Positions 1-64,000 of a stretch of DNA of 64,000 nt are shown here, one piece after another. Where the stretch lies: the IMG/VR virus record IMGVR_UViG_3300026189_001009, positions 59,632 to 123,631 of that record; one strand, given 5' to 3'. Source of the DNA: a virus. The translations under genes and the position numbers were made by a program. The notes beneath the pieces are model-generated. The model ran no database searches. It worked only from the letters and a program-made list of their open reading frames with translations, and had not been told where the DNA came from. Position 1 is the first letter of the stretch. Every line of letters starts with the position of its first letter.

Positions 1-2037
1 ACACATACTCAAAATCCTAAGAAAGATCCTCTATCATACACACAGAAGGTCAAATATGCAAAAGCAAGTTTTAATGGTATAAACATAGGTGATCCCAACG
101 TAAAGACCCTTATACAGGCGTTACAGAAGCTGGAATCACTAGGTTTTGCACATATTATCATGGTTGCAGGCTCGGATAGACAAGCTCAATTTGAGGAGTT
201 TTTACCCAAATATAACGGCAAAGATTACAAATTTGACACTATAAAAGTGGTAAGTTCCGGTGAAAGAGACCCAGATTCAGAGGGTGTTGAAGGTATGTCA
301 GCCAGCAAAATGAGAACTCATGCACAGAACAATGACTTTGATAGCTTCAAAGACGGTGTATTAGATCCTAGCATTGCAAAAGATATGTTTAATGATGTAA
401 GAGCAGGCATGGGGCTAACAGAATATGGTGGTATGGGGTTTGCAACAGTTACTCCAAAGAGACATACAATTACACGTAAGGTTAAACCAGAAGATAAAGT
501 AGATACTAGATCAATGCAACAAAAAATTGCAGACAGAAGAAAAGAATTACAGAAAAAATATAGCAGTGAACCACGTGACTGGAAAAGTATGAAATGGGTC
601 GAAGGTGTAAAAAAAGAAATAGATGAAGCAATATCAGACTTACCTCTTGTATATGTTGATATGGACGGTGTAATTGCTGACTTCTTTTCAGCATTAGCAA
701 AATTTAGAGGTGTAGATCATTGGAAAGACGGTGGTGATGATAGTGTACAAGATTCAATTAAAGCAATTGCAGGTACAAATTTCTTTTCAACACTACCAGT
801 ATTTCCAACAGCAAAGCAATTAATTACAATTGTGACAGCATTTACAGGTGGAGCATGGAATATTAATAGCTCTCCTTTAAGAAACGATCATGAGAATTCT
901 AAAAAACATAAACTTGATTGGTTAAAAGATAATGGCTTTTCTCCTAACGAAATTATTATTACAGGAAGAAAAGAAAGTTATGCAAACAGAACAGGTAAAC
1001 CTAATATACTAATCGATGACAAACCAAGCAACATCGAAAGATGGACAGCTAAAAATGGTATTGGTATTAGATACCAAGCTAACAAAGATTCGTTATCAAA
1101 AGTTAGTAATGCATTTAATATAATCAAACAATATATGCAAAGCAATGATGCATGGACACCTGAATTGATACAAAAAGTTAATACAGCAATAGCTACTGGT
1201 AAAATAAATGAAGGTGAACTAATACCGTTTCCTGAAAACTCGTTAGTAATAGATGTAGATAGTAAAAGTGACTTTTATGAACTAACAAAAGACATATCAG
1301 ATCTGAGTCAAGCAGATGCAAACAAATATGGCACTAAAGGTAAAGCTGATGTAGTTATTACTTTTCAAAGTCCAGAAGTCAAAGACATGGTAGCAAAACG
1401 TATTAAAAAATACACAGGTATGAAATCAAAAGACGCGACAACAAATAATCTTTATCACTATAATAGTAGCAAAAAGAAAAAGAAAAAAGTTAATGAGCAT
1501 GGTGGCAGAGTAGTAAAAGGAATCAATACAACACCAGACGTAGGTGTTGATGCAATTAAAAAACAATCAGGTAAACTAGGATTTAAAGTCAGTAATGATG
1601 GTGTACCACCAAAACTTAGAGAAGACGAAAAGTTTAAAAACCAAGATGGCCAGATGAGTTTCATTGGTTCTAATCCAGGAACAAAAAAATGGAACAAAGC
1701 AAAGAAAACATCAGAACCAGGAACAGATGATTGGTTTAAAACTTGGAGAACATTATCTTATCTAACCAAAGGTAGAAAAAATCATTATATGTTACCTATC
1801 AAAGAAAAACTAGAAGTACTATTAAAGGAATATTATAAAATGAAAATAAACGAAGTGGAACAAAAGTTAAAACCGATAACTGAAGCTGAGTTTGATCAGT
1901 TAGCTGAAAAACAAGATGCTTGTTATCATAAAGTAAAATCAAGATATAAAGTTTGGCCTAGTGCGTATGCCTCTGGTGCCTTAGTAAAATGCAGAAAAGT
2001 CGGTGCAAAGAATTGGGGTAATAAGAGTAAAAAGTAA
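1..2037 (+). CDS. Multidomain putative virion-internal polyprotein (5' partial): cytidylyltransferase-like domain, HAD/NT5C-type nucleotidase, small Cys-containing C-terminal domain
   Basis: Frame is open from base 1 (THTQNPKKDPLSY...), so the track start at 160 is internal. VAGSDR...GMSASKMR resembles T4-like phage nucleotidyltransferases; DMDGVIADF and LIDD are HAD motifs. Confidence 0.75.
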   Translation, partial: THTQNPKKDPLSYTQKVKYAKASFNGINIGDPNVKTLIQALQKLESLGFAHIIMVAGSDRQAQFEEFLPKYNGKDYKFDTIKVVSSGERDPDSEGVEGMSASKMRTHAQNNDFDSFKDGVLDPSIAKDMFNDVRAGMGLTEYGGMGFATVTPKRHTITRKVKPEDKVDTRSMQQKIADRRKELQKKYSSEPRDWKSMKWVEGVKKEIDEAISDLPLVYVDMDGVIADFFSALAKFRGVDHWKDGGDDSVQDSIKAIAGTNFFSTLPVFPTAKQLITIVTAFTGGAWNINSSPLRNDHENSKKHKLDWLKDNGFSPNEIIITGRKESYANRTGKPNILIDDKPSNIERWTAKNGIGIRYQANKDSLSKVSNAFNIIKQYMQSNDAWTPELIQKVNTAIATGKINEGELIPFPENSLVIDVDSKSDFYELTKDISDLSQADANKYGTKGKADVVITFQSPEVKDMVAKRIKKYTGMKSKDATTNNLYHYNSSKKKKKKVNEHGGRVVKGINTTPDVGVDAIKKQSGKLGFKVSNDGVPPKLREDEKFKNQDGQMSFIGSNPGTKKWNKAKKTSEPGTDDWFKTWRTLSYLTKGRKNHYMLPIKEKLEVLLKEYYKMKINEVEQKLKPITEAEFDQLAEKQDACYHKVKSRYKVWPSAYASGALVKCRKVGAKNWGNKSKK

Positions 2038-2654
2038 TGAAAGTAAACGAAGTAATTGGTCCTGACGCAGAAGATTTATATTGGAGAAGTCCAAAATCTG
2101 ATGACTTATGGGCGTTAGACAAATTAATACTTTCAAAAAAGTTAGGCTACACTTGTGGTCCTGCAGGAATTGATGTGCCAAAGCCAGATTATTATATTGT
2201 AAGACCTTGTGTAAATGTTTATGGATTAGGACTAGGTGCAAAGAAAATGTATATTAAAGAAACCACAACACATATTAAGCCTGGCTATTTTTGGTGCGAA
2301 TGGTTTGAAGGTAGACACCTAACAGTGGATTACGAAAAAGGAAAACAAATTAGATGTGTAGAAGGATTCAAACCCGAAGACACATTGATTAAATGGGACG
2401 CTTGGAAAGTTACTGAAGATGAAATGCCGATGCCTGATTTAATTAAAAAAGAATTTGGTGACAAACCAAAAGTTAATATTGAATTTATTGGTAATAAAGT
2501 TATTGAAATGCATTTTAGACACAATGTAGACTTTGAAGGCGATAGAAAAGAATACTTGCCAGTGTGGAAAGGTCAAAGTACTGAAGCACCAGAAGGATAC
2601 AAATACATAGATCATCCAGATGTACATGGAAGAATTGGAGCATTTGTTAAATGA
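2037..2654 (+). CDS. ATP-grasp-like hypothetical protein
   Basis: IVRP..N..GLGLGA, FWCEWFEG and NIEFIG.KVIEMHFR.N follow ATP-grasp motif order; TAATG coupling. Confidence 0.5.
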   Translation: MKVNEVIGPDAEDLYWRSPKSDDLWALDKLILSKKLGYTCGPAGIDVPKPDYYIVRPCVNVYGLGLGAKKMYIKETTTHIKPGYFWCEWFEGRHLTVDYEKGKQIRCVEGFKPEDTLIKWDAWKVTEDEMPMPDLIKKEFGDKPKVNIEFIGNKVIEMHFRHNVDFEGDRKEYLPVWKGQSTEAPEGYKYIDHPDVHGRIGAFVK

Positions 2655-2953
2655 GAATCAACGAAGTTATAAACGAAGACCTAAGAGCCTGGTTTGGCAA
2701 AGGCAAAAAAGGTGGAGCCGGTGGCGGCGGTTGGGATCGTTACAATACTAAAGGAGAACGTATTGGTAAATGCGGTGATTCAAAACCTGGAGAAGGTAAA
2801 CCTAAATGCTTATCAAAATCAAGAGCGGCAAGTTTAAGAGCTAAAGGCGGCAAGAAAGCAATAGCTCAAGCAGTAAACAGAAAACGTAGAAAAGATTCAA
2901 ACCCTGATAGAAAAGGAAAAGCTAAAAACGTTAGCAATAAGTATAAGAAATGA
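2651..2953 (+). CDS. Small basic Cys/Gly-rich protein, putative head-internal
   Basis: MRINEVINE leader; K/R-rich. Confidence 0.65.
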   Translation: MRINEVINEDLRAWFGKGKKGGAGGGGWDRYNTKGERIGKCGDSKPGEGKPKCLSKSRAASLRAKGGKKAIAQAVNRKRRKDSNPDRKGKAKNVSNKYKK

Positions 2954-3555
2954 AATTAAAAATCTTTAACGCAAGTCTGTCACCTACAAAAGAATCCAAT
3001 ACTCAAGCACTAGTGGATTTAGTGACTCAAACTATGAGTGGGCTTGGAGTTACTATTGATGTAGTATACTTAAAAGATTTAAAATTTGAACATACAATTA
3101 AAAATGTAAAAGATGATCTTACACCACACTTAATTGATATTGTAAAAAATTGCGACATGGTTGCAATAGCAACACCAATTTGGTGGGGAACACAAAGTTC
3201 TTTAGCACAAGGCTTGATCGAAAGATTTGACCCAATTGACACTTGGGGGCAAGATAATGATTATTATGCTTTATATAATAAAGTGTTTGGATCAATTGTA
3301 TCTGGTGGCGGAGATGGCTTCCAGCACATTCATGGTAACTTGTTTAACATGGCTACCAATATGGGATTTACAGTACCACCTACTTGTAATTTAGAAATTG
3401 CAACACAAGGTAGAGAAGAAATAATGAAAGACCAAGATGCAAAAAAATGGGTTAACATATGGTGCAGAAATATGGTAACATGGGCAACTATTCTAAAAAA
3501 AGCTAACCCGAGCAAATACGTTCAAGAGAATACAGATAGACCAAAGTATATTTAA
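2950..3555 (+). CDS. Flavodoxin-fold NAD(P)H-dependent FMN reductase family
   Basis: SLSP..SNT loop and ATPIWWG motif. Confidence 0.75.
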   Translation: MKLKIFNASLSPTKESNTQALVDLVTQTMSGLGVTIDVVYLKDLKFEHTIKNVKDDLTPHLIDIVKNCDMVAIATPIWWGTQSSLAQGLIERFDPIDTWGQDNDYYALYNKVFGSIVSGGGDGFQHIHGNLFNMATNMGFTVPPTCNLEIATQGREEIMKDQDAKKWVNIWCRNMVTWATILKKANPSKYVQENTDRPKYI

Positions 3556-3556
3556 A

Positions 3557-4213
3557 ATGAGATATGCAGAACTAACAGAAGAGTGGAGCAAAAAATATAA
3601 AAGCTCAATTAATTGTAATAACCCAAAAGGGTTTTCACAAAAAGCTCACTGTGCCGGCAAGAAAAAAAATGAATCAGTAGAAGGAACAATTACAGATCAA
3701 GATTTACAACAACTTGAAACTTATGCTGATAGGTTGTTTGCTTCACTAGGCATTGATGTAGAATTTTCAAAACATTTTAAAGACAGAGTAAATGATCCGA
3801 GAAATACAAAGCCAATCACAATGGCAGAGCTAACAAGATTATTCAAACAAATATATAAACAACACGGCAAACCAATTGCACAATTAGGTCCGGACGCAGA
3901 AGCAGTGATGAAAGATATGCGAACAGATGTAAACATTCCTTTCGCTCTGCAATGGGATGGTAAAGAATTAGATCTTGTTGCAAAAACAATTATGCGTAAA
4001 CCAAATTTCTCAACACCTAACCAGGAGTTTGCAGTAGAAAACTTTGCTGATGGTAAAGTTAAAGGTAAGTCACGTCCTGGTAGAGTAAAACGTGCAGGTG
4101 CAAGTTGTAAAGGATCAGTAACAAGTTTAAGAGCAAAAGCAAAAAAGGCATCAGGTGAGAAAGCAAAAATGTATCACTGGTGTGCTAATATGAAGGGTGG
4201 CAAGAAGAAATAA
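3557..4213 (+). CDS. Three-module putative head-internal protein
   Basis: MRYAELTEE leader; Cys/His basic modules separated by xxE sites. Confidence 0.6.
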   Translation: MRYAELTEEWSKKYKSSINCNNPKGFSQKAHCAGKKKNESVEGTITDQDLQQLETYADRLFASLGIDVEFSKHFKDRVNDPRNTKPITMAELTRLFKQIYKQHGKPIAQLGPDAEAVMKDMRTDVNIPFALQWDGKELDLVAKTIMRKPNFSTPNQEFAVENFADGKVKGKSRPGRVKRAGASCKGSVTSLRAKAKKASGEKAKMYHWCANMKGGKKK

Positions 4214-4216
4214 ATA
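4211..4216 (+). promoter_or_regulatory. T4-type late promoter core TAAATA
   Basis: ATG 4222 is 6 nt after the motif. Confidence 0.6.
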
Positions 4217-4221
4217 ATATT

Positions 4222-4611
4222 ATGAAATTAGATGACTTATTAGCACAATCAAACAAATCAATTGAAATCACATTAGAAGATGATCAAGACTTCCATGAAG
4301 AGTTTGGTTATTTAGGATATCCAGAAGAAGAAATATGGGAAGCTGAATATCAAGGTAGAAAAGTTCCATTAAACAAACCAATGCGTGGTGATGTTAAGAA
4401 ATTTAAAGTTTATGTAAAAGATCCTAAAACAGGAAATGTTAAAAAAGTAAACTTTGGCCATGGCGGTACTAGTGCTAAAAAGGCTGGACAGAAAACAATG
4501 AGAATTAAGGTTTCAAATCCAGAACGTAGAAGAAATTTTCGAGCAAGACACAATTGTAAAAACCCAGGACCTAAAACAAAAGCAAGGTACTGGAGTTGTA
4601 AGGCCTGGTAA
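4222..4611 (+). CDS. Basic hypothetical protein, putative head-internal
   Basis: Acidic leader ending WEAE, then basic KKVNFG...FRARHNC domain. Confidence 0.65.
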   Translation: MKLDDLLAQSNKSIEITLEDDQDFHEEFGYLGYPEEEIWEAEYQGRKVPLNKPMRGDVKKFKVYVKDPKTGNVKKVNFGHGGTSAKKAGQKTMRIKVSNPERRRNFRARHNCKNPGPKTKARYWSCKAW

Positions 4612-4824
4612 ATGATTAGGTTTATTAAATGGCTGTTTCAACCATCTGAGTATGAGTTAACAATTGAACACTTAGGTACTGTTAAAAAGTACCATATCAA
4701 AAAGATTTATAGCCTATCAACAAATAGTGCTTCATTTAAAACAATGGATGATGAGAAGCACACATTAAAAAGCTCAGGTAAGATGAGCTGGGAGCTAAGG
4801 AAAATTAAACATGAAAGAAATTAA
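4612..4824 (+). CDS. Hypothetical protein
   Basis: Contiguous ORF. Confidence 0.55.
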   Translation: MIRFIKWLFQPSEYELTIEHLGTVKKYHIKKIYSLSTNSASFKTMDDEKHTLKSSGKMSWELRKIKHERN

Positions 4825-5011
4825 TTTATACGAAAAAGCAGATAAAGTAATTACTCTTAAGTCTGATCAAGTTATTCAAGCATTAGCAAATTATCTAGCT
4901 GATAATAATATGATTGATCAATTTGAAACAGATGGAACAATGGTTTACAAAATGAACAATGATGCAAGTATCACAATTGAATTAGATTTTGATACGCCAA
5001 CTGTTCAGTAA
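4811..5011 (+). CDS. Hypothetical protein
   Basis: Contiguous ORF with AAGGA upstream. Confidence 0.55.
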   Translation: MKEINLYEKADKVITLKSDQVIQALANYLADNNMIDQFETDGTMVYKMNNDASITIELDFDTPTVQ

Positions 5012-5023
5012 TAAATAATTTTT

Positions 5024-5509
5024 ATGCGTTACAGTCAACTAACAGAATCTATGTCATTTAATGCAGGTCATTTAGAAAAAAGACCTGACGGCAATGTTTG
5101 GACAGGAGATGTTGACTCAGGTGATAGATATCATCCAGATGTATACAAAGCAGACTATCCATATGATGCAGATCCTAAACCAAACCCAAATTATAAGCCT
5201 GAATTAGATTTAACACTATCAAATGCAAATATGCGTGATGTGTTTGCTGAATTAGGCTATCCAACAGATTTAGAAGAACAATCACCTTTTCCAATAGATG
5301 AATTTATAGCAAAAACCACACAATGGTTACAAAAGCACATAGATAAGCGATCAAAGGAAGAACCTACTACAGTTGATAAAAATCCAAATGGTCCTACTAT
5401 GATAAGAGGTGGTAAGCCAGAAGGTTATTATAATCAAGCTATAATGCAAATGAATTCTATTGCTAGAACAGGTAAGCAAAATGGAGCGACCCATGTATGG
5501 GCTTCTTAG
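5024..5509 (+). CDS. Hypothetical protein with leader MRYSQLTES
   Basis: TAAATA at 5012-5017; shared leader. Confidence 0.65.
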   Translation: MRYSQLTESMSFNAGHLEKRPDGNVWTGDVDSGDRYHPDVYKADYPYDADPKPNPNYKPELDLTLSNANMRDVFAELGYPTDLEEQSPFPIDEFIAKTTQWLQKHIDKRSKEEPTTVDKNPNGPTMIRGGKPEGYYNQAIMQMNSIARTGKQNGATHVWAS

Positions 5510-5510
5510 G

Positions 5511-5516
5511 TAAATA
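5511..5516 (+). promoter_or_regulatory. Late promoter core TAAATA
   Basis: ATG 5522 at +6. Confidence 0.6.
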
Positions 5517-5521
5517 TTGTT

Positions 5522-7087
5522 ATGAAACTTACTAAAATATTTGAATCAAAGAAACCAGAACCTAATAAACAGAATCCTGTAGCAAAAGCTATGGTTCAAG
5601 ATCCACAATTCAAATCAAAAGTAGTAGCTGATAAAAAGAAAAAGTCAAAAGCTGGTTATGTAAAACATAAAGGCAAGATTGAAGAAGTATCAAGTATGGG
5701 CATGAACAAATATGGCCTTGCCGCGAAAAATGTAGGCGGTAAATTTTATTCTTATAAAGACGGAAAAGAAACTGGTGTGTTTGATTCTATGGAAGAATTA
5801 AAAAAACATCAATTAGAATTAATACAAGACGAACCAGTTGATGAAGCATTCAACTCAGAATATGATGAAGTTAAAGCAATACTAGACAAACATGGTATTA
5901 AAAACTCAGATGATATCGAATATGGTTCAGATGTTTATGATGAGTTATATGATTACTTTGCAACCTCAGGTGAAATGCCATATGGTGTACAAAAGGCTAG
6001 AACTGGTATGCCAGATGAATGGATTGCAGATAGACTTGATGATTTAGGTTTAGTAGAATCAAAACAAAAACCTTATGTGTCAATGTACAGAGAAGTAGAT
6101 CCATTAACACAAAAAAATAAAATGGTTTATGATGTTTTAGATAACCAAGGTAAGTCAGTACACAAGACACATGACGAAGCTGAAGCAATGAAATGGTTTA
6201 AAGACAACTATGATAGATTAAAAATGGAAGCATCAGGTTATGAAGGACAAGCAGAACCAACACATCACATTTTTAAAAATGCTGACATACAAAAAATTGC
6301 TGACATTATCAAACAAAAAGATTTAAAAGCATACCCTGAAAAAACAGACGATGGTGTTAAAGTTCACACATATAATACTGATAGAAAATCAGTTGCACAA
6401 GAATTAGAACTAACAGATTCAGTTGATCCTCTAAGAAGCGATCAAGGTGCTAAAGAAGAATTAGCTAAAGAAATTTATAATAACAGTGAAGAATATCAAA
6501 CCGAGTATGAAGACTGGGAAGCATTTATGAACTCAGATGATTTTGAAGAAGAGAACATGAGATTAAGAAGTAAATTTGAACAGCAACCAGAACCAGAATT
6601 AACAGCTGATGATCATGAAGATGATGATGTTCCAGCTTTTCTAAAAAAATATCACGACAAAGAAAAAGAATTAAACCATATGCGTAAACTCGCAGGTATG
6701 TCAACAGCATCAACTAATGAAGACTATGCTAGAATGACACAAGATTTAATTATTAAGTTAGTAAAACAAGGTAAGTCAAATGATGAAATTCAACAAGCAA
6801 CAGGTGAAGCTGGTGTTAGGATTGATGCAATCAGAAAAAGCGTTGAACAAGAACAACCTAAAGAAGCAACTAACGATCTTGCAAAAAGTTTAAATCCATT
6901 AAAAGGTGCAGTAGGCTCCAAGCAATCAACACAGATGACTGCTAAAGGATTCGACACAATAGCAAAAGGTGAAAGACCAACACCGCAACAAACAAAAGCT
7001 ATGGAACCTTTTATGAGTAAAATAGCAAAAGCTATCACAGACCCATCTACTCAAGCACAGATGAGAAACGTAATTAAGAAGGTCTAG
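5522..7087 (+). CDS. Acidic modular putative head-internal/scaffold polyprotein
   Basis: MKLTKIFES leader; many hydrophobic-x-E junctions; internal MRKLAGM motif. Confidence 0.65.
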   Translation: MKLTKIFESKKPEPNKQNPVAKAMVQDPQFKSKVVADKKKKSKAGYVKHKGKIEEVSSMGMNKYGLAAKNVGGKFYSYKDGKETGVFDSMEELKKHQLELIQDEPVDEAFNSEYDEVKAILDKHGIKNSDDIEYGSDVYDELYDYFATSGEMPYGVQKARTGMPDEWIADRLDDLGLVESKQKPYVSMYREVDPLTQKNKMVYDVLDNQGKSVHKTHDEAEAMKWFKDNYDRLKMEASGYEGQAEPTHHIFKNADIQKIADIIKQKDLKAYPEKTDDGVKVHTYNTDRKSVAQELELTDSVDPLRSDQGAKEELAKEIYNNSEEYQTEYEDWEAFMNSDDFEEENMRLRSKFEQQPEPELTADDHEDDDVPAFLKKYHDKEKELNHMRKLAGMSTASTNEDYARMTQDLIIKLVKQGKSNDEIQQATGEAGVRIDAIRKSVEQEQPKEATNDLAKSLNPLKGAVGSKQSTQMTAKGFDTIAKGERPTPQQTKAMEPFMSKIAKAITDPSTQAQMRNVIKKV

Positions 7088-7089
7088 AC

Positions 7090-7740
7090 ATGGACCTGGA
7101 ACGTTTAAAATATCTAGCAGGTATAACAGGTAATACAGCAAATACTATTCCTATGAAAAGTATTGAGCAAGAGATACACGAACGTAGACGTGAAGCAATG
7201 AAAAATGTAATGCGAGAAGAACCAGCTGAAAAAGTTACACTTGAAGCCTTGCCTTACAGTTTAGATGCACTAGAACCAGTATTATCAAAAGAAAATGTTG
7301 ACTATCACTATAATACATTATCAAATGGTTATGTGACGAGATACAACAACAAAGAAGGTGATCCTAAATTTAATTACGGTGGTGCTAAATTGCACAATCT
7401 TTTTTGGCAACAGCTTAAACCTGCCAATGAAACTTCAGAATTAGATGGTCCAATTGCACAAACTATAGAAGCAAACTTTGGAAACATTGAAGGTTTAAAA
7501 GATGCACTAGTAGAACAAGCAAAAACAATACAAGGATCAGGTTGGGTTTATATGACAGCAACAGGTACAATAAAGACTACACCTAATCAAACATGGCAAC
7601 CTGATGTAGTAATGCCAATTGATATGTGGGAACACAGCTTCACAGACTATATACCAGACCCTGATGCTAAAACTAAATACATAAAAGGCGTTGTTGATTT
7701 AATTAATTGGGATGCCATTAATAGAAGGATTGAAGTATGA
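7090..7740 (+). CDS. sod: Fe/Mn superoxide dismutase with ~45-aa N-terminal extension
   Basis: LPYSLDALEP, YHY, LHNLFW, GSGW, DMWEH; four metal ligands present. Confidence 0.9.
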   Translation: MDLERLKYLAGITGNTANTIPMKSIEQEIHERRREAMKNVMREEPAEKVTLEALPYSLDALEPVLSKENVDYHYNTLSNGYVTRYNNKEGDPKFNYGGAKLHNLFWQQLKPANETSELDGPIAQTIEANFGNIEGLKDALVEQAKTIQGSGWVYMTATGTIKTTPNQTWQPDVVMPIDMWEHSFTDYIPDPDAKTKYIKGVVDLINWDAINRRIEV

Positions 7741-8051
7741 GACTAGCTGAAATATTTGAAAACGACAGACGTGACTTTATGAAACGTATGGGTAAAACAG
7801 CAGTTGCAGGAGCTGGAGCATTGGCGCTGGGCTCAATACCAACTAATGCTTGGCCAAATGAATTACCAAGTGACTTTAATTTTATGGATCAGTTTTTAAG
7901 CGATAAAGTATTGAATGATCCAAAATACAAAGAGTTTAAAGATGTAGGTAAGCAATTACTAGATATGATGAAAGATATTGAAAACAAAAAGAAAGAAAAA
8001 GAATTACAAAAAACAATTGATCAAAATAAAGACAAGGCTATAGAAGTATAA
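7737..8051 (+). CDS. Hypothetical protein with leader plus twin-arginine-like signal
   Basis: MRLAEIFE-NDRRDFMK followed by hydrophobic AVAGAGALALG. Confidence 0.6.
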   Translation: MRLAEIFENDRRDFMKRMGKTAVAGAGALALGSIPTNAWPNELPSDFNFMDQFLSDKVLNDPKYKEFKDVGKQLLDMMKDIENKKKEKELQKTIDQNKDKAIEV

Positions 8052-8314
8052 TGTTAATAGCAGAAATATATAATGTACCAGTTAAAGAATCAGCATCAGC
8101 AGGTGCCACTTCGTCAGCAATGATGGCATCAATTGCTATGCCAATGTTCACAGGAAGAAAAGGAACAGCTCATCATGTAGCGGCTAGAAGAGCAATAGAT
8201 CCTATGGGACATATATTCAAAGGTAAAAAGCTAAAGCAAAAGCCATATAAAATGGGATATAGCCCAGACACCTTAGCATACAGAACAAAAGTTAAAGATA
8301 TATACCCATCATAG
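8051..8314 (+). CDS. Small putative head-internal protein
   Basis: MLIAEIY leader; KE-SASAGATSS. Confidence 0.6.
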   Translation: MLIAEIYNVPVKESASAGATSSAMMASIAMPMFTGRKGTAHHVAARRAIDPMGHIFKGKKLKQKPYKMGYSPDTLAYRTKVKDIYPS

Positions 8315-8328
8315 CACTAGGAGTTGTA

Positions 8329-8964
8329 GTGACACTAAACATTAAATCAAATAAAGTTATCGCAAGAGGTTGGATAACGTCCAACGAAATGGACCATGTC
8401 CTTGCCTGGATGACAAAAGAAACTGGATCAATATTTGAATCTGGATCGGCTAATGGAAGATTGTTTAGCTATCTTCATCATTTCAAACCTCACTGGAAAT
8501 ACACAGCACTAGATAATTGGGATGGAAAAACACATCTGCTTCATGATTATGAAAAAGAATACGGTGATACAGATAATATATCAACTTATATCACTCATGA
8601 TATGTTTAAAAAAAACTGTCCATTTGCAACAGATATAAAACAGGATTTTTGGGAATTTGACACAGATGAAAAGTTTGATGTGGTCAGTATAGGTGCAGTT
8701 GGTAGCAGTTGGTCATATGAGGAATGGGAGTACATACTTGAAAAATCTTTAGATATGACAAAACCGGGCGGTATAACCATAGGACGTAACTATTCTTCTG
8801 GTAAGCCATATGCACAAAATATTAGAGATATTGTTGCTAAAAAATACGTAATTCGATCAGAATATGTAGATGCTATACTAGAAAAGTATGATATGCATAG
8901 AAAATATCAAGCCATACCCAATGATTATGTAGTAGGATCTAGCTTCGCATTCTCTAAAAAATAA
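8329..8964 (+). CDS. Divergent class I SAM-methyltransferase-like protein
   Basis: IFESGSANG, KFDVVSI, KPGG; GTG start with AGGAG. Confidence 0.55.
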   Translation: MTLNIKSNKVIARGWITSNEMDHVLAWMTKETGSIFESGSANGRLFSYLHHFKPHWKYTALDNWDGKTHLLHDYEKEYGDTDNISTYITHDMFKKNCPFATDIKQDFWEFDTDEKFDVVSIGAVGSSWSYEEWEYILEKSLDMTKPGGITIGRNYSSGKPYAQNIRDIVAKKYVIRSEYVDAILEKYDMHRKYQAIPNDYVVGSSFAFSKK

Positions 8965-8966
8965 AC

Positions 8967-8974
8967 TATAAATA
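8967..8974 (+). promoter_or_regulatory. Late promoter TATAAATA
   Basis: Exact T4 late consensus; ATG 8980 at +6. Confidence 0.7.
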
Positions 8975-8979
8975 CAATT

Positions 8980-9165
8980 ATGTTAATGCAAGATATTATT
9001 ACAGAAAGACCACTCACAACAGCAGAGTACAAAGAAAGAGAATCTTTGAAGAAAAAGTACGATAAGACAGATATGAAACAGAATTTCAAGAAGCAGTACG
9101 GAGCAGAGGAAGGCGAGCGAGCATATTTTGCCACTATAACAAAACAAGCCAAGGAGAAAGCATAA
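8980..9165 (+). CDS. Small helical putative head-internal protein
   Basis: MLMQDIITER leader. Confidence 0.6.
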   Translation: MLMQDIITERPLTTAEYKERESLKKKYDKTDMKQNFKKQYGAEEGERAYFATITKQAKEKA

Positions 9166-9488
9166 TGGACGATTTAAGAAAATGGAAAAAACTGGCTGAA
9201 AATATTAATTTAGACAATGCTTATAATCACATCAGCGATGAAGGTGAGCATGATCACGAAGCTTCAATGGCACGTGGACAGTTATACCATATTGCCAAAG
9301 ATGCTATTAAGTTGATTGAAATGATCAAAAAAGGTGACAACCTAGAAGGTTGGGTAGCTTCAAAGATTACTAAAGCTAAAGAAAATATTTCAGTAGTGTC
9401 TGACTACATGGAATCACAAATGACCGTGAACGCAGAATCAGAAGTTAATAATCACGAGCAACCACAAGACCACAACGAATCTAAGTAA
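9165..9488 (+). CDS. Small helical putative head-internal protein
   Basis: MDDLRKWKKLAE leader; TAATG coupling. Confidence 0.6.
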   Translation: MDDLRKWKKLAENINLDNAYNHISDEGEHDHEASMARGQLYHIAKDAIKLIEMIKKGDNLEGWVASKITKAKENISVVSDYMESQMTVNAESEVNNHEQPQDHNESK

Positions 9489-9494
9489 TTGGTA

Positions 9495-9523
9495 TTGACT
9501 GTTTTCTCAAAGGATTATATAAT
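9495..9523 (+). promoter_or_regulatory. Sigma70-type promoter
   Basis: TTGACT-N17-TATAAT; ATG 7 nt downstream. Confidence 0.7.
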
Positions 9524-9529
9524 ATATCT

Positions 9530-10513
9530 ATGAGAGTAACTAATGAAAATCTTGACTGTGCTATAGTTTCATTCTATATACACAATGTTTGTAATTACAG
9601 TTGCAGTTATTGTGCTTCTCATCATTATGATGGCTCACATCGATGGCCCACAACTTGGAAACCTTATACAGATTTTTTAACTGAAGTTAGGAAACGAAAC
9701 AAATATGTCTTTATTGAAATATTTGGCGGTGAACCAACACTATGGCCACAGTTTCAAGACTTCATAGATACTGTCAGTGACGACAATACCTTTATTGAAA
9801 TATCAACAAATGCTTCACGTACTTTAAAGTATTGGGAAAAATTTAAGAGTAATAGATGTTTTATGATGTTGAGTTGGCATCATGAGTTTGCTGACGATGA
9901 TCATTTTTTTGAAGTAGCTAATATATTACAACACAAGGCTTCAGTTCACGTACCATTAATGGTAGTGCCTGAAAATTTTGAAAGAGCGAAAAGACTTTAT
10001 GAACGATTTGAAAAAAGTAATTTTAAAATTGATTGCCAACCGAAGTTTACTAGGTTAAGTATTGGTGGCAGTGAATACTTTCCTTACACAACAGAACAAA
10101 GGGAATGGATAAACTCTGTAGGATTCTATAGAAGAAAGCCATGGAGTATTGATTGGAAGTTTCCACATCATCTTTTGTATGACAATAAATTAGTTTATTG
10201 GTCAGATATAGCTAAACACGACCTACACAAATTTAAAGGGTGGACGTGTAATGCAGGAGTCAATCGTTTCTTTGTTGAACCAGATGGTAACATACAACGA
10301 TGCAGTAAAAATGTTGGAGGTTCTCTTGGAAACATTTTTAAAGAATACAAACTGCCAGAAAATCCAATTGTATGTACTGTAGGATCTTGTCCTTGTAAGG
10401 TAGATGCTATTGTAGAAAAATGGCAAGACGATATTAAAATTGATAAGAATATTAAGAACTTTTTTAATAACACCTATGATACTATTGATGAATATAAATT
10501 CTTGACAAAGTAA
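9530..10513 (+). CDS. Radical SAM protein with SPASM/twitch-like C-terminus
   Basis: CNYSCSYC, GGEP, C..G..RFFVEPDG.I..C. Confidence 0.85.
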   Translation: MRVTNENLDCAIVSFYIHNVCNYSCSYCASHHYDGSHRWPTTWKPYTDFLTEVRKRNKYVFIEIFGGEPTLWPQFQDFIDTVSDDNTFIEISTNASRTLKYWEKFKSNRCFMMLSWHHEFADDDHFFEVANILQHKASVHVPLMVVPENFERAKRLYERFEKSNFKIDCQPKFTRLSIGGSEYFPYTTEQREWINSVGFYRRKPWSIDWKFPHHLLYDNKLVYWSDIAKHDLHKFKGWTCNAGVNRFFVEPDGNIQRCSKNVGGSLGNIFKEYKLPENPIVCTVGSCPCKVDAIVEKWQDDIKIDKNIKNFFNNTYDTIDEYKFLTK

Positions 10514-10530
10514 TGTCAATTTAGTATTAT
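10502..10530 (+). promoter_or_regulatory. Sigma70-type promoter for the tRNA pair
   Basis: TTGACA-N17-TATTAT. Confidence 0.7.
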
Positions 10531-10552
10531 AATAAGTACTATAAGGAATTAG

Positions 10553-10628
10553 GCTGGTGTAGCTCAGTTGGTAGAGCAACTGATTTGTAATCAGTAGGTC
10601 CGCGGTTCGAGTCCGTGCTCCAGCACCA
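10553..10628 (+). tRNA. tRNA-Thr(UGU)
   Basis: Cloverleaf, anticodon loop TTTGTAA, GTTCGA, encoded CCA; one U-U mismatch in acceptor stem. Confidence 0.95.
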
Positions 10629-10631
10629 CAT

Positions 10632-10707
10632 TCCTCGGTAGCTCAGTTGGTAGAGCAGTTGACTGTTAATCAATTGGTCGCAGGTTCGAGTCCTGCCCGA
10701 GGAGCCA
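10632..10707 (+). tRNA. tRNA-Asn(GUU)
   Basis: TCCTCGG/CCGAGGA acceptor stem, CTGTTAA loop, CCA. Confidence 0.95.
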
Positions 10708-10729
10708 CGTAATAAAGAAAAAGAAAAAT

Positions 10730-11179
10730 ATGAGTAACACTTTAAATATATTATATGCGAGTATGTGGGGCAATGCAGAAGACCTTGCGTATGAGCTAAA
10801 AGAAATTGCCGAAAATAAGCAATACAAAGTAAACATCAATGAACTCGACGATATATCTATGGAGCAACTAAAAGATATGAAACGAGTAGCTATTATTACA
10901 TCAACAACAGGCCATGGTGATATGCCAAAGAACGGTGAAGAATTTTGGGAATCATTATCCACAAGTAAAGAATTAGACCTTTCAAATGTTCAATACAGTG
11001 TATTAGCATTAGGTGACTCCAGTCATGAACTGTTTTGTAATGCAGGTAGACAAGTTGACGAACAAATGGTAAGACTTGGTGCTAGAAGAATACTTGACAG
11101 AACTGAATGTGATGGAGATACAACAGGCTTTGATGAATGGTCAAGTAAATTATTACAATCAAATACATTTCAAGATTAA
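10730..11179 (+). CDS. Flavodoxin (MioC/CysJ N-domain type)
   Basis: YASMWGNAE, TSTTGHGDMP, ALGDS. Confidence 0.85.
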   Translation: MSNTLNILYASMWGNAEDLAYELKEIAENKQYKVNINELDDISMEQLKDMKRVAIITSTTGHGDMPKNGEEFWESLSTSKELDLSNVQYSVLALGDSSHELFCNAGRQVDEQMVRLGARRILDRTECDGDTTGFDEWSSKLLQSNTFQD

Positions 11180-11209
11180 TACAAATCACGTCTGTTAAAT
11201 AATAACAGT

Positions 11210-11959
11210 ATGACAGTAAACACTTTCAGCATATTTGGAGTGCAAAGATCCGGCACTAATTTTTGTGAGACACTCATTAATAATAATTTTGAAGATATAT
11301 CAGATTTTAAGTATGTCTGGAAACATACTCCTGATGTTCACGAAGTGCAAAAAGTGTATGATAGATTAGATATGAAAAATCATCTTCATATGGTAGTTGT
11401 AAAAAATCCGTATAAATGGGTAGAGAGTATAAAAAGAAATCCAGTTGATATAGCTGTTACAATCAAAGGAATGAAAGAAGTAAGTTCTTTGTCCAAAGCT
11501 GAAATTTTAAACTGTGATACTGAATTTCAATGGAGTGAGAAAAATTTACTAAGACCCAAGGAATGGTTTGTAAAAGATTTATCAATTCCACAGTTAATAC
11601 ATCTTTACAATAACTTTTACAGGAATTGGTTAGCAATGAAAAGCAAAATGAAATACTGGGGAATAGTGAGATATGAAGCATTGTTAAGCATAGAAAATTC
11701 AAGTAGCTTTTTAGGTAATATGTCTCATGCGTTTAAGTTAACGCCTAAGTTAGAAGATGATTGGAAGTATCCATTGAAAGTACATATGAGCCCATCATGG
11801 GAAAATGTTAGAGCAGAAAAAACAAAAGACTACATTGATCAGCATATAATTAAGACACTGACAGATGATCAGATACAAATTATACATGACAATTTAGATA
11901 TCAAACTTATAGAAAAGTTAGGATATCAAACAATAAAGCCAAAAAGTATACTAAATTAG
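11210..11959 (+). CDS. Sulfotransferase-family protein
   Basis: QRSGTN 5'-PSB-like loop, KNPYKW..S, VRYE. Confidence 0.65.
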   Translation: MTVNTFSIFGVQRSGTNFCETLINNNFEDISDFKYVWKHTPDVHEVQKVYDRLDMKNHLHMVVVKNPYKWVESIKRNPVDIAVTIKGMKEVSSLSKAEILNCDTEFQWSEKNLLRPKEWFVKDLSIPQLIHLYNNFYRNWLAMKSKMKYWGIVRYEALLSIENSSSFLGNMSHAFKLTPKLEDDWKYPLKVHMSPSWENVRAEKTKDYIDQHIIKTLTDDQIQIIHDNLDIKLIEKLGYQTIKPKSILN

Positions 11960-11998
11960 CCACTTGACAGATCCTGTTTGTTAGTATACTATATTACT

Positions 11999-12232
11999 AT
12001 GAGTGAATTTACACAAGGTATTTGGAATGCCATCAAAGATAAAATGGACGAAAGTCTATTACTGGCCATTATATTTTTTATAGGACACATTATAATTGCA
12101 ATGATAGTAGTAAGTGCTATCACAGGTGCAAGTATCTGGGAAGCCGGTGTAGTTGCGATTGTAGAACCTGCTATAAACTCTTTATGGTTTTACGTATTGC
12201 ATAAGATATGGCGTAAAGTTAAAGACTCATAA
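11999..12232 (+). CDS. Small membrane protein (DUF2061-like)
   Basis: Two hydrophobic segments, VEP...WFYVLH; ATG 11999 follows TTGACA-N17-TACTAT (11964-11992). Confidence 0.6.
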   Translation: MSEFTQGIWNAIKDKMDESLLLAIIFFIGHIIIAMIVVSAITGASIWEAGVVAIVEPAINSLWFYVLHKIWRKVKDS

Positions 12233-12689
12233 GGTACATCACAAAGCCTATGAGAATGGATACTCCTACGGCCAAGCACAATATTACAGTAAAACATTCA
12301 ATTATATTTCTTTTTATTTCTTTTATTCTATAAACTTCTCTATCTCGCTGAGCTTTTATTTTTCTACGCATTTCTATCATTTCACTCCACGTATTTGGTC
12401 CATATCGAAAATTAAGTAATACTCTTAAATCTTTTTCCATTTCTTGTATCTTTTTTTCATGCATAAGCAAAGATAGTGCTTCTTCTTCTATACTTCCTCC
12501 AGCAAATACTTTTTTAAAGAGTGGCGGCTTACTATTGTATTCTCTTGCTTTCCTGATATCAGAAACAGCAGAATACCATTTACCGAGTTGACCTGTAACA
12601 TTTTCTAAGTCCTGTCCTACAGAAACTGCTCGTTGTATAGTTTTAAATGTTGCTGTTGCCACACCTATGGCTGTGATTGGATCTAACAA
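12219..12689 (-). CDS. Hypothetical coiled-coil protein with C-terminal TM
   Basis: Only convincing minus-strand gene; fills a gap, GAGG SD, minus-strand TAAATA at 12724-12729. Confidence 0.7.
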   Translation of the reverse strand: MLDPITAIGVATATFKTIQRAVSVGQDLENVTGQLGKWYSAVSDIRKAREYNSKPPLFKKVFAGGSIEEEALSLLMHEKKIQEMEKDLRVLLNFRYGPNTWSEMIEMRRKIKAQRDREVYRIKEIKRNIIECFTVILCLAVGVSILIGFVMYLMSL

Positions 12690-12731
12690 ATTCTCTGTCC
12701 TCTGATGAAATATAATATACTACTATTTAAA

Positions 12732-12760
12732 TTGACAACGTGTCAGTAAAAATGTATTAT
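12732..12760 (+). promoter_or_regulatory. Sigma70-type promoter for tRNA-Ala
   Basis: TTGACA-N17-TATTAT. Confidence 0.7.
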
Positions 12761-12787
12761 ATTAAATATAAAGACTTTTTCTCATGT

Positions 12788-12863
12788 GGGGGATTAGCTC
12801 AGCCGGGAGAGCGCCTGATTTGCATTCAGGAGGTCAGCGGTTCGATCCCGCTATCCTCCACCA
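12788..12863 (+). tRNA. tRNA-Ala(UGC)
   Basis: G3-U70 wobble, TTTGCAT loop, CCA. Confidence 0.95.
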
Positions 12864-12878
12864 CAAATAAATATCAAT

Positions 12879-13838
12879 ATGTTTAAAGGAAAATACAATC
12901 AAAGTCTGAGTCATCGTATGATGATAGGTGATACGTACAGAACATTGTCCTATCATAGAGCAATCAACCAACAGGTTAAACCCAACGACATAGTAGTTGA
13001 CTTTGGTACAGGCAGTGGTATACTAGCACTAATGGCTCTTAGAGCAGGTGCTAAATTTGTTTACTGTGTTGAAAGAAAACAAGAAGCAAGAAAACTTGCT
13101 GAAATAATTTTAACAAAAAACGGATATACCAACTTTAAGATATTTGTCAATCAATATGAGTTGATGGAAAATGTTAAAAGTGTAGATGTAGTTATCAGCG
13201 AATCAGTCGGTGACCATCTGATTGAAAATATGAGCATGAGAATATTTTTAGACTTATGCAATCACTACAAACCAAGAACAACAATACCTGTACAACTCAG
13301 TTTGCACATCTACCCAGAAATAGCCACAAGAGCTAACGCAGGGCTGGAAGCTGTTGAAGACACTGTAGATATTGATTTAAGTCCTATCAAAGATGCAGTA
13401 CTAACAAATCCTTTGTTAGACACAGCTTACTTTGAAGGCAACAAAAATATAGACGACTATTGGCAAATAGAAAAATTCAATGAGCAACCAGATGCTGGAC
13501 AAACAATAATTGATTACACAGTGTTTCCATTGAGTTTCAAAACTAATAAATTTACCGATGATGGGTATGTTAAATTTGAAACACAAGTAAATACAAAAGG
13601 TTTATCGGAGTATGGAGTGTTACTATACTGGATAGCTAAACTAACAGATGACATAGCAATTACTAATCATCCTAGTAGACAAGCTAACATGAATCATAGT
13701 TACTATCAAAGGATAATAAACATACATAATCCTGATAAAGAAAAGATTAACACTATACAAATAATATTGGATACAGATTTTGATGATGAAGTAAATGAGG
13801 ATTTACCATGCCAGAATTTAAAAATAAAAGTAAAATAA
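12879..13838 (+). CDS. Protein arginine methyltransferase (PRMT)-like enzyme
   Basis: HRMMIGD..R...Y..AI, VVDFGTGSGILA, VDVVISE.....LIE double-E loop; TAAATA 12868-12873. Confidence 0.75.
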   Translation: MFKGKYNQSLSHRMMIGDTYRTLSYHRAINQQVKPNDIVVDFGTGSGILALMALRAGAKFVYCVERKQEARKLAEIILTKNGYTNFKIFVNQYELMENVKSVDVVISESVGDHLIENMSMRIFLDLCNHYKPRTTIPVQLSLHIYPEIATRANAGLEAVEDTVDIDLSPIKDAVLTNPLLDTAYFEGNKNIDDYWQIEKFNEQPDAGQTIIDYTVFPLSFKTNKFTDDGYVKFETQVNTKGLSEYGVLLYWIAKLTDDIAITNHPSRQANMNHSYYQRIINIHNPDKEKINTIQIILDTDFDDEVNEDLPCQNLKIKVK

Positions 13839-14797
13839 ACGCCTACTCAGAAAACATAATACCAACCACCGCTGTTGACGATTTTCTTGATAAAAACACA
13901 GTTGATAGAATACTAACTTACTACAATGACATAGACAACGTATTGTCTGAAATTATGCGTACTCCAGTTAGAATATCTGAATTGGACTTTTATCCACCAT
14001 CAGATGAATTAGACTTGCAGTTCATGAGATACGATAATGTGTATGATGAATTCAAGCCCCAGAGTTGGGAATACAAAGAAGCAATGAGTAAAGTAGACAA
14101 AACCGTAATGGAAGAATTACCAGAAATAATAATGTCAGGATTAGAAAAATTAGGATTTAAGCATTTAAAATTTAGACAGATGGCTTTGCATAACCTAGAC
14201 AGTTTTCTACCTGTACACTGTGATGGCAACAACATCAAAGACAGAAACAAAGGAAGACCAATTCCTACACAACGATCTGACTGGATGCCTCAAAAAATAT
14301 TAGACAATCCACAAAAATCTGTTTGTGCTTTCCAAGGCATGATCACGTTGCACACCGATGACGTTTATGGCACAGCAGTTTTTGATCAGTGGTTTCCATG
14401 GAGTGTTTATTATATGCCTAACTTTACAACAGCTACAACACCTAGGCCTAAAAAAAATAGAATGGCTTTCCTACAGGGCGACAGCACAGAAAGATTTGAC
14501 GAACACATTAGAAATCATACTGGACAGAAGTTTCCTGAAGAACAGTTTAAGCAAATGCAAGATCTAATCAAACGCATGAAAGTAACTGAAGCAGAAGGTC
14601 ATATGCCGTTGTTAGAACAGCTCAAGATAGAAGGGTTTGAAGGACTGAGCTTAGAAACAATTGCAGACTTCGGCGATCCTGGAAAATTAAACCTGTGGGA
14701 CAATAAAAAATTTCATATGACAATGCCATGGATTCCTAGATATGAAACCAGCAGAAAGCTCATACAGTTCGAAACAGCATATAAATGGTACGAATAA
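13808..14797 (+). CDS. Putative 2OG-Fe(II) oxygenase-like protein
   Basis: LPVHCD, distal FH, RKLIQF. Confidence 0.5.
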   Translation: MPEFKNKSKINAYSENIIPTTAVDDFLDKNTVDRILTYYNDIDNVLSEIMRTPVRISELDFYPPSDELDLQFMRYDNVYDEFKPQSWEYKEAMSKVDKTVMEELPEIIMSGLEKLGFKHLKFRQMALHNLDSFLPVHCDGNNIKDRNKGRPIPTQRSDWMPQKILDNPQKSVCAFQGMITLHTDDVYGTAVFDQWFPWSVYYMPNFTTATTPRPKKNRMAFLQGDSTERFDEHIRNHTGQKFPEEQFKQMQDLIKRMKVTEAEGHMPLLEQLKIEGFEGLSLETIADFGDPGKLNLWDNKKFHMTMPWIPRYETSRKLIQFETAYKWYE

Positions 14798-14891
14798 GCT
14801 CGTCCTAGTTGCAGTTAAGACTTATTATTAATAAATGCAGTTTTAATTTCATTAACCAATGTTTTAAATAAACATAAGGACAAGCCAACAT

Positions 14892-15797
14892 ATGATGAAT
14901 ATAAAAACTAATATTACAAAACACTTCTCGCAATTTGGTGTGGTGTTCTTCTGTTTGTTTATGTTTGCGACTATGGCACTTACTACTAGTATCTACGCAG
15001 ATGTAACAAACTCAGGAGCAACTACAAATACACAGACAAACCAATCAGGATCAAATACTACTATTTCAGGTGGTTATGCATCTGAGAGTACAACTACATA
15101 CCAGTCAGGATCGTCAAGCAACACGACAGCAACCACAACATCAACTACAAATAATAATTCAACAATACCAGTCCCCTCCGCAGGTGCTCCTTCAATGAGT
15201 GCTTATTCACAAGATGTTTGTGCAGTTGGTAGATCAGGTGGACTACAATTACCAGGCGTAGGTCTATCAGGTGGTAGTACAGCAAGAGATATGAACTGTG
15301 AAAGAATGAAACTGTCAAAACTTTTAAACGATTATGGTATGAAGGTAGCCGCAGTTGCAATTCTTTGTCAAGATCAACGTGTGTTTGAGGCCATGGAACA
15401 GGCCGGAACACCTTGTCCTTTCGAAGGTAAAATTGGTAAAGACGCTAAAGCACAATGGAGCAAGTATGACATTGAAAGACCAGACTACGACAAGTATGTT
15501 GAAAAAATGGAAGAGCGTTTAGAGATTGATGAGCGTATTATGAAAGAAGAAGGCATACTTGAAGAAAATGAAACTTTGAAAACTAACATCAAAGACGTTG
15601 CCAAAGAAAATAAAAACCTTGAAAAAGAAATTAAAAAGCTACAAGAAATGCAAATTGAACTGTTAAAGAAAACAGAAGAAGAAATTAGCAAAGTAGAAAC
15701 TGTAACAACTGAACCAGTTGTTATCGAAGAGTTACCACCTTTACATCATGAAAAGGACGGTCTGGAGGTAACTGATGGAAAAAAGTCCCAGGAATAA
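14892..15797 (+). CDS. Secreted protein with T/S-rich linker, Cys-rich core and coiled coil; candidate -1 frameshift extension to 15859
   Basis: Signal peptide (IYA-D), 4 Cys; TAAATA at 14865-14870. Confidence 0.75.
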   Translation: MMNIKTNITKHFSQFGVVFFCLFMFATMALTTSIYADVTNSGATTNTQTNQSGSNTTISGGYASESTTTYQSGSSSNTTATTTSTTNNNSTIPVPSAGAPSMSAYSQDVCAVGRSGGLQLPGVGLSGGSTARDMNCERMKLSKLLNDYGMKVAAVAILCQDQRVFEAMEQAGTPCPFEGKIGKDAKAQWSKYDIERPDYDKYVEKMEERLEIDERIMKEEGILEENETLKTNIKDVAKENKNLEKEIKKLQEMQIELLKKTEEEISKVETVTTEPVVIEELPPLHHEKDGLEVTDGKKSQE

Positions 15798-15859
15798 TAA
15801 AATACACTAGACCCCTCCTTATGATTGCGGGTCTTCTCTTATTTGGAATAGGAATGTAA
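15764..15859 (+). other. Candidate programmed -1 frameshift cassette
   Basis: GGAGG 15764-15768, 10-nt spacer, in-frame A_AAA_AAG 15779-15785; -1 frame VPGIIKYTRPLLMIAGLLLFGIGM*. Confidence 0.65.
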
Positions 15860-15862
15860 TTT

Positions 15863-17872
15863 ATGTTATCTAAACATATAGTTCGTTCGTTCTTATTTGC
15901 ATTGGCATTAACAGCCACAACAGCATTTATACAAAACACAGACGTTTATGCAAATCCTACATCAGTAACAACCTGTACAGAGAACGCACTTGGCGATCAA
16001 ACTTGTACAACAGTAACTACCACAACCACGACTACCAACACCCCAGGAACAACTACAGGAAACGTTTTATCTAATTCAACATTTGGAACAGGCACAGATC
16101 CTAATGAAACAACCACTACGACTGGTTGGAGCGGTGATGGGCATTTACATACTCACCAAATGTTTGGCCAAAACATGGGTAATCCACAAAGTGGACAAGA
16201 CATCACAGGTGGTGTTTATGCTTTTGAAGGTGACCCGTCAGATAACGTTTATCAAGATACAGATTTAGTAGGTGACGGACATTTAACAAAGTCACAAATA
16301 AATGAGGGATTTACTTCCACTCAATCAGCAGACATATGGTTTTGGAATAGTCTTAAAAATACTTTAACAATAAAACAGACTATCACGGACAGTGATGGCA
16401 ACGTAACAACTCAAACAAGAGTTATTGTGGACCACGATCCAACTAGAAGCATGAACGGTGGTTCATGGAGCAACGAAACAAATGTGTACACACACTCATC
16501 AAACACAGCCGATGATATCACAATCAGAGCTGAAATGTATAATGAAACAGATGGGACTAGGTATGATCACAGTCACTATGGACCAGATGTTGATAACTTT
16601 GAGTTATCTATTACCACAGCAGGCGGCACTAGCACTAGTTCAAGTTCAACATCATCAACAGTGGTGACTCTTTGTGCAGATAGAAATCCGCCAACGTGTA
16701 CAACAGCTAGTGATGATATTGATGAAGCCACACAACCAATCACAGGTGATGACGGACAATCAATTGATCAGTCAATCGAAACCATAATTGAAAATGAAGT
16801 TATTGATGTTGATGTAAATCCTGTAGTTGAACAAGAAATTTATGTTGTACAAACAGTAATAGAAGTTGAAGATGATTTTGGTGTAACTGAAGAGCTTACC
16901 ATACAAGAATTTGTTCAAGACACATTCACAGATATGTTAGAAGAAAATGGATTAGAAGAAGAATTTCAAGATGCATTAGGTGAAGAAGGTATCACAGAAG
17001 AAGAATTTTTTGAAGAACTTGCAAACGAGATGGAAAACGAATTTGCAGAAAGTGGTATGGAAAGTTTCACTGATACAAATACAGATGCTTTACCGCCAAT
17101 AGAAGAAGATACAGCAGTAGAAGAACCAACAGAAAATACAGAAGTTGAAACAGAAACAGTAGTAGAAGAAACACCTACAGAATCAGAAACAGTAAATACC
17201 AGTGATGAAGCAGTAGAGTCAGAAACAGAAACAACTGAAACAAATACTGAACCAGAAAGTACAGAAAGTGAAACAGATACATCTAGTGAAACATCAGAAG
17301 CTGGTAACGAAGAGACAACTACCGAAACCCAAAGCCAAGAGGGTGACACCGAGTCTGAGGAAACAACATCAGAGAGCTCTACTGAACAAGAAGAGTCCAG
17401 TGGTAATGTGGAGGAGTCAGTGGAGGACGGTGAATCGAACACCGGCGATGAAGAAGCAGGAAATACAGACGCGAGTGTTGACGGAGAAGTAGATTCAGAA
17501 GTTGGTGAAATTACTAAAAAAGTTGAAAAGATTATTAAAAAATTAACAGCAAAATTAAAAAATCTTGATCAAAAATTAAAAGTCATATCAATGGTAACTC
17601 AACAAGCAATGATAAATGATCAACCAGATATGTCAGAATATACACAAACACAGTTTTATGACACAAGAACAATACCAGATAATCCAGACTGGTATGCAGA
17701 AGATACTATATTAAATGCTTATAGTAGATCCATTTACCAAGATAAAACATTAGTAGCTTACCAAAGGAATGATCCTATGTTTAAGTATAATGAAGCGGTA
17801 AATAAAGTAAACAACACAATCAGCCGATTAGAGGCTGAACTTGAGGTATTAAAAAATGAAAATAATAGATAA
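15863..17872 (+). CDS. Large secreted acidic protein
   Basis: Signal peptide, beta-rich domain, long E/T/S linker, C-terminal coiled coil. Confidence 0.75.
   Translation: MLSKHIVRSFLFALALTATTAFIQNTDVYANPTSVTTCTENALGDQTCTTVTTTTTTTNTPGTTTGNVLSNSTFGTGTDPNETTTTTGWSGDGHLHTHQMFGQNMGNPQSGQDITGGVYAFEGDPSDNVYQDTDLVGDGHLTKSQINEGFTSTQSADIWFWNSLKNTLTIKQTITDSDGNVTTQTRVIVDHDPTRSMNGGSWSNETNVYTHSSNTADDITIRAEMYNETDGTRYDHSHYGPDVDNFELSITTAGGTSTSSSSTSSTVVTLCADRNPPTCTTASDDIDEATQPITGDDGQSIDQSIETIIENEVIDVDVNPVVEQEIYVVQTVIEVEDDFGVTEELTIQEFVQDTFTDMLEENGLEEEFQDALGEEGITEEEFFEELANEMENEFAESGMESFTDTNTDALPPIEEDTAVEEPTENTEVETETVVEETPTESETVNTSDEAVESETETTETNTEPESTESETDTSSETSEAGNEETTTETQSQEGDTESEETTSESSTEQEESSGNVEESVEDGESNTGDEEAGNTDASVDGEVDSEVGEITKKVEKIIKKLTAKLKNLDQKLKVISMVTQQAMINDQPDMSEYTQTQFYDTRTIPDNPDWYAEDTILNAYSRSIYQDKTLVAYQRNDPMFKYNEAVNKVNNTISRLEAELEVLKNENNR
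17040..17510 (+). repeat. Low-complexity Glu/Thr/Ser coding tract
   Basis: Repeated GAA-ACA units (ETETTETNTE...); bounds approximate. Confidence 0.65.
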
Positions 17873-18251
17873 ACTTACAACTTATGCATCTTTAATTGGC
17901 GTGATAGGCGCTATTGGTGGAGGCTTCTATGCTTGGGGTGAGTTCAACACAAGATTATCAGCAATTGAAAACAAAGACTTTGTTGTTAATGAAACAGTTG
18001 ATCTTACTGGTGTAAACGATAAAATCGCAAATATCAGAGTAGAAGTAATTGATAGAATCAAAATAATTGAAGATAAAATGAGTTCAGAATCAGATCAAGG
18101 TATAAATGAACTTTGGGCAGACGTAGAAGAACTATGGGCAGAAATGGCTGAAGCACAAAAAGATATCGCGATCGTAGAAAAAGAAAACGAACTACAAGAC
18201 TCTAAAATTGAAGCAATAAGATTAAAAGCTACTAATCCACTTGCAAACTAA
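17856..18251 (+). CDS. Membrane-anchored coiled-coil protein
   Basis: N-terminal TM (LIGVIGAIGGGFYAW), heptads, NPLAN end. Confidence 0.7.
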   Translation: MKIIDKLTTYASLIGVIGAIGGGFYAWGEFNTRLSAIENKDFVVNETVDLTGVNDKIANIRVEVIDRIKIIEDKMSSESDQGINELWADVEELWAEMAEAQKDIAIVEKENELQDSKIEAIRLKATNPLAN

Positions 18252-18298
18252 TTTGTTGCTTGACTAATATTACTATATGTTATAGTATTAGATATTAG

Positions 18299-18373
18299 GC
18301 GGGTGTAGCTCAGTGGTAGAGCGTCTCGTTGCCAACGAGAAGGTCATGGGTTCGAACCCCATTACCCGCTCCA
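18299..18373 (+). tRNA. tRNA-Gly(GCC)
   Basis: GCGGGTG/TACCCGC stem, TTGCCAA loop, U73, CCA. Confidence 0.95.
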
Positions 18374-18391
18374 ATAATAAGAAAGAATAAA

Positions 18392-26369: not shown

Positions 26370-27810
26370 TAAGGACTATGCAGTATTCTTACCAGCAATA
26401 AGTTTTATATATGCAGACTTGTTATCAAAAAATGCAGAAGAGAAATGGGGTGATAGAATTCCAAAAGGTTTGCCTAAAGGTTTAGACAGTCTTAAATTTT
26501 TGTATGACGAGCAAGGTATGTTTAATTACAAGTGGGGATTGTATTCGGCAGGACACGCCAAGTTAGATATTGAAAAGTCAAAAGTACAAGAAGCATTTGT
26601 GCAAGACAGACCACGTGATAAAACAATTATATTAGGTGACAGTGGAGGCTTCCAAGTAGCAAAAGGTATTCTTAAGTTTGATTGGGATAACTTTTTTACA
26701 CCAGGACATAAAAACGATAAGATTAGATTAGATATCCTTAGATGGTTAGAACACACAGCAGACTGGAGTATGTGTTTAGATATTCCAAGTTTCTCTGTTA
26801 GTTTAGGTATTGGTGTTAATACTGTAAGAGATTGTATGGCATACACGGCATACAACAATGAATTTTTTGTTAACAACAGAGTTCCTGGAGCAACAAAGTT
26901 TTTAAATGTTATTCAAGGCAATGATATTCAATCAGCTGATGAATGGTTTGATACAATGGCACCATTTAGTGATACGAAAGTTTATGGTGACAGAGCATTT
27001 GAAGGTTGGGCTATGGGTGGTGAACATATGAGATGGTGGAAACTGATTTTACATAGAATGATTAAAATGAGAGATGGTGGACACTTTGATGGAAAAGATT
27101 GGATACATTTTTTAGGTACATCAGCATTAGAGCCGGCAGTTATGTTGACAGCAATTAAAAGACAGTTGACAAAAATTAATCCAAACTTAGAAGTTAGTTT
27201 TGATTCAGCATCTGCATTTGTATCAGTAGCAAGAGGACTTGTATATACTGAAAATGAATTTGATATGATGAGAAAGAAACCACGTTTTGGTTTTACAATG
27301 GATAAAGCCAAAGACAACAAGAAGTATGCAGGCAACATGGATAGAAAGTATGCTGATATGATTCCAGGTGAATATGAAACATTTGTAAACAATTCACCAG
27401 TTATGGATTGTTATAAAGAAGGCGATATATGTTGCAGAGGAGAAGATTACGAAAGTAAAACAAGTTGGGATAGTTTAAGTTATGTATTGTTAATGGCACA
27501 CAATGTATATCAACACATTGAAGCTGTACAGGAAGCAAACAGAAGAACAGATGCTAAAGATGTAAAAAGCATTCCGGAAGATGTTTTAGAGTTTGTTGAT
27601 TTAACAACAGAAGTATTTCAATCAGAAAAGCCAATGGAAGTGATTGAAAAGAACAGTTCATTATTGAATGGATTATCAAAAGCTAAATTTAGTGGAGCAC
27701 CAAGAACAACTACATTTGATTCAATTGTTGAGAGCGTACCACCGCTAGTAATGAAAGAGAAGAAAGAAGTCAAGGAAGTCAAGTCCAATTTCGAGAACTT
27801 GTTTGAGTGA
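26344..27810 (+). CDS. Divergent TGT/DpdA-like guanine transglycosylase
   Basis: GDSGGFQ, MCLDIP, NVIQG, GWAMGG, HFLG, SFDSAS; TTG start with GGAGG. Confidence 0.75.
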   Translation: MSINLTSTNKDYAVFLPAISFIYADLLSKNAEEKWGDRIPKGLPKGLDSLKFLYDEQGMFNYKWGLYSAGHAKLDIEKSKVQEAFVQDRPRDKTIILGDSGGFQVAKGILKFDWDNFFTPGHKNDKIRLDILRWLEHTADWSMCLDIPSFSVSLGIGVNTVRDCMAYTAYNNEFFVNNRVPGATKFLNVIQGNDIQSADEWFDTMAPFSDTKVYGDRAFEGWAMGGEHMRWWKLILHRMIKMRDGGHFDGKDWIHFLGTSALEPAVMLTAIKRQLTKINPNLEVSFDSASAFVSVARGLVYTENEFDMMRKKPRFGFTMDKAKDNKKYAGNMDRKYADMIPGEYETFVNNSPVMDCYKEGDICCRGEDYESKTSWDSLSYVLLMAHNVYQHIEAVQEANRRTDAKDVKSIPEDVLEFVDLTTEVFQSEKPMEVIEKNSSLLNGLSKAKFSGAPRTTTFDSIVESVPPLVMKEKKEVKEVKSNFENLFE

Positions 27811-29129
27811 TAAGTAATGCTATTATGCCTCGTTCATTTTGCCCTTTACCGTGGTCTCATTTAGGAGTTAAGAACAATGGCACACTTAGAATGTGTAGTC
27901 ATAGTCAATCTGCTGGTGTAGGTAACACAGTATTACATCAAAACAATAAACCATTAATGCTAGAAGATTTGAACTCTGTAGATGTGTTGAATTGTGAAAC
28001 ACTGAAACAAGTACGTAAAGATTTCATGAGTGGTAAGTTCCCAACACAATGCAATAGATGTAAAATGGAAAAAGAATCAGGTTACAGAAGTAGAGATGAA
28101 TGGGAAACTTTAAGATCAATAGCTGACGGTTTTACTCCAGCAATGGCATACGAAAATACTAATGATGATGGTACGTTAAAAGAATCAAAGATAATGAGCG
28201 TAGATTTACGTGTAGGTCATCAATGTAATTTAAGATGTGTCATGTGTTTTCCTGGTGAGTCAACTAAATGGTATAAAGACTATAAAGAAATAATGCAAGA
28301 AGACAAGTTTGGCGTTGACGGAAAAAAATATGATTTAGATATAAAGAATGCTGACTTTGATTGGTCAAGGTCTGAAGAAAAAGTTAATGGACTTGTTGAA
28401 GCTGGGCAGTATATTCAAAAAATAAAATTCGGAGGCGGTGAACCATTAATGATTAAACACTGTGCCGACCTAGTAGAAAAACTTGTTGAGTCAGGCAATG
28501 CTAAAAATATAGAATTAGAATACTCAGTTAACTTGACAGTGTTCCCTCCAAAGCTATGGGATTTATGGAAACACTTTAAACGGATTAAATTTTGTTGTAG
28601 TGTTGATGGTCTAGGAGAAGTAAACGAAGCAATTAGATATCCTACGAAATGGTCTGTGGTTAAAGAGAATTTAAAAATGTTAGACGATACACCAGATAAC
28701 TTTGAAGTCTTCACTAGTACTACAATTAATATGTTAACTTATGAGCACTGGGCAGATTTAATGCTATGGATTGATAGTCAGCACTTTAAAAAGATAAACA
28801 CCAATGCATATGACTTTAGTGCAACACATCCCGTATATAATCCAAAATATTTAAACATTGGTATAATGGACAAAGAAGATTTTGAGAAGATAACAAACAA
28901 CCTTTACAATAAAATTAATAAATCAAAATCAAATAAAAAGTCTACTATGTTGCGTAGGGTTGAATATTACAAAAACCTCTATGATAAAATAAGACCAACA
29001 GAAGGTACTGCTCTATATAAAAAACAGTTCGCAGATAGATTTGATAGATTTGCAAAAGCACAAAATCAAGACTGGGATAAAATATTTCCTTATGCATCTA
29101 GTCTAAAAAATAAATGGGCAACTCAATGA
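27807..29129 (+). CDS. Radical SAM protein with N-terminal twitch-like domain
   Basis: CPLPW...C, C..C, CNLRCVMC, GGEP. Confidence 0.85.
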   Translation: MISNAIMPRSFCPLPWSHLGVKNNGTLRMCSHSQSAGVGNTVLHQNNKPLMLEDLNSVDVLNCETLKQVRKDFMSGKFPTQCNRCKMEKESGYRSRDEWETLRSIADGFTPAMAYENTNDDGTLKESKIMSVDLRVGHQCNLRCVMCFPGESTKWYKDYKEIMQEDKFGVDGKKYDLDIKNADFDWSRSEEKVNGLVEAGQYIQKIKFGGGEPLMIKHCADLVEKLVESGNAKNIELEYSVNLTVFPPKLWDLWKHFKRIKFCCSVDGLGEVNEAIRYPTKWSVVKENLKMLDDTPDNFEVFTSTTINMLTYEHWADLMLWIDSQHFKKINTNAYDFSATHPVYNPKYLNIGIMDKEDFEKITNNLYNKINKSKSNKKSTMLRRVEYYKNLYDKIRPTEGTALYKKQFADRFDRFAKAQNQDWDKIFPYASSLKNKWATQ

Positions 29130-29983
29130 GTTTCGTAGCAAAAGAATATAGTGATAAAGAATTAGTGGCAACTAGAATACCACCTATGGTAGATGAAGAT
29201 TTATATAACTTTATGAAAAGTTGTACACATGAACATACAGCAGAAATGCCAAACTTGTTAGATGACTTTAAAACTAAGATAGATGAATATGTCTTTAGCA
29301 ATAATGTAAACAAACTGTCAGGCAATGAGCAGTTTAAACATCGTAATATTTGTATTGGTTGCACACAATACATTGATGATCTATACCAAACGTATGGATC
29401 TGATAACATAATGACTTTGGAAAATGATTACAAATACCATTGGAGATTGAATAATGACATAAAATTTTACAACATAGATAACTTGGAAAAAGGAAAACAA
29501 CTTTTGATCTCTATGCCTTTTCCATATACTGGTGATATACATCATAGTATGGACGAACTGTTAGATAGATGCCATGAGTTAGATATACCTGTGCATATTG
29601 ATTCAGCTTGGATTACAGCAAGTAGAAACATTGAATTTAATTACAGCCATCCTGCTATAAAAAGTTTTGCAGTAAGTTTAAGTAAAGGTTTAGCATTAGG
29701 ATCACACAGAATTGGAATGCGTTGGTCTAGAGATGAAATGCCTGGCCCAATAACCATCATGAATGATTTTCATATGAACTGTAAAAGTTTAGTATGGATC
29801 GGTTTGAAATATATGGAAAAGTTTTCTCCAGGTTTCCTTTGGAACAAGTACGAAAAGCATTATAGTAAAATAATAAAGGATTTTGATTTACAACCAACAA
29901 AAACAATACATCTTGCACACAAAGATGGACAACCAACTGGAATCAGATCTCTTTTATTATTTCTCGAATATAAACAAAAATAG
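29114..29983 (+). CDS. PLP-dependent transferase-like protein
   Basis: VHIDSAW and SLSKG....RIG; start may be ATG 29126. Confidence 0.65.
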   Translation: MGNSMSFVAKEYSDKELVATRIPPMVDEDLYNFMKSCTHEHTAEMPNLLDDFKTKIDEYVFSNNVNKLSGNEQFKHRNICIGCTQYIDDLYQTYGSDNIMTLENDYKYHWRLNNDIKFYNIDNLEKGKQLLISMPFPYTGDIHHSMDELLDRCHELDIPVHIDSAWITASRNIEFNYSHPAIKSFAVSLSKGLALGSHRIGMRWSRDEMPGPITIMNDFHMNCKSLVWIGLKYMEKFSPGFLWNKYEKHYSKIIKDFDLQPTKTIHLAHKDGQPTGIRSLLLFLEYKQK

Positions 29984-29984
29984 T

Positions 29985-30013
29985 TTGACAAAACTATAAA
30001 AATAAAGTATTAT
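29985..30013 (+). promoter_or_regulatory. Sigma70-type promoter
   Basis: TTGACA-N17-TATTAT; ATG 7 nt downstream. Confidence 0.7.
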
Positions 30014-30019
30014 TAAAAT

Positions 30020-31207
30020 ATGAGAAAATTATTTTATATGGGCCTCGAGCCTTATGAAGGTCGCTACACTTTACAACTACAAGATTGGTCAGAACGAGTT
30101 TTTAAGAAACGTAATATTGATTATACTATTGTACCAGGTACTACAATAGATAATACAAAATCAATTAGTGTTGGTCAGGTATTAGATGCACATGGCAGAA
30201 GTTATTTTGGTATGAGTCAGATGATGAATCTAGTACAGATGATGCGTAATGGAGAAGTAACATCTGATGATGCAATCTTCTTTGAAGATATGTTTCAACC
30301 TGGTATGGAATCGTTACCATACATTTTAAATCAAGTAGATGAAAAGCATAGACCACAGATATATCTAAGATGTTTAGCACAGGCTATTGACCCAGATGAT
30401 TTTGTACACGTATGGGGTATGAGCAAATGGATGAGTTTGTATGAACAGTTATGTAACGAAATACCAAATGTAAACATATTAGCAACAAATGAAGAAATGG
30501 TTGCACACATGAGAATAGCAAATTGGAAAGCACCAATATATAATATTTCAGGTTTAAGTTTTGGTAAAGAAGAAGTATTAGAAAGAGTAAACAATAAACT
30601 AACACCATGGAGTGAAAGAGACGATAGAATAATATTTGCGGCTAGATGGGATCAAGAGAAACAGCCTGGCTTCTTTATGGATATTATTGAAGAAGTAAAA
30701 GCAACTGACTGGGGTAAGGACTATGAGTTTGCATTATGTATAGGAGGACCTCTAAGATCAAATGCACAAAAATATGTTGATAGAGCTTTAGAGTTAGAAC
30801 AAAAAGGTTTATTTAAAATTTATAAAGACTTACAGAAAAATGATTATTATAATTTACTGAACAAGTCTAAACTATTATTTAATTGTGCTTTACAAGACTG
30901 GGTATCAAACACAGTAAGTGAAGGCGATACATTAGGCTGTAACGTTTTATATCCAGCATACAGAAGTTTTCCAGAAACATTTGCTAATGATCCGGATAGG
31001 ATGTATGTACCGTGGAGTAAACAAGATGCAATTAATAAAATGAAACAACTAATAGATCAACCACACAGTAATCAAGGTAAGATATCTGATTGGACTAACG
31101 GAACAATTGATAGAATGATTGATATTATGTCTAAAGATTATAGAGCAAATAAATGGTTAAGATCAGGAAGGGACTATAGAGATTATGCCTCAGAGTCAAA
31201 GTACTAA
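30020..31207 (+). CDS. GT-B fold glycosyltransferase
   Basis: FAARWDQEKQP and QDWVSNTVSE (D/E-x7-E type). Confidence 0.7.
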   Translation: MRKLFYMGLEPYEGRYTLQLQDWSERVFKKRNIDYTIVPGTTIDNTKSISVGQVLDAHGRSYFGMSQMMNLVQMMRNGEVTSDDAIFFEDMFQPGMESLPYILNQVDEKHRPQIYLRCLAQAIDPDDFVHVWGMSKWMSLYEQLCNEIPNVNILATNEEMVAHMRIANWKAPIYNISGLSFGKEEVLERVNNKLTPWSERDDRIIFAARWDQEKQPGFFMDIIEEVKATDWGKDYEFALCIGGPLRSNAQKYVDRALELEQKGLFKIYKDLQKNDYYNLLNKSKLLFNCALQDWVSNTVSEGDTLGCNVLYPAYRSFPETFANDPDRMYVPWSKQDAINKMKQLIDQPHSNQGKISDWTNGTIDRMIDIMSKDYRANKWLRSGRDYRDYASESKY

Positions 31208-32219
31208 GATATTAGTAACAGGTGCAACAGGTTATGTTGGATCACACGTTCTAAAGTATCTTAATGAAAAAGGTTATCAGACTATCGGTATTGATAGAAA
31301 CGTTAGTGCAAGAGATTATATAACTAGACAACTACCAGATACAAAATTTTATGAAACAGGTCATGGCAAAGAATCTGATATACTAGATTCAATATTTCAA
31401 GAGCATAAGCCTCATGCAGTTTTACATTTATCAGCAAGTAGTTTAGTTGGTCCTAGTGTTACAGATCCACATAGATATTATGATAATAATGTTGGTGGAA
31501 CAATTAGTTTGCTTGGACTATGCGTGAAGTATGATGTTAAAAAGTTTGTGTTTACATCTACTAGTTCTGTATATGGCAATGGACATGAGCCACCAATCAA
31601 TGAAGATGTACAAAAACAACCATTAACAAGTTATGGTGGAAGTAAATTAATGATAGAATATATCTTAACTGATTACTATAAAGCATATGGTTTGAATAGT
31701 GTAACATTAAGATTATTCAATGTTTGTGGTGCAGATCCAGAACATACATTAGGTGAAGTTAAAAATGCTCCTACGCATTTGATTCCAAGTGTAATGGATA
31801 CAGCATTAGGCAGAAGAGATATATTTAAAATATTTGGTACAAAATATAATACAAGAGATGGCACAGCTATAAGAGATTATACTCATGTATGGGATGTTGC
31901 AAAAGCATTTGAAATGAGTATTGGATTTATGAATGATAATGAAGGCGATCATGTTTTTAATATTGGTGCATCAGGAGGACATAGTGTTCAAGAAGTAGTA
32001 ACAGCAATGGAAAAAGTATTAGATAAGAAAGTTCCAGTTGAGCATCATGCACCTAGAGAAGGTGATCCGGAATGTGTTATTGCAGATGTTTCCAAAGCTA
32101 AAGAACAGCTAGGTTGGGAACCTGAAAAATCAGATATTGACACTATATGCAAAGATACTGTACAATGGTTTGATACAGACATTTATAAAGCAATTGATAT
32201 CAAAAAGGTAATACAGTAA
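31185..32219 (+). CDS. galE: UDP-glucose 4-epimerase
   Basis: GATGYVG, YGGSK, DGTAIRDYTHV. Confidence 0.88.
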   Translation: MPQSQSTKILVTGATGYVGSHVLKYLNEKGYQTIGIDRNVSARDYITRQLPDTKFYETGHGKESDILDSIFQEHKPHAVLHLSASSLVGPSVTDPHRYYDNNVGGTISLLGLCVKYDVKKFVFTSTSSVYGNGHEPPINEDVQKQPLTSYGGSKLMIEYILTDYYKAYGLNSVTLRLFNVCGADPEHTLGEVKNAPTHLIPSVMDTALGRRDIFKIFGTKYNTRDGTAIRDYTHVWDVAKAFEMSIGFMNDNEGDHVFNIGASGGHSVQEVVTAMEKVLDKKVPVEHHAPREGDPECVIADVSKAKEQLGWEPEKSDIDTICKDTVQWFDTDIYKAIDIKKVIQ

Positions 32220-32243
32220 GTGTTAAGATTATTTAAAATTATA

Positions 32244-32272
32244 AAGGCAACCCTCTGCCTTAACATCGGGAG
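32244..32272 (+). promoter_or_regulatory. Candidate H-type pseudoknot leader occluding the folE SD
   Basis: AAGGCA-ACCCTC-TGCCTT-AACATC-GGGAG. Confidence 0.5.
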
Positions 32273-32278
32273 AAACAA

Positions 32279-32956
32279 ATGAGTGTAAGTGAAGAAATTA
32301 AAAAAAGATTACAAGAAGCAGGCAAAAGATTTCATAGCAATGATAATATATCTGAATATATTAAAGAAGGCGAACTAGATAAACTTCAAACTGAGGTACA
32401 AGAAAAGTTTTATGAAGTATTACAAACTTTAGTAATTGATACTGAAGGAGATCATAACACACAAGACACAGCAAGAAGAGTTGCTAAGATGTGGGTCAAA
32501 GAAACGTTTGGCGGTAGATATAAGCCAGCACCAAAGATTACGAGTTTTCCAAACATGGGATACAAAAGTATGTACACATCTGGTCCAATTAGTATTAGAT
32601 CAACTTGTGCTCACCACTTTCAGAACATTGTAGGTAAAGCATGGGTTGGTATCATTCCTAATGGTGAAGTAATTGGACTATCAAAGTTTAATAGAATTAT
32701 ACATCATATTGTGGAAAGACCACAGATACAAGAAGAGATGACAACACAGATTGCAGAAGCATTAGAAGAATATGCACACACTAAAAATATCGCGGTAGTC
32801 GTAAAAGCAGAACATCATTGTATGACTCATAGAGGTGTGCGTGAACATGAATCAGATATGACGACAGCGATAATGTTAGGACACTTTAAAGAAGATCCAG
32901 CAACAAGAGATGAGTTTTACAAGATATGTTTATCAATGAAAGGACACAGAAACTAA
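32279..32956 (+). CDS. folE: GTP cyclohydrolase I
   Basis: STCAHH, GLSK, QIQE, HHCMTHRG. Confidence 0.95.
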   Translation: MSVSEEIKKRLQEAGKRFHSNDNISEYIKEGELDKLQTEVQEKFYEVLQTLVIDTEGDHNTQDTARRVAKMWVKETFGGRYKPAPKITSFPNMGYKSMYTSGPISIRSTCAHHFQNIVGKAWVGIIPNGEVIGLSKFNRIIHHIVERPQIQEEMTTQIAEALEEYAHTKNIAVVVKAEHHCMTHRGVREHESDMTTAIMLGHFKEDPATRDEFYKICLSMKGHRN

Positions 32957-32957
32957 T

Positions 32958-33539
32958 ATGAATGAAGATTGGATTATACCAAAAGTCACATTTAGAACAA
33001 GAGAAGGTGACGAAGAAACAGAAGATGGTGGTTGTGCTATTGGTGGACATTGGGTAACAAAAACAACAGATGACTATTTTAAAGGAAAAAGAGTAGTACT
33101 GTTTAGTTTACCGGGTGCATTCACTCCTACTTGCTCATCACAACAACTACCAGGATTTGAAGACAACTTTGAAAAAATTAAAGCAATGGGAATAGATGAT
33201 ATCTATTGCTGTTCAGTAAATGACTCTTATGTAATGAATGCATGGGCTAAACACATGGGTATTAAACACGTTAAGATGATACCTGATGGTTCAGGTAACT
33301 TTACAAGATTTATGGGAATGCTAATTGGAAAGAACCATTTAGGATTTGGTATGCGTAGTTGGAGATATATGTGTGTCATCAATAATGGAGTTGTTGAAGC
33401 ATGGTGGGAAGAACCAGGTATTAACAATGACGGAGAAGATGATGATCCATATGAGGAATCAACACCGGAGAATATGATTCAGTATCTAGAGGCACATCAT
33501 GATGTGAAACCTTTAGTACTCACAGACGAAGTAGTATAA
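32958..33539 (+). CDS. Peroxiredoxin (Prx5 type)
   Basis: PGAFTPTCS, SVND, RSWRY. Confidence 0.92.
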   Translation: MNEDWIIPKVTFRTREGDEETEDGGCAIGGHWVTKTTDDYFKGKRVVLFSLPGAFTPTCSSQQLPGFEDNFEKIKAMGIDDIYCCSVNDSYVMNAWAKHMGIKHVKMIPDGSGNFTRFMGMLIGKNHLGFGMRSWRYMCVINNGVVEAWWEEPGINNDGEDDDPYEESTPENMIQYLEAHHDVKPLVLTDEVV

Positions 33540-33552
33540 ACAAGAGGGAAAA

Positions 33553-34668
33553 ATGAGAATCAAACCTGACGTTAAGTTGGACTATAAAGATGTTCTACTC
33601 GAACCAAAAAGATCTAAGCTAACAACTCGTAAAGAAGTTGTTATGGAAAGAGAATTTACTTTCCTTAATTCTGGGAAAACTTTTAAAGGCACTCCTATTA
33701 TGGCAAGTAATATGGATGGTGTTGGTACATTTGAAATGGCCAAAGTATTACAAAATCACAGAATGCTTACTATTATGAGAAAGCATTATACATTAGAAGA
33801 TTGGGATAATGCTGTAGGCGACGGATTAAGATTAAAGTATGTTTCAATCTGTACTGGAACTGGAAGAATTTGGTCTGAAGATGCACAAGATTATAGTGTA
33901 ATGAGAGAAGTATTGACAAAGTATCCTGACATTCCTTTTATTACAATTGATGTTGCTAATGGTTATCATCAAAACTTTGTTGAGTTTGTAGCAAAAGTCA
34001 GAGATGAATTTCCAGATAAGACTATCATTGCAGGTAACGTTATCACGCCTGAAATGACTGAAGAACTAATTATGCGTGGAGCAGACATTGTCAAATGTGG
34101 TATTGGTCCTGGATCGGTATGTACAACACGTTTAATGACTGGTGTAGGTGTACCACAGCTATCAGGAATTATTGAATGTGCCGATGCCGCTCATGGTGTA
34201 GGTGGACAAGTAGTTGCAGATGGTGGTTGCGTATATCCAGGAGACGTAGCAAAAGGTTTTTCAGCAGGTGCAGACTTTATTATGCTTGGAGGTATGTTAG
34301 CTGGACATGACGAAGGTGGTGGAAATGTTATTACTAAACATACTGCCAATGGTGATGCACATCAACTAGCTGACGGAACTTATGTTCCATACTTTGAGAA
34401 AAAACAGTTTATACAGTTCTACGGAATGAGTTCAGATGCCGCAATGGCTAAACATGGTAGTAGAAAAGATGGGTATAGAGGTGCTGAAGGTAAGTTAGTT
34501 TCTATTCCTTATAAAGGTCCTGTTGAAGATACAGTAACAGAGATCCTTGGAGGTATACGATCAGCTTGTACATACATAGGTGCAAGAAGAATTAAAGATA
34601 TGCCTAAGTGTACAACCTTTGTACAAGTTAATAATCAAGTCAATGAGGTGTTTAATAGATATGAGTAA
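33553..34668 (+). CDS. guaC: GMP reductase
   Basis: SNMDGVGTF, DVANG, GIGPGSVCTTR, YRGAEGK. Confidence 0.93.
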   Translation: MRIKPDVKLDYKDVLLEPKRSKLTTRKEVVMEREFTFLNSGKTFKGTPIMASNMDGVGTFEMAKVLQNHRMLTIMRKHYTLEDWDNAVGDGLRLKYVSICTGTGRIWSEDAQDYSVMREVLTKYPDIPFITIDVANGYHQNFVEFVAKVRDEFPDKTIIAGNVITPEMTEELIMRGADIVKCGIGPGSVCTTRLMTGVGVPQLSGIIECADAAHGVGGQVVADGGCVYPGDVAKGFSAGADFIMLGGMLAGHDEGGGNVITKHTANGDAHQLADGTYVPYFEKKQFIQFYGMSSDAAMAKHGSRKDGYRGAEGKLVSIPYKGPVEDTVTEILGGIRSACTYIGARRIKDMPKCTTFVQVNNQVNEVFNRYE

Positions 34669-35170
34669 TATAGAAAAGAAGTTTATTAACCATGCTACTG
34701 TGGCCGCGTATTTGGGAATCATTGTTGAGAAAATGAACAAAGATGCTTTTAAGCCCGACCTAGTAGTTGGGTTAAGCAGAGGTGGTTTACCACCAGGAGT
34801 TATGTTAAGTCATTTCTTAAACAAGCCGTTTGTACCTTTTCAAACTAGTTTAAGAGATCATCCAATGTGGAGTCTTAACACAGATCAACTTTCAAGTGTA
34901 GAAAAAGTTGTTGTTGTAGATGACATCTGTGATACCGGAGATACATTTAAAAAAATTAAACAAGAGCTATCAGAAAAGTTTCCAAGCCTTGATGTAAGGT
35001 TTGCTTGTTTGCATTATAACAAACCAAGCGGTTTTGATATTGATTGGTATGGGTCTCAAATAGATAAAGTCAATCAAGATGTATGGGTAGTGTATCCATG
35101 GGAAGATTGGTTTGATAGAGATGCAGTTGAAAATACTGTAGTTAATGACATCATAGGAAGAATAAAATGA
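34661..35170 (+). CDS. Type I (purine) phosphoribosyltransferase
   Basis: LSRGG, VVDDICDTGDT, WVVYPWE; start ATG 34661. Confidence 0.88.
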   Translation: MSNIEKKFINHATVAAYLGIIVEKMNKDAFKPDLVVGLSRGGLPPGVMLSHFLNKPFVPFQTSLRDHPMWSLNTDQLSSVEKVVVVDDICDTGDTFKKIKQELSEKFPSLDVRFACLHYNKPSGFDIDWYGSQIDKVNQDVWVVYPWEDWFDRDAVENTVVNDIIGRIK

Positions 35171-35619
35171 GTAGTGAAAAATGGCCTTGGGAAGTATACA
35201 GCGATGAAACAAAACATCATAACAAGTATCCAAAAGAATATAAAGACGCAGTTTGGTGGTTAAATTCAAAACCTATTAAAGATGAACCACAGTATTCTGT
35301 GTTTATGGACAAGTATCCAGCAGTCGAAGGACATAGATTATACATTCCAAAAACAAATGATGCACCCGGTATGATTGGATTATGTTTCCAAGAAGCATAT
35401 AGAGATGGAATGGAAATGATTAAAGAAGGAAAAATTGAAGGATTCAATATGGGAATGAACATAAATGAGGTAGCAGGACAGTCAATATTTTGGCCCCATG
35501 TACATTTTCTTCCAAGACACAAGAATGATATTAAAGGAAGAAATGCTGGAATGAGAATGGCAGTTCATACAATTGATCCATATAATCCAGATAATCAAAT
35601 TGACAAAAAATCTAAATAG
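35167..35619 (+). CDS. HIT-family nucleotide hydrolase
   Basis: DKYP..EGH, AGQS..WPHVHFLPR. Confidence 0.8.
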   Translation: MSSEKWPWEVYSDETKHHNKYPKEYKDAVWWLNSKPIKDEPQYSVFMDKYPAVEGHRLYIPKTNDAPGMIGLCFQEAYRDGMEMIKEGKIEGFNMGMNINEVAGQSIFWPHVHFLPRHKNDIKGRNAGMRMAVHTIDPYNPDNQIDKKSK

Positions 35620-35634
35620 TGTATAGTATATATT

Positions 35635-36531
35635 ATGGAAGAGAAGAAGTATTATTATTCGGAGATATTTCATAGTATTCAAGGAGAAGGACACTATACA
35701 GGTGTTCCGACAGCTTGGATAAGATTCTTCTTATGTAATTTACAATGTAATGGATTTGGACAAATAGATCCAACAACACCAGAAACATATGAATTACCAT
35801 TTGAAGACTTTGATATATCAACTATAAAAAGAGTAGAAGACTTGCCTGTATGGGAAAAAGGTTGTGATAGTTCTTATACTTGGGCAAAAAAGTTTAAAGG
35901 TTTAATGGGGCATGAGACTCCATCAACATTAGCAAACAAAATTGTAGACATAATGAAAAATGAAAGTAATCCTGAAGGATTATTTCTACATCCTATTACA
36001 AAACAAAGACAACACTTATGTATAACAGGTGGTGAACCATTAATGGCAACAGGACAATTTGCAACTGTAGGAATATATGAAGAACTTGAAAGACAAGGTA
36101 ATTTGCCAGAGTCAATGACATTTGAAACTAACGGTACACAAAAAATTAGACAACCATTTATTGATTGGGTAAACAGAATAGATACAGAAATATTCTTTAG
36201 TGTAAGTCCTAAATTGTTTACAGTTTCAGGAGAGACTCCGGAAAAAGCTATTAAACCTGAGGTAGTAGCAGAATATAGAAAACTTTCTAGTAAAGGACAG
36301 TTGAAGTTTGTGGTAGGTCCAAAAGATAGAGAGTGGGATGAAATGGAATCCGTAATCAAACAGTTTAAAGAAGCAGGTGTTGATTGGCCCATATGGGTTA
36401 TGCCAACAGGTGCAAGAGAAGAAGAACAAACAGTAGGTGCAGGTGCAGTGGCCGAAAAAGCATTTAAAAGAGGCTACAACGTAGCGGCTAGAGTTCATGT
36501 ATACCTATTTGGTAACGCAATAGGAACGTAA
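35635..36531 (+). CDS. queE: 7-carboxy-7-deazaguanine synthase-like radical SAM
   Basis: EIFHSIQGEG, CNLQC...GCDS with insertion, TGGEP, ETNG, SVSPK; TTGACA at 35600. Confidence 0.85.
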   Translation: MEEKKYYYSEIFHSIQGEGHYTGVPTAWIRFFLCNLQCNGFGQIDPTTPETYELPFEDFDISTIKRVEDLPVWEKGCDSSYTWAKKFKGLMGHETPSTLANKIVDIMKNESNPEGLFLHPITKQRQHLCITGGEPLMATGQFATVGIYEELERQGNLPESMTFETNGTQKIRQPFIDWVNRIDTEIFFSVSPKLFTVSGETPEKAIKPEVVAEYRKLSSKGQLKFVVGPKDREWDEMESVIKQFKEAGVDWPIWVMPTGAREEEQTVGAGAVAEKAFKRGYNVAARVHVYLFGNAIGT

Positions 36532-36539
36532 GGAGGAGT

Positions 36540-36674
36540 ATGGAATATATATTATTTGGAATACTCATAGGTTGGTTGACCCCTAGGCCTAAATACTTAG
36601 GTCCAATAGAAGAAGCAATATGGAACCCAATCAAAGAGAAACTTCCACCAAAAATAAGAAATCTATTTGGATAA
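36540..36674 (+). CDS. 44-aa membrane-associated peptide
   Basis: AGGAGG SD; MEYILFGILIGWLTPRP; not in track. Confidence 0.55.
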   Translation: MEYILFGILIGWLTPRPKYLGPIEEAIWNPIKEKLPPKIRNLFG

Positions 36675-36732
36675 GACAAATAAAAGGTTGTGTTTTATTG
36701 TAAATGTGTTACAATAATGAAAGGATTAAATT

Positions 36733-37251
36733 ATGGACAAAAGTAAAATAAAGAAACCTTTCTTTTTAACTAAAGAGTACTGGAGTACTAAAGGCACAGA
36801 AAAACAAAAAGCAGAAGCCAAGTACAAGCTATCTGGTGAAGAGTTAGAAAGAAAATTAGTTGACATTGAGTATGAAGATGACAATGCTGATAAAAAAGTC
36901 AAGCTATTAGAAATTGATAGAAAGTATGGAAAAATTACTGATATTGAATTTAAAAAGCAATCGGCTACTGCCAAAGATGAACCTTATGTAGGTGTGCTTG
37001 AAACTCATTTCGACCCAACCAAACCCAAAAATGGATTCTTTGAACTTGATTGGAATGACAAATTTATAGAAAACTTACAAACAAATGGCTATCATGGTGA
37101 GACAGATGAAGAAGTTGTTAATAAATGGTTTAATGATTTGTGCAAGAATATCATGCTTGAAGACATGGATCAAGATGTAGTAGCTGAATTACAGAGCAAC
37201 ATTAAAGAAAGTAAAAAAGATCTTGGGGATGGAAAAGTTGAGTATAGCTAA
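36733..37251 (+). CDS. Phage hypothetical protein
   Basis: GFFELDWN motif. Confidence 0.7.
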   Translation: MDKSKIKKPFFLTKEYWSTKGTEKQKAEAKYKLSGEELERKLVDIEYEDDNADKKVKLLEIDRKYGKITDIEFKKQSATAKDEPYVGVLETHFDPTKPKNGFFELDWNDKFIENLQTNGYHGETDEEVVNKWFNDLCKNIMLEDMDQDVVAELQSNIKESKKDLGDGKVEYS

Positions 37252-37708
37252 TATTTTTAAAAATAGAAAAAGAATTATATATGACAGGGGAGGCACAACA
37301 CCTTACCTTGTTCGTTATTATGTTTTTTTAAAAGACAGAAAAGATTTTCCTTTTAATATTACATTACATAAAGTTCTAGTAAGTGATGAACCTACATTAC
37401 ATGATCATCCATGGGACTGGGGTGCAATGATATTGAAAGGCGGGTATTGGGAACATACCTTAGAAGGCAAGTTCTGGAGAGGACCAGGACATATTAGATT
37501 TAGAAAAGCTGAAGACTTACATTGGCTAGAGTTAGCTAAAGATAAAGATGGCAACGAAATACCATGTTGGAGTCTTTTTTATATGGGTAAGAAGAAAAAA
37601 GAATGGGGATTTGTTAAAGACGGTCAATGGGTCGAAAGCGAGTTGTATCTTCAACAAACAGATCCTAGACACAATCAATGGGGAGTACATGGGGAGCCAC
37701 GTAGATGA
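37223..37708 (+). CDS. Cupin-like protein
   Basis: LHDHPW, GGYWE, distal H; start uncertain. Confidence 0.6.
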   Translation: MGMEKLSIANIFKNRKRIIYDRGGTTPYLVRYYVFLKDRKDFPFNITLHKVLVSDEPTLHDHPWDWGAMILKGGYWEHTLEGKFWRGPGHIRFRKAEDLHWLELAKDKDGNEIPCWSLFYMGKKKKEWGFVKDGQWVESELYLQQTDPRHNQWGVHGEPRR

Positions 37709-38673
37709 CATACATTTTAGTTGATACGCAGAATATGTTTTTTAGAGCAAGACACGTCAGTCAACGAGCAAGTAGCTTAGATGAAAAGATAGGTCTGTCG
37801 TTCCATATAATGTTTAATTCAATTAAGAAGGCTTACAATATGTTCAATGGAGGTCATGTTGTATTTTGTTTAGAAGGTCGTAGTTGGCGTAAAGATGTAT
37901 ATGCTCCGTATAAGAAAAATAGAAAAGTTGTACTAGATAAACGATCAGTATCAGAACAAGAAGAAGACAAGTATTGGTGGGAAGCATACGATGACTTCTT
38001 AGAATTTATAAAAACACAAACTAATTGTAGTGCAGTAAGATCTAGTATTGCCGAAGCAGATGATGTTATAGCTCTTTGGATTGAAACACACGAGCAACAT
38101 AAAAATATTATTGTTAGTACTGACAGTGACTTTTATCAATTAATTAGACCAAATGTATCTTTATACAATGGAGTAACAAATCAAATCGTTACAGCAAATG
38201 GTTTTTATGACGAAAAAGATAATGCTGTCATAGATAAAAAAACAGGACAGCCGAAAGGTGCACCAGAACCTGAGTGGTTATTATTTGAAAAATGTATAAG
38301 AGGTGATAGTTCTGATAATGTGTTTACAGCATTTCCTAAAGCAAGAACAACTAAAATTAGAGAAGCATTTAACGATAGAGAGAATCAAGGCTTTGTATGG
38401 AATAACTTTATGATGAATAGATGGACAGATCATGAAGGCGTAGAACAACGAGTTAAAGATTGTTATGAAAGAAATAAACAATTAATTGATTTAACTCAAC
38501 AACCAGAAAATGTAAGAGCAGATGTGTTTCAACAAATTTACGAAGCACAAAATCCAACAGAAGTAGATCAAGTAGGTGTAAGGTTTATGAAGTTTTGTAA
38601 CAAATATGATTTAAATAGACTTTCTGAACATCCTACAGATCACGCAAAATACTTGAATCAGACATACGCATGA
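37705..38673 (+). CDS. rnh: T4 RNase H-like 5'-3' exonuclease
   Basis: LVD, YK.NR, EADD, STDSDF.QL, GDSSDN. Confidence 0.85.
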   Translation: MTYILVDTQNMFFRARHVSQRASSLDEKIGLSFHIMFNSIKKAYNMFNGGHVVFCLEGRSWRKDVYAPYKKNRKVVLDKRSVSEQEEDKYWWEAYDDFLEFIKTQTNCSAVRSSIAEADDVIALWIETHEQHKNIIVSTDSDFYQLIRPNVSLYNGVTNQIVTANGFYDEKDNAVIDKKTGQPKGAPEPEWLLFEKCIRGDSSDNVFTAFPKARTTKIREAFNDRENQGFVWNNFMMNRWTDHEGVEQRVKDCYERNKQLIDLTQQPENVRADVFQQIYEAQNPTEVDQVGVRFMKFCNKYDLNRLSEHPTDHAKYLNQTYA

Positions 38674-39158
38674 AATACGCAAAACCAGTAATTGAAGATA
38701 AGTTTTGGATAGTAAAGGACGAATCAGTTAATATTGCTACAATTGAAAAAAGGAAAGATTCTTTTGTTGTAATTGAAAGTAATGTTAAAACTGAATTAAG
38801 TACAGTAAATGATATTAATGAATTATTTGGTGAAGACATTTTTAATAATATACCAATGTCACAATCAAAACCAATTCATCAAAAATTTGATATAGATGGG
38901 TATCCTGTTAAAGTAGAACCTTTCAATATTGAATGGTTTGACAAAATTCCTACGTTTACAAAGTCCCAAAAAAGCAGTGATAGATACTGTGCTGGGTTTT
39001 ATGGCGTTAGGTTTGAGGGCGGTACATTCTTAAGTAATAACCCAAAACTTACAACTATTACAGAAAAATGTGTTGATTTTATAGGTCCGTTTAAAACAGA
39101 GATGGAAGCCAGTATAAATATCAGTACAAGAAAGCAAAAGATAAAAAGCAACATATAA
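38670..39158 (+). CDS. Phage hypothetical protein
   Basis: ATGA overlap. Confidence 0.65.
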   Translation: MKYAKPVIEDKFWIVKDESVNIATIEKRKDSFVVIESNVKTELSTVNDINELFGEDIFNNIPMSQSKPIHQKFDIDGYPVKVEPFNIEWFDKIPTFTKSQKSSDRYCAGFYGVRFEGGTFLSNNPKLTTITEKCVDFIGPFKTEMEASINISTRKQKIKSNI

Positions 39159-39162
39159 AAAA

Positions 39163-39360
39163 ATGACATATCCAACAATAGAACTTTTTAGCAAGATGGT
39201 TAAAAATACCAAAAATCTTAGGCAAAAAGAAATGAGATTAAGTGTGGAACAAGCAGTTGATCTTTTAAGTGAAATCACTCAAGTGATGGCAAGTTCAGAA
39301 ACAAAAGAACCAGTAATTAGAATTGAAGAAACGAGTTATGATGCAGGCGGATTCAAATGA
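39163..39360 (+). CDS. Hypothetical protein
   Basis: DAGGF C-terminus. Confidence 0.6.
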   Translation: MTYPTIELFSKMVKNTKNLRQKEMRLSVEQAVDLLSEITQVMASSETKEPVIRIEETSYDAGGFK

Positions 39361-40394
39361 GATTCCTATTAGTATTATTCTTTTTGATATCATTTCCATC
39401 AATGGCTTCTCATTATGCTGATAACATTGACGATAGGTATGAAGAAATAAGTCATGCGATTGTTCTTATATCAAGCACTAGAGCGAATGAAAAAGATGCC
39501 GGAAACCCTTTAGATAAATTTGTAGGTCCACCAGGACCAGATGCCCCACCGACACGGGAAGGATACGGAATGGGTACAGGCTTTTTTATATCTGATACAC
39601 ATATTGTAACAAACTATCACGTTATTAAAGGTTCCACAGAATTAACAATTTATGCATACGGTTGGCCTTTTGAAATCACTGATGCAAAAATTATAGGTTA
39701 CAGCGAAGCGATTGATATAGCTGTTTTAGAAATACCAGAAGATTCAATATTCCCAAAAAAGATATTAAAGTGGAAAACTGATAAAGCCAAGGTTGGAGAA
39801 AAAGTATACGGACTAGGACACGGACTAGGACAGTTTTGGAGTTTAACTGAAGGCATTATTAGTAGTGTTTATAGACCTGGGTTTGTAACAACCTTTGTTC
39901 ATTACTATCAAACTGATGCAGTAATCAACCAAGGAAACAGTGGAGGTCCATTACTAGATGATGAAGGTCATGTAATCGGAGTCAACACAATGATATGGTC
40001 TCCAACATCTTACTATATTGGATATGGATATGCAGTTCCAAGTATACTAGCTAAGATTGTTGCAGAACAAATTATTGAAACCGGAGAATTTAAAATACCA
40101 TCTATCGGAATACAGATGGGAGTAACAGAAGATAGACAACTATACTCTTTAGTACGAGAACTAGGATTTGATTCAGTGTTAGAAATAAAAGCTATTTCAC
40201 CTGACTCAAGTGCTGAAACTTTTGGTTTACTTGCAGGAGATTTAATTGTAGAAGTAGACAATGAAGAGGTTCTATTCTCACCTGATATTATCGAAATGCT
40301 ATGGAAAAAAAGTCCAGGTGATGAATTACTAATTAAACTAATTAGAGATGGTGAAATAATAACAATCGATTTAATTTTAGGAGAAGCTGAATGA
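39357..40394 (+). CDS. HtrA/DegP-like serine protease with PDZ domain
   Basis: Signal peptide, TNYHV, DIAVL, GNSGGP, C-terminal PDZ. Confidence 0.9.
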   Translation: MRFLLVLFFLISFPSMASHYADNIDDRYEEISHAIVLISSTRANEKDAGNPLDKFVGPPGPDAPPTREGYGMGTGFFISDTHIVTNYHVIKGSTELTIYAYGWPFEITDAKIIGYSEAIDIAVLEIPEDSIFPKKILKWKTDKAKVGEKVYGLGHGLGQFWSLTEGIISSVYRPGFVTTFVHYYQTDAVINQGNSGGPLLDDEGHVIGVNTMIWSPTSYYIGYGYAVPSILAKIVAEQIIETGEFKIPSIGIQMGVTEDRQLYSLVRELGFDSVLEIKAISPDSSAETFGLLAGDLIVEVDNEEVLFSPDIIEMLWKKSPGDELLIKLIRDGEIITIDLILGEAE

Positions 40395-40609
40395 AGGTAT
40401 TAGTGTACACAAAAAACAGTTGTGGCTACTGTAACATGGCTAAAACACTGTTAAAAAGCAAAAATATACAGTTTGAAGAAATCAATATTGAAGATCAGCC
40501 CGAAGCACGTAACTTTGTAATCAACGAAGGACATAGAACAATGCCCCAGATTTACATTGATGACAAGTCTATAGGCGGATATGACGCTTTAAAGAACCAC
40601 CTAGCATAG
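40391..40609 (+). CDS. Glutaredoxin
   Basis: CGYC, TMPQI, IGGY. Confidence 0.92.
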   Translation: MKVLVYTKNSCGYCNMAKTLLKSKNIQFEEINIEDQPEARNFVINEGHRTMPQIYIDDKSIGGYDALKNHLA

Positions 40610-40630
40610 ACTGTTCTGATAAATATTAAT

Positions 40631-41128
40631 ATGATTAATACTACAGACACAGTCAACAACCATTACAAAGTACATAAAAACGGTAGTTTATTAGATGTAC
40701 TAATTGAGTTTGATCAGTTCTTAGATGACTTAGACGTATACAGTTACGCAAATTGGTTTGACGGTGAAATAATCGATGGACCAAACTTATCAAGACATTG
40801 GTGCGAAATAACATTGATGTATCCATTTGATAAGATGCCTGATCCAGCTGGCGGAGAAAGACTAGTTAATAGACGTTGTAAAGTTTACTACAAAGAAGAT
40901 TTTTACAATGAACCTAGAAGAGTTGAATCACCAGATGATTATGAATCCGGAACTAAAAAACCTAAGATAGATAGAATACCTGTATGGACAGTGAAGATTA
41001 AAATTCCAAAGAAATATGTGTTGATATACGATAAGACTGAAGCTGATAGTGAAGAACTACAACGAGGATATCAACAAGGATTAGATGATGAGACTAGACA
41101 ATCTGGTAACAGCGAACAAGAAATCTAA
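40631..41128 (+). CDS. Late-expressed phage hypothetical protein
   Basis: TAAATA 40620-40625 with ATG at +6. Confidence 0.7.
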   Translation: MINTTDTVNNHYKVHKNGSLLDVLIEFDQFLDDLDVYSYANWFDGEIIDGPNLSRHWCEITLMYPFDKMPDPAGGERLVNRRCKVYYKEDFYNEPRRVESPDDYESGTKKPKIDRIPVWTVKIKIPKKYVLIYDKTEADSEELQRGYQQGLDDETRQSGNSEQEI

Positions 41129-41504
41129 GATCAGCGAAGGTCTTAGAATAGGAGATTTAGAAAACCTAGTTTCTCCAAAAATCTCAATTGATGAATTTGA
41201 AGCAAAGAGTGGTAGCGAAAACGAAGTTTTGGTTGTTGCTTTTTATGTAAAAGATGACCAACCAGCTATGGACTTGGCTACATTCATTGAAAGAGGATCA
41301 AACAAAGTTATTGATACAGAAGTTTCACCAGCACCAGATGATGATGGACACTATCTGGTATTTGTAGAAATTAATAAAGACGAAACAGCTATGCCAACAG
41401 TTTTAAAAATTCTTAAGGACTTAAAACAATTAGTTGATGTTGATGTATGGGAATTTAATTTTTACAAAAATGGTACTGTAGAAGTAGCAAAGGAGATTTT
41501 ATAA
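41085..41504 (+). CDS. Phage hypothetical protein
   Basis: ISE-GLR junction like the leader-bearing proteins. Confidence 0.65.
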   Translation: MMRLDNLVTANKKSKISEGLRIGDLENLVSPKISIDEFEAKSGSENEVLVVAFYVKDDQPAMDLATFIERGSNKVIDTEVSPAPDDDGHYLVFVEINKDETAMPTVLKILKDLKQLVDVDVWEFNFYKNGTVEVAKEIL

Positions 41505-41505
41505 T

Positions 41506-41658
41506 ATGTTAGACAAACTTAAAAAATTCGAATCATTAGAAGGACTAGGAATAGTTCTATTTTGTTTATTAATAATCGTGTTTGGCCCACTAGCTAAATT
41601 ATTAGCATACGGTGGAGTAGCCTGGGGCGTTTATAAACTTTATAAAGCAATAAAATAA
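41506..41658 (+). CDS. 50-aa two-helix membrane protein
   Basis: AGGAG SD; MLDKLKKFESLEGLGIVLFCLLIIVFGPLAKLLAYGG; not in track. Confidence 0.6.
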   Translation: MLDKLKKFESLEGLGIVLFCLLIIVFGPLAKLLAYGGVAWGVYKLYKAIK

Positions 41659-41659
41659 T

Positions 41660-41905
41660 ATGTGGTTCTTTCTTATAAAAGCTATAACTGGTAGCATTAT
41701 TGGTAATGCAACAGCAACTTGGTTCAAAAAAACCAAAATGGGTACATGGTTTTACAATAAAGTAGACGGATGGTACAACTGGGCGGCAGATAGATATAAT
41801 GTAAAAATTTTAACGGAAGAAGAAAAGCAAATGGCAAAGTTTCCTGCGTTGAGAAAAAGATTAGATAGTATTGAAAAACAATTAAAAGAACTAAAGAAAA
41901 AATAG
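41660..41905 (+). CDS. Small amphipathic protein
   Basis: Trp-rich N-half, coiled-coil tail. Confidence 0.6.
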   Translation: MWFFLIKAITGSIIGNATATWFKKTKMGTWFYNKVDGWYNWAADRYNVKILTEEEKQMAKFPALRKRLDSIEKQLKELKKK

Positions 41906-41909
41906 TACA

Positions 41910-42728
41910 ATGTCAAAGATAGCCTCAAAAACACAAGGCAAAAGAAAAGTTAAGCCAGAACCAGAAATTGATTACACAAAATTCAATTTAGAGTTATGTA
42001 CAAGACTTGCAGGAATAAGTGCCGCAAGTTATAGAGCAGAAAAAGTTTTTATTCATCATATTAGAGCTTTAGATATGCCAGATCATAAATTTGAATTAAT
42101 ATCTTCGGACAATGCTCAAGCATATATTATTTGGAACAATAAAGAAATAATTATCAGTTGGAGAGGTACAGAACCAAAAGAGTGGAAAGATATTACAGCA
42201 GACTTAAAATTTAGAAAACAAGTTGGAAACTTTGGTAAAGTACATAGAGGATTCAAAGGATATGTTGATAAAATTTGGCCACAGATAGAAAAAAGAGTAA
42301 AAGAACTTACAAAAGGTAAATGGATAAAAATATATGTTACTGGCCATTCATTAGGCGGAGCCGCGGCGGCAATCTGTACACAACGACTAGAAGAAAATTA
42401 TCATGTGTCAAGTTGTTACACATATGGGTCACCAAGACCGGGCGGATATAAATTTGCCTTAGGTTTTAAAACGCCAGTGTTTAGAGTTAGAAATAATAAT
42501 GATATCGTTACTAAAGTTCCTTTAGCAATCATGGGATACAAACACGTTGGTAAATTATGTTATCTAGATACTAAAGGAGATTTAAGAACTGGTAGAATAG
42601 GTTGGACAACACTTTTTAAAAATTGGGTAAGAGGACAGTTTTCTAGAATTGGTGATGGATTAAGAGATCATGCAATAGGTGATTATCATTCTTTATTAGA
42701 TAAAGCAAAAAGGATACATAAAAAATAA
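41910..42728 (+). CDS. Class 3 lipase
   Basis: RGT, VHRGF, TGHSLGG, DIV, DH. Confidence 0.9.
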   Translation: MSKIASKTQGKRKVKPEPEIDYTKFNLELCTRLAGISAASYRAEKVFIHHIRALDMPDHKFELISSDNAQAYIIWNNKEIIISWRGTEPKEWKDITADLKFRKQVGNFGKVHRGFKGYVDKIWPQIEKRVKELTKGKWIKIYVTGHSLGGAAAAICTQRLEENYHVSSCYTYGSPRPGGYKFALGFKTPVFRVRNNNDIVTKVPLAIMGYKHVGKLCYLDTKGDLRTGRIGWTTLFKNWVRGQFSRIGDGLRDHAIGDYHSLLDKAKRIHKK

Positions 42729-43201
42729 TGTTTGGTTCAGTTAGAATAATTTTTACTATGATAATAATTGCCGGAATAGCCGGAGCAGGAATGTATGTAA
42801 TGAAGTTACGTTCAGACAATGCTATACTTAAAGCAAACCAGATTGAACTTGAACAAGGTATAGAATCACAAAAGCAATTACTAGACCAACAAAAAGAAGA
42901 CTTTGAAGATATATTAGAATCAAATAAACAGCTAAACAAATTAATTAATACATTAAAAAAAGACCTAGATGAATTAGATAAAAGATTTAACAAAGGCAAA
43001 AGAGATGTGGGCAAACTTGCAATTGAAAAGCCAAAGCCAGTTGAAAGAATAATCAACAAAGGGGCGGAGAACGCCATGAGATGTGTTGAATTGGCCTCAG
43101 GTGCACCACACACAGAAAAGGAGTTGAAGGCAACCAAGAAGTCGGAAATCAATCCAGAATGTCCGGCACTAGCAAATCCTTCTTACGTACCATATGAATA
43201 A
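42728..43201 (+). CDS. Putative inner-membrane spanin
   Basis: N-terminal TM, long coiled coil, C-terminal Cys pair. Confidence 0.55.
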   Translation: MFGSVRIIFTMIIIAGIAGAGMYVMKLRSDNAILKANQIELEQGIESQKQLLDQQKEDFEDILESNKQLNKLINTLKKDLDELDKRFNKGKRDVGKLAIEKPKPVERIINKGAENAMRCVELASGAPHTEKELKATKKSEINPECPALANPSYVPYE

Positions 43202-43661
43202 ATTTATTGAATGGCATAATAAACAAATAGACTGGTGGAAGAACAAGTTAAAAGTTAGTTGGTATACTGTAACTTGGATAGCATTTGTAAAAGGTGCTTT
43301 GTTAGTATTATTAATTTTTATGTTAACAGGGTGTGCAATTGGTGAAAGAAAAATTAAGATATTCTCAGTTGAAGAACCAAGACAAAAATTAGAGCATCCA
43401 ATGCCTACTCCATTAGAACTTGAGAAGCTACAATGGATAATCATCAACAGTGAAAATGCAGACGAAGTGTTTGCTAAAATGGAATCACAAGGATTGGATC
43501 CTGTATTATTTGGTTTATCCGACAAGGATTTTGAATTATTGGCTAAAAACTTTGCACAGATAAGAGCAAAGCTTCAAGAAACAAATACACTATTAGAAGA
43601 ATATAAAAAATATTACGAAGACTACGAAAAAGAAAAAGCTTCGGAAAAACCAACAAAATAA
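43194..43661 (+). CDS. Putative outer-membrane spanin lipoprotein
   Basis: Hydrophobic stretch ending in LTGC lipobox, Pro-rich segment. Confidence 0.55.
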   Translation: MNKFIEWHNKQIDWWKNKLKVSWYTVTWIAFVKGALLVLLIFMLTGCAIGERKIKIFSVEEPRQKLEHPMPTPLELEKLQWIIINSENADEVFAKMESQGLDPVLFGLSDKDFELLAKNFAQIRAKLQETNTLLEEYKKYYEDYEKEKASEKPTK

Positions 43662-43706
43662 TAAGTATTCACTTGACATTTTTCAAATCAATGTTATATT
43701 ATACTA

Positions 43707-44537
43707 ATGCAAGATCCATACGAAACTCTTGGTGTAAATCGAAATACTTCTCCGGAAGACATCAAGAAATCTTATAAAAAGTTAGCTAAAAAATATCATC
43801 CAGATGTATCTGGTGGTGACGATTCTAAGTTCAAAGAGATCAACGAAGCATATGATATTTTAAAAGACCCACAGAAGAAACAGCAATATGATTTGGGTGG
43901 TTTTGATGATAATGGAATGACACAAGGGTTTGGTTTCTCAGCACATGGATTTGATGATATCATTAAAGATTTCTTTTCATCTGGGCCATCTCGTACAACA
44001 GCATTTCATAGACAACAAATGAGAAATAGAGACGTTAGGATAACATTACGTTGTACTTTAGAAGATATATATTTCCAAACACAAAAGTCGTTGACAGTGC
44101 AACTTCCTAATGGAACATCTAAAATTGTTAATGTTACAATCCCAGTTGATGCTGATGATAATACAACTATTAGATTTAAAGGACTAGGTGATGCATCACA
44201 TGGTAATATGGCACCGGGTAATTTATTAGTACACGTTAAAATAGATAATCATGATGTTTACACAAGAGAACAATTTGATTTACATTGTGATCATAAGATA
44301 AATGTATTTGATGTAATATGTGGATCAAGTTTTTCTTTACCACATATAAGCAACAACCATATTAAAACTACATTACCAGAGTTATCACAACCAACACAAA
44401 TACTAAGGTTTAAAGGACGTGGAATGCCCAAGCATAACGGCACCCATGGAGATCTTTATGTACACTTAAAACCCTTCACACCAACGACCGTAAATAGTAG
44501 TATAAAAAAAATGATTAAGGATTACAAAGATGAATAA
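43707..44537 (+). CDS. DnaJ/CbpA-type chaperone lacking the zinc finger
   Basis: HPD J-domain and C-terminal domain; TTGACA-N16-TATATT at 43673-43700. Confidence 0.9.
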   Translation: MQDPYETLGVNRNTSPEDIKKSYKKLAKKYHPDVSGGDDSKFKEINEAYDILKDPQKKQQYDLGGFDDNGMTQGFGFSAHGFDDIIKDFFSSGPSRTTAFHRQQMRNRDVRITLRCTLEDIYFQTQKSLTVQLPNGTSKIVNVTIPVDADDNTTIRFKGLGDASHGNMAPGNLLVHVKIDNHDVYTREQFDLHCDHKINVFDVICGSSFSLPHISNNHIKTTLPELSQPTQILRFKGRGMPKHNGTHGDLYVHLKPFTPTTVNSSIKKMIKDYKDE

Positions 44538-44988
44538 CTTAAAAATGGTTGAAAGCACTGATGAAATTCTAAGAACAGTATGTGATCCTGTGTTGGAAAA
44601 TGAATTGCAATTAATAAAAGATTATAGTCGCGAAATGTATCAAATTATGTTAGAATACAATGGTATCGGACTTGCGGCTCCGCAGGTTGGTATTAATAAA
44701 CGATTTTTTATATACGGTGATAAAAGTAATATGGAATTAGTAATTAACCCTGAATTTTTAGATAAGGATTTTAGTGATCAAGAAATTATTTCAGAAGGTT
44801 GTTTAAGTTTTCCAGGATTACAAGTTGATGTTGAAAGGCCAGCTAAAGTAACAATGAAATGGAAAGACAAAGACTGGAATGATAGAACAGCTAAAGTAGA
44901 TGGTTACTTTGCCAGAGTTTGGCAACATGAAGCTGATCATCTAGATGGTCTATGCATAGACAGGTTTCTTAAGAAAGAAGATATATAA
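44530..44988 (+). CDS. def: Peptide deformylase
   Basis: GIGLAAPQ, EGCLS, QHEADH. Confidence 0.95.
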   Translation: MNNLKMVESTDEILRTVCDPVLENELQLIKDYSREMYQIMLEYNGIGLAAPQVGINKRFFIYGDKSNMELVINPEFLDKDFSDQEIISEGCLSFPGLQVDVERPAKVTMKWKDKDWNDRTAKVDGYFARVWQHEADHLDGLCIDRFLKKEDI

Positions 44989-47219
44989 TGGCAGACAGAA
45001 TAGAAATGATTATTGATAGAGCAATGGACTTTGCTCAAGAACGAGATCACGAGTACGTAACACTCGAACATCTTTTATTAAGTATTTTACAGGAAGACCC
45101 AATTAGAAAAATTATGAAATCTCTTGAAGTTGATGCTAACAGTCTTATGAGAGATCTCGTAGAACATATAGATACTAAAATGTTAGATGTGGTAAGAGAA
45201 AATACACAGCCAAGAAAAACACAGAGTCTTGAAAGAGTTTTCAACAGGGCAGTAACTCAAGTAATCTTTAGTGGTAGAAAAACTTTATTACCGAGAGATA
45301 TTTTAGTTAGTATCCTAAGTGAAAAAGAAAGCTATGCTTGTTATTATATGTTGAAGCATGGACTATCAAGAACTAATTTAGTACAATTCTTAACAAAGGA
45401 ATCGATTGAAAAATATCAAAGAGAAGTTAATTCTGCTATGGGAGTCGATGGTGAAGGTGGCCAACAGAAATTCGAACAGTTCTGTAAGAACCTTAACGAA
45501 GTAGCCCAAGCAGGTGAGATTGATGATATCATCGGAAGAGAAACTGAAATAGATGATATTGCTCATGTTTTAGCTAGAAGAAAAAAGAACAATGTTATTA
45601 TGCTAGGTGAACCAGGTGTTGGTAAAACAGCAATTGCAGAAGGTCTAGCTAAAAAGATTATTCAAAATAATGTACCAAAGCCATTATTAAACAAAACTGT
45701 TTACAGTTTAGACTTAGGTGCCATGGTAGCAGGAACTAAATTTAGAGGTGACTTTGAAGAAAGAGCAAAGCTAGTATTAGATACATTATCTGAAAAAGAT
45801 GATATTATATTATTCATTGACGAAATACATATGATTACAGGTGCAGGTACAGCCGGCAGTTCAAATATGGATATGGCGAACTTGTTAAAGCCTTTACTTG
45901 CAAGAGGTAAGTTACTTTGTATTGGTGCAACCACACCAGAAGAGTTTAGAGAAAACATTGAAAAAGATAGAGCATTGCTAAGAAGATTTCAAAGGTTTGA
46001 TCTTAATCCACCTAATGTTGAAGACACAAAAAAGATTCTTAAAGGATTATCACCTGTTTACGAAAAGTTTCATGAAGTTAAGTTTGAACCACACGTACTA
46101 GATAACATTGTTGATATGTGTGAAAAACATATACATGGTAAGTTTTTTCCAGATAAAGCTATTGACGTAATGGATGCCGCGGCAGTTAGAACTAAATTAA
46201 AAGAAGAACCAACTGTTAATTTAGATACGGCTATGGATGTTGTTAGTAGAATTAGTAGAATACCACTTGCTATGATTAATGTTACTAATAGTGACAGCTA
46301 TGCTGGACTAGAAGGTAATGTTAAAAAGAAAGTGTTTGGACAGGATCAAGCTATTACAAAATTAGTAGATAGTATTTTAATTGCTAAAGCAGGACTAAGA
46401 CCTACTAACAAACCAATTGGTAGTTTTCTTTTCGTTGGTCCAACTGGTGTAGGTAAAACAGAAACTTGTAAACAAGTAGCAGAAAGTTTAAACATAAAAT
46501 TATTAAAATATGATATGTCAGAGTATCAAGAAAGACATTCTGTTTCAAAACTAATCGGTGCTCCTCCAGGATATGTAGGATATGCTGAAGGATCAGCAGG
46601 TGCAGGACAATTGATAAATGATGTTGAGTCACACCCAAACTGTGTATTGCTTTTAGATGAAGTAGAAAAAGCGGCACCTGAAGTATTACAAGTATTATTA
46701 CAAGTAATGGACGATGGTAGATTGAGTAGCTCAACTGGTAAAACAATTAACTTTAGTAAAGTTATTTTGGTTATGACATCTAACTTAGGTGCATCAGCAA
46801 CAGAAAAGTCACCTTTAGGTTTTAGTAAAGTTGATAGACAAGGTGAAGAAGATGATTATATTAAAGGATTCTTTACACCAGAGTTCAGAAACAGATTAGA
46901 TGCTATTGTTAAGTTTGTTAAACTTGATAAGAAAAATGTATTAAGAATTGTAGATAAAAATATTAAAGAAACAAATATATTATTAAAGGATAAAAAAGTT
47001 ACAGTAAAACTTACTTCCGAGGCCAAACATTGGGTACTAGACAAAGGCTATGATCCAAGTATGGGTGCAAGACCAATGCAAAGAGTTTTTGATACAAATA
47101 TCAAAAAACCTTTATCCAAAGAATTACTATTTGGTAAATTGGTTAACGGAGGAACAGTTACAGTTGATGTAGATAAAAATAATAATGAACTGATCATTAA
47201 CTATGAACCAAAAACTTGA
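44988..47219 (+). CDS. clpA: ClpA-like AAA+ unfoldase
   Basis: Clp N-domain, two Walker A motifs, GYVG pore loop, PLGF docking loop, no ClpB middle domain. Confidence 0.9.
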   Translation: MADRIEMIIDRAMDFAQERDHEYVTLEHLLLSILQEDPIRKIMKSLEVDANSLMRDLVEHIDTKMLDVVRENTQPRKTQSLERVFNRAVTQVIFSGRKTLLPRDILVSILSEKESYACYYMLKHGLSRTNLVQFLTKESIEKYQREVNSAMGVDGEGGQQKFEQFCKNLNEVAQAGEIDDIIGRETEIDDIAHVLARRKKNNVIMLGEPGVGKTAIAEGLAKKIIQNNVPKPLLNKTVYSLDLGAMVAGTKFRGDFEERAKLVLDTLSEKDDIILFIDEIHMITGAGTAGSSNMDMANLLKPLLARGKLLCIGATTPEEFRENIEKDRALLRRFQRFDLNPPNVEDTKKILKGLSPVYEKFHEVKFEPHVLDNIVDMCEKHIHGKFFPDKAIDVMDAAAVRTKLKEEPTVNLDTAMDVVSRISRIPLAMINVTNSDSYAGLEGNVKKKVFGQDQAITKLVDSILIAKAGLRPTNKPIGSFLFVGPTGVGKTETCKQVAESLNIKLLKYDMSEYQERHSVSKLIGAPPGYVGYAEGSAGAGQLINDVESHPNCVLLLDEVEKAAPEVLQVLLQVMDDGRLSSSTGKTINFSKVILVMTSNLGASATEKSPLGFSKVDRQGEEDDYIKGFFTPEFRNRLDAIVKFVKLDKKNVLRIVDKNIKETNILLKDKKVTVKLTSEAKHWVLDKGYDPSMGARPMQRVFDTNIKKPLSKELLFGKLVNGGTVTVDVDKNNNELIINYEPKT

Positions 47220-47784
47220 GCCATCATTTAAGACCTATTACAATGGTCTTTATTATAGAGTTAAATTAAATGATAGTTTGTCTATCGATGAACTAGAACA
47301 ACTGTGGGATATATTTAAACGTAAAGGTAATTACAAATTAAAAGCACCATTATCGAGCAAAGTAATATGTTACTTGTATGATGAACAGCAATTAAAAACT
47401 TTTACTAAAGTTGTTAATAAAACAAAAATTGATAATATACAAGGACCGTTAAACAAATATCATAAGACAATGTTACTTGATCCAGGTTATGAAATAAAGA
47501 ATACATTATACTATAAGAAATATAGATATCGTGTTGATTATAGTTTAACAGATAGAAACAAACCTAATGTAGAAAACTTTCTATCAGGATTAAGATCAAT
47601 GGTCGCAAGTGACAAAGAGAATTTTTTAGGACAGAATATATTCCAATCATCATATGGTTGGTCTTGGCCTAGATTATACGTAGCTGGTGATGAACAATTA
47701 ATGATTGTCAAACTATCTTCGGAAGAACAAATAAGAGCAATAACCAAAGTTGTAACAATAAAGGAGATAAAACAGCATGGATAA
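47203..47784 (+). CDS. Hypothetical protein
   Basis: Two similar Y..YRV halves. Confidence 0.6.
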   Translation: MNQKLEPSFKTYYNGLYYRVKLNDSLSIDELEQLWDIFKRKGNYKLKAPLSSKVICYLYDEQQLKTFTKVVNKTKIDNIQGPLNKYHKTMLLDPGYEIKNTLYYKKYRYRVDYSLTDRNKPNVENFLSGLRSMVASDKENFLGQNIFQSSYGWSWPRLYVAGDEQLMIVKLSSEEQIRAITKVVTIKEIKQHG

Positions 47785-48043
47785 TAAAATATACGAAAAG
47801 TTAAGAAGCAAAAAGCTGATTGACATTGATTCAGAAGTATCAGTTGTACACACTGTAAAAGATTTTGGACAGAGTACTTTTGATAAAGAAGATATGTACA
47901 ATGTAGTTGGCATACATAAAAATAAATTATTAGGTACAAGCACAGTTGATGGTAGCGAGTTATCATTTACACCAGAACAAATTACGATGATTGATGGAAT
48001 GGAACCAAAGAGATTATGCAACGCCTATAAAATTAAAGTTTAA
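47777..48043 (+). CDS. Hypothetical protein
   Basis: AAGGAG SD; IDGMEP.R motif. Confidence 0.65.
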   Translation: MDNKIYEKLRSKKLIDIDSEVSVVHTVKDFGQSTFDKEDMYNVVGIHKNKLLGTSTVDGSELSFTPEQITMIDGMEPKRLCNAYKIKV

Positions 48044-48053
48044 AGGAGTTAGT

Positions 48054-49076
48054 ATGAAATCAATAGGAGTAATAGGTAATGGAAAAATTGGTAAGTCCGT
48101 TGCTAGTTTATTAAGATCTGAAAATTTTAATGTAGTAATAGCTGACACTTACAGTGATGTTGATACTGTTGATATTGATGCAACAGATGAAAAACAAGTC
48201 ACAAACTTTGCAAAAGGTAAAGATGCTATTATTAGCTGTGGACCTTATCATGTTAATAAAACAATAGCAAAAGTTTGTAGCGAACAAAATATTGCATACT
48301 TCGATCCAACAGAAGATACAGAAACAGCAGAGTATATTAGTGGATTGAATAACACGCAAACTATGATGACACAATGTGGATTGGCTCCGGGAGCAGTTAA
48401 CATTATTGCTACTGATTTAATCAAACAGTTTGATACTGTAGATAAAGTTAAAATGAGAGTAGGTGCTTTACCAAAGTATCCAATTAACGAAATGGGTTAT
48501 TATCTAACATGGTCTACTGTAGGTGTTCTAAATGAATATGTAAATCCTTGTGATATACTTTCAAATGGTGAGCATACTAAAGCACAACCATTAGATGGAA
48601 AAGAAACTATATATGTTGATGGTGATCGTTATGAAGCATTTAATACTTCAGGTGGTGCTTCTTCTATGTGTAAAACGTTTGCTGGTAAAGTTAGATCATT
48701 AAGTTATAAAACAATTAGGTATCCAGGACACTGTGATAAGATGCAATTCTTGTTAGAAGATTTAAATCTAAAGCACAACAAACAAAAGTTTGTTGAGTTA
48801 TTTGATCAAGAACTGCCATACACGACACAAGACGTAATTGTTATGGTTGTATCTGTAATAGGAAAAATTAATGGTAGAATGTTAGAAAAAACTTATCATA
48901 AAAAAATATATGGAAAAAATGGATTAAGTGCAATTCAGTTGTCGACAGCAAGTGGAATATGTGCTAATGTAATGCTATGGGCTTTAAATGAAATCCCAGG
49001 AGGTTATTTAAAACAAGAAGACATTCCTTTCAACAAATGGATGGAAACTAAATTTGGAAAAGTGTACTCACAATAG
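48054..49076 (+). CDS. Saccharopine dehydrogenase-family oxidoreductase
   Basis: GNGKIG, CGLAPG, EAFNTSGG, YKTIRYPGH; ATG 48054 with AAGGAG. Confidence 0.85.
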   Translation: MKSIGVIGNGKIGKSVASLLRSENFNVVIADTYSDVDTVDIDATDEKQVTNFAKGKDAIISCGPYHVNKTIAKVCSEQNIAYFDPTEDTETAEYISGLNNTQTMMTQCGLAPGAVNIIATDLIKQFDTVDKVKMRVGALPKYPINEMGYYLTWSTVGVLNEYVNPCDILSNGEHTKAQPLDGKETIYVDGDRYEAFNTSGGASSMCKTFAGKVRSLSYKTIRYPGHCDKMQFLLEDLNLKHNKQKFVELFDQELPYTTQDVIVMVVSVIGKINGRMLEKTYHKKIYGKNGLSAIQLSTASGICANVMLWALNEIPGGYLKQEDIPFNKWMETKFGKVYSQ

Positions 49077-49088
49077 GAGAATAAAAAT

Positions 49089-49517
49089 ATGAGAAAACTT
49101 ATATACACATTCGCAATAGCAATGGCCATGGTGAGCCCGGCTTTTGCGGCAGACTTAACAATTGATATGTTGAACAAAAGAGATGATGGAGCCAAGATGG
49201 TTTACTCAGAAGATATTTCTAGAGTAGATGTAGGTGATACAATTACTTGGTTGCCAACACAAAAAGGACACAATGTTCATATCAAATCAGGACCGGAAGG
49301 TTTTGAAGCACCAAAAAGAAGTAAAATGAATAAAGAATATTCTTTTACATTTGAAACACCAGGCATTTATTACTATGAATGTACTCCACACAAAGGTATG
49401 GGTATGATTGCTTTAGTAGTAGTTGGTGGAGATACATCTAACAAAGATGCTATTGCAAAAGTAAAAGTGCTAGGAAAAAGTAAAAAGAAATTAGCAGAGT
49501 TATTAGAACAACTTTAA
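49089..49517 (+). CDS. Pseudoazurin-type blue copper protein
   Basis: Signal peptide AFA-A; GHN and CTPH..MGM ligands. Confidence 0.88.
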   Translation: MRKLIYTFAIAMAMVSPAFAADLTIDMLNKRDDGAKMVYSEDISRVDVGDTITWLPTQKGHNVHIKSGPEGFEAPKRSKMNKEYSFTFETPGIYYYECTPHKGMGMIALVVVGGDTSNKDAIAKVKVLGKSKKKLAELLEQL

Positions 49518-49518
49518 T

Positions 49519-49929
49519 ATGAATCTAGAACAATACCTGAAAAAGATTCCTGAGTTCAAAGGAGCCAATTGGCTTATAAGGATACCTTTATCGATAGTTT
49601 TTGTGTTACAAGGATTACAAAAAATGCCTCTCAATATAGAAGATGCAGAAGCATTTGGATTACCAATGTCAGTTTGGTTTTTCGTTGCATGGGGAGAATT
49701 GTTTGCTGGTATACTTTTATTTGTTGGTGGACTCACGATAGCACTCAAAGATGGTGTAGGAGATGTACTAACAAGATTCAGTGGTATAGTTATTTGTGGA
49801 ATAATGACTGGTGTGATACTAGTTGGTGAACCGGAAAGTATTGCGTATGTTTTACTTTACGAACACTTCCATCTTATGTTATACTGTGGAGGATTGTTTT
49901 TTGCATTAAGGGGTAACAGAGTTAAATGA
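49519..49929 (+). CDS. DoxX-family membrane protein
   Basis: R.....F..G..K and GEL..G pattern, 4 TM. Confidence 0.7.
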   Translation: MNLEQYLKKIPEFKGANWLIRIPLSIVFVLQGLQKMPLNIEDAEAFGLPMSVWFFVAWGELFAGILLFVGGLTIALKDGVGDVLTRFSGIVICGIMTGVILVGEPESIAYVLLYEHFHLMLYCGGLFFALRGNRVK

Positions 49930-52658
49930 GTTATGTAGACGCATTTTTAGAAAGAGAAAAAGATAGAATCAATGTTGTTGAAAGAATAAACGGACAACGA
50001 CATTATAAAACTTACAGTACAAGGTATGCTTTTTATTATCCAGATCCTGCTGGAAAGTATAAAAGTATATACAACACACCCTTATCTAAATTTTCAACTA
50101 AAAGCATTAAAGAGTTTGATAGAGAGAAAAAGATTTATAGTCATCAGAAGTTGTTTGAAAGTGATATAAATCCAATCTTTAGATGTTTAGAAGAAAACTA
50201 TCTTGGTAAAGATTCTCCAGAGCTACATATATGCTTTTTTGATATTGAGGTAGACTTTGATAAAGATCAAGGATTCGCTCCACCACATGATCCTTTTAGT
50301 GCAATAACGGCCATAACTCTTTATTTGAATTGGTTACCTGCAGAACGTAGGTTGATTACTTTATGTTTAAAACCAAAAGACTTAGATCAAGACAAGGCTG
50401 AAAGCATTGCAGGATCGTTTGATAATACTGTTTTATGTAAAGACGAAAAAGAGTTACTTGATTTATTTCTTAGATTTATTGATGATGCAGATATATTAAG
50501 TGGTTGGAACTCGGAAGGTTTTGATATTCCTTATGTTATTAATAGAACAACACAGGTATTAAGTAGAAATGATCTATCTAGATATTGCTTATGGGATAAG
50601 TTTCCTAGAAAAAGAAAATACACAAAGTTTGGAAACGAACAAGAAACATATGATTTAATTGGCAGAGTGCATTTAGATTATTTAGAACTCTATAGAAAAT
50701 ATACATATCATGAGATGCACAGTTATAGACTAGATGCAATAGGTGAGTATGAAGTTGGAGAAAAGAAAGTTCCATATGAAGGAACACTAGATCAGTTATA
50801 CAATTCAGACTTTGAAAAGTTTATTGCGTACAATAGACAAGATACAGCACTACTGGCCAAACTAGATGACAAGCTAAAGTTTATTGATTTAGCAAGTGAA
50901 CTAGCCCATGCTAATACAGTTTTACTACCAACAACAATGGGAGCAGTAGCAGTTACAGAACAAGCAATTGTAAATGAAGCACACAGACGTAATATGATTA
51001 TACCAGATAGAAAACGTCAACGAAATGATGTAGTGAATGTTCCGGCAGTTGGAGCCTATGTGGCATATCCTAAAAAAGGATTACACAGTTGGGTTGGAAG
51101 TTTTGATATTAATTCACTGTATCCAAGTGTGATTAGAAGTTTGAATATGGGTCCGGAAACAGTTATTGGACAACTAAGATCAGATCAAACTAAAAGATAT
51201 ATTGACAATAAAATTAGTAAAGAAAAGAAGTCGGCCGCGGATGCATGGGAAGGTATGTTTGGTACATTAGAGTATCAAGCAATTGTAGATAAAGATGTAT
51301 CAACTGAGTTAGTATGCGACTTTGAAGATGGCACAACAGAATCAATGAGTGGTGCTGAATGGTATAAAGTAATATTTGAGATGGGCAAAGATTGGAATTT
51401 AAGTTCCAATGGAACAATATTTAGATCAGATGTTAAAGGTATTATTCCAGGTCTACTAGAAAGATGGTATGCTGAAAGAAAAGTAATGCAAAGCAAAATG
51501 CGTGAAGCAATTGCTTCTGGAGATAAAAAAGATATATCATTCTGGGATAAAAGACAGTTAGTTAAAAAGATTAACTTGAATAGCTTATATGGTGCTATTC
51601 TAAATCCAGGATGTCGATTCTTTGATATTAGAATAGGACAAAGTGTAACACTATGCGGTAGAACAATTGTTAAACATATGGGTAGCCAAACAAATGAAAT
51701 CATTGCAGGTGAATATGACCATACAGGTAAATCAATAATCTATGGTGACACTGACTCTGTATACTTCAGTGCATTTCCTTTAGTAGAAAAAGAAGTTAAA
51801 GAGAAACTAATACCATGGAGTAAAGAAAGTGTGATAGAACTATATGACAAGATTGCAGATGAAGTTAATACAAGTTTTCCAGGATTCATGAGTAATGCAT
51901 TTGGAGTAACTAAAGACCAAGGTGCTATTATCAAATCAGGTAGAGAGATTGTTGCATCAAGTGGATTGTTTATTACAAAGAAAAGGTATGCGGCACTAAT
52001 TTATGATCTAGAAGGAAACAGACAAGATGTAGAAGGCAAGCCTGGAAAAATTAAAGCAATGGGTGTTGACCTAAAAAGATCTGATACACCCGAGTTTGTA
52101 CAAAGATTTCTAGAAAAACTATTAACAATGGTTCTGTTAGGTACTCCAAAAGAAAAATGCTTTGAAACTATAAATGAATTCAAAGAAGAGTTTGCATCTA
52201 TGCCAGGTTGGAAAAAAGGTACTCCCAAAAGGGTAAACAACTTAACCAAGTATAAAGAAATGGTTAATACATATAACAGAAAAACAGAGCAACTATCACA
52301 CGTTGGGCAAGACTTGGAAATTAAAAAACCAATAATGCCAGGTCATGTAAGAGCAAGTATGAATTGGAATGAGTTAAGATCAGCATTTAAAGACAATTAC
52401 AGTTTGCCAATTATGGATGGACAAAAAGTAATTGTTTGTAAATTAAAACACAATCCAATGAATTATACATCAATAGCTTATCCAATTGATGAGTTGAACT
52501 TGCCAGCTTGGTTTAAAGAGTTATCGTTTGATGATGAACTTATGGAACAAACAATTATTGATCAAAAGATTAAGAATCTTATTGGTGTATTGGGTTGGAA
52601 ACTAAAAGAAGAAACCCAAAACTCGAATGTGTTTGATTCCTTATTTGCTGTCAATTAG
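49926..52658 (+). CDS. Family B DNA polymerase
   Basis: FDIE exo I, DINSLYPS, K...NSLYG, YGDTDS, KKRY. Confidence 0.95.
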   Translation: MSYVDAFLEREKDRINVVERINGQRHYKTYSTRYAFYYPDPAGKYKSIYNTPLSKFSTKSIKEFDREKKIYSHQKLFESDINPIFRCLEENYLGKDSPELHICFFDIEVDFDKDQGFAPPHDPFSAITAITLYLNWLPAERRLITLCLKPKDLDQDKAESIAGSFDNTVLCKDEKELLDLFLRFIDDADILSGWNSEGFDIPYVINRTTQVLSRNDLSRYCLWDKFPRKRKYTKFGNEQETYDLIGRVHLDYLELYRKYTYHEMHSYRLDAIGEYEVGEKKVPYEGTLDQLYNSDFEKFIAYNRQDTALLAKLDDKLKFIDLASELAHANTVLLPTTMGAVAVTEQAIVNEAHRRNMIIPDRKRQRNDVVNVPAVGAYVAYPKKGLHSWVGSFDINSLYPSVIRSLNMGPETVIGQLRSDQTKRYIDNKISKEKKSAADAWEGMFGTLEYQAIVDKDVSTELVCDFEDGTTESMSGAEWYKVIFEMGKDWNLSSNGTIFRSDVKGIIPGLLERWYAERKVMQSKMREAIASGDKKDISFWDKRQLVKKINLNSLYGAILNPGCRFFDIRIGQSVTLCGRTIVKHMGSQTNEIIAGEYDHTGKSIIYGDTDSVYFSAFPLVEKEVKEKLIPWSKESVIELYDKIADEVNTSFPGFMSNAFGVTKDQGAIIKSGREIVASSGLFITKKRYAALIYDLEGNRQDVEGKPGKIKAMGVDLKRSDTPEFVQRFLEKLLTMVLLGTPKEKCFETINEFKEEFASMPGWKKGTPKRVNNLTKYKEMVNTYNRKTEQLSHVGQDLEIKKPIMPGHVRASMNWNELRSAFKDNYSLPIMDGQKVIVCKLKHNPMNYTSIAYPIDELNLPAWFKELSFDDELMEQTIIDQKIKNLIGVLGWKLKEETQNSNVFDSLFAVN

Positions 52659-52739
52659 GGCAAAATAATATTTGACAAATCCATTTAAAGATTGTATTAT
52701 TATATTATAAATGCGTAAAGCTAACAAGGAGAAAAAAAT

Positions 52740-53483
52740 ATGAGGGATGTACTCTTAGATATAGTGAAACACACTCACTCGTTAGGATTCATTCAGTCTG
52801 TAAAGATAGACGGTGGTGATGGATCTGAAACAAACATAGAAGCAATGGACGATGATAGATCTGTTGTATTACAAGGTAAATTACACAATCCAGTAGGAGA
52901 CTTAACAGGCACAATAGGTTTAGGCAAGTTAGGTGTGTTAAGTGGATACCTAAACTTTGATGGATATACAGATTCAGGATCATCAATTAAAGTTATTAAG
53001 AAGAAAAGAAACGAAGAAGAAGTAGCAGAAGAATTGGAGTTTGCATCACAAAAAGGCTACAATGCAAGTTATAGATTTATGATATCACAATTGATTGAAG
53101 AAAAACTTAAAACTGTAAAGTTTAAAGGAGTCAATTGGGATCTTACAATTCAACCATCACAACAAAACTTAAAAGATTTAAATTACTTTGCAGGAGTAAT
53201 GAGTGGCTTTGAGCCAACATTTGTTGCAAAAACAGATGGAGATACATTAAAGTTTTATATTGGTGACGGATCTTCTGATAGAGTTGAAATTCCAATTTCG
53301 GCAAATTGCCCAACTAAGATAACAAAAGGCTGGGCATGGCCATTAGCACAAACATTGAGCATACTTAAATTAAGTGATACATCACAAGCAAGTATTAGTT
53401 TTAGTGAACAAGGTGCAATGAAGATTACAATTGATTCTGGTATTGGACAATACGATTATATTTTACCAGCAAGAACATCGTAA
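52740..53483 (+). CDS. Probable sliding clamp (gp45/PCNA-like)
   Basis: 247 aa directly after polB, alternating beta/alpha pattern; clamp loader in window; promoter 52672-52700. Confidence 0.55.
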   Translation: MRDVLLDIVKHTHSLGFIQSVKIDGGDGSETNIEAMDDDRSVVLQGKLHNPVGDLTGTIGLGKLGVLSGYLNFDGYTDSGSSIKVIKKKRNEEEVAEELEFASQKGYNASYRFMISQLIEEKLKTVKFKGVNWDLTIQPSQQNLKDLNYFAGVMSGFEPTFVAKTDGDTLKFYIGDGSSDRVEIPISANCPTKITKGWAWPLAQTLSILKLSDTSQASISFSEQGAMKITIDSGIGQYDYILPARTS

Positions 53484-53488
53484 ACAGA

Positions 53489-53587
53489 TTTATCTTGATG
53501 AATAAATTTAGCTTACGATTAGTTGGCTTGTCCCTCAAAATTTATAATCAAGATAAAAGTCACAGGGTAGCTAGTCTACTCTGTGGC
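53489..53587 (+). other. Intergenic two-hairpin structured element
   Basis: TTTATCTTGAT/ATCAAGATAAA plus ATAAATTT/AAATTTAT stems, then a 12-bp hairpin at 53559-53587. Confidence 0.55.
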
Positions 53588-53611
53588 ACTAATATATAAA
53601 GAGTTTAACAA

Positions 53612-54325
53612 ATGGAAAACATTAACACAGAAGCAGTAATAAAAGATTTAGCTTTCTTACCTTTGGATTTACCAGAGTTTCACCCAAGTCCAGATTTGTA
53701 TGATAGACTTTGCAAATTATATGAATTGGAAAACTCTGCAATTGATGATGATTATAGAAACTGTAAACACATTCCCATTTATATAACTGAAGGCAATGAC
53801 GCCAACAACTACGATGATAAAACAGATTACAATTGGACTTCACAAAGTGAAGAGGTACCAGAGCTTGTAGATTATATTAAAACCCATGTTCAGCCTTGGG
53901 CAAATCCGTTAGGAAGAATAATGATTATTTGTACTAGAGCCGGAGAAGAAAACCCACCACACATTGATTGTAGTCCAGATAAGTTTGATAAAACACTACA
54001 ACACAAATGGAGAATGGTACTACATGGTGATGTTGATAGTTTATATTATATTACTGAAACAACTCCAGACAAAGAAATTATTCCAGCAAACGTCAAAGAA
54101 CGTCCATTTATGATGAGCGGTAGTTGGCCACATGGAATGAGAAACAATAGCAATCAGATGAAATTTACATTAGCAATGGGTTCTCCATGGGATGCTGATA
54201 CAACAGATGGATACACCCAACTAATTGAAAATTCATTTAGGAAATTCAATAACTATTATCTATCAAAAAAAGGTTGGCTTTTGCCAGAAGATCATGTAAA
54301 CTTATATGAAGAGAAATATAAATGA
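53612..54325 (+). CDS. Putative 2OG-Fe(II)/cupin hydroxylase
   Basis: PPHID and WPHGM.N. Confidence 0.55.
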   Translation: MENINTEAVIKDLAFLPLDLPEFHPSPDLYDRLCKLYELENSAIDDDYRNCKHIPIYITEGNDANNYDDKTDYNWTSQSEEVPELVDYIKTHVQPWANPLGRIMIICTRAGEENPPHIDCSPDKFDKTLQHKWRMVLHGDVDSLYYITETTPDKEIIPANVKERPFMMSGSWPHGMRNNSNQMKFTLAMGSPWDADTTDGYTQLIENSFRKFNNYYLSKKGWLLPEDHVNLYEEKYK

Positions 54326-54843
54326 AAAGAGTATATAAAAATAATCCAGTTGAAGACGTAGACTACTTCGTAGGTAATGAAGTTGAAAAGACTCCGTTCT
54401 ACGGTAGAAAAACTTTATTTGTTGTAGGATTAAAGAATCCTAGGAAGATAGCCAAGAGAGCGTTGGATCATCATTGCAGACATATCTATCTTGGAGCAAA
54501 CATGAGTTTCAAAACTATGGACTGGAATGAAAACAGAATTGAAAAGTTGAGAGAAGTTATTCAACATTTATTAGATCAACGTTTCCAAGTTACATTAGAT
54601 ATCACTAGAGGATTTGATTTAACATCAATTGATATGTTTATTGGTAGTGAATACTTTCATATCATGTACAGCTTACCAATTGCTTACGCAGAAAGATACA
54701 AAAACAGTATAACAATAAAAGTTGATGATATTGGTTTTGATAAAACTAACAGCGGAGTATGGTGCAACACTTTAGACAAGTTAATGGATCCTGTATCAAA
54801 AACAGAATGGTCATCTTATACAACAGATGAGGTTGTAGAATGA
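54322..54843 (+). CDS. Phage hypothetical protein near queD
   Basis: EVEKTP.YG.KTLFVVG, HIYLGAN.SF, KVDD..F..TN.GVW. Confidence 0.7.
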   Translation: MKRVYKNNPVEDVDYFVGNEVEKTPFYGRKTLFVVGLKNPRKIAKRALDHHCRHIYLGANMSFKTMDWNENRIEKLREVIQHLLDQRFQVTLDITRGFDLTSIDMFIGSEYFHIMYSLPIAYAERYKNSITIKVDDIGFDKTNSGVWCNTLDKLMDPVSKTEWSSYTTDEVVE

Positions 54844-55082
54844 CCTGGTTCTTATTAGCAGTAGTATTGCAAGGTCAAATATCGACAATGACTACAAACG
54901 CAAACACTTTCACAAGTCAACATGAATGCCAAACATACGTTATAGAAAATAAAACATTAATAAAAAATCAACTAGGAATGATATATCCTATGAACTCGAG
55001 AGTTGATATTATGTGTGTTGATGGAGACACATTAGATGATATGCTAACTGAGTTTTATGGTAAACCAAAGATGAACATATAA
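54840..55082 (+). CDS. Small secreted/membrane protein with Cys pair
   Basis: Hydrophobic N-terminus, F.S..EC...C. Confidence 0.55.
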   Translation: MTWFLLAVVLQGQISTMTTNANTFTSQHECQTYVIENKTLIKNQLGMIYPMNSRVDIMCVDGDTLDDMLTEFYGKPKMNI

Positions 55083-55094
55083 CAAGGAGGGAAT

Positions 55095-55544
55095 ATGAAA
55101 AAATACATTTGGGTAACATTTAGAAAAGAAGGACTTCACAAGTATCCAGCCGCTTTAGATGATCCTAAACTAGCAACGGGCGATGAGTATGATGTAAGTT
55201 TCTTAGGTTACGTACACAGACATATATTTCATTTCAAAGTTTTTATTGAAGTATTTCATGATGATAGAGACATTGAATTCATTCAGTTTAAAAGATGGCT
55301 TGAAAATTTATATAAAGACGGAACAATGAAACTTGATTATAAGTCATGTGAAATGATGGCAGAAGAATTAAATGGAGTAATACAACAACAGTATCCAGGT
55401 AGAAGTACTATATTAGAAGTTTCTGAAGATGGCGAGAATGGTTGTACAATTATGTTTCCAGCTAAAGACAAAAGCAAAAGCGACTTTACAACGTATGAAG
55501 AAATGGTTTTAGATACAAACACATCTAGCTCGGGTGTTCAATAA
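55095..55544 (+). CDS. queD: QueD/6-pyruvoyl-tetrahydropterin synthase-like T-fold protein
   Basis: EGLH, HRH, IEF, SCEMMAE, EVSEDGENG. Confidence 0.7.
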   Translation: MKKYIWVTFRKEGLHKYPAALDDPKLATGDEYDVSFLGYVHRHIFHFKVFIEVFHDDRDIEFIQFKRWLENLYKDGTMKLDYKSCEMMAEELNGVIQQQYPGRSTILEVSEDGENGCTIMFPAKDKSKSDFTTYEEMVLDTNTSSSGVQ

Positions 55545-55999
55545 TGTATCTATCAGATAATTTTCGATTGTCTGAACTTCTTAAATCTCAGACTGCTTTA
55601 CGTAAAGGGATAGATAATAAACCAAAAGAACCACATATAATTGAAAATCTACAAACACTTTGCGACAAAGTATTACAACCGATAAGAGATCATTTTAATT
55701 TACCTGTTGTAATAAATTCAGGCTTTAGATGTGCAAAGCTAAACAAAGCTATTGGATCTAGTTCTAAATCACAACACACTAAAGGACAAGCGGCAGATAT
55801 TGAAATACCAGGTGTAAGTAATAAAACAATTGCTGAATGGATTGAAGATAATCTTGGGTTTGACCAATGTATTTTAGAATTTTATAATGGTGTTGACCCA
55901 CATTCTGGTTGGGTTCATGTTAGTTATGTTGATGATAAATCTAATAGAAAACAGACATTAACTATTAATAAAGACGGTACATTTACTGGTTTTAGGTAA
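55544..55999 (+). CDS. Peptidase M15A, putative endolysin
   Basis: SGFR, SQH..GQAAD, WVH. Confidence 0.85.
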   Translation: MYLSDNFRLSELLKSQTALRKGIDNKPKEPHIIENLQTLCDKVLQPIRDHFNLPVVINSGFRCAKLNKAIGSSSKSQHTKGQAADIEIPGVSNKTIAEWIEDNLGFDQCILEFYNGVDPHSGWVHVSYVDDKSNRKQTLTINKDGTFTGFR

Positions 56000-56045
56000 A
56001 AACCTTTAAAAACCTTTATGTATTCAGTTAATCTTTCTTTAAAGG

Positions 56046-56053
56046 TATAAATA
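56046..56053 (+). promoter_or_regulatory. Late promoter TATAAATA
   Basis: Exact consensus before a structured 5' UTR. Confidence 0.75.
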
Positions 56054-56145
56054 TTATTACGTTCAGAGTAGTCCTTAGTCACAGTGACGGGTCACAAAGA
56101 ACATAATTATTAACATGACGCAAGTCATATTTAAAGGAGTTTATC

Positions 56146-56493
56146 ATGGCAGTATTTGGACCAGATAATTTAACAGGTAAAAGCAACATCGGTAACGGTT
56201 TAGGCCCAAGAACAGTTGTTGTAAAAGTAGCAAAAACAAACATCACACAAGCAGAATTAGAGTCAATGGCTTTAGCTTTAGCTTCAGGTGGTACTTACTC
56301 AGGTGTAACTAACGACGCATTCACAATTGCAGGTATGAGATCAGACCAAGCAGGTGGTGCCTTTACAGCAGGTACATCAGATGCAGTATTTTTTGCATTA
56401 CAAGGTACAGGAACAATTAACGCAGACTCATCAGACGCTTTAGGCGTAACTGGTGCGGCTTTAACAATCGAAACAGAATTCGATCAAGCGTAA
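56146..56493 (+). CDS. Probable abundant virion structural protein
   Basis: Late promoter, AAGGAG SD, G/A/T-rich, own terminator. Confidence 0.65.
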   Translation: MAVFGPDNLTGKSNIGNGLGPRTVVVKVAKTNITQAELESMALALASGGTYSGVTNDAFTIAGMRSDQAGGAFTAGTSDAVFFALQGTGTINADSSDALGVTGAALTIETEFDQA

Positions 56494-56529
56494 TTAGATA
56501 CCTATAGTTAAATTACTATAAAACATATT

Positions 56530-56565
56530 AAACGCCCAGCATTAAGTTGTTGGGCGTTTTTTTTT
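56530..56565 (+). terminator. Rho-independent terminator
   Basis: AAACGCCCAGCA/TGTTGGGCGTTT stem plus T-run. Confidence 0.9.
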
Positions 56566-56568
56566 GGT

Positions 56569-56597
56569 TTGACAACCAGCTTTAAAATTGTTATAAT
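56569..56597 (+). promoter_or_regulatory. Consensus sigma70 promoter
   Basis: TTGACA-N17-TATAAT with TG extension; ATG 7 nt downstream. Confidence 0.8.
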
Positions 56598-56603
56598 ACT
56601 AGA

Positions 56604-56867
56604 ATGATTGAGAACATAATGTTTGCAATATCCCTTTATCAAAAGGGATCAAAACCTTTAAAGGTAAGTCCAGCTTTGTATGGAGCCATAGTAAACTGTG
56701 TTGGCTTACGGGCTACTATATCTCATGTAGGAGAAATAAAGAATAATACAGTAGACATAGGGGTCGAAGCAGGAAGTTCAGGTTGGACAAGAGCTAGTTT
56801 ACAAACAGCTTTAGAAACTTATCCACCATTTGCAGATATAGATGTTGAAGTAAAAGACATAAAGTAA
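56604..56867 (+). CDS. Hypothetical protein
   Basis: 87-aa ORF behind a consensus promoter. Confidence 0.6.
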   Translation: MIENIMFAISLYQKGSKPLKVSPALYGAIVNCVGLRATISHVGEIKNNTVDIGVEAGSSGWTRASLQTALETYPPFADIDVEVKDIK

Positions 56868-56886
56868 CCACATAATAAATACTGTT

Positions 56887-58752
56887 ATGAAAGTAACAGT
56901 AGCAGTAGATCTTACTAAAACAACCAAACAAGAGTACGTAGACGAGTTACGTCAGAGTGGCGTTGGCGATATAACAAGATCAGTTACTGTTGATGATAAT
57001 GCAACACCCGAAACAATAGAAATAGAAGTAGATTCTGAACAAGAGTTTGATCAAGTATTAACTTCCAACAAGGTTGCTGGTGCACAATCTGATAGACTAC
57101 ATTTGAGATTAAAGACAAATGGCAGTAGATCAATTACTCCTAATACTACATCTTCGGTTAATATATCACATCATAATTGGGGACTAGCGGCATCAACGCA
57201 AAGCTCAACAACTTTAGCTAATTCGTACACTTATAATAATTTAGGTGATGGTGTTGACTGTGTAATAATGGATACAGGAATTGTAACAGGACATCCTGAG
57301 TTTAACAATCAAGCAAACGTTTCGACTAGAATAGATCAAATTAATTGGGGTGGTTCACAAGGCGGAAGTTTTTATACAGATCCATCAGGACATGGCACAC
57401 ACGTTGCAGGTATAATGGCAGGTAGAACTTGTGGATGGGCCGGAGATGCTAAAATATATTCATTCACTACAAACTTAGATGGATTGACACATGGTTACAA
57501 TGCTTCGCAGATGGGTCTTATTACAACTTGGCATTCAGGAAAAGGAAGCAATAGACCAACAGTAGTTAATATGAGTTGGGGTACTTCAACATACTATCCA
57601 CCTAATCATCCATCACATTTTATTACTCCTGCATCATGGGATCCAAATGCAATACCTAGCAGTCAATATCATATGTCAAGATCATCAACCTATGATACAA
57701 TAATTAGAAATATGGTTAATGCTGGAATAATAGTTGTAGCATCAGCAGGCAACAGTAATCAAAGAGTATATGATTCAACAGAGTCGGGGTGGAACACAGG
57801 TTATTGGTACTTCTTTGATTCAGGCAATGACATGGGTTATGGTACAAATGAAAAAATTTATATGGATGATGCTAGTAGATTTGATCCTGATACTTCACCA
57901 CGAACAGGTATAGCAGGGGCACCACCGGCGGGTAGTTATGGAAATACAATTTACTTCCAAGCAACTAACAATGGACAGTCTCCATCTAATGCTTGGATAC
58001 AAAACGGAACATCAACAAGACATGATATATCAGTACAAGCTCATGCTTCAAATAAAGCAAAGTCGAGTTATTCAAATTTTGGAACACCATTAAGAACTTG
58101 GGCTCCTGGAGATTACATAATGAGTTCTTATATCAATTCAGGATCTGCGGTACAGCTTGGAGCAACTGGATATTACTATAACAAGTTAAATGGAACGTCA
58201 ATGGCATCACCACAAGTTGCAGGTATGATAGCTACATGGTTAGGACTAGATCCAACAACGTATGGTGCAGTATCAACAAAAGCAAATCAAGAAAGTGCTA
58301 TATCTTTTATAGAAACATATGACAGAACAGATATTACAGACTGGGGCGGAGGTCTAACTAATTTAACTAGAGCCTACACACCACATCAAGATTATTCAAT
58401 TACATGGAGTTTAGGTCATGGAAGTGCTACACATAATATTGGTAGCTTCAATGATGGTGATAACTTTGCATATGATTTATCAGTTACTTTTCGTAATGCG
58501 GCAACTGAACAATTACATGATGTTAGCTATAATGTAACATCAGGAGCATTACCAACAAACACATCAATTAATTCCAGTGGTGTCACATCAGGAACTATAG
58601 GTGGTTATGTAGGAAATCATACACCATCATTTACACTATCAGCAACCAATCAGTTTGAAACAGAAACAAAAGATTATACACTATCTGTTTCAGGCACAGA
58701 CGGGCTGGTTATCAACGGAATTACATTTACTGGAGGAGTTGAAATAAACTAA
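56887..58752 (+). CDS. Subtilisin-like S8 protease with Ig-like C-terminus
   Basis: DTG, HGTHVAG, SAGN, GTSMASP; TAAATA 56876-56881. Confidence 0.92.
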   Translation: MKVTVAVDLTKTTKQEYVDELRQSGVGDITRSVTVDDNATPETIEIEVDSEQEFDQVLTSNKVAGAQSDRLHLRLKTNGSRSITPNTTSSVNISHHNWGLAASTQSSTTLANSYTYNNLGDGVDCVIMDTGIVTGHPEFNNQANVSTRIDQINWGGSQGGSFYTDPSGHGTHVAGIMAGRTCGWAGDAKIYSFTTNLDGLTHGYNASQMGLITTWHSGKGSNRPTVVNMSWGTSTYYPPNHPSHFITPASWDPNAIPSSQYHMSRSSTYDTIIRNMVNAGIIVVASAGNSNQRVYDSTESGWNTGYWYFFDSGNDMGYGTNEKIYMDDASRFDPDTSPRTGIAGAPPAGSYGNTIYFQATNNGQSPSNAWIQNGTSTRHDISVQAHASNKAKSSYSNFGTPLRTWAPGDYIMSSYINSGSAVQLGATGYYYNKLNGTSMASPQVAGMIATWLGLDPTTYGAVSTKANQESAISFIETYDRTDITDWGGGLTNLTRAYTPHQDYSITWSLGHGSATHNIGSFNDGDNFAYDLSVTFRNAATEQLHDVSYNVTSGALPTNTSINSSGVTSGTIGGYVGNHTPSFTLSATNQFETETKDYTLSVSGTDGLVINGITFTGGVEIN

Positions 58753-58760
58753 ATATTATT

Positions 58761-59114
58761 ATGTCAAGAACAAGTTCAAATATGTTATCAGGTGTAGTAT
58801 CTGGTACTACAGCAGTCACAGGAAGTAATACTCCTGGAGACTCATATTACGGTTTTACAGACGGTCTACATACGGTGGCAATATATCCTAACAATTTCTT
58901 AGGACAAGTAGAAATACAAGCCTCGTTAGCTGAAACACCAGGAAGCAGTGATTGGTTTAACATCACACTGAAAAATGGTAATTTTGCGACTTACAACAAT
59001 CAATCAACTGTTGATGCTTACACTTTTACAGGAAACTTTTTATATCTAAGAGCAGTAGTTACTCCACAATCGGGTAATACGGGTTCTATAGATAAGATCT
59101 TGTTAAACTATTAA
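58761..59114 (+). CDS. Small beta-rich probable virion protein
   Basis: TAAATA 58750-58755 with ATG at +6. Confidence 0.6.
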   Translation: MSRTSSNMLSGVVSGTTAVTGSNTPGDSYYGFTDGLHTVAIYPNNFLGQVEIQASLAETPGSSDWFNITLKNGNFATYNNQSTVDAYTFTGNFLYLRAVVTPQSGNTGSIDKILLNY

Positions 59115-59155
59115 AGCTACACATTTGATAAATATTAGAAAGTAAAGGAGCAATT

Positions 59156-62100
59156 ATGGCAATAGGTCAAAGTAATAACCCTAATTTTAACGTACAGAGT
59201 CCGTCTAGTAACCAGACTCTAGTATATGACAGTACTCAGCAGGCATTTGTTAATACCACAAATAGTGTAACTGGCGCAATAACGGGTGCTACTAACCAAG
59301 GTGCTGGTAAAGAAGTATTCAAACAATTAAGCGGAACTGATCTCCAAATGAGATCATTAACAGCAGGTTCAGGAATATCTTTAGCACAAGGCACAGACGA
59401 CATTGTCATTACAGCTTCATCAACAGTTACAGGTGCCGCAAACATAGGAACAGGAACTGGATTTTTTAAACAATTAAATTCAGGAAGTTTAGAATTCAAA
59501 ACATTATCAGTTGGTACAGGATTAGCTTTAGCTAACTCGGCCACTGAAGTAACATTAACTTTAGCCAATGCAGATATTGATGCAGGTAAAGTTGGTGGAC
59601 AGTTAGCAAGTGCTTTTCTAACAAAAGCAGATAATTTAGCATCAGTAGGCAGTGTAGCAACAGCAAGAACAAATTTAAGTGTTTACAGTAAAGCAGAGAT
59701 AGATGCCTTTACAATTAAGAACAATGGTAACATTTTACCAGATGGTGACCTTACAAGAGATATAGGTAACAACTCATACAGATTTAATAACGTATATGCA
59801 AACACAATTCACGGTACGGCCACATCAGCGGGATCAGTGGCATCATTATCTAATAGAGAGATTGGTGACTTACAGAACGTTGATACTTCAGGTGTTGCCG
59901 CTAACACAGTTTTAGGTTGGAATGGATCCAAGTGGGTACCAACAGCAACATCAGGATTAATAAGCACAACAGACTTTGCACAGAAGTCACAGAATTTAGC
60001 TGACTTAGGTAGCTCAGCAACAGCAAGAACTAACTTAGGTGTTTATTCAAAAACAGAAACAGACAATAGATATTTTTCAAAGAATGCAGGTGGATTACCA
60101 GGAAGCGATAATGGTGTTGACTTAGGTAATAACTCATACAGATTTGCAAACATCTACGCAGTAAACTTTCAAGGAACTGCAACTAATGCCGGAACAGTAA
60201 ATTCAATTGCCGACCATGACTTAGGAGACTTACAAAATGTTGACACATCAGGAAAAGCTTCAGGTCATGTATTAAGTTGGAATGGAACTAAATGGGTTTC
60301 AAGTGCAGATTCATCACCGAGCTCACTTGCTGGATTATCAGATGTTGATATATCTGGTATTGCAAACGGCCAGGTAATAAAATATAATTCAAGTACTTCA
60401 AAATTTGAACCAGGTGATGCATCAGGATCAGGTGCAACTACTTTCGTAGGACTAACAGACACACCAGCTAACTTCTCAGGTGCGGCAAATAGATTTGTAA
60501 AAGTTAATTCGTCAGGTAATGCATTAGAGTTTGTTGCAAAAACTTTCTTAGAAGATCTATCAGGATTAAACACAGGTAACCTAACAGAAGGTTCAAATTT
60601 ATATTTCACTAATGCTAGAGCAGATGCACGTATAGGTGCCGCAAGTATTAATGCACTTTCAGATGTTGATACTTCAGGTATATCATCAGGACAAGTATTA
60701 ACTTGGAATGGTTCTTCATTTGTTGCCGCTTCAACAGGAGCAGGTGATATTACAGCCGTTATTGCAGGTACAGGTTTAACAGGTGGTGCAACTTCAGGTT
60801 CAGCAACATTAAACGTTGATGTAGGAACAGGTGCAAACAAAATTGTACAACTAGATGGCACAGGTAAGCTACCATCAGTAGATGGATCAAACCTAACAGG
60901 AATTTCAGCTTCAACAACTTTCGTAGCATTAACAGACACACCGGCTAACTTCTCAGGTGCATCAAGCAAGTTTGTAAAAGTTAATTCGGCGGGCAACGCA
61001 TTAGAGTATGTTGCAGACCCAGGTTACTTAACATCGGAAACATTTACAAGTTTAGTACAAGACACAACACCACAGTTAGGTGGAACACTAGATGCTAACG
61101 GTAATACAATTGACATGGGTACGAATGTATTAACTGATACTAACCTAGGACAATTTATTACAGCATATGGTTGGGGTAACCATGCAAGTGCAGGTTACTT
61201 AACAAGTGTACCAGCACAGTCATTCGCTTCATTATCAGGTAAGCCAACTACAATAGCTGGTTACGGAATTACAGATGCATTTGATGGAGCATTTGGATCT
61301 TTAACAGGTAAGCCAACTACAATAGCTGGTTACGGAATTACAAATTTAAATGCATCAATAGATGCACACTTGAATCAATCAAATCCAACATCGGGATATG
61401 TTCTTTCATGGAACGGTTCGGACTATGCTTGGGTGGCACAGTCAGGTGGCGGTGGCGGCGGAGACATTACGGCCGTTGTCGCAGGAACTGGATTAACAGG
61501 TGGTGCAACATCTGGATCAGCAACTTTAAATGTTGATGTAGGTACAAGTGCAAACAAGATTGTACAACTAGATGGCTCAGCTAAACTACCAGCAGTAGAT
61601 GGATCACAGTTAACAAATATTGATTACACTGTAGGAGTTGACGAAATTAAAGATACAATGATTGACTTTGGTACTGGTACAGGCCAAGTGTCAACAGCAG
61701 ATATTCCTGAAAGTACAAATTTATATTATACAGATGCAAGATTCGACACAAGGTTATCAACCAAGTCAACAACTAATTTATCAGAAGGCACAAACCTTTA
61801 CTACACTGACGCTAGAGTTGATGCAAGATTTGACACAAGACTTGCAACTAAAGACACAGGTGATTTAGCAGAAGGTTCAAATTTATATTTCACTAATGCA
61901 AGAGCTGATGCAAGAATTTCAAATGCAGTATTGAGTGCATTATCAAATGTACACACAGCGGCTCCGTCAGATGGACAAGTACTTGCATGGGATAACGCAA
62001 ACAGCAGATGGGCACCTTCGAACACAGGTGCTGGAGATATTACAGCAGTTGTCGCCGGTACTGGATTAACAGGTGGTGCAACTTCAGGTTCGGCAACTTT

Positions 62101-64000
62101 AAATGTTGATGCAGGAACAAGTGCAGACAAAATTGTACAACTAGATGGCTCAGCAAGATTACCAGCAGTAGATGGTAGAGCTCTTACAAACTTATTAACT
62201 AACTATGACACAGACGGATTAACAGAAGGTTCAAGTAATTTATACTTTACTAATGCAAGAGCCGACGCAAGAATTACAGCGGCAAGTATTGGTTCACTAG
62301 CAGATGTTAATACATCAGGTGTAGCGACAAACAAAATTTTAAAATATAATGGTAGTGCTTGGGTAGTAGCAGATGACACAGATACAGTTTACACAACTTT
62401 CAATTCAGACTTTGATACAAGGTTAGGAACTAAATCAACAACAAATCTAGCAGAAGGTTCTAACTTATACTTTACTAATGCTAGAGCAGACGCAAGAGTA
62501 CAAGCGGCATCGTTAACAGATTTATCAAATGTAGATGCAGTGGTGGCAGGTGATGATGGTAAAATTTTATACTACGATCATTCATCAACTTCATTTAAAT
62601 GGAAAACAGAAAGTGCTGGTGGATCAGTAGCAGGAAGTAATACTCAGGTACAATTTAATGATGGTGGTTCATTTGGTGGTGACTCAGGATTTACATATAA
62701 CAAAGCAACTGACACAGTAACAGCAGGATCATTTACAGCATCAGGTGGTACAGGATCAATCACGGCAACAGGTGCATTAGGAATAACTTCCGGAAGTAAT
62801 AATGATATAACAATTACTCCTAATGGTTCGGGAGATATTATATTAGATGGTCAGAAATGGCCACAAGCAGATGGTTCATCAGGACAGTATTTAAAAACAG
62901 ATGGTTCAGGACAATTAAGTTGGGGATCAGTAACAGGTGGCCCAGCAGATACAGATGCATTATCAGAAGGAAGTTCAAACTTATATTTCACTAATGCTAG
63001 AGCGATTGCGGCAGTACAAGGTACTAACCTTGACATGGGTAGTAATAACATTACTACAACAGGAAAACTTTTATTCTCAAATGTTTATAATAACACAGGA
63101 GACTTACCAAACGCATCAACATATCATGGTATGTTTGCACACGTACACGCAACAGGTAAAGGATATTTTGCACACGGTGGTAACTGGATACCATTAGCAA
63201 ATGAAAGTGCATTATCAAGTTATCAAACAACAGCAGGATTAAATGGTGCAATTGATTCACACTTGAATCAAAGTGGTCCAACATCAGGTCATGTGTTAAG
63301 TTGGAATGGCTCAGACTATGCTTGGGTGGCACAGTCAGGTGGTGCAAGTGCAATTAATGATTTATCAGATGTAACAATAACATCAGCAAGTTCAGGACAA
63401 GTTTTAAAATACAATGGTAGTGCTTGGGTTAACGCGGCAGATTCAGGTGGACCTGCAGACACAGATGCATTATCAGAAGGTTCAAGTAATTTATACTTTA
63501 CCAATGCTAGAGCAGACGCAAGAATAACAGCGGCATTAATTGATGAAGATAACATGGCTTCTGACAGTGCAACTAGATTGCCATCACAACAATCAGTTAA
63601 GGCTTATGTAGATGCTCAAGTGGCAACAAAAGATAATACAGATGAAATTACAGAAGGTTCAACAAACCTTTACTTTACTAACGCAAGAGCTGATGCAAGA
63701 ATAACAGCGGCGGACATAGCTGACTTAAACAATGTTAACAATGCATCTCCAACAGATGGACAAGTGTTAACTTGGGATAACTCAAACAGTTATTGGAAAC
63801 CAGTAACTCCAGCATCCGGCGGCGGTACAGATGTACAGAGATTTAAAATTAACTATGCCACAAATGGTCAATTGTCAAGTATAACAGATAAAACATCTGG
63901 AATATCTAGTGTATCAATTGATTCAGCGGCAGGTGGTGATATAACAATTAACTTTACAGGTTACAGTTATCCACCAGCAAGTATTACATTATATGGTTAC
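59156..64000 (+). CDS. Giant repeat-built fibre/adhesin (3' partial, at least 1615 codons)
   Basis: TAAATA 59129-59134, AAGGAG SD, MAIGQSNNPNF...; same frame reads YSYPPASITLYGY at the window end; absent from the track because it has no stop. Confidence 0.85.
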   Translation, partial: MAIGQSNNPNFNVQSPSSNQTLVYDSTQQAFVNTTNSVTGAITGATNQGAGKEVFKQLSGTDLQMRSLTAGSGISLAQGTDDIVITASSTVTGAANIGTGTGFFKQLNSGSLEFKTLSVGTGLALANSATEVTLTLANADIDAGKVGGQLASAFLTKADNLASVGSVATARTNLSVYSKAEIDAFTIKNNGNILPDGDLTRDIGNNSYRFNNVYANTIHGTATSAGSVASLSNREIGDLQNVDTSGVAANTVLGWNGSKWVPTATSGLISTTDFAQKSQNLADLGSSATARTNLGVYSKTETDNRYFSKNAGGLPGSDNGVDLGNNSYRFANIYAVNFQGTATNAGTVNSIADHDLGDLQNVDTSGKASGHVLSWNGTKWVSSADSSPSSLAGLSDVDISGIANGQVIKYNSSTSKFEPGDASGSGATTFVGLTDTPANFSGAANRFVKVNSSGNALEFVAKTFLEDLSGLNTGNLTEGSNLYFTNARADARIGAASINALSDVDTSGISSGQVLTWNGSSFVAASTGAGDITAVIAGTGLTGGATSGSATLNVDVGTGANKIVQLDGTGKLPSVDGSNLTGISASTTFVALTDTPANFSGASSKFVKVNSAGNALEYVADPGYLTSETFTSLVQDTTPQLGGTLDANGNTIDMGTNVLTDTNLGQFITAYGWGNHASAGYLTSVPAQSFASLSGKPTTIAGYGITDAFDGAFGSLTGKPTTIAGYGITNLNASIDAHLNQSNPTSGYVLSWNGSDYAWVAQSGGGGGGDITAVVAGTGLTGGATSGSATLNVDVGTSANKIVQLDGSAKLPAVDGSQLTNIDYTVGVDEIKDTMIDFGTGTGQVSTADIPESTNLYYTDARFDTRLSTKSTTNLSEGTNLYYTDARVDARFDTRLATKDTGDLAEGSNLYFTNARADARISNAVLSALSNVHTAAPSDGQVLAWDNANSRWAPSNTGAGDITAVVAGTGLTGGATSGSATLNVDAGTSADKIVQLDGSARLPAVDGRALTNLLTNYDTDGLTEGSSNLYFTNARADARITAASIGSLADVNTSGVATNKILKYNGSAWVVADDTDTVYTTFNSDFDTRLGTKSTTNLAEGSNLYFTNARADARVQAASLTDLSNVDAVVAGDDGKILYYDHSSTSFKWKTESAGGSVAGSNTQVQFNDGGSFGGDSGFTYNKATDTVTAGSFTASGGTGSITATGALGITSGSNNDITITPNGSGDIILDGQKWPQADGSSGQYLKTDGSGQLSWGSVTGGPADTDALSEGSSNLYFTNARAIAAVQGTNLDMGSNNITTTGKLLFSNVYNNTGDLPNASTYHGMFAHVHATGKGYFAHGGNWIPLANESALSSYQTTAGLNGAIDSHLNQSGPTSGHVLSWNGSDYAWVAQSGGASAINDLSDVTITSASSGQVLKYNGSAWVNAADSGGPADTDALSEGSSNLYFTNARADARITAALIDEDNMASDSATRLPSQQSVKAYVDAQVATKDNTDEITEGSTNLYFTNARADARITAADIADLNNVNNASPTDGQVLTWDNSNSYWKPVTPASGGGTDVQRFKINYATNGQLSSITDKTSGISSVSIDSAAGGDITINFTGYSYPPASITLYGY
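61236..61342 (+). repeat. Two identical 38-nt direct repeats within the fibre gene
   Basis: CAGGTAAGCCAACTACAATAGCTGGTTACGGAATTACA at 61236-61273 and 61305-61342. Confidence 0.9.

Follow-up and report, generated by a model that had tools for sequence, protein, structure and literature searches.

In Escherichia coli dnaX, the product of the -1 frameshift is shorter than the in-frame one, a Shine-Dalgarno (SD) stimulator of this type works best about 10-14 nt 5' of the heptamer, and high efficiency requires a strong stem-loop 6 nt downstream. IS911 and the transposases of the IS3 family likewise use a -1 frameshift with heptamer and SD-like stimulator, from which a longer fusion results. Transcriptional slippage on A9-type runs is known from Thermus thermophilus dnaX and from IS elements: bacterial RNA polymerases slip on runs of A8-A10 length, and such slippage needs about 8-9 or more identical bases, for which a run of A6 is short if it is to be efficient. 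To our knowledge, the examples of programmed frameshifting in tailed phages are nearly confined to the tail chaperones and a few capsid and tail proteins. Our comparisons from the literature include the -1 frameshift of the tail assembly chaperone G/GT (Xu, Hendrix and Duda 2004, via PMC8163748), the editing of an A run in Ebola virus that yields soluble and transmembrane glycoproteins (PMC5009743), and the lysis gene of MS2, whose expression relies on frameshifted ribosomes that terminate close to its start (Kastelein 1982, via PMC10885494).

Here we compare these systems with the 3' end of a gene, gene A, on a stretch of 64,000 nt of viral DNA (the whole of which we call the window). We interpret this 3' end as a conserved programmed -1 recoding site by which one gene gives rise to two proteins, a reading to which we assign a probability of roughly 0.85; the trans-frame protein is inferred and no protein data are at hand. 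The features concerned are the following.

14892..15797, plus strand: 0-frame ORF of gene A (301 aa), with signal peptide, Thr/Ser-rich stretch, four-Cys core and long C-terminal helix
14892..15005, plus strand: predicted cleavable signal peptide, residues 1-38, ending ...SIYA|DVT; the cleavage site is inferred
15764..15768, plus strand: internal SD-like GGAGG, the proposed frameshift stimulator, exactly 10 nt 5' of the heptamer
15773..15775, plus strand: TGA stop of the -1 frame directly 5' of the slip site, which shuts the -1 ORF to upstream entry
15775..15810, plus strand: 11-codon ORF MEKSPRNNKIH* in the +1 frame, its ATG 6 nt after GGAGG
15779..15785, plus strand: A_AAA_AAG, the slippery heptamer with its A6 run, spanning K297-K298 of gene A
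15785..15859, plus strand: tail in the -1 frame, 24 codons VPGIIKYTRPLLMIAGLLLFGIGM followed by TAA at 15857-59
15795..15797, plus strand: 0-frame stop TAA of gene A; gene B starts 66 nt further on
15863..17872, plus strand: gene B (669 aa), with signal peptide, Thr-rich region, acidic spacer and C-terminal coiled coil
17856..18251, plus strand: gene C (131 aa), with an N-terminal hydrophobic segment and then a coiled coil; third gene of the A-B-C module

The ORF ends in ...GGA AAA AAG TCC CAG GAA TAA, and A_AAA_AAG therefore stands in the phase of an X_XXY_YYZ heptamer. Direct reading and translation bore out the anatomy that the earlier note had given for heptamer, GGAGG and -1 ORF. The predicted trans-frame product has 298 + 24 = 322 aa, with the post-slip reading (KK)VPGIIKYTRPLLMIAGLLLFGIGM, and the stop of the tail lies 3 nt before the ATG of gene B. 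The heptamer is frequent in this AT-rich genome and by itself unremarkable: the 70 plus-strand ORFs of the window that reach 100 aa hold 10 in-phase copies of A_AAA_AAG and 24 of A_AAA_AAR. Among these 24, only the site at 15779 is preceded, at 7-17 nt, by an SD-like 5-mer, and its -1 extension of 24 aa is the longest of the 10 in-phase A_AAA_AAG sites (the other nine give 1-10 aa). SD motifs at gene starts are found in 24 of 70 ORFs of this phage, against a background of 8%.

We propose that ribosomes remaining in frame would stop three codons after the slip site and give a precursor of 301 aa for a protein that is exported and contains disulfides, whereas those shifting to the -1 frame at K297-K298 would add 24 residues that end in a hydrophobic stretch of 15. 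Both Lys tRNAs could re-pair on A_AAA_AAG; pairing of the anti-SD with GGAGG, 10 nt upstream, may favour the slip, as may a host whose only tRNA-Lys has the anticodon UUU. Because the tail stop lies so close to the ATG of gene B, reinitiation there by shifted ribosomes is also possible. Provided that the recoding site is real, its shift in the window is probably ribosomal and dnaX-like, a mechanism that we infer. The ratio of the isoforms, which the earlier note took to be fixed, is likewise an inference. The RNA runs X15-X20 contain only small portions of the window.

With E. coli dnaX the site shares the heptamer, the SD-like motif 10 nt upstream, a host with tRNA-Lys(UUU) only, and a common N-terminal body with differing C-termini. 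It differs in that the shifted product of gene A is the longer one, that the protein is exported and not a replication factor, and that the window has no significant structure 3' of the heptamer (50-nt fold of -8.3 kcal/mol, z = -1.0), its only downstream hairpin starting 24 nt past the heptamer. Since this structure is lacking, one of the three dnaX elements is missing in the window. The proposal of a dnaX/IS911-type signal holds for the phase of the heptamer and the SD spacing of 10 nt but not for the downstream stem-loop of dnaX. A 6-bp hairpin (CCGGUG/CACCGG) is present 6 nt after the heptamer in phage Mosig and in a related locus, L084 (z = -2.3 and -1.9). The IS911 and IS3-family transposases resemble gene A in the heptamer A_AAA_AAG, in the upstream SD-like stimulator and in the longer product, yet they fuse two sizeable ORFs (OrfA-OrfB), whereas gene A gains only 24 residues without a fold of their own.

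As to the host, we infer Pelagibacter from the relatedness of the window phage to Pelagibacter phages, which does not show it for the contig itself. Two Pelagibacteraceae genomes each carry one tRNA-Lys(UUU) and none with anticodon CUU. Their tRNAs were decoded in 29 of 30 hits (G001) and 31 of 32 hits (G002); the undecoded hit of G002 is a tRNA-Thr(GGT), read by eye, and the equal-scoring hit of G001 was assumed to be identical. The phage contig has eight tRNAs, none of them for Lys.

The comparison with relatives started from 244 candidate stretches, of which we excluded 17 that were truncated or had no G[TS]PCP anchor; after merging of duplicates, 159 distinct loci remained. A tail was scored where a -1 ORF ran for at least 12 codons past the 0-frame stop, had a hydrophobic end, and contained no ATG before the hydrophobic segment. 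The homologue check that the earlier note had proposed came out positive: 49 of the 159 loci have such a tail with a hydrophobic stretch of 12-16 residues, and all 49 have an in-phase X_XXY_YYZ heptamer within the 7-64 nt of overlap, in 48 cases of the form A_AAA_AA[A/G/C]. Among the 110 loci scored as tail-less, the last 60 nt contain an in-phase A6R in only five (Fisher p ~1e-33, uncorrected for relatedness; the locus counts are phylogenetically non-independent). One locus counted among the latter, L148, with a hydrophobicity of 1.9 just below the threshold, is in fact a 50th tail locus. From this comparison we conclude that the arrangement is conserved and not due to chance.

The split form is kept over a wide divergence, down to 49-57% core identity to the window in the tail-bearing, Mosig-like rows L084-L141, and at least five subgroups with otherwise dissimilar tails keep the -1 ORF open and hydrophobic. 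Neither ATG nor GTG nor TTG precedes the hydrophobic part in 47 of the 49 tails, which excludes independent initiation of the tail, and in 43 of the 49 the tail stop overlaps the next ATG or lies within 7 nt of it. Gap and tail are both absent from the closest IMG/VR relatives, L004-L009 (59-76% identical); the tail is dispensable for the family. In a tree of the relatives, a 47-row clade of podophage type is without tails, and both other groups have them. Nothing else is drawn from this tree, since its tail criterion was overly strict and misassigned at least 10 tail loci (L201, L206, L209, L212, L214, L215, L217 and L247 to no tail, L136 and L148 to gene S). Other relatives possess a stand-alone small membrane ORF (gene S) at the position of the tail, and the hydrophobic ...FG(V/I)... 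motif of the tail resembles the N-terminal segment of this ORF.

The substitution pattern in the tail is that of a coding frame. In the window subgroup (10 sequences) the entropy by codon position is 0.95/0.19/1.27, i.e., the tail varies mostly at the third and hardly at the second position, and pN/pS in the tail frame is 0.42 compared with 0.60 and 6.27 in the other frames; the Mosig subgroup (26 sequences) has entropies of 0.61/0.39/0.87. In two small subgroups pN/pS does not discriminate between the tail frame and the next (0.28 vs 0.32; 0.84 vs 0.94). In a relative 85% identical to the window (L193), TCC is replaced by TAC, a change of Ser to Tyr in the 0 frame that is synonymous (GTC to GTA) in the tail frame. 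The only substitution in the tail stretch seen in other samples, C to T at 15838, is synonymous in the -1 frame.

Run length and SD-like motif are associated across the family. Of the A runs in the 49 tail loci, 18 are short (6-7) and 31 are long (8-10); an SD-like 5-mer is found 5-17 nt upstream in 14 of the 18 loci with runs of at most 7, compared to 2 of the 31 with runs of at least 8 (Fisher p = 4e-7).

Gene A appears to encode an exported protein. Its N-terminus forms a hydrophobic helix in the AF2 model, and the A-x-A|D junction is kept across 35 homologues; no Cys occurs at +1 of the signal peptide in any of these, so that it is a signal peptide without lipobox. The Cys residues of the core, C110, C136, C159 and C175, are invariant columns of the 35-sequence alignment. 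The AF2 model derived from this alignment has a helix at 5-34, strands at 111-132 and helices at 134-271, with a mean pLDDT of only 59. A Foldseek search with it against PDB gave no match at E <=0.001, and the model is too weak for this to carry meaning. The sole family match of gene A is phrog_20531, of unknown function. Pfam has no family for gene A or its 35 homologues, the ESM Atlas returned only unnamed viral clusters for gene A, a search of a plasmid collection found no match, PHROGs gave none for the tail or gene S, and neither the tail of the window nor that of Mosig matched NCBIfam with E allowed up to 10. A unimolecular spanin of the T1 gp11 type, which combines an N-terminal lipoprotein signal (lipobox Cys) with a C-terminal transmembrane domain, was considered for gene A and rejected owing to the absence of the lipobox Cys in the 35 homologues. 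A C-terminal sorting signal of the PEP-CTERM, GlyGly-CTERM or LPXTG type was dismissed for the tail, which has no NCBIfam match and no terminal basic residues.

Whether the tail anchors the protein is less certain than its conservation. We lean, without great confidence, towards the inference that the exported protein is retained at the inner membrane by its hydrophobic end, which would result in a free periplasmic and a tethered form. In a textbook stop-transfer anchor, about 18-22 residues form a hydrophobic helix, and basic residues come next, on the cytoplasmic side. The tail departs from it: its uncharged run, although highly hydrophobic (H12 = 2.81), comprises 15 residues in the window and only 12-16 across the 49 tails, and in none of the 49 does K or R follow the hydrophobic run, the basic residues being on the N-terminal side. 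As an analogy, the editing of Ebola virus GP at A7 is the closest match to gene A in biological logic, for recoding at an A run there determines whether an exported glycoprotein is soluble or transmembrane (PMC5009743). It differs in belonging to a eukaryotic RNA virus, in working by polymerase stuttering, and in the large part that is added in place of a 24-residue tail. The tail assembly chaperone G/GT parallels gene A in a conserved -1 frameshift near the 3' end and in two proteins from one start. Gene A differs from it in gene class (an exported four-Cys protein in an A-B-C envelope module), in genome position, and in a hydrophobic tail instead of a tape-measure-binding domain. The chaperone ORFs of that system form a pair directly 5' of the tape-measure gene. 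The neighbours of gene A are methyltransferase-like genes, tRNAs and exported proteins without any tail genes, in agreement with the earlier view that this is not the usual tail-chaperone frameshift. The A-B-C gene order is likewise annotated in Mosig, HTVC202P and HTVC033P.

Several other explanations have to be considered, three of which deny the shift. Some technologies are prone to errors in homopolymers, and the window comes from a contig assembled from a metagenome, so the true gene might be one continuous ORF with the tail in frame, or the run might hold a recent inactivating indel. Yet the A6 run at 15779-85 is covered without indel in contigs of four runs (X1, X3, X4 and X6) of four studies, of which X1 is possibly the source of the window and three are independent, including one strain about 3% divergent (16 substitutions in 544 nt); the A6 run is also that of L193, and a tail fused in frame to the 0-frame C-terminus occurs in 0 of 159 loci from hundreds of assemblies, two threshold flags being internal AIIIPLPKP stretches. 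The indel error, which would have overturned the earlier note, is thereby refuted, and we regard this explanation as practically negligible. A tail that is initiated independently and forms a small membrane protein by itself also seems highly improbable. GGAGG followed by an ATG 6 nt later is an ideal ribosome-binding site, and gene S shows that small membrane ORFs do stand at this place in other relatives, but from the ATG at 15775 only 11 codons are open, and these in the +1 frame; the tail frame itself is shut by the stop before the heptamer, and almost all tails lack a start codon ahead of their hydrophobic part. Nor does GGAGG serve only the 11-codon ORF, as the earlier note had allowed: SD-like motifs recur 9-17 nt 5' of short A runs without that ATG in Mosig/L084, L112/114/127/130, L201/212 and L206/209/217/247, and the ATG itself is not kept in the Mosig, L084, L112-type and L201-type loci although they retain the motif. 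The 11-codon ORF is probably incidental. An untranslated -1 ORF, as a decaying relic of an old gene B signal peptide or of gene S with the heptamer merely two Lys codons, could appeal to the commonness of the heptamer in the window, to the five tail-less loci with in-phase A6R, to the resemblance of the ...FG(V/I)... motif to gene S, and to a tail that is in frame with gene B and resembles the n- and h-regions of a signal peptide. We consider it very unlikely, given that tail and in-phase heptamer are linked in 49 of 49 loci, that variation is biased to position 3 with a pN/pS of 0.42, and that the ORF stays open and hydrophobic in subgroups with dissimilar tails.

The remaining two accept two outcomes at the site and differ on how, or for what, they arise. 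RNA polymerase might add one A by transcriptional slippage, and the edited mRNA would be read through into the tail, giving the same two products. The 31 of 49 tail relatives with A8-A10 runs, only two of them with an SD-like motif, resemble Thermus thermophilus dnaX and the slipping IS elements in this respect, and the A-run editing of Ebola virus (PMC5009743) is a precedent of the same kind. The window, however, has only A6 followed by G, which does not reach a run of at least 8-9, its SD-like motif stands at a spacing that stimulates the ribosomal -1 shift, and the pairing of short runs with SD-like motifs (14 of 18) would be left unexplained; slippage by the polymerase is therefore an unlikely source of the two products. 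It is alternatively conceivable, if not what we favour, that the shift is real and serves mainly to meter gene B, with shifted ribosomes stopping 3 nt before its ATG and reinitiating there, and with the tail peptide secondary. In support of this, tail stops overlap the next ATG or lie at most 7 nt from it in 43 of the 49 tail loci, the 0-frame stop of tail-less relatives (L004-L007 and several more loci) is 2-3 nt from the gene B ATG, only a weak AGGA precedes 15863, and MS2 provides a precedent in which frameshifted ribosomes end next to the start of the downstream gene (PMC10885494). Against it, the second codon positions of the tail are near invariant and the tail is hydrophobic in subgroups with unrelated nucleotides, which delivery of ribosomes alone would not need; the shifted peptide of MS2 has no function of its own, while the tail of gene A is under selection. 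Metering of gene B and a function of the tail are not mutually exclusive. A conserved ribosomal -1 shift that appends the hydrophobic tail remains the reading that we prefer.

We found no report of this site, by title or abstract, in the literature on pelagiphages, pelagimyophages and phage frameshifting (supplementary tables were outside the scope), and the part of PMC7029224 available to us contains no occurrence of frameshift, slippage, signal peptide or transmembrane. Annotations of Pelagibacter phages such as Mosig and HTVC202P miss the inferred trans-frame product and a small overlapping membrane gene. A broader scenario can be offered only tentatively, and we doubt that all of it will hold. 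The family would use two recoding strategies, an SD-aided ribosomal slip on A6-A7 and polymerase or unaided ribosomal slippage on bare A8-A10 runs; the tail would have been captured from the N-terminal membrane segment of gene S, which in Mosig-like phages would still be encoded, overprinted on the tail in another frame; and the shift would both tether a set fraction of the protein and hand ribosomes to gene B, fixing the stoichiometry of a three-protein envelope complex in one of the ocean's most abundant phage groups.

Podoviruses and myoviruses of SAR11 alike carry the A-B-C module, and SAR11 are the most abundant bacteria of the sea. The family represents a natural experiment in which run length and SD stimulator trade off across lineages in a minimal-tRNA host. 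The frameshift appears to decide the location of an exported protein, free or held at the membrane, and it provides a handle on a conserved envelope module whose function, be it lysis, superinfection exclusion or surface remodelling, is unknown.

Sequence comparison indicates that the 3' end of gene A, which encodes an exported protein, carries a real and conserved recoding site, although experimental support is lacking. The source contig is a metagenome-assembled phage of 123.6 kb, whose DNA polymerase, among other genes, has its matches in T4-like phage families; isolated phages related to it at the DNA level all infect Pelagibacter. An earlier note had described the elements of a -1 frameshift here, and re-reading the sequence bore out all of them (GGAGG, in-phase heptamer, upstream stop in the -1 frame, tail and next ATG). 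On the strand presented these are:

14892-15797: gene A, 301 aa, 3' end GGA AAA AAG TCC CAG GAA TAA
15764-15768: Shine-Dalgarno (SD)-like GGAGG, 10 nt upstream of the heptamer
15773-15775: stop TGA in the -1 frame
15779-15785: slippery heptamer A_AAA_AAG, in X_XXY_YYZ phase with gene A
After the slip, to TAA at 15857-15859: tail in the -1 frame, reading VPGIIKYTRPLLMIAGLLLFGIGM
15863: ATG of the next gene (gene B), 3 nt past the tail stop TAA

A CCTCC at 15816-15820, within the tail-coding region and 47 nt downstream, is complementary to the GGAGG; long-range pairing of the two, for which we have no data, would enclose the heptamer.

By itself, the heptamer is no more than chance in the window (G+C 34%), where in-phase A_AAA_AAG occurs at 10 sites and in-phase A_AAA_AAR at 24 sites in 70 ORFs. 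Only one of these 24, the site at 15779, has a 5-mer SD-like motif 7-17 nt upstream, and its -1 extension measures 24 aa versus 1-10 aa at the nine other A_AAA_AAG sites. No insertion or deletion in the A run was found in contigs of sequencing runs X1 (possibly the source), X3, X4 and X6, from four studies, rare variants being invisible in contigs. The majority sequence is A6 in each; X6 represents a variant strain with 16 substitutions over 544 nt.

Homologues were gathered from GenBank phages, IMG/VR (queried with the window protein and that of Pelagibacter phage Mosig), one metagenome-contig scan and one genome-contig scan. We excluded 17 of 244 stretches because they were truncated or had no G[TS]PCP anchor, and once duplicates were merged 159 distinct loci remained. 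Tail loci, defined by a -1 ORF of at least 12 codons past the stop of the gene A (0) frame with a hydrophobic end and no ATG before the hydrophobic stretch, number 49. All 49 possess an in-phase slippery heptamer within the short overlap (7-64 nt), which is A_AAA_AA[A/G/C] in 48; L133, the one locus that departs from this, has other X_XXY_YYZ motifs and no A run. Among the 110 loci without a counted tail, the final 60 nt contain an in-phase A6R in only 5 (Fisher p ~1e-33, relatedness not corrected for). GTG and TTG, besides ATG, are missing from 47 of the 49 tail ORFs, and in none of the 159 loci is the tail fused in frame to gene A. The same arrangement is present, without annotation, in the isolated phage Mosig (MT647606).

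The tails can be sorted into five or more subgroups that differ in sequence (...LWITxPLxLLFGVAL; ...KKWILLPLTLLFGVPL; ...FIGFILFVFFLI; ...SWRYLLLLLLFVGVLI; ...IVFSILFFGIIF; and, for the window type, ...PLLxxxGLLLFGxxx); in every subgroup the tail opens at the A run and closes with a hydrophobic stretch. Loci L112, L114, L127 and L130 have a "shifty stop" layout, with GGAGG 9 nt upstream of A_AAA_AAG, the 0-frame stop TAG directly after it and a long -1 tail of 40-42 aa. Among metagenome contigs, L204 is near-identical upstream to L201 and L212 (...EGFEEKK) and shares their in-phase A7G; it continues in frame to ...FNSAGK-stop and then gene B without a tail, while L201 has one. Judged from these sequences, tail gain or loss seems to be located exactly at the slip site.

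Substitutions bear a coding signature of the tail frame. In the window subgroup (10 sequences, last 15 tail codons, no other overlapping gene) entropies at codon positions 1, 2 and 3 are 0.95, 0.19 and 1.27, and pN/pS is 0.42 in the tail frame versus 0.60 and 6.27 in the other two; the Mosig subgroup (26 sequences) gives entropies of 0.61, 0.39 and 0.87. In L193 (85% identical), a TCC>TAC difference right after the heptamer replaces Ser by Tyr in the 0 frame but leaves the tail-frame residue unchanged. The sole change at 15785-15859 in other samples, 15838 C>T, is synonymous in the tail frame too. The coding test did not discriminate the tail frame in two small subgroups.

At its N-terminus the gene A protein has a hydrophobic helix that ends A-x-A followed by D. 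Its well-conserved core includes four invariant Cys, and a long helix lies towards the C-terminus. Export of the protein is inferred from sequence, it is probably disulfide-bonded, and its function is unknown. The window tail ends in 15 uncharged residues, with basic residues before them; in the family as a whole such a run is 12-16 residues long and is never followed by a basic one. The tail is most simply read as holding the protein at the inner membrane, a reading to which we lean without much assurance, the segment being short for a full span. In Mosig-like loci the 0-frame end past the heptamer is conserved (...N-x-[GP]-[GP]-[KR]) and common to tail-less relatives, which argues that both C-termini of gene A are in use. 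A C-terminal N-x-[GPA]-[GP]-[KR]-stop recurs in the 0 frame of many family members with or without a tail (L004, L005, L007, L084, L088, L100, L106, L136 and others); the window's 0-frame end, KKSQE, is without this motif.

The A run measures 6 nt in 6 tail loci, 7 in 11, 8 in 4, 9 in 22 and 10 in 5. An SD-like 5-mer (GGAGG, AGGAG, GAGGG or GAGGT, ending 5-17 nt upstream) accompanies 14 of 18 short-run tail loci, L133 included, versus 2 of 31 long-run ones (Fisher p = 4e-7), and in the A8-A10 relatives polymerase slippage is a serious option. No ATG follows the motif in the short-run lineages Mosig/L084, L112-type, L201/212 and L206-type, which rules it out as an initiation signal in them. An SD motif precedes 24 of 70 phage ORFs, an enrichment over the 8% background which means that anti-SD pairing is in use. 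Two Pelagibacteraceae genomes, G001 (found via the phage-bearing contig of a single-cell genome) and G002 (a relative sought at a completeness of at least 97%), contain a single tRNA-Lys, UUU, with no CUU isoacceptor, and none of the 8 tRNAs of the phage contig is a tRNA-Lys. In such a setting A_AAA_AAG is most shift-prone, as known from dnaX and IS911, and for this reason our analysis favours a ribosomal slip in the window, with a probability of about 0.7. In Mosig and L084 a hairpin of 6 bp lies 6 nt downstream of the heptamer; folding of the window sequence gave nothing significant downstream.

Both bacterial genomes (loci L167-L192 and L273-L301) have a minimal set of 30-32 tRNA genes, with single U34 tRNAs for Lys, Glu and Gln, and U34 plus C34 tRNAs for Leu(UUR) and Arg(AGR). 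One tRNA-Thr(GGT) was missed by ARAGORN, found by Rfam and read by eye in G002. The tRNA genes of the phage contig are Val, Asp, Ala(GGC), Glu, Thr, Asn, Ala(TGC) and Gly, four of the eight lying in the window.

In 43 of 49 tail loci the tail stop overlaps the next ATG or lies at most 7 nt from it, and in tail-less relatives the 0-frame stop occupies its place; shifted ribosomes are thus delivered to the gene B start, and coupling to gene B is a plausible second role of the shift. Other relatives have a stand-alone small membrane ORF (gene S; M-hydrophobic segment-...FADDINPYNFSKRK) at the tail position, starting at or near the gene A stop, whose hydrophobic segment (...[FI]G[VA]...) resembles tails. 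Mosig-like loci retain gene S in the third frame, with an invariant ATG that is embedded in NNA-TGG codons of the tail; TGG is preceded by A in every case, irrespective of the residue encoded. We infer that the origin of the tail may be linked to gene S.

Gene S is an unannotated family of 34-42 aa (L001:2031-2150 in Mosig, L002:2529-2642 in phage HTVC202P), absent from the window and without a match in PHROGs. It lies between genes A and B, overlapping the signal-peptide codons of gene B and, in Mosig-like loci, the frameshift tail too; its end, after the N-terminal hydrophobic segment, is conserved (...F(A/M)(D/H)x(I/L)NPY(N/D)FS(K/N)(R/K)K). In HTVC202P gp25 (L002:2566-2598), ATG 2566 yields a full signal peptide (MQYIVSILLLMILTLTTSA...), as in gp45 of pelagiphage HTVC033P, and the annotated gene B start at 2596 appears probably 30 nt too late. 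Podovirus-type and T4-like pelagiphages both conserve a module of three genes (window 14892-18251; L001, L002, L003): A for the exported protein with four Cys, B for a large protein, also exported, that contains an acidic spacer, and C for a protein in which a coiled coil follows a hydrophobic N-terminal segment. In HTVC033P the module lies four genes past lysozyme.

The class of mechanism is already known. In signal the site resembles dnaX and IS911, differing from dnaX in one feature, the downstream structure that is missing in the window; its outcome is similar to that of Ebola GP editing, and it shares with G/GT the character of a conserved frameshift at the 3' end of a phage gene. Membership of the G/GT class was rejected. 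No description of the gene A recoding site was found in that part of the literature available to our search. What is new, pending any experiment, is the gene family, the trade-off between run length and SD motif, and the inferred use of the shift to make an exported protein in free and tethered forms.

Follow-up and report, generated by a model that had tools for sequence, protein, structure and literature searches.

The leader of folE, the gene for GTP cyclohydrolase I, carries in the window (the whole stretch of 64,000 nucleotides of marine phage DNA analysed here) a hairpin whose loop can pair with the ribosome-binding site, and sequence comparison indicates that this leader is a real pseudoknot, kept with compensating changes in hundreds of uncultured phages. 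The motif is, as far as such comparison can tell, a real, widespread and uncatalogued cis-regulatory RNA. We consider it very probable that it is functional as such, and we give a probability of about one half to the reading of it as a small-molecule riboswitch, a candidate translational OFF switch that its ligand would stabilise.

The window's copy lies in the short spacer between a NAD-epimerase gene and folE. The original prediction had described here, from the bare sequence, a perfect hairpin, a linker and a GGGAG in front of the start codon, and every one of these features was recovered exactly where it had been placed:

31185-32219: NAD-epimerase gene, the upstream neighbour of the folE leader, with its stop codon at 32217-32219
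32220-32278: folE leader spacer, 59 nt, AT-rich, between the NAD-epimerase stop codon and folE
32244-32261, plus strand: hairpin of 18 nt, 25 nt past the NAD-epimerase stop codon
32244-32249, plus strand: 5′ strand of the stem P1, AAGGCA, whose 4-bp core is GGCA at 32246-32249
32250-32255, plus strand: hexaloop ACCCUC, in which L1 is A32250 and the 5′ strand of P2 is C32251-C32253
32254-32255, plus strand: L2 of the loop, U32254 and the conserved C32255
32256-32261, plus strand: 3′ strand of P1, UGCCUU, whose core is UGCC at 32256-32259
32262-32267, plus strand: linker L3, AACAUC, in which AAC and UC are conserved and the extra A is 32265
32268-32272, plus strand: GGGAG, in which the 3′ strand of P2 (G32268-G32270) overlaps the Shine-Dalgarno (SD) sequence GGAG; 6 nt to the ATG
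32273-32278, plus strand: AAACAA, the gap between GGGAG and the start codon
32279-32956, plus strand: folE, with its ATG at 32279 (PF01227, E 5.6e-48; NF006824, 179 bits; TIGR00063)

The A-U pairs at 32244-32245 lengthen the window's P1 from 4 to 6 bp, the UU at 32260-32261 being either paired with 32244-32245 or else part of the linker. Across related phages the consensus consists of a stem of 4-7 bp, a loop A-Y-C-C-H-C, that is A-Y-C-C-(A/U/C)-C, a linker of the form ..AAC(A)UC, GGRG, and a start codon 5-10 nt further on. Within this family the window is an ordinary member, with the rarer C:G form of P2.

The distribution of the motif was followed in several samples. We took the 80 viral contigs with the FolE proteins most similar to that of the window (74-87% identity); some of their leaders contain the same element, with differing stem sequences. 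From an alignment of 108 distinct motif instances (A1) we built a covariance model (R1) and scanned the window, these 80 FolE-similar loci and two loci of the window's own record, 590 kb in all on both strands; the model returned 20 strong matches (35-51 bits), one in the window and 19 among the 80 loci, all of them just upstream of folE, and nothing else above 12 bits in the 590 kb. In many of the motif-free loci among the 80, folE abuts the upstream gene, carries an N-terminal extension and has no leader. A pattern scan of IMG/VR with the stem left free gave at least 120 stretches, of which the first 80 were examined. Among these listed matches the hairpin was present in 70, whereas the 10 stem-less ones are chance matches; 62 of the 70 run straight into folE, with FolE proteins 37-77% identical to the window's, 3 more do so after correction of the start codon, 3 have an ORF of about 130 aa of no known family between motif and folE, and 2 end at the contig edge.

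When the matches listed in all scans were pooled, 223 distinct viral instances had sufficient flanking DNA, and folE was found within 700 nt downstream in 221 of them, the exceptions being one locus (L156) where an intervening ORF pushes folE farther away and one spurious match. A second FolE clade was picked by protein similarity alone, and among the 78 loci with upstream DNA (80 fetched) 72 carried the canonical motif, 3 carried variants and 3 had none. At the level of whole phage records (76-328 kb), each of 24 motif-bearing records contained one strong R1 match, as does the window's own 123.6-kb record (one match), and six records with a leaderless folE contained zero. The genes upstream vary from locus to locus, while the distance from the motif to the folE start is constant. 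These matches show the motif, as far as sequence can place it, exclusively ahead of folE, with few listed exceptions, and the pseudoknot on the folE ribosome-binding site is found conserved before homologous folE genes. The departures are of two kinds. Three variants have altered folds (in L625 the loop breaks P2, L608 has a different loop of 8 nt, and in L623 both loop and linker are altered), and two loci (L470 and L487) contain the hairpin and linker with GGAU or GGAA; the gene that follows encodes a class II ribonucleotide reductase and has a separate SD of its own.

The stem is supported by strong covariation. RNAalifold recovered the 4-bp P1 core unaided, and in A1 the core pairs (columns 5-8 with 15-18) occur as AU, CG, UA and GC types with double changes in all four positions, three of the four having zero unpaired cells; the P1 covariation score was 0.453, compared with 0.121 for shuffled alignments and at most 0.061 when the partners were slid. 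A1 had been filtered for at least three pairs, and all 62 folE-linked pattern matches already had three or more. In a second, motif-independent alignment (A2), which was fitted to the covariance model and is to that extent biased toward structure, 99.1% of the P1 cells were paired, against 20-50% with slid partners, and double changes were seen in 4/4 core pairs. The comparison of folE leaders from related phages, proposed at the outset as the check on the stem, thus came out clearly in its favour. The hairpin itself is modest, with a mean P1 energy of -4.3 kcal/mol.

Conservation extends to the unpaired positions. The A that opens the loop, the C that ends it, the linker AAC and UC and the GG are near-fixed in the unbiased sample; at loop position 5, A, U and C all occur. 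The L1 adenine, a fixed position of the search pattern behind A1, occurs in 108/108 rows of that alignment and in all printed A2 rows that align the loop there, L608 being gapped; the loop-final C is likewise present in 108/108 A1 rows, again fixed by the pattern, and in every printed distinct A2 row except L608. Moreover, the extra A of the linker is present if and only if the closing pair of P1 is A-U (present in 38/38 such cases and absent in 70/70 with C-G or G-C), a correlation that suggests a tertiary contact of the linker with the top of P1.

A1 was unfit for testing the loop-SD helix P2, since both search patterns had fixed concordant combinations; two further scans therefore imposed no base at loop position 2 or directly after GG. 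In the pool of all loci then fetched, from the concordance-fixed and the free-position scans together, U occurred with A in 95 type-A and 109 type-B contexts (about 204), and C with G in 3 contexts found with the positions free, while C:A occurred in no real leader. Three odd combinations fell within GC-rich coding DNA and are chance matches. The base at loop position 2, C or U, hence covaries with the third base of GGR, and the FolE tree (273 distinct proteins) shows 3 separate origins of the C:G state, with one further locus (L326) providing a fourth stem background that bears C:G. By this covariation P2 is YCC:GGR, in the window C32251-C32253 with G32270-G32268. The pairing of CCC with GGG that had been proposed from the single sequence is supported by these double changes from U:A to C:G, whereas the alternative offered alongside it, CUC with GAG, is not conserved, the middle base being A in 75 of 108 instances. 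Against the riboswitch reading stand the mere three pairs of P2 and the small number of events, 3-4, behind its covariation.

Of 221 instances, 217 have a gap of 5-10 nt between GGAG and the start codon, and TTG is the start codon in 94 of 219 motif-linked folE genes. Nested folds leave the SD mostly unpaired (mean unpaired probability 0.74; 0.83 in the window). Of the 221 instances, 192 have a promoter-like sigma-70 site no more than 80 nt upstream of the stem. In 129 of these 192, a gap of 6-13 nt separates the end of the -10 element from the stem, and the motif would there make up nearly the whole 5′ UTR. The window copy departs from this usual promoter-near-stem pattern: no good promoter was found directly before its stem, and the region holds 3 promoter-like sites against 2.4 expected, the only good one being the following.

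32137-32166, plus strand: sigma-70-like promoter candidate, uncertain, TTGACA-18-TACAAT (11/12), inside the end of the upstream gene

Outside uncultured phages the motif was not encountered in the sequences searched. No Rfam 15 family matched it at E up to 10, whether the query was 3 kb, 66 nt or any of 14 other loci. The Rfam matches to isrI, mir-142 and SNORD43 lie elsewhere and are due to chance. A pattern scan of cellular genome contigs gave at least 120 matches, of which the 80 listed are all chance matches in coding DNA, and R1 had no true match in 302 bacterial genomes (151 Alphaproteobacteria and 151 Bacteroidota), the best hit reaching 22 bits; the bacterial matches were partial ones of 20-22 bits, three of these loci being scored by the model alone. 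The motif is also absent from the folE loci of six named phages, namely NCTB, P. putida phage SKa-4, Rhizobium RHph_I1_18, Sinorhizobium Phosso, Vibrio GR7B and Vibrio 2.275.O, and blastn with motif queries of 33-56 nt against 50,697 phage records, a search of low sensitivity at such lengths, returned chance matches only. No cultured carrier was thus found by these six loci and the low-sensitivity blastn. In the literature searched we found no published pseudoknot in a phage folE leader, and supplementary riboswitch alignments might hold some; PMC7029224 describes a riboswitch scanner as having found none in pelagimyophages.

The genes around folE are informative about the pathway that it serves. 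Downstream (3′) of folE lie genes for a peroxiredoxin, a GMP reductase (NF003470, 502 bits), a purine phosphoribosyltransferase-like protein, a HIT protein and a QueE-like radical SAM protein, and a QueD/PTPS-like gene is found elsewhere in the record, outside the window; a putative queD-like gene at 55095 has no PTPS match in Pfam at E up to 1. Upstream of folE lies a further gene of interest.

26344-27810: TGT-fold gene, an ORF of 488 aa, 4.5 kb upstream of folE

This ORF has no Pfam match and more than 6000 homologues. Its predicted structure (pLDDT 79.6, pTM 0.82) has as its top 50 PDB matches exclusively tRNA-guanine transglycosylases, with E about 1e-6 and target-normalised TM of 0.31-0.56, so that on its modelled fold it is a divergent TGT-fold protein, the negative Pfam search for TGT being, according to the fold search, a false negative. 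Members of this family occur in 27 of 30 folE-bearing phage records, usually a few kb from folE and on the same strand, as judged from coordinates read by eye. Canonical QueC was not found in the window's own record or in one complete relative of 328 kb, and a full-length QueC match was missing in 29 of 30 records. A weak QueC match at ORF 19845-20603 proved to be a NAD synthase. Given the TGT-fold, QueD-like and QueE-like genes, folE very likely feeds a modification of the 7-deazaguanine type, a judgement made from gene content, and the placing of folE in a deazaguanine pathway by the original prediction is plausible for the same reason.

We propose that the leader works as a ligand-stabilised OFF switch. 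P1 (4-6 bp), a single A and the three-pair P2 (YCC:GGR) would form a compact H-type pseudoknot, in which the two loop bases ending in the conserved C sit at the P1/P2 junction and the linker AAC(A)UC returns alongside P1. In the absence of the knot the SD would be free and folE translated; once the knot forms, the first SD bases would be buried and initiation would presumably fall. Since three P2 pairs appear too weak alone, we infer a small molecule that would lie between P1 and P2, be read by the junction C and stabilise the knot; a ligand stacked between the helices is also the mechanism of preQ1-I riboswitches. The likeliest ligand would be a guanine-like heterocycle made downstream of FolE, candidates being a 7-deazaguanine (CDG, preQ0 or preQ1) or a reduced pterin, and such a ligand would let the end product of the pathway feed back on its first step.

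Several observations weigh against the riboswitch reading. The motif was not found in the cellular genomes searched, and a riboswitch class confined to phages would, to our knowledge, be unusual; the A-rich linker tract is absent and L1 has A in place of U; no canonical QueC turned up in the records searched; the variants L625, L608 and L623 exist, as do the copies in L470 and L487 before ribonucleotide reductase; and the window has no good promoter right before its stem. The fuller version of the proposal, in which the leader would represent a new, phage-confined riboswitch class with the smallest natural aptamer (about 25-30 nt, counted from the first base of P1 to the last of P2), sensing a 7-deazaguanine or pterin intermediate and shutting folE in a pathway with a TGT-fold enzyme, is put a little short of even odds. 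If a ligand were confirmed, this would be the smallest natural riboswitch aptamer and the first riboswitch class known from viruses alone, and phages would be seen to apply metabolite feedback to a pathway of their own for modifying DNA or RNA. Knowing the ligand would in addition disclose what the FolE/QueD-like/QueE-like/TGT-fold pathway makes, a pathway in which canonical QueC was not found and which is widespread in abundant phages of marine and fresh waters. So short an RNA lends itself to direct chemical synthesis and structure determination, which makes a test cheap.

The same leader could instead be a translational operator, on whose loop and linker a phage protein, FolE itself or another enzyme of the cluster, would sit and block the SD. 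T4-like phages are known for protein-bound translational operators, among them those of gp43 (the gene 43 hairpin) and gp32 (the gene 32 pseudoknot), which are autogenous and block translation; they too are structured leaders beside the SD of one phage gene. The clamp loader and exonuclease genes present here point to T4-like phages, and the strict linkage to folE with one copy per genome, the conserved loop and linker, as in a sequence-specific binding site, and the motif's absence from the cellular genomes searched would all suit an operator. On the other hand, the unpaired bases remain constant while FolE diverges to 37-47% identity, no RNA-binding gene was noticed travelling with the motif in neighbourhoods viewed unsystematically, and the fold matches a known ligand-binding architecture; moreover, the operators of T4 bind their own gene product, whereas the folE motif has a covarying loop-SD helix, of which a simple loop-binding operator has no need. 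We regard a protein operator as unlikely. PF10715 (RegB, with cleavage at GGAG) was not found in 5 records, in a search run without a positive control.

An element that works without any ligand, the pseudoknot or hairpin tuning folE translation, protecting the mRNA 5′ end or sensing temperature or Mg2+, would agree with the position of the motif, in most loci right at the 5′ terminus of the predicted transcript, with a P1 hairpin of only -4.3 kcal/mol on average and with the TTG starts in 94/219 folE genes, which hint that low expression is wanted. For constitutive tuning or end protection, however, the roughly 12 conserved unpaired nucleotides and the coupled change of linker and closing pair would be superfluous, and a weaker SD would be a simpler route to the same outcome, which leaves this explanation improbable.

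Among known riboswitches the closest in architecture is preQ1-I type III (E. coli/Shigella yhhQ, RF00522; PMC11625349), likewise a very small H-type pseudoknot that acts on translation, and the phage motif is an H-type pseudoknot by the covariation of both P1 and P2. According to PMC10622847, type III shares with the phage motif a short P1, a single-nucleotide L1, a pyrimidine-rich loop, a P2 that uses the GGA of the SD and a specificity C abutting the P1 3′ strand. By the same account, type III needs an L1 uridine, which touches the ligand, and 4-5 conserved adenines in L3 ahead of P2, where the A-rich tail lies in the P1 minor groove, whereas the phage motif has A at L1 and an L3 of NNAAC(A)UC (7-8 nt with 2-3 adenines, then GG) that lacks the A-rich tail of preQ1-I; the loop has 6 nt against 9 nt in type III (counted from the numbering in PMC10622847), L2 has 2 nt against 3, and the phage motif precedes folE, whereas type III precedes yhhQ in the Gammaproteobacteria described. 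A search with RF00522 up to E 10 gave no match, not even with the query cut to 66 nt. The original prediction had already held that the loop does not fit the preQ1-I consensus, and so it turned out; with the A-rich tail and the L1 uridine missing, the motif is not filed under preQ1-I.

A very divergent preQ1-I member ('type IV') that binds preQ1 or preQ0 would be a special case of the ligand-stabilised switch. To its credit are the H-type topology, the one-nucleotide L1, the P2 with the SD GGR, the conserved C right before the P1 3′ strand and the role of folE as the first step toward preQ0, as given in PMC11625349, while the failure of RF00522, the missing poly-A tract of L3, the A in place of U at L1 and the shorter L2 speak against it; QueC was not found either, so preQ0 or preQ1 may not be made by these phages, and we hold this identity to be quite improbable. 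THF-II (the 'folE motif' of Rhizobiales) offers another comparison: as described in PMC6800512, it is a small aptamer directly upstream of folE with the ribosome-binding site within the structure, an OFF switch is expected of it as of the phage motif, and its ligand has a guanine-like pterin face. The same paper presents it as a hairpin of 50-60 nt, with P1, an asymmetric bulge and P2 and the ribosome-binding site in the P1 3′ shoulder; it has no pseudoknot and other conserved nucleotides, whereas the phage motif is a single hairpin of 4-7 bp with a 6-nt loop, and Rfam gave no THF-II match for it.

Taken singly, the fold of the window's leader is not exceptional: the 81-nt leader has a single-sequence minimum free energy of -9.3 kcal/mol (z 0.27), equalled or bettered by 117 of 200 shuffles, and the significance of the leader rests on conservation and covariation in related phages instead of on single-sequence folding. 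A chance hairpin, or a terminator of the upstream epimerase gene without a role for folE, would agree with this unexceptional fold and with the position 25 nt past the stop codon, yet it is hardly credible, as the stem runs into AACAUC and not into a U-tract, zero terminators were called on the plus strand, the distance to the folE start is kept while the upstream genes vary, and the strong covariation in the comparative data contradicts it. Among the sequencing runs, the RNA contigs X18 and X19 are coding parts of relatives only, with no transcript start visible, and the DNA contigs X4 and X8, which span the leader, have no listed difference within 32244-32278. The 18-nt hairpin sequence occurs in a single copy within the window.

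In A1, the alignment of 108 distinct instances of the folE-leader pseudoknot, we compared columns 8 and 15, which form the closing pair of hairpin P1 (window 32249/32256), with column 28 in the linker (window 32265). An extra linker A was present in all 38 instances with an A-U closing pair and in none of the 70 with C-G or G-C. On the FolE tree the linker forms with and without this A were intermingled, requiring 57 parsimony changes over 273 tips, and this interspersion implies either a frequent swapping of the two linker forms or recombination of the leader.

The motif was also compared with X8, a sequencing run of DNA contigs from a seawater sample. The summed contig depth reached 472 over window 32244-32280 vs 19-36 in the flanking sequence, and contigs from many other organisms aligned to the ~35 motif bases alone.

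The following features were noted at other viral loci:

L470, about 2000-2031, minus strand: motif-like hairpin and linker
L487, 4406-4460: motif-like hairpin and linker
L124, 548-937; L132, 1892-2281; L156, 1479-1877: ORF of ~130 aa between the motif and folE
L072, 2827-3669: folE ORF, 280 aa

The L470 and L487 elements end in GGAU or GGAA, where the motif has GGAG, and ~35 nt past the element lies a separate Shine-Dalgarno sequence with a class II ribonucleotide reductase gene; the hairpin and linker at these loci are a relic, or else the motif is put to another use there. The ~130-aa ORFs matched no family in a Pfam search. As for folE itself, the L072 protein carries an N-terminal extension of ~55 residues before the part alignable with other FolE proteins, and a TTG start codon is used in 94 of the 219 motif-linked folE genes from viral loci.

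The following genes of the window were assigned:

19845-20603: NAD synthase NadE (PF02540, E 3e-46)
26344-27810: 488-aa ORF, TGT-like predicted fold
27807-29129: twitch-domain radical SAM protein (NF033640, 304 bits)
32958-36531, 3′ of folE: peroxiredoxin, GMP reductase, purine phosphoribosyltransferase-like, HIT hydrolase and radical SAM genes

The gene set downstream of folE suggests that a modified base is handled at the nucleotide level. Its GMP reductase is a bona fide family member (502 bits), and the match of its radical SAM protein to QueE models is confined to the first ~30 residues. A QueC identity for the NadE ORF was rejected as a weak false signal.

The 488-aa ORF had no match in Pfam or PHROG, but more than 6000 homologues, and its family occurs in 27 of 30 folE-bearing phage records. 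All the top 50 PDB matches to its predicted fold were tRNA-guanine transglycosylases (E about 1e-6), and the ORF probably encodes a base-exchange enzyme of a divergent DpdA-like type. The twitch-domain radical SAM gene lies between this TGT-fold gene and a glycosyltransferase/epimerase pair.
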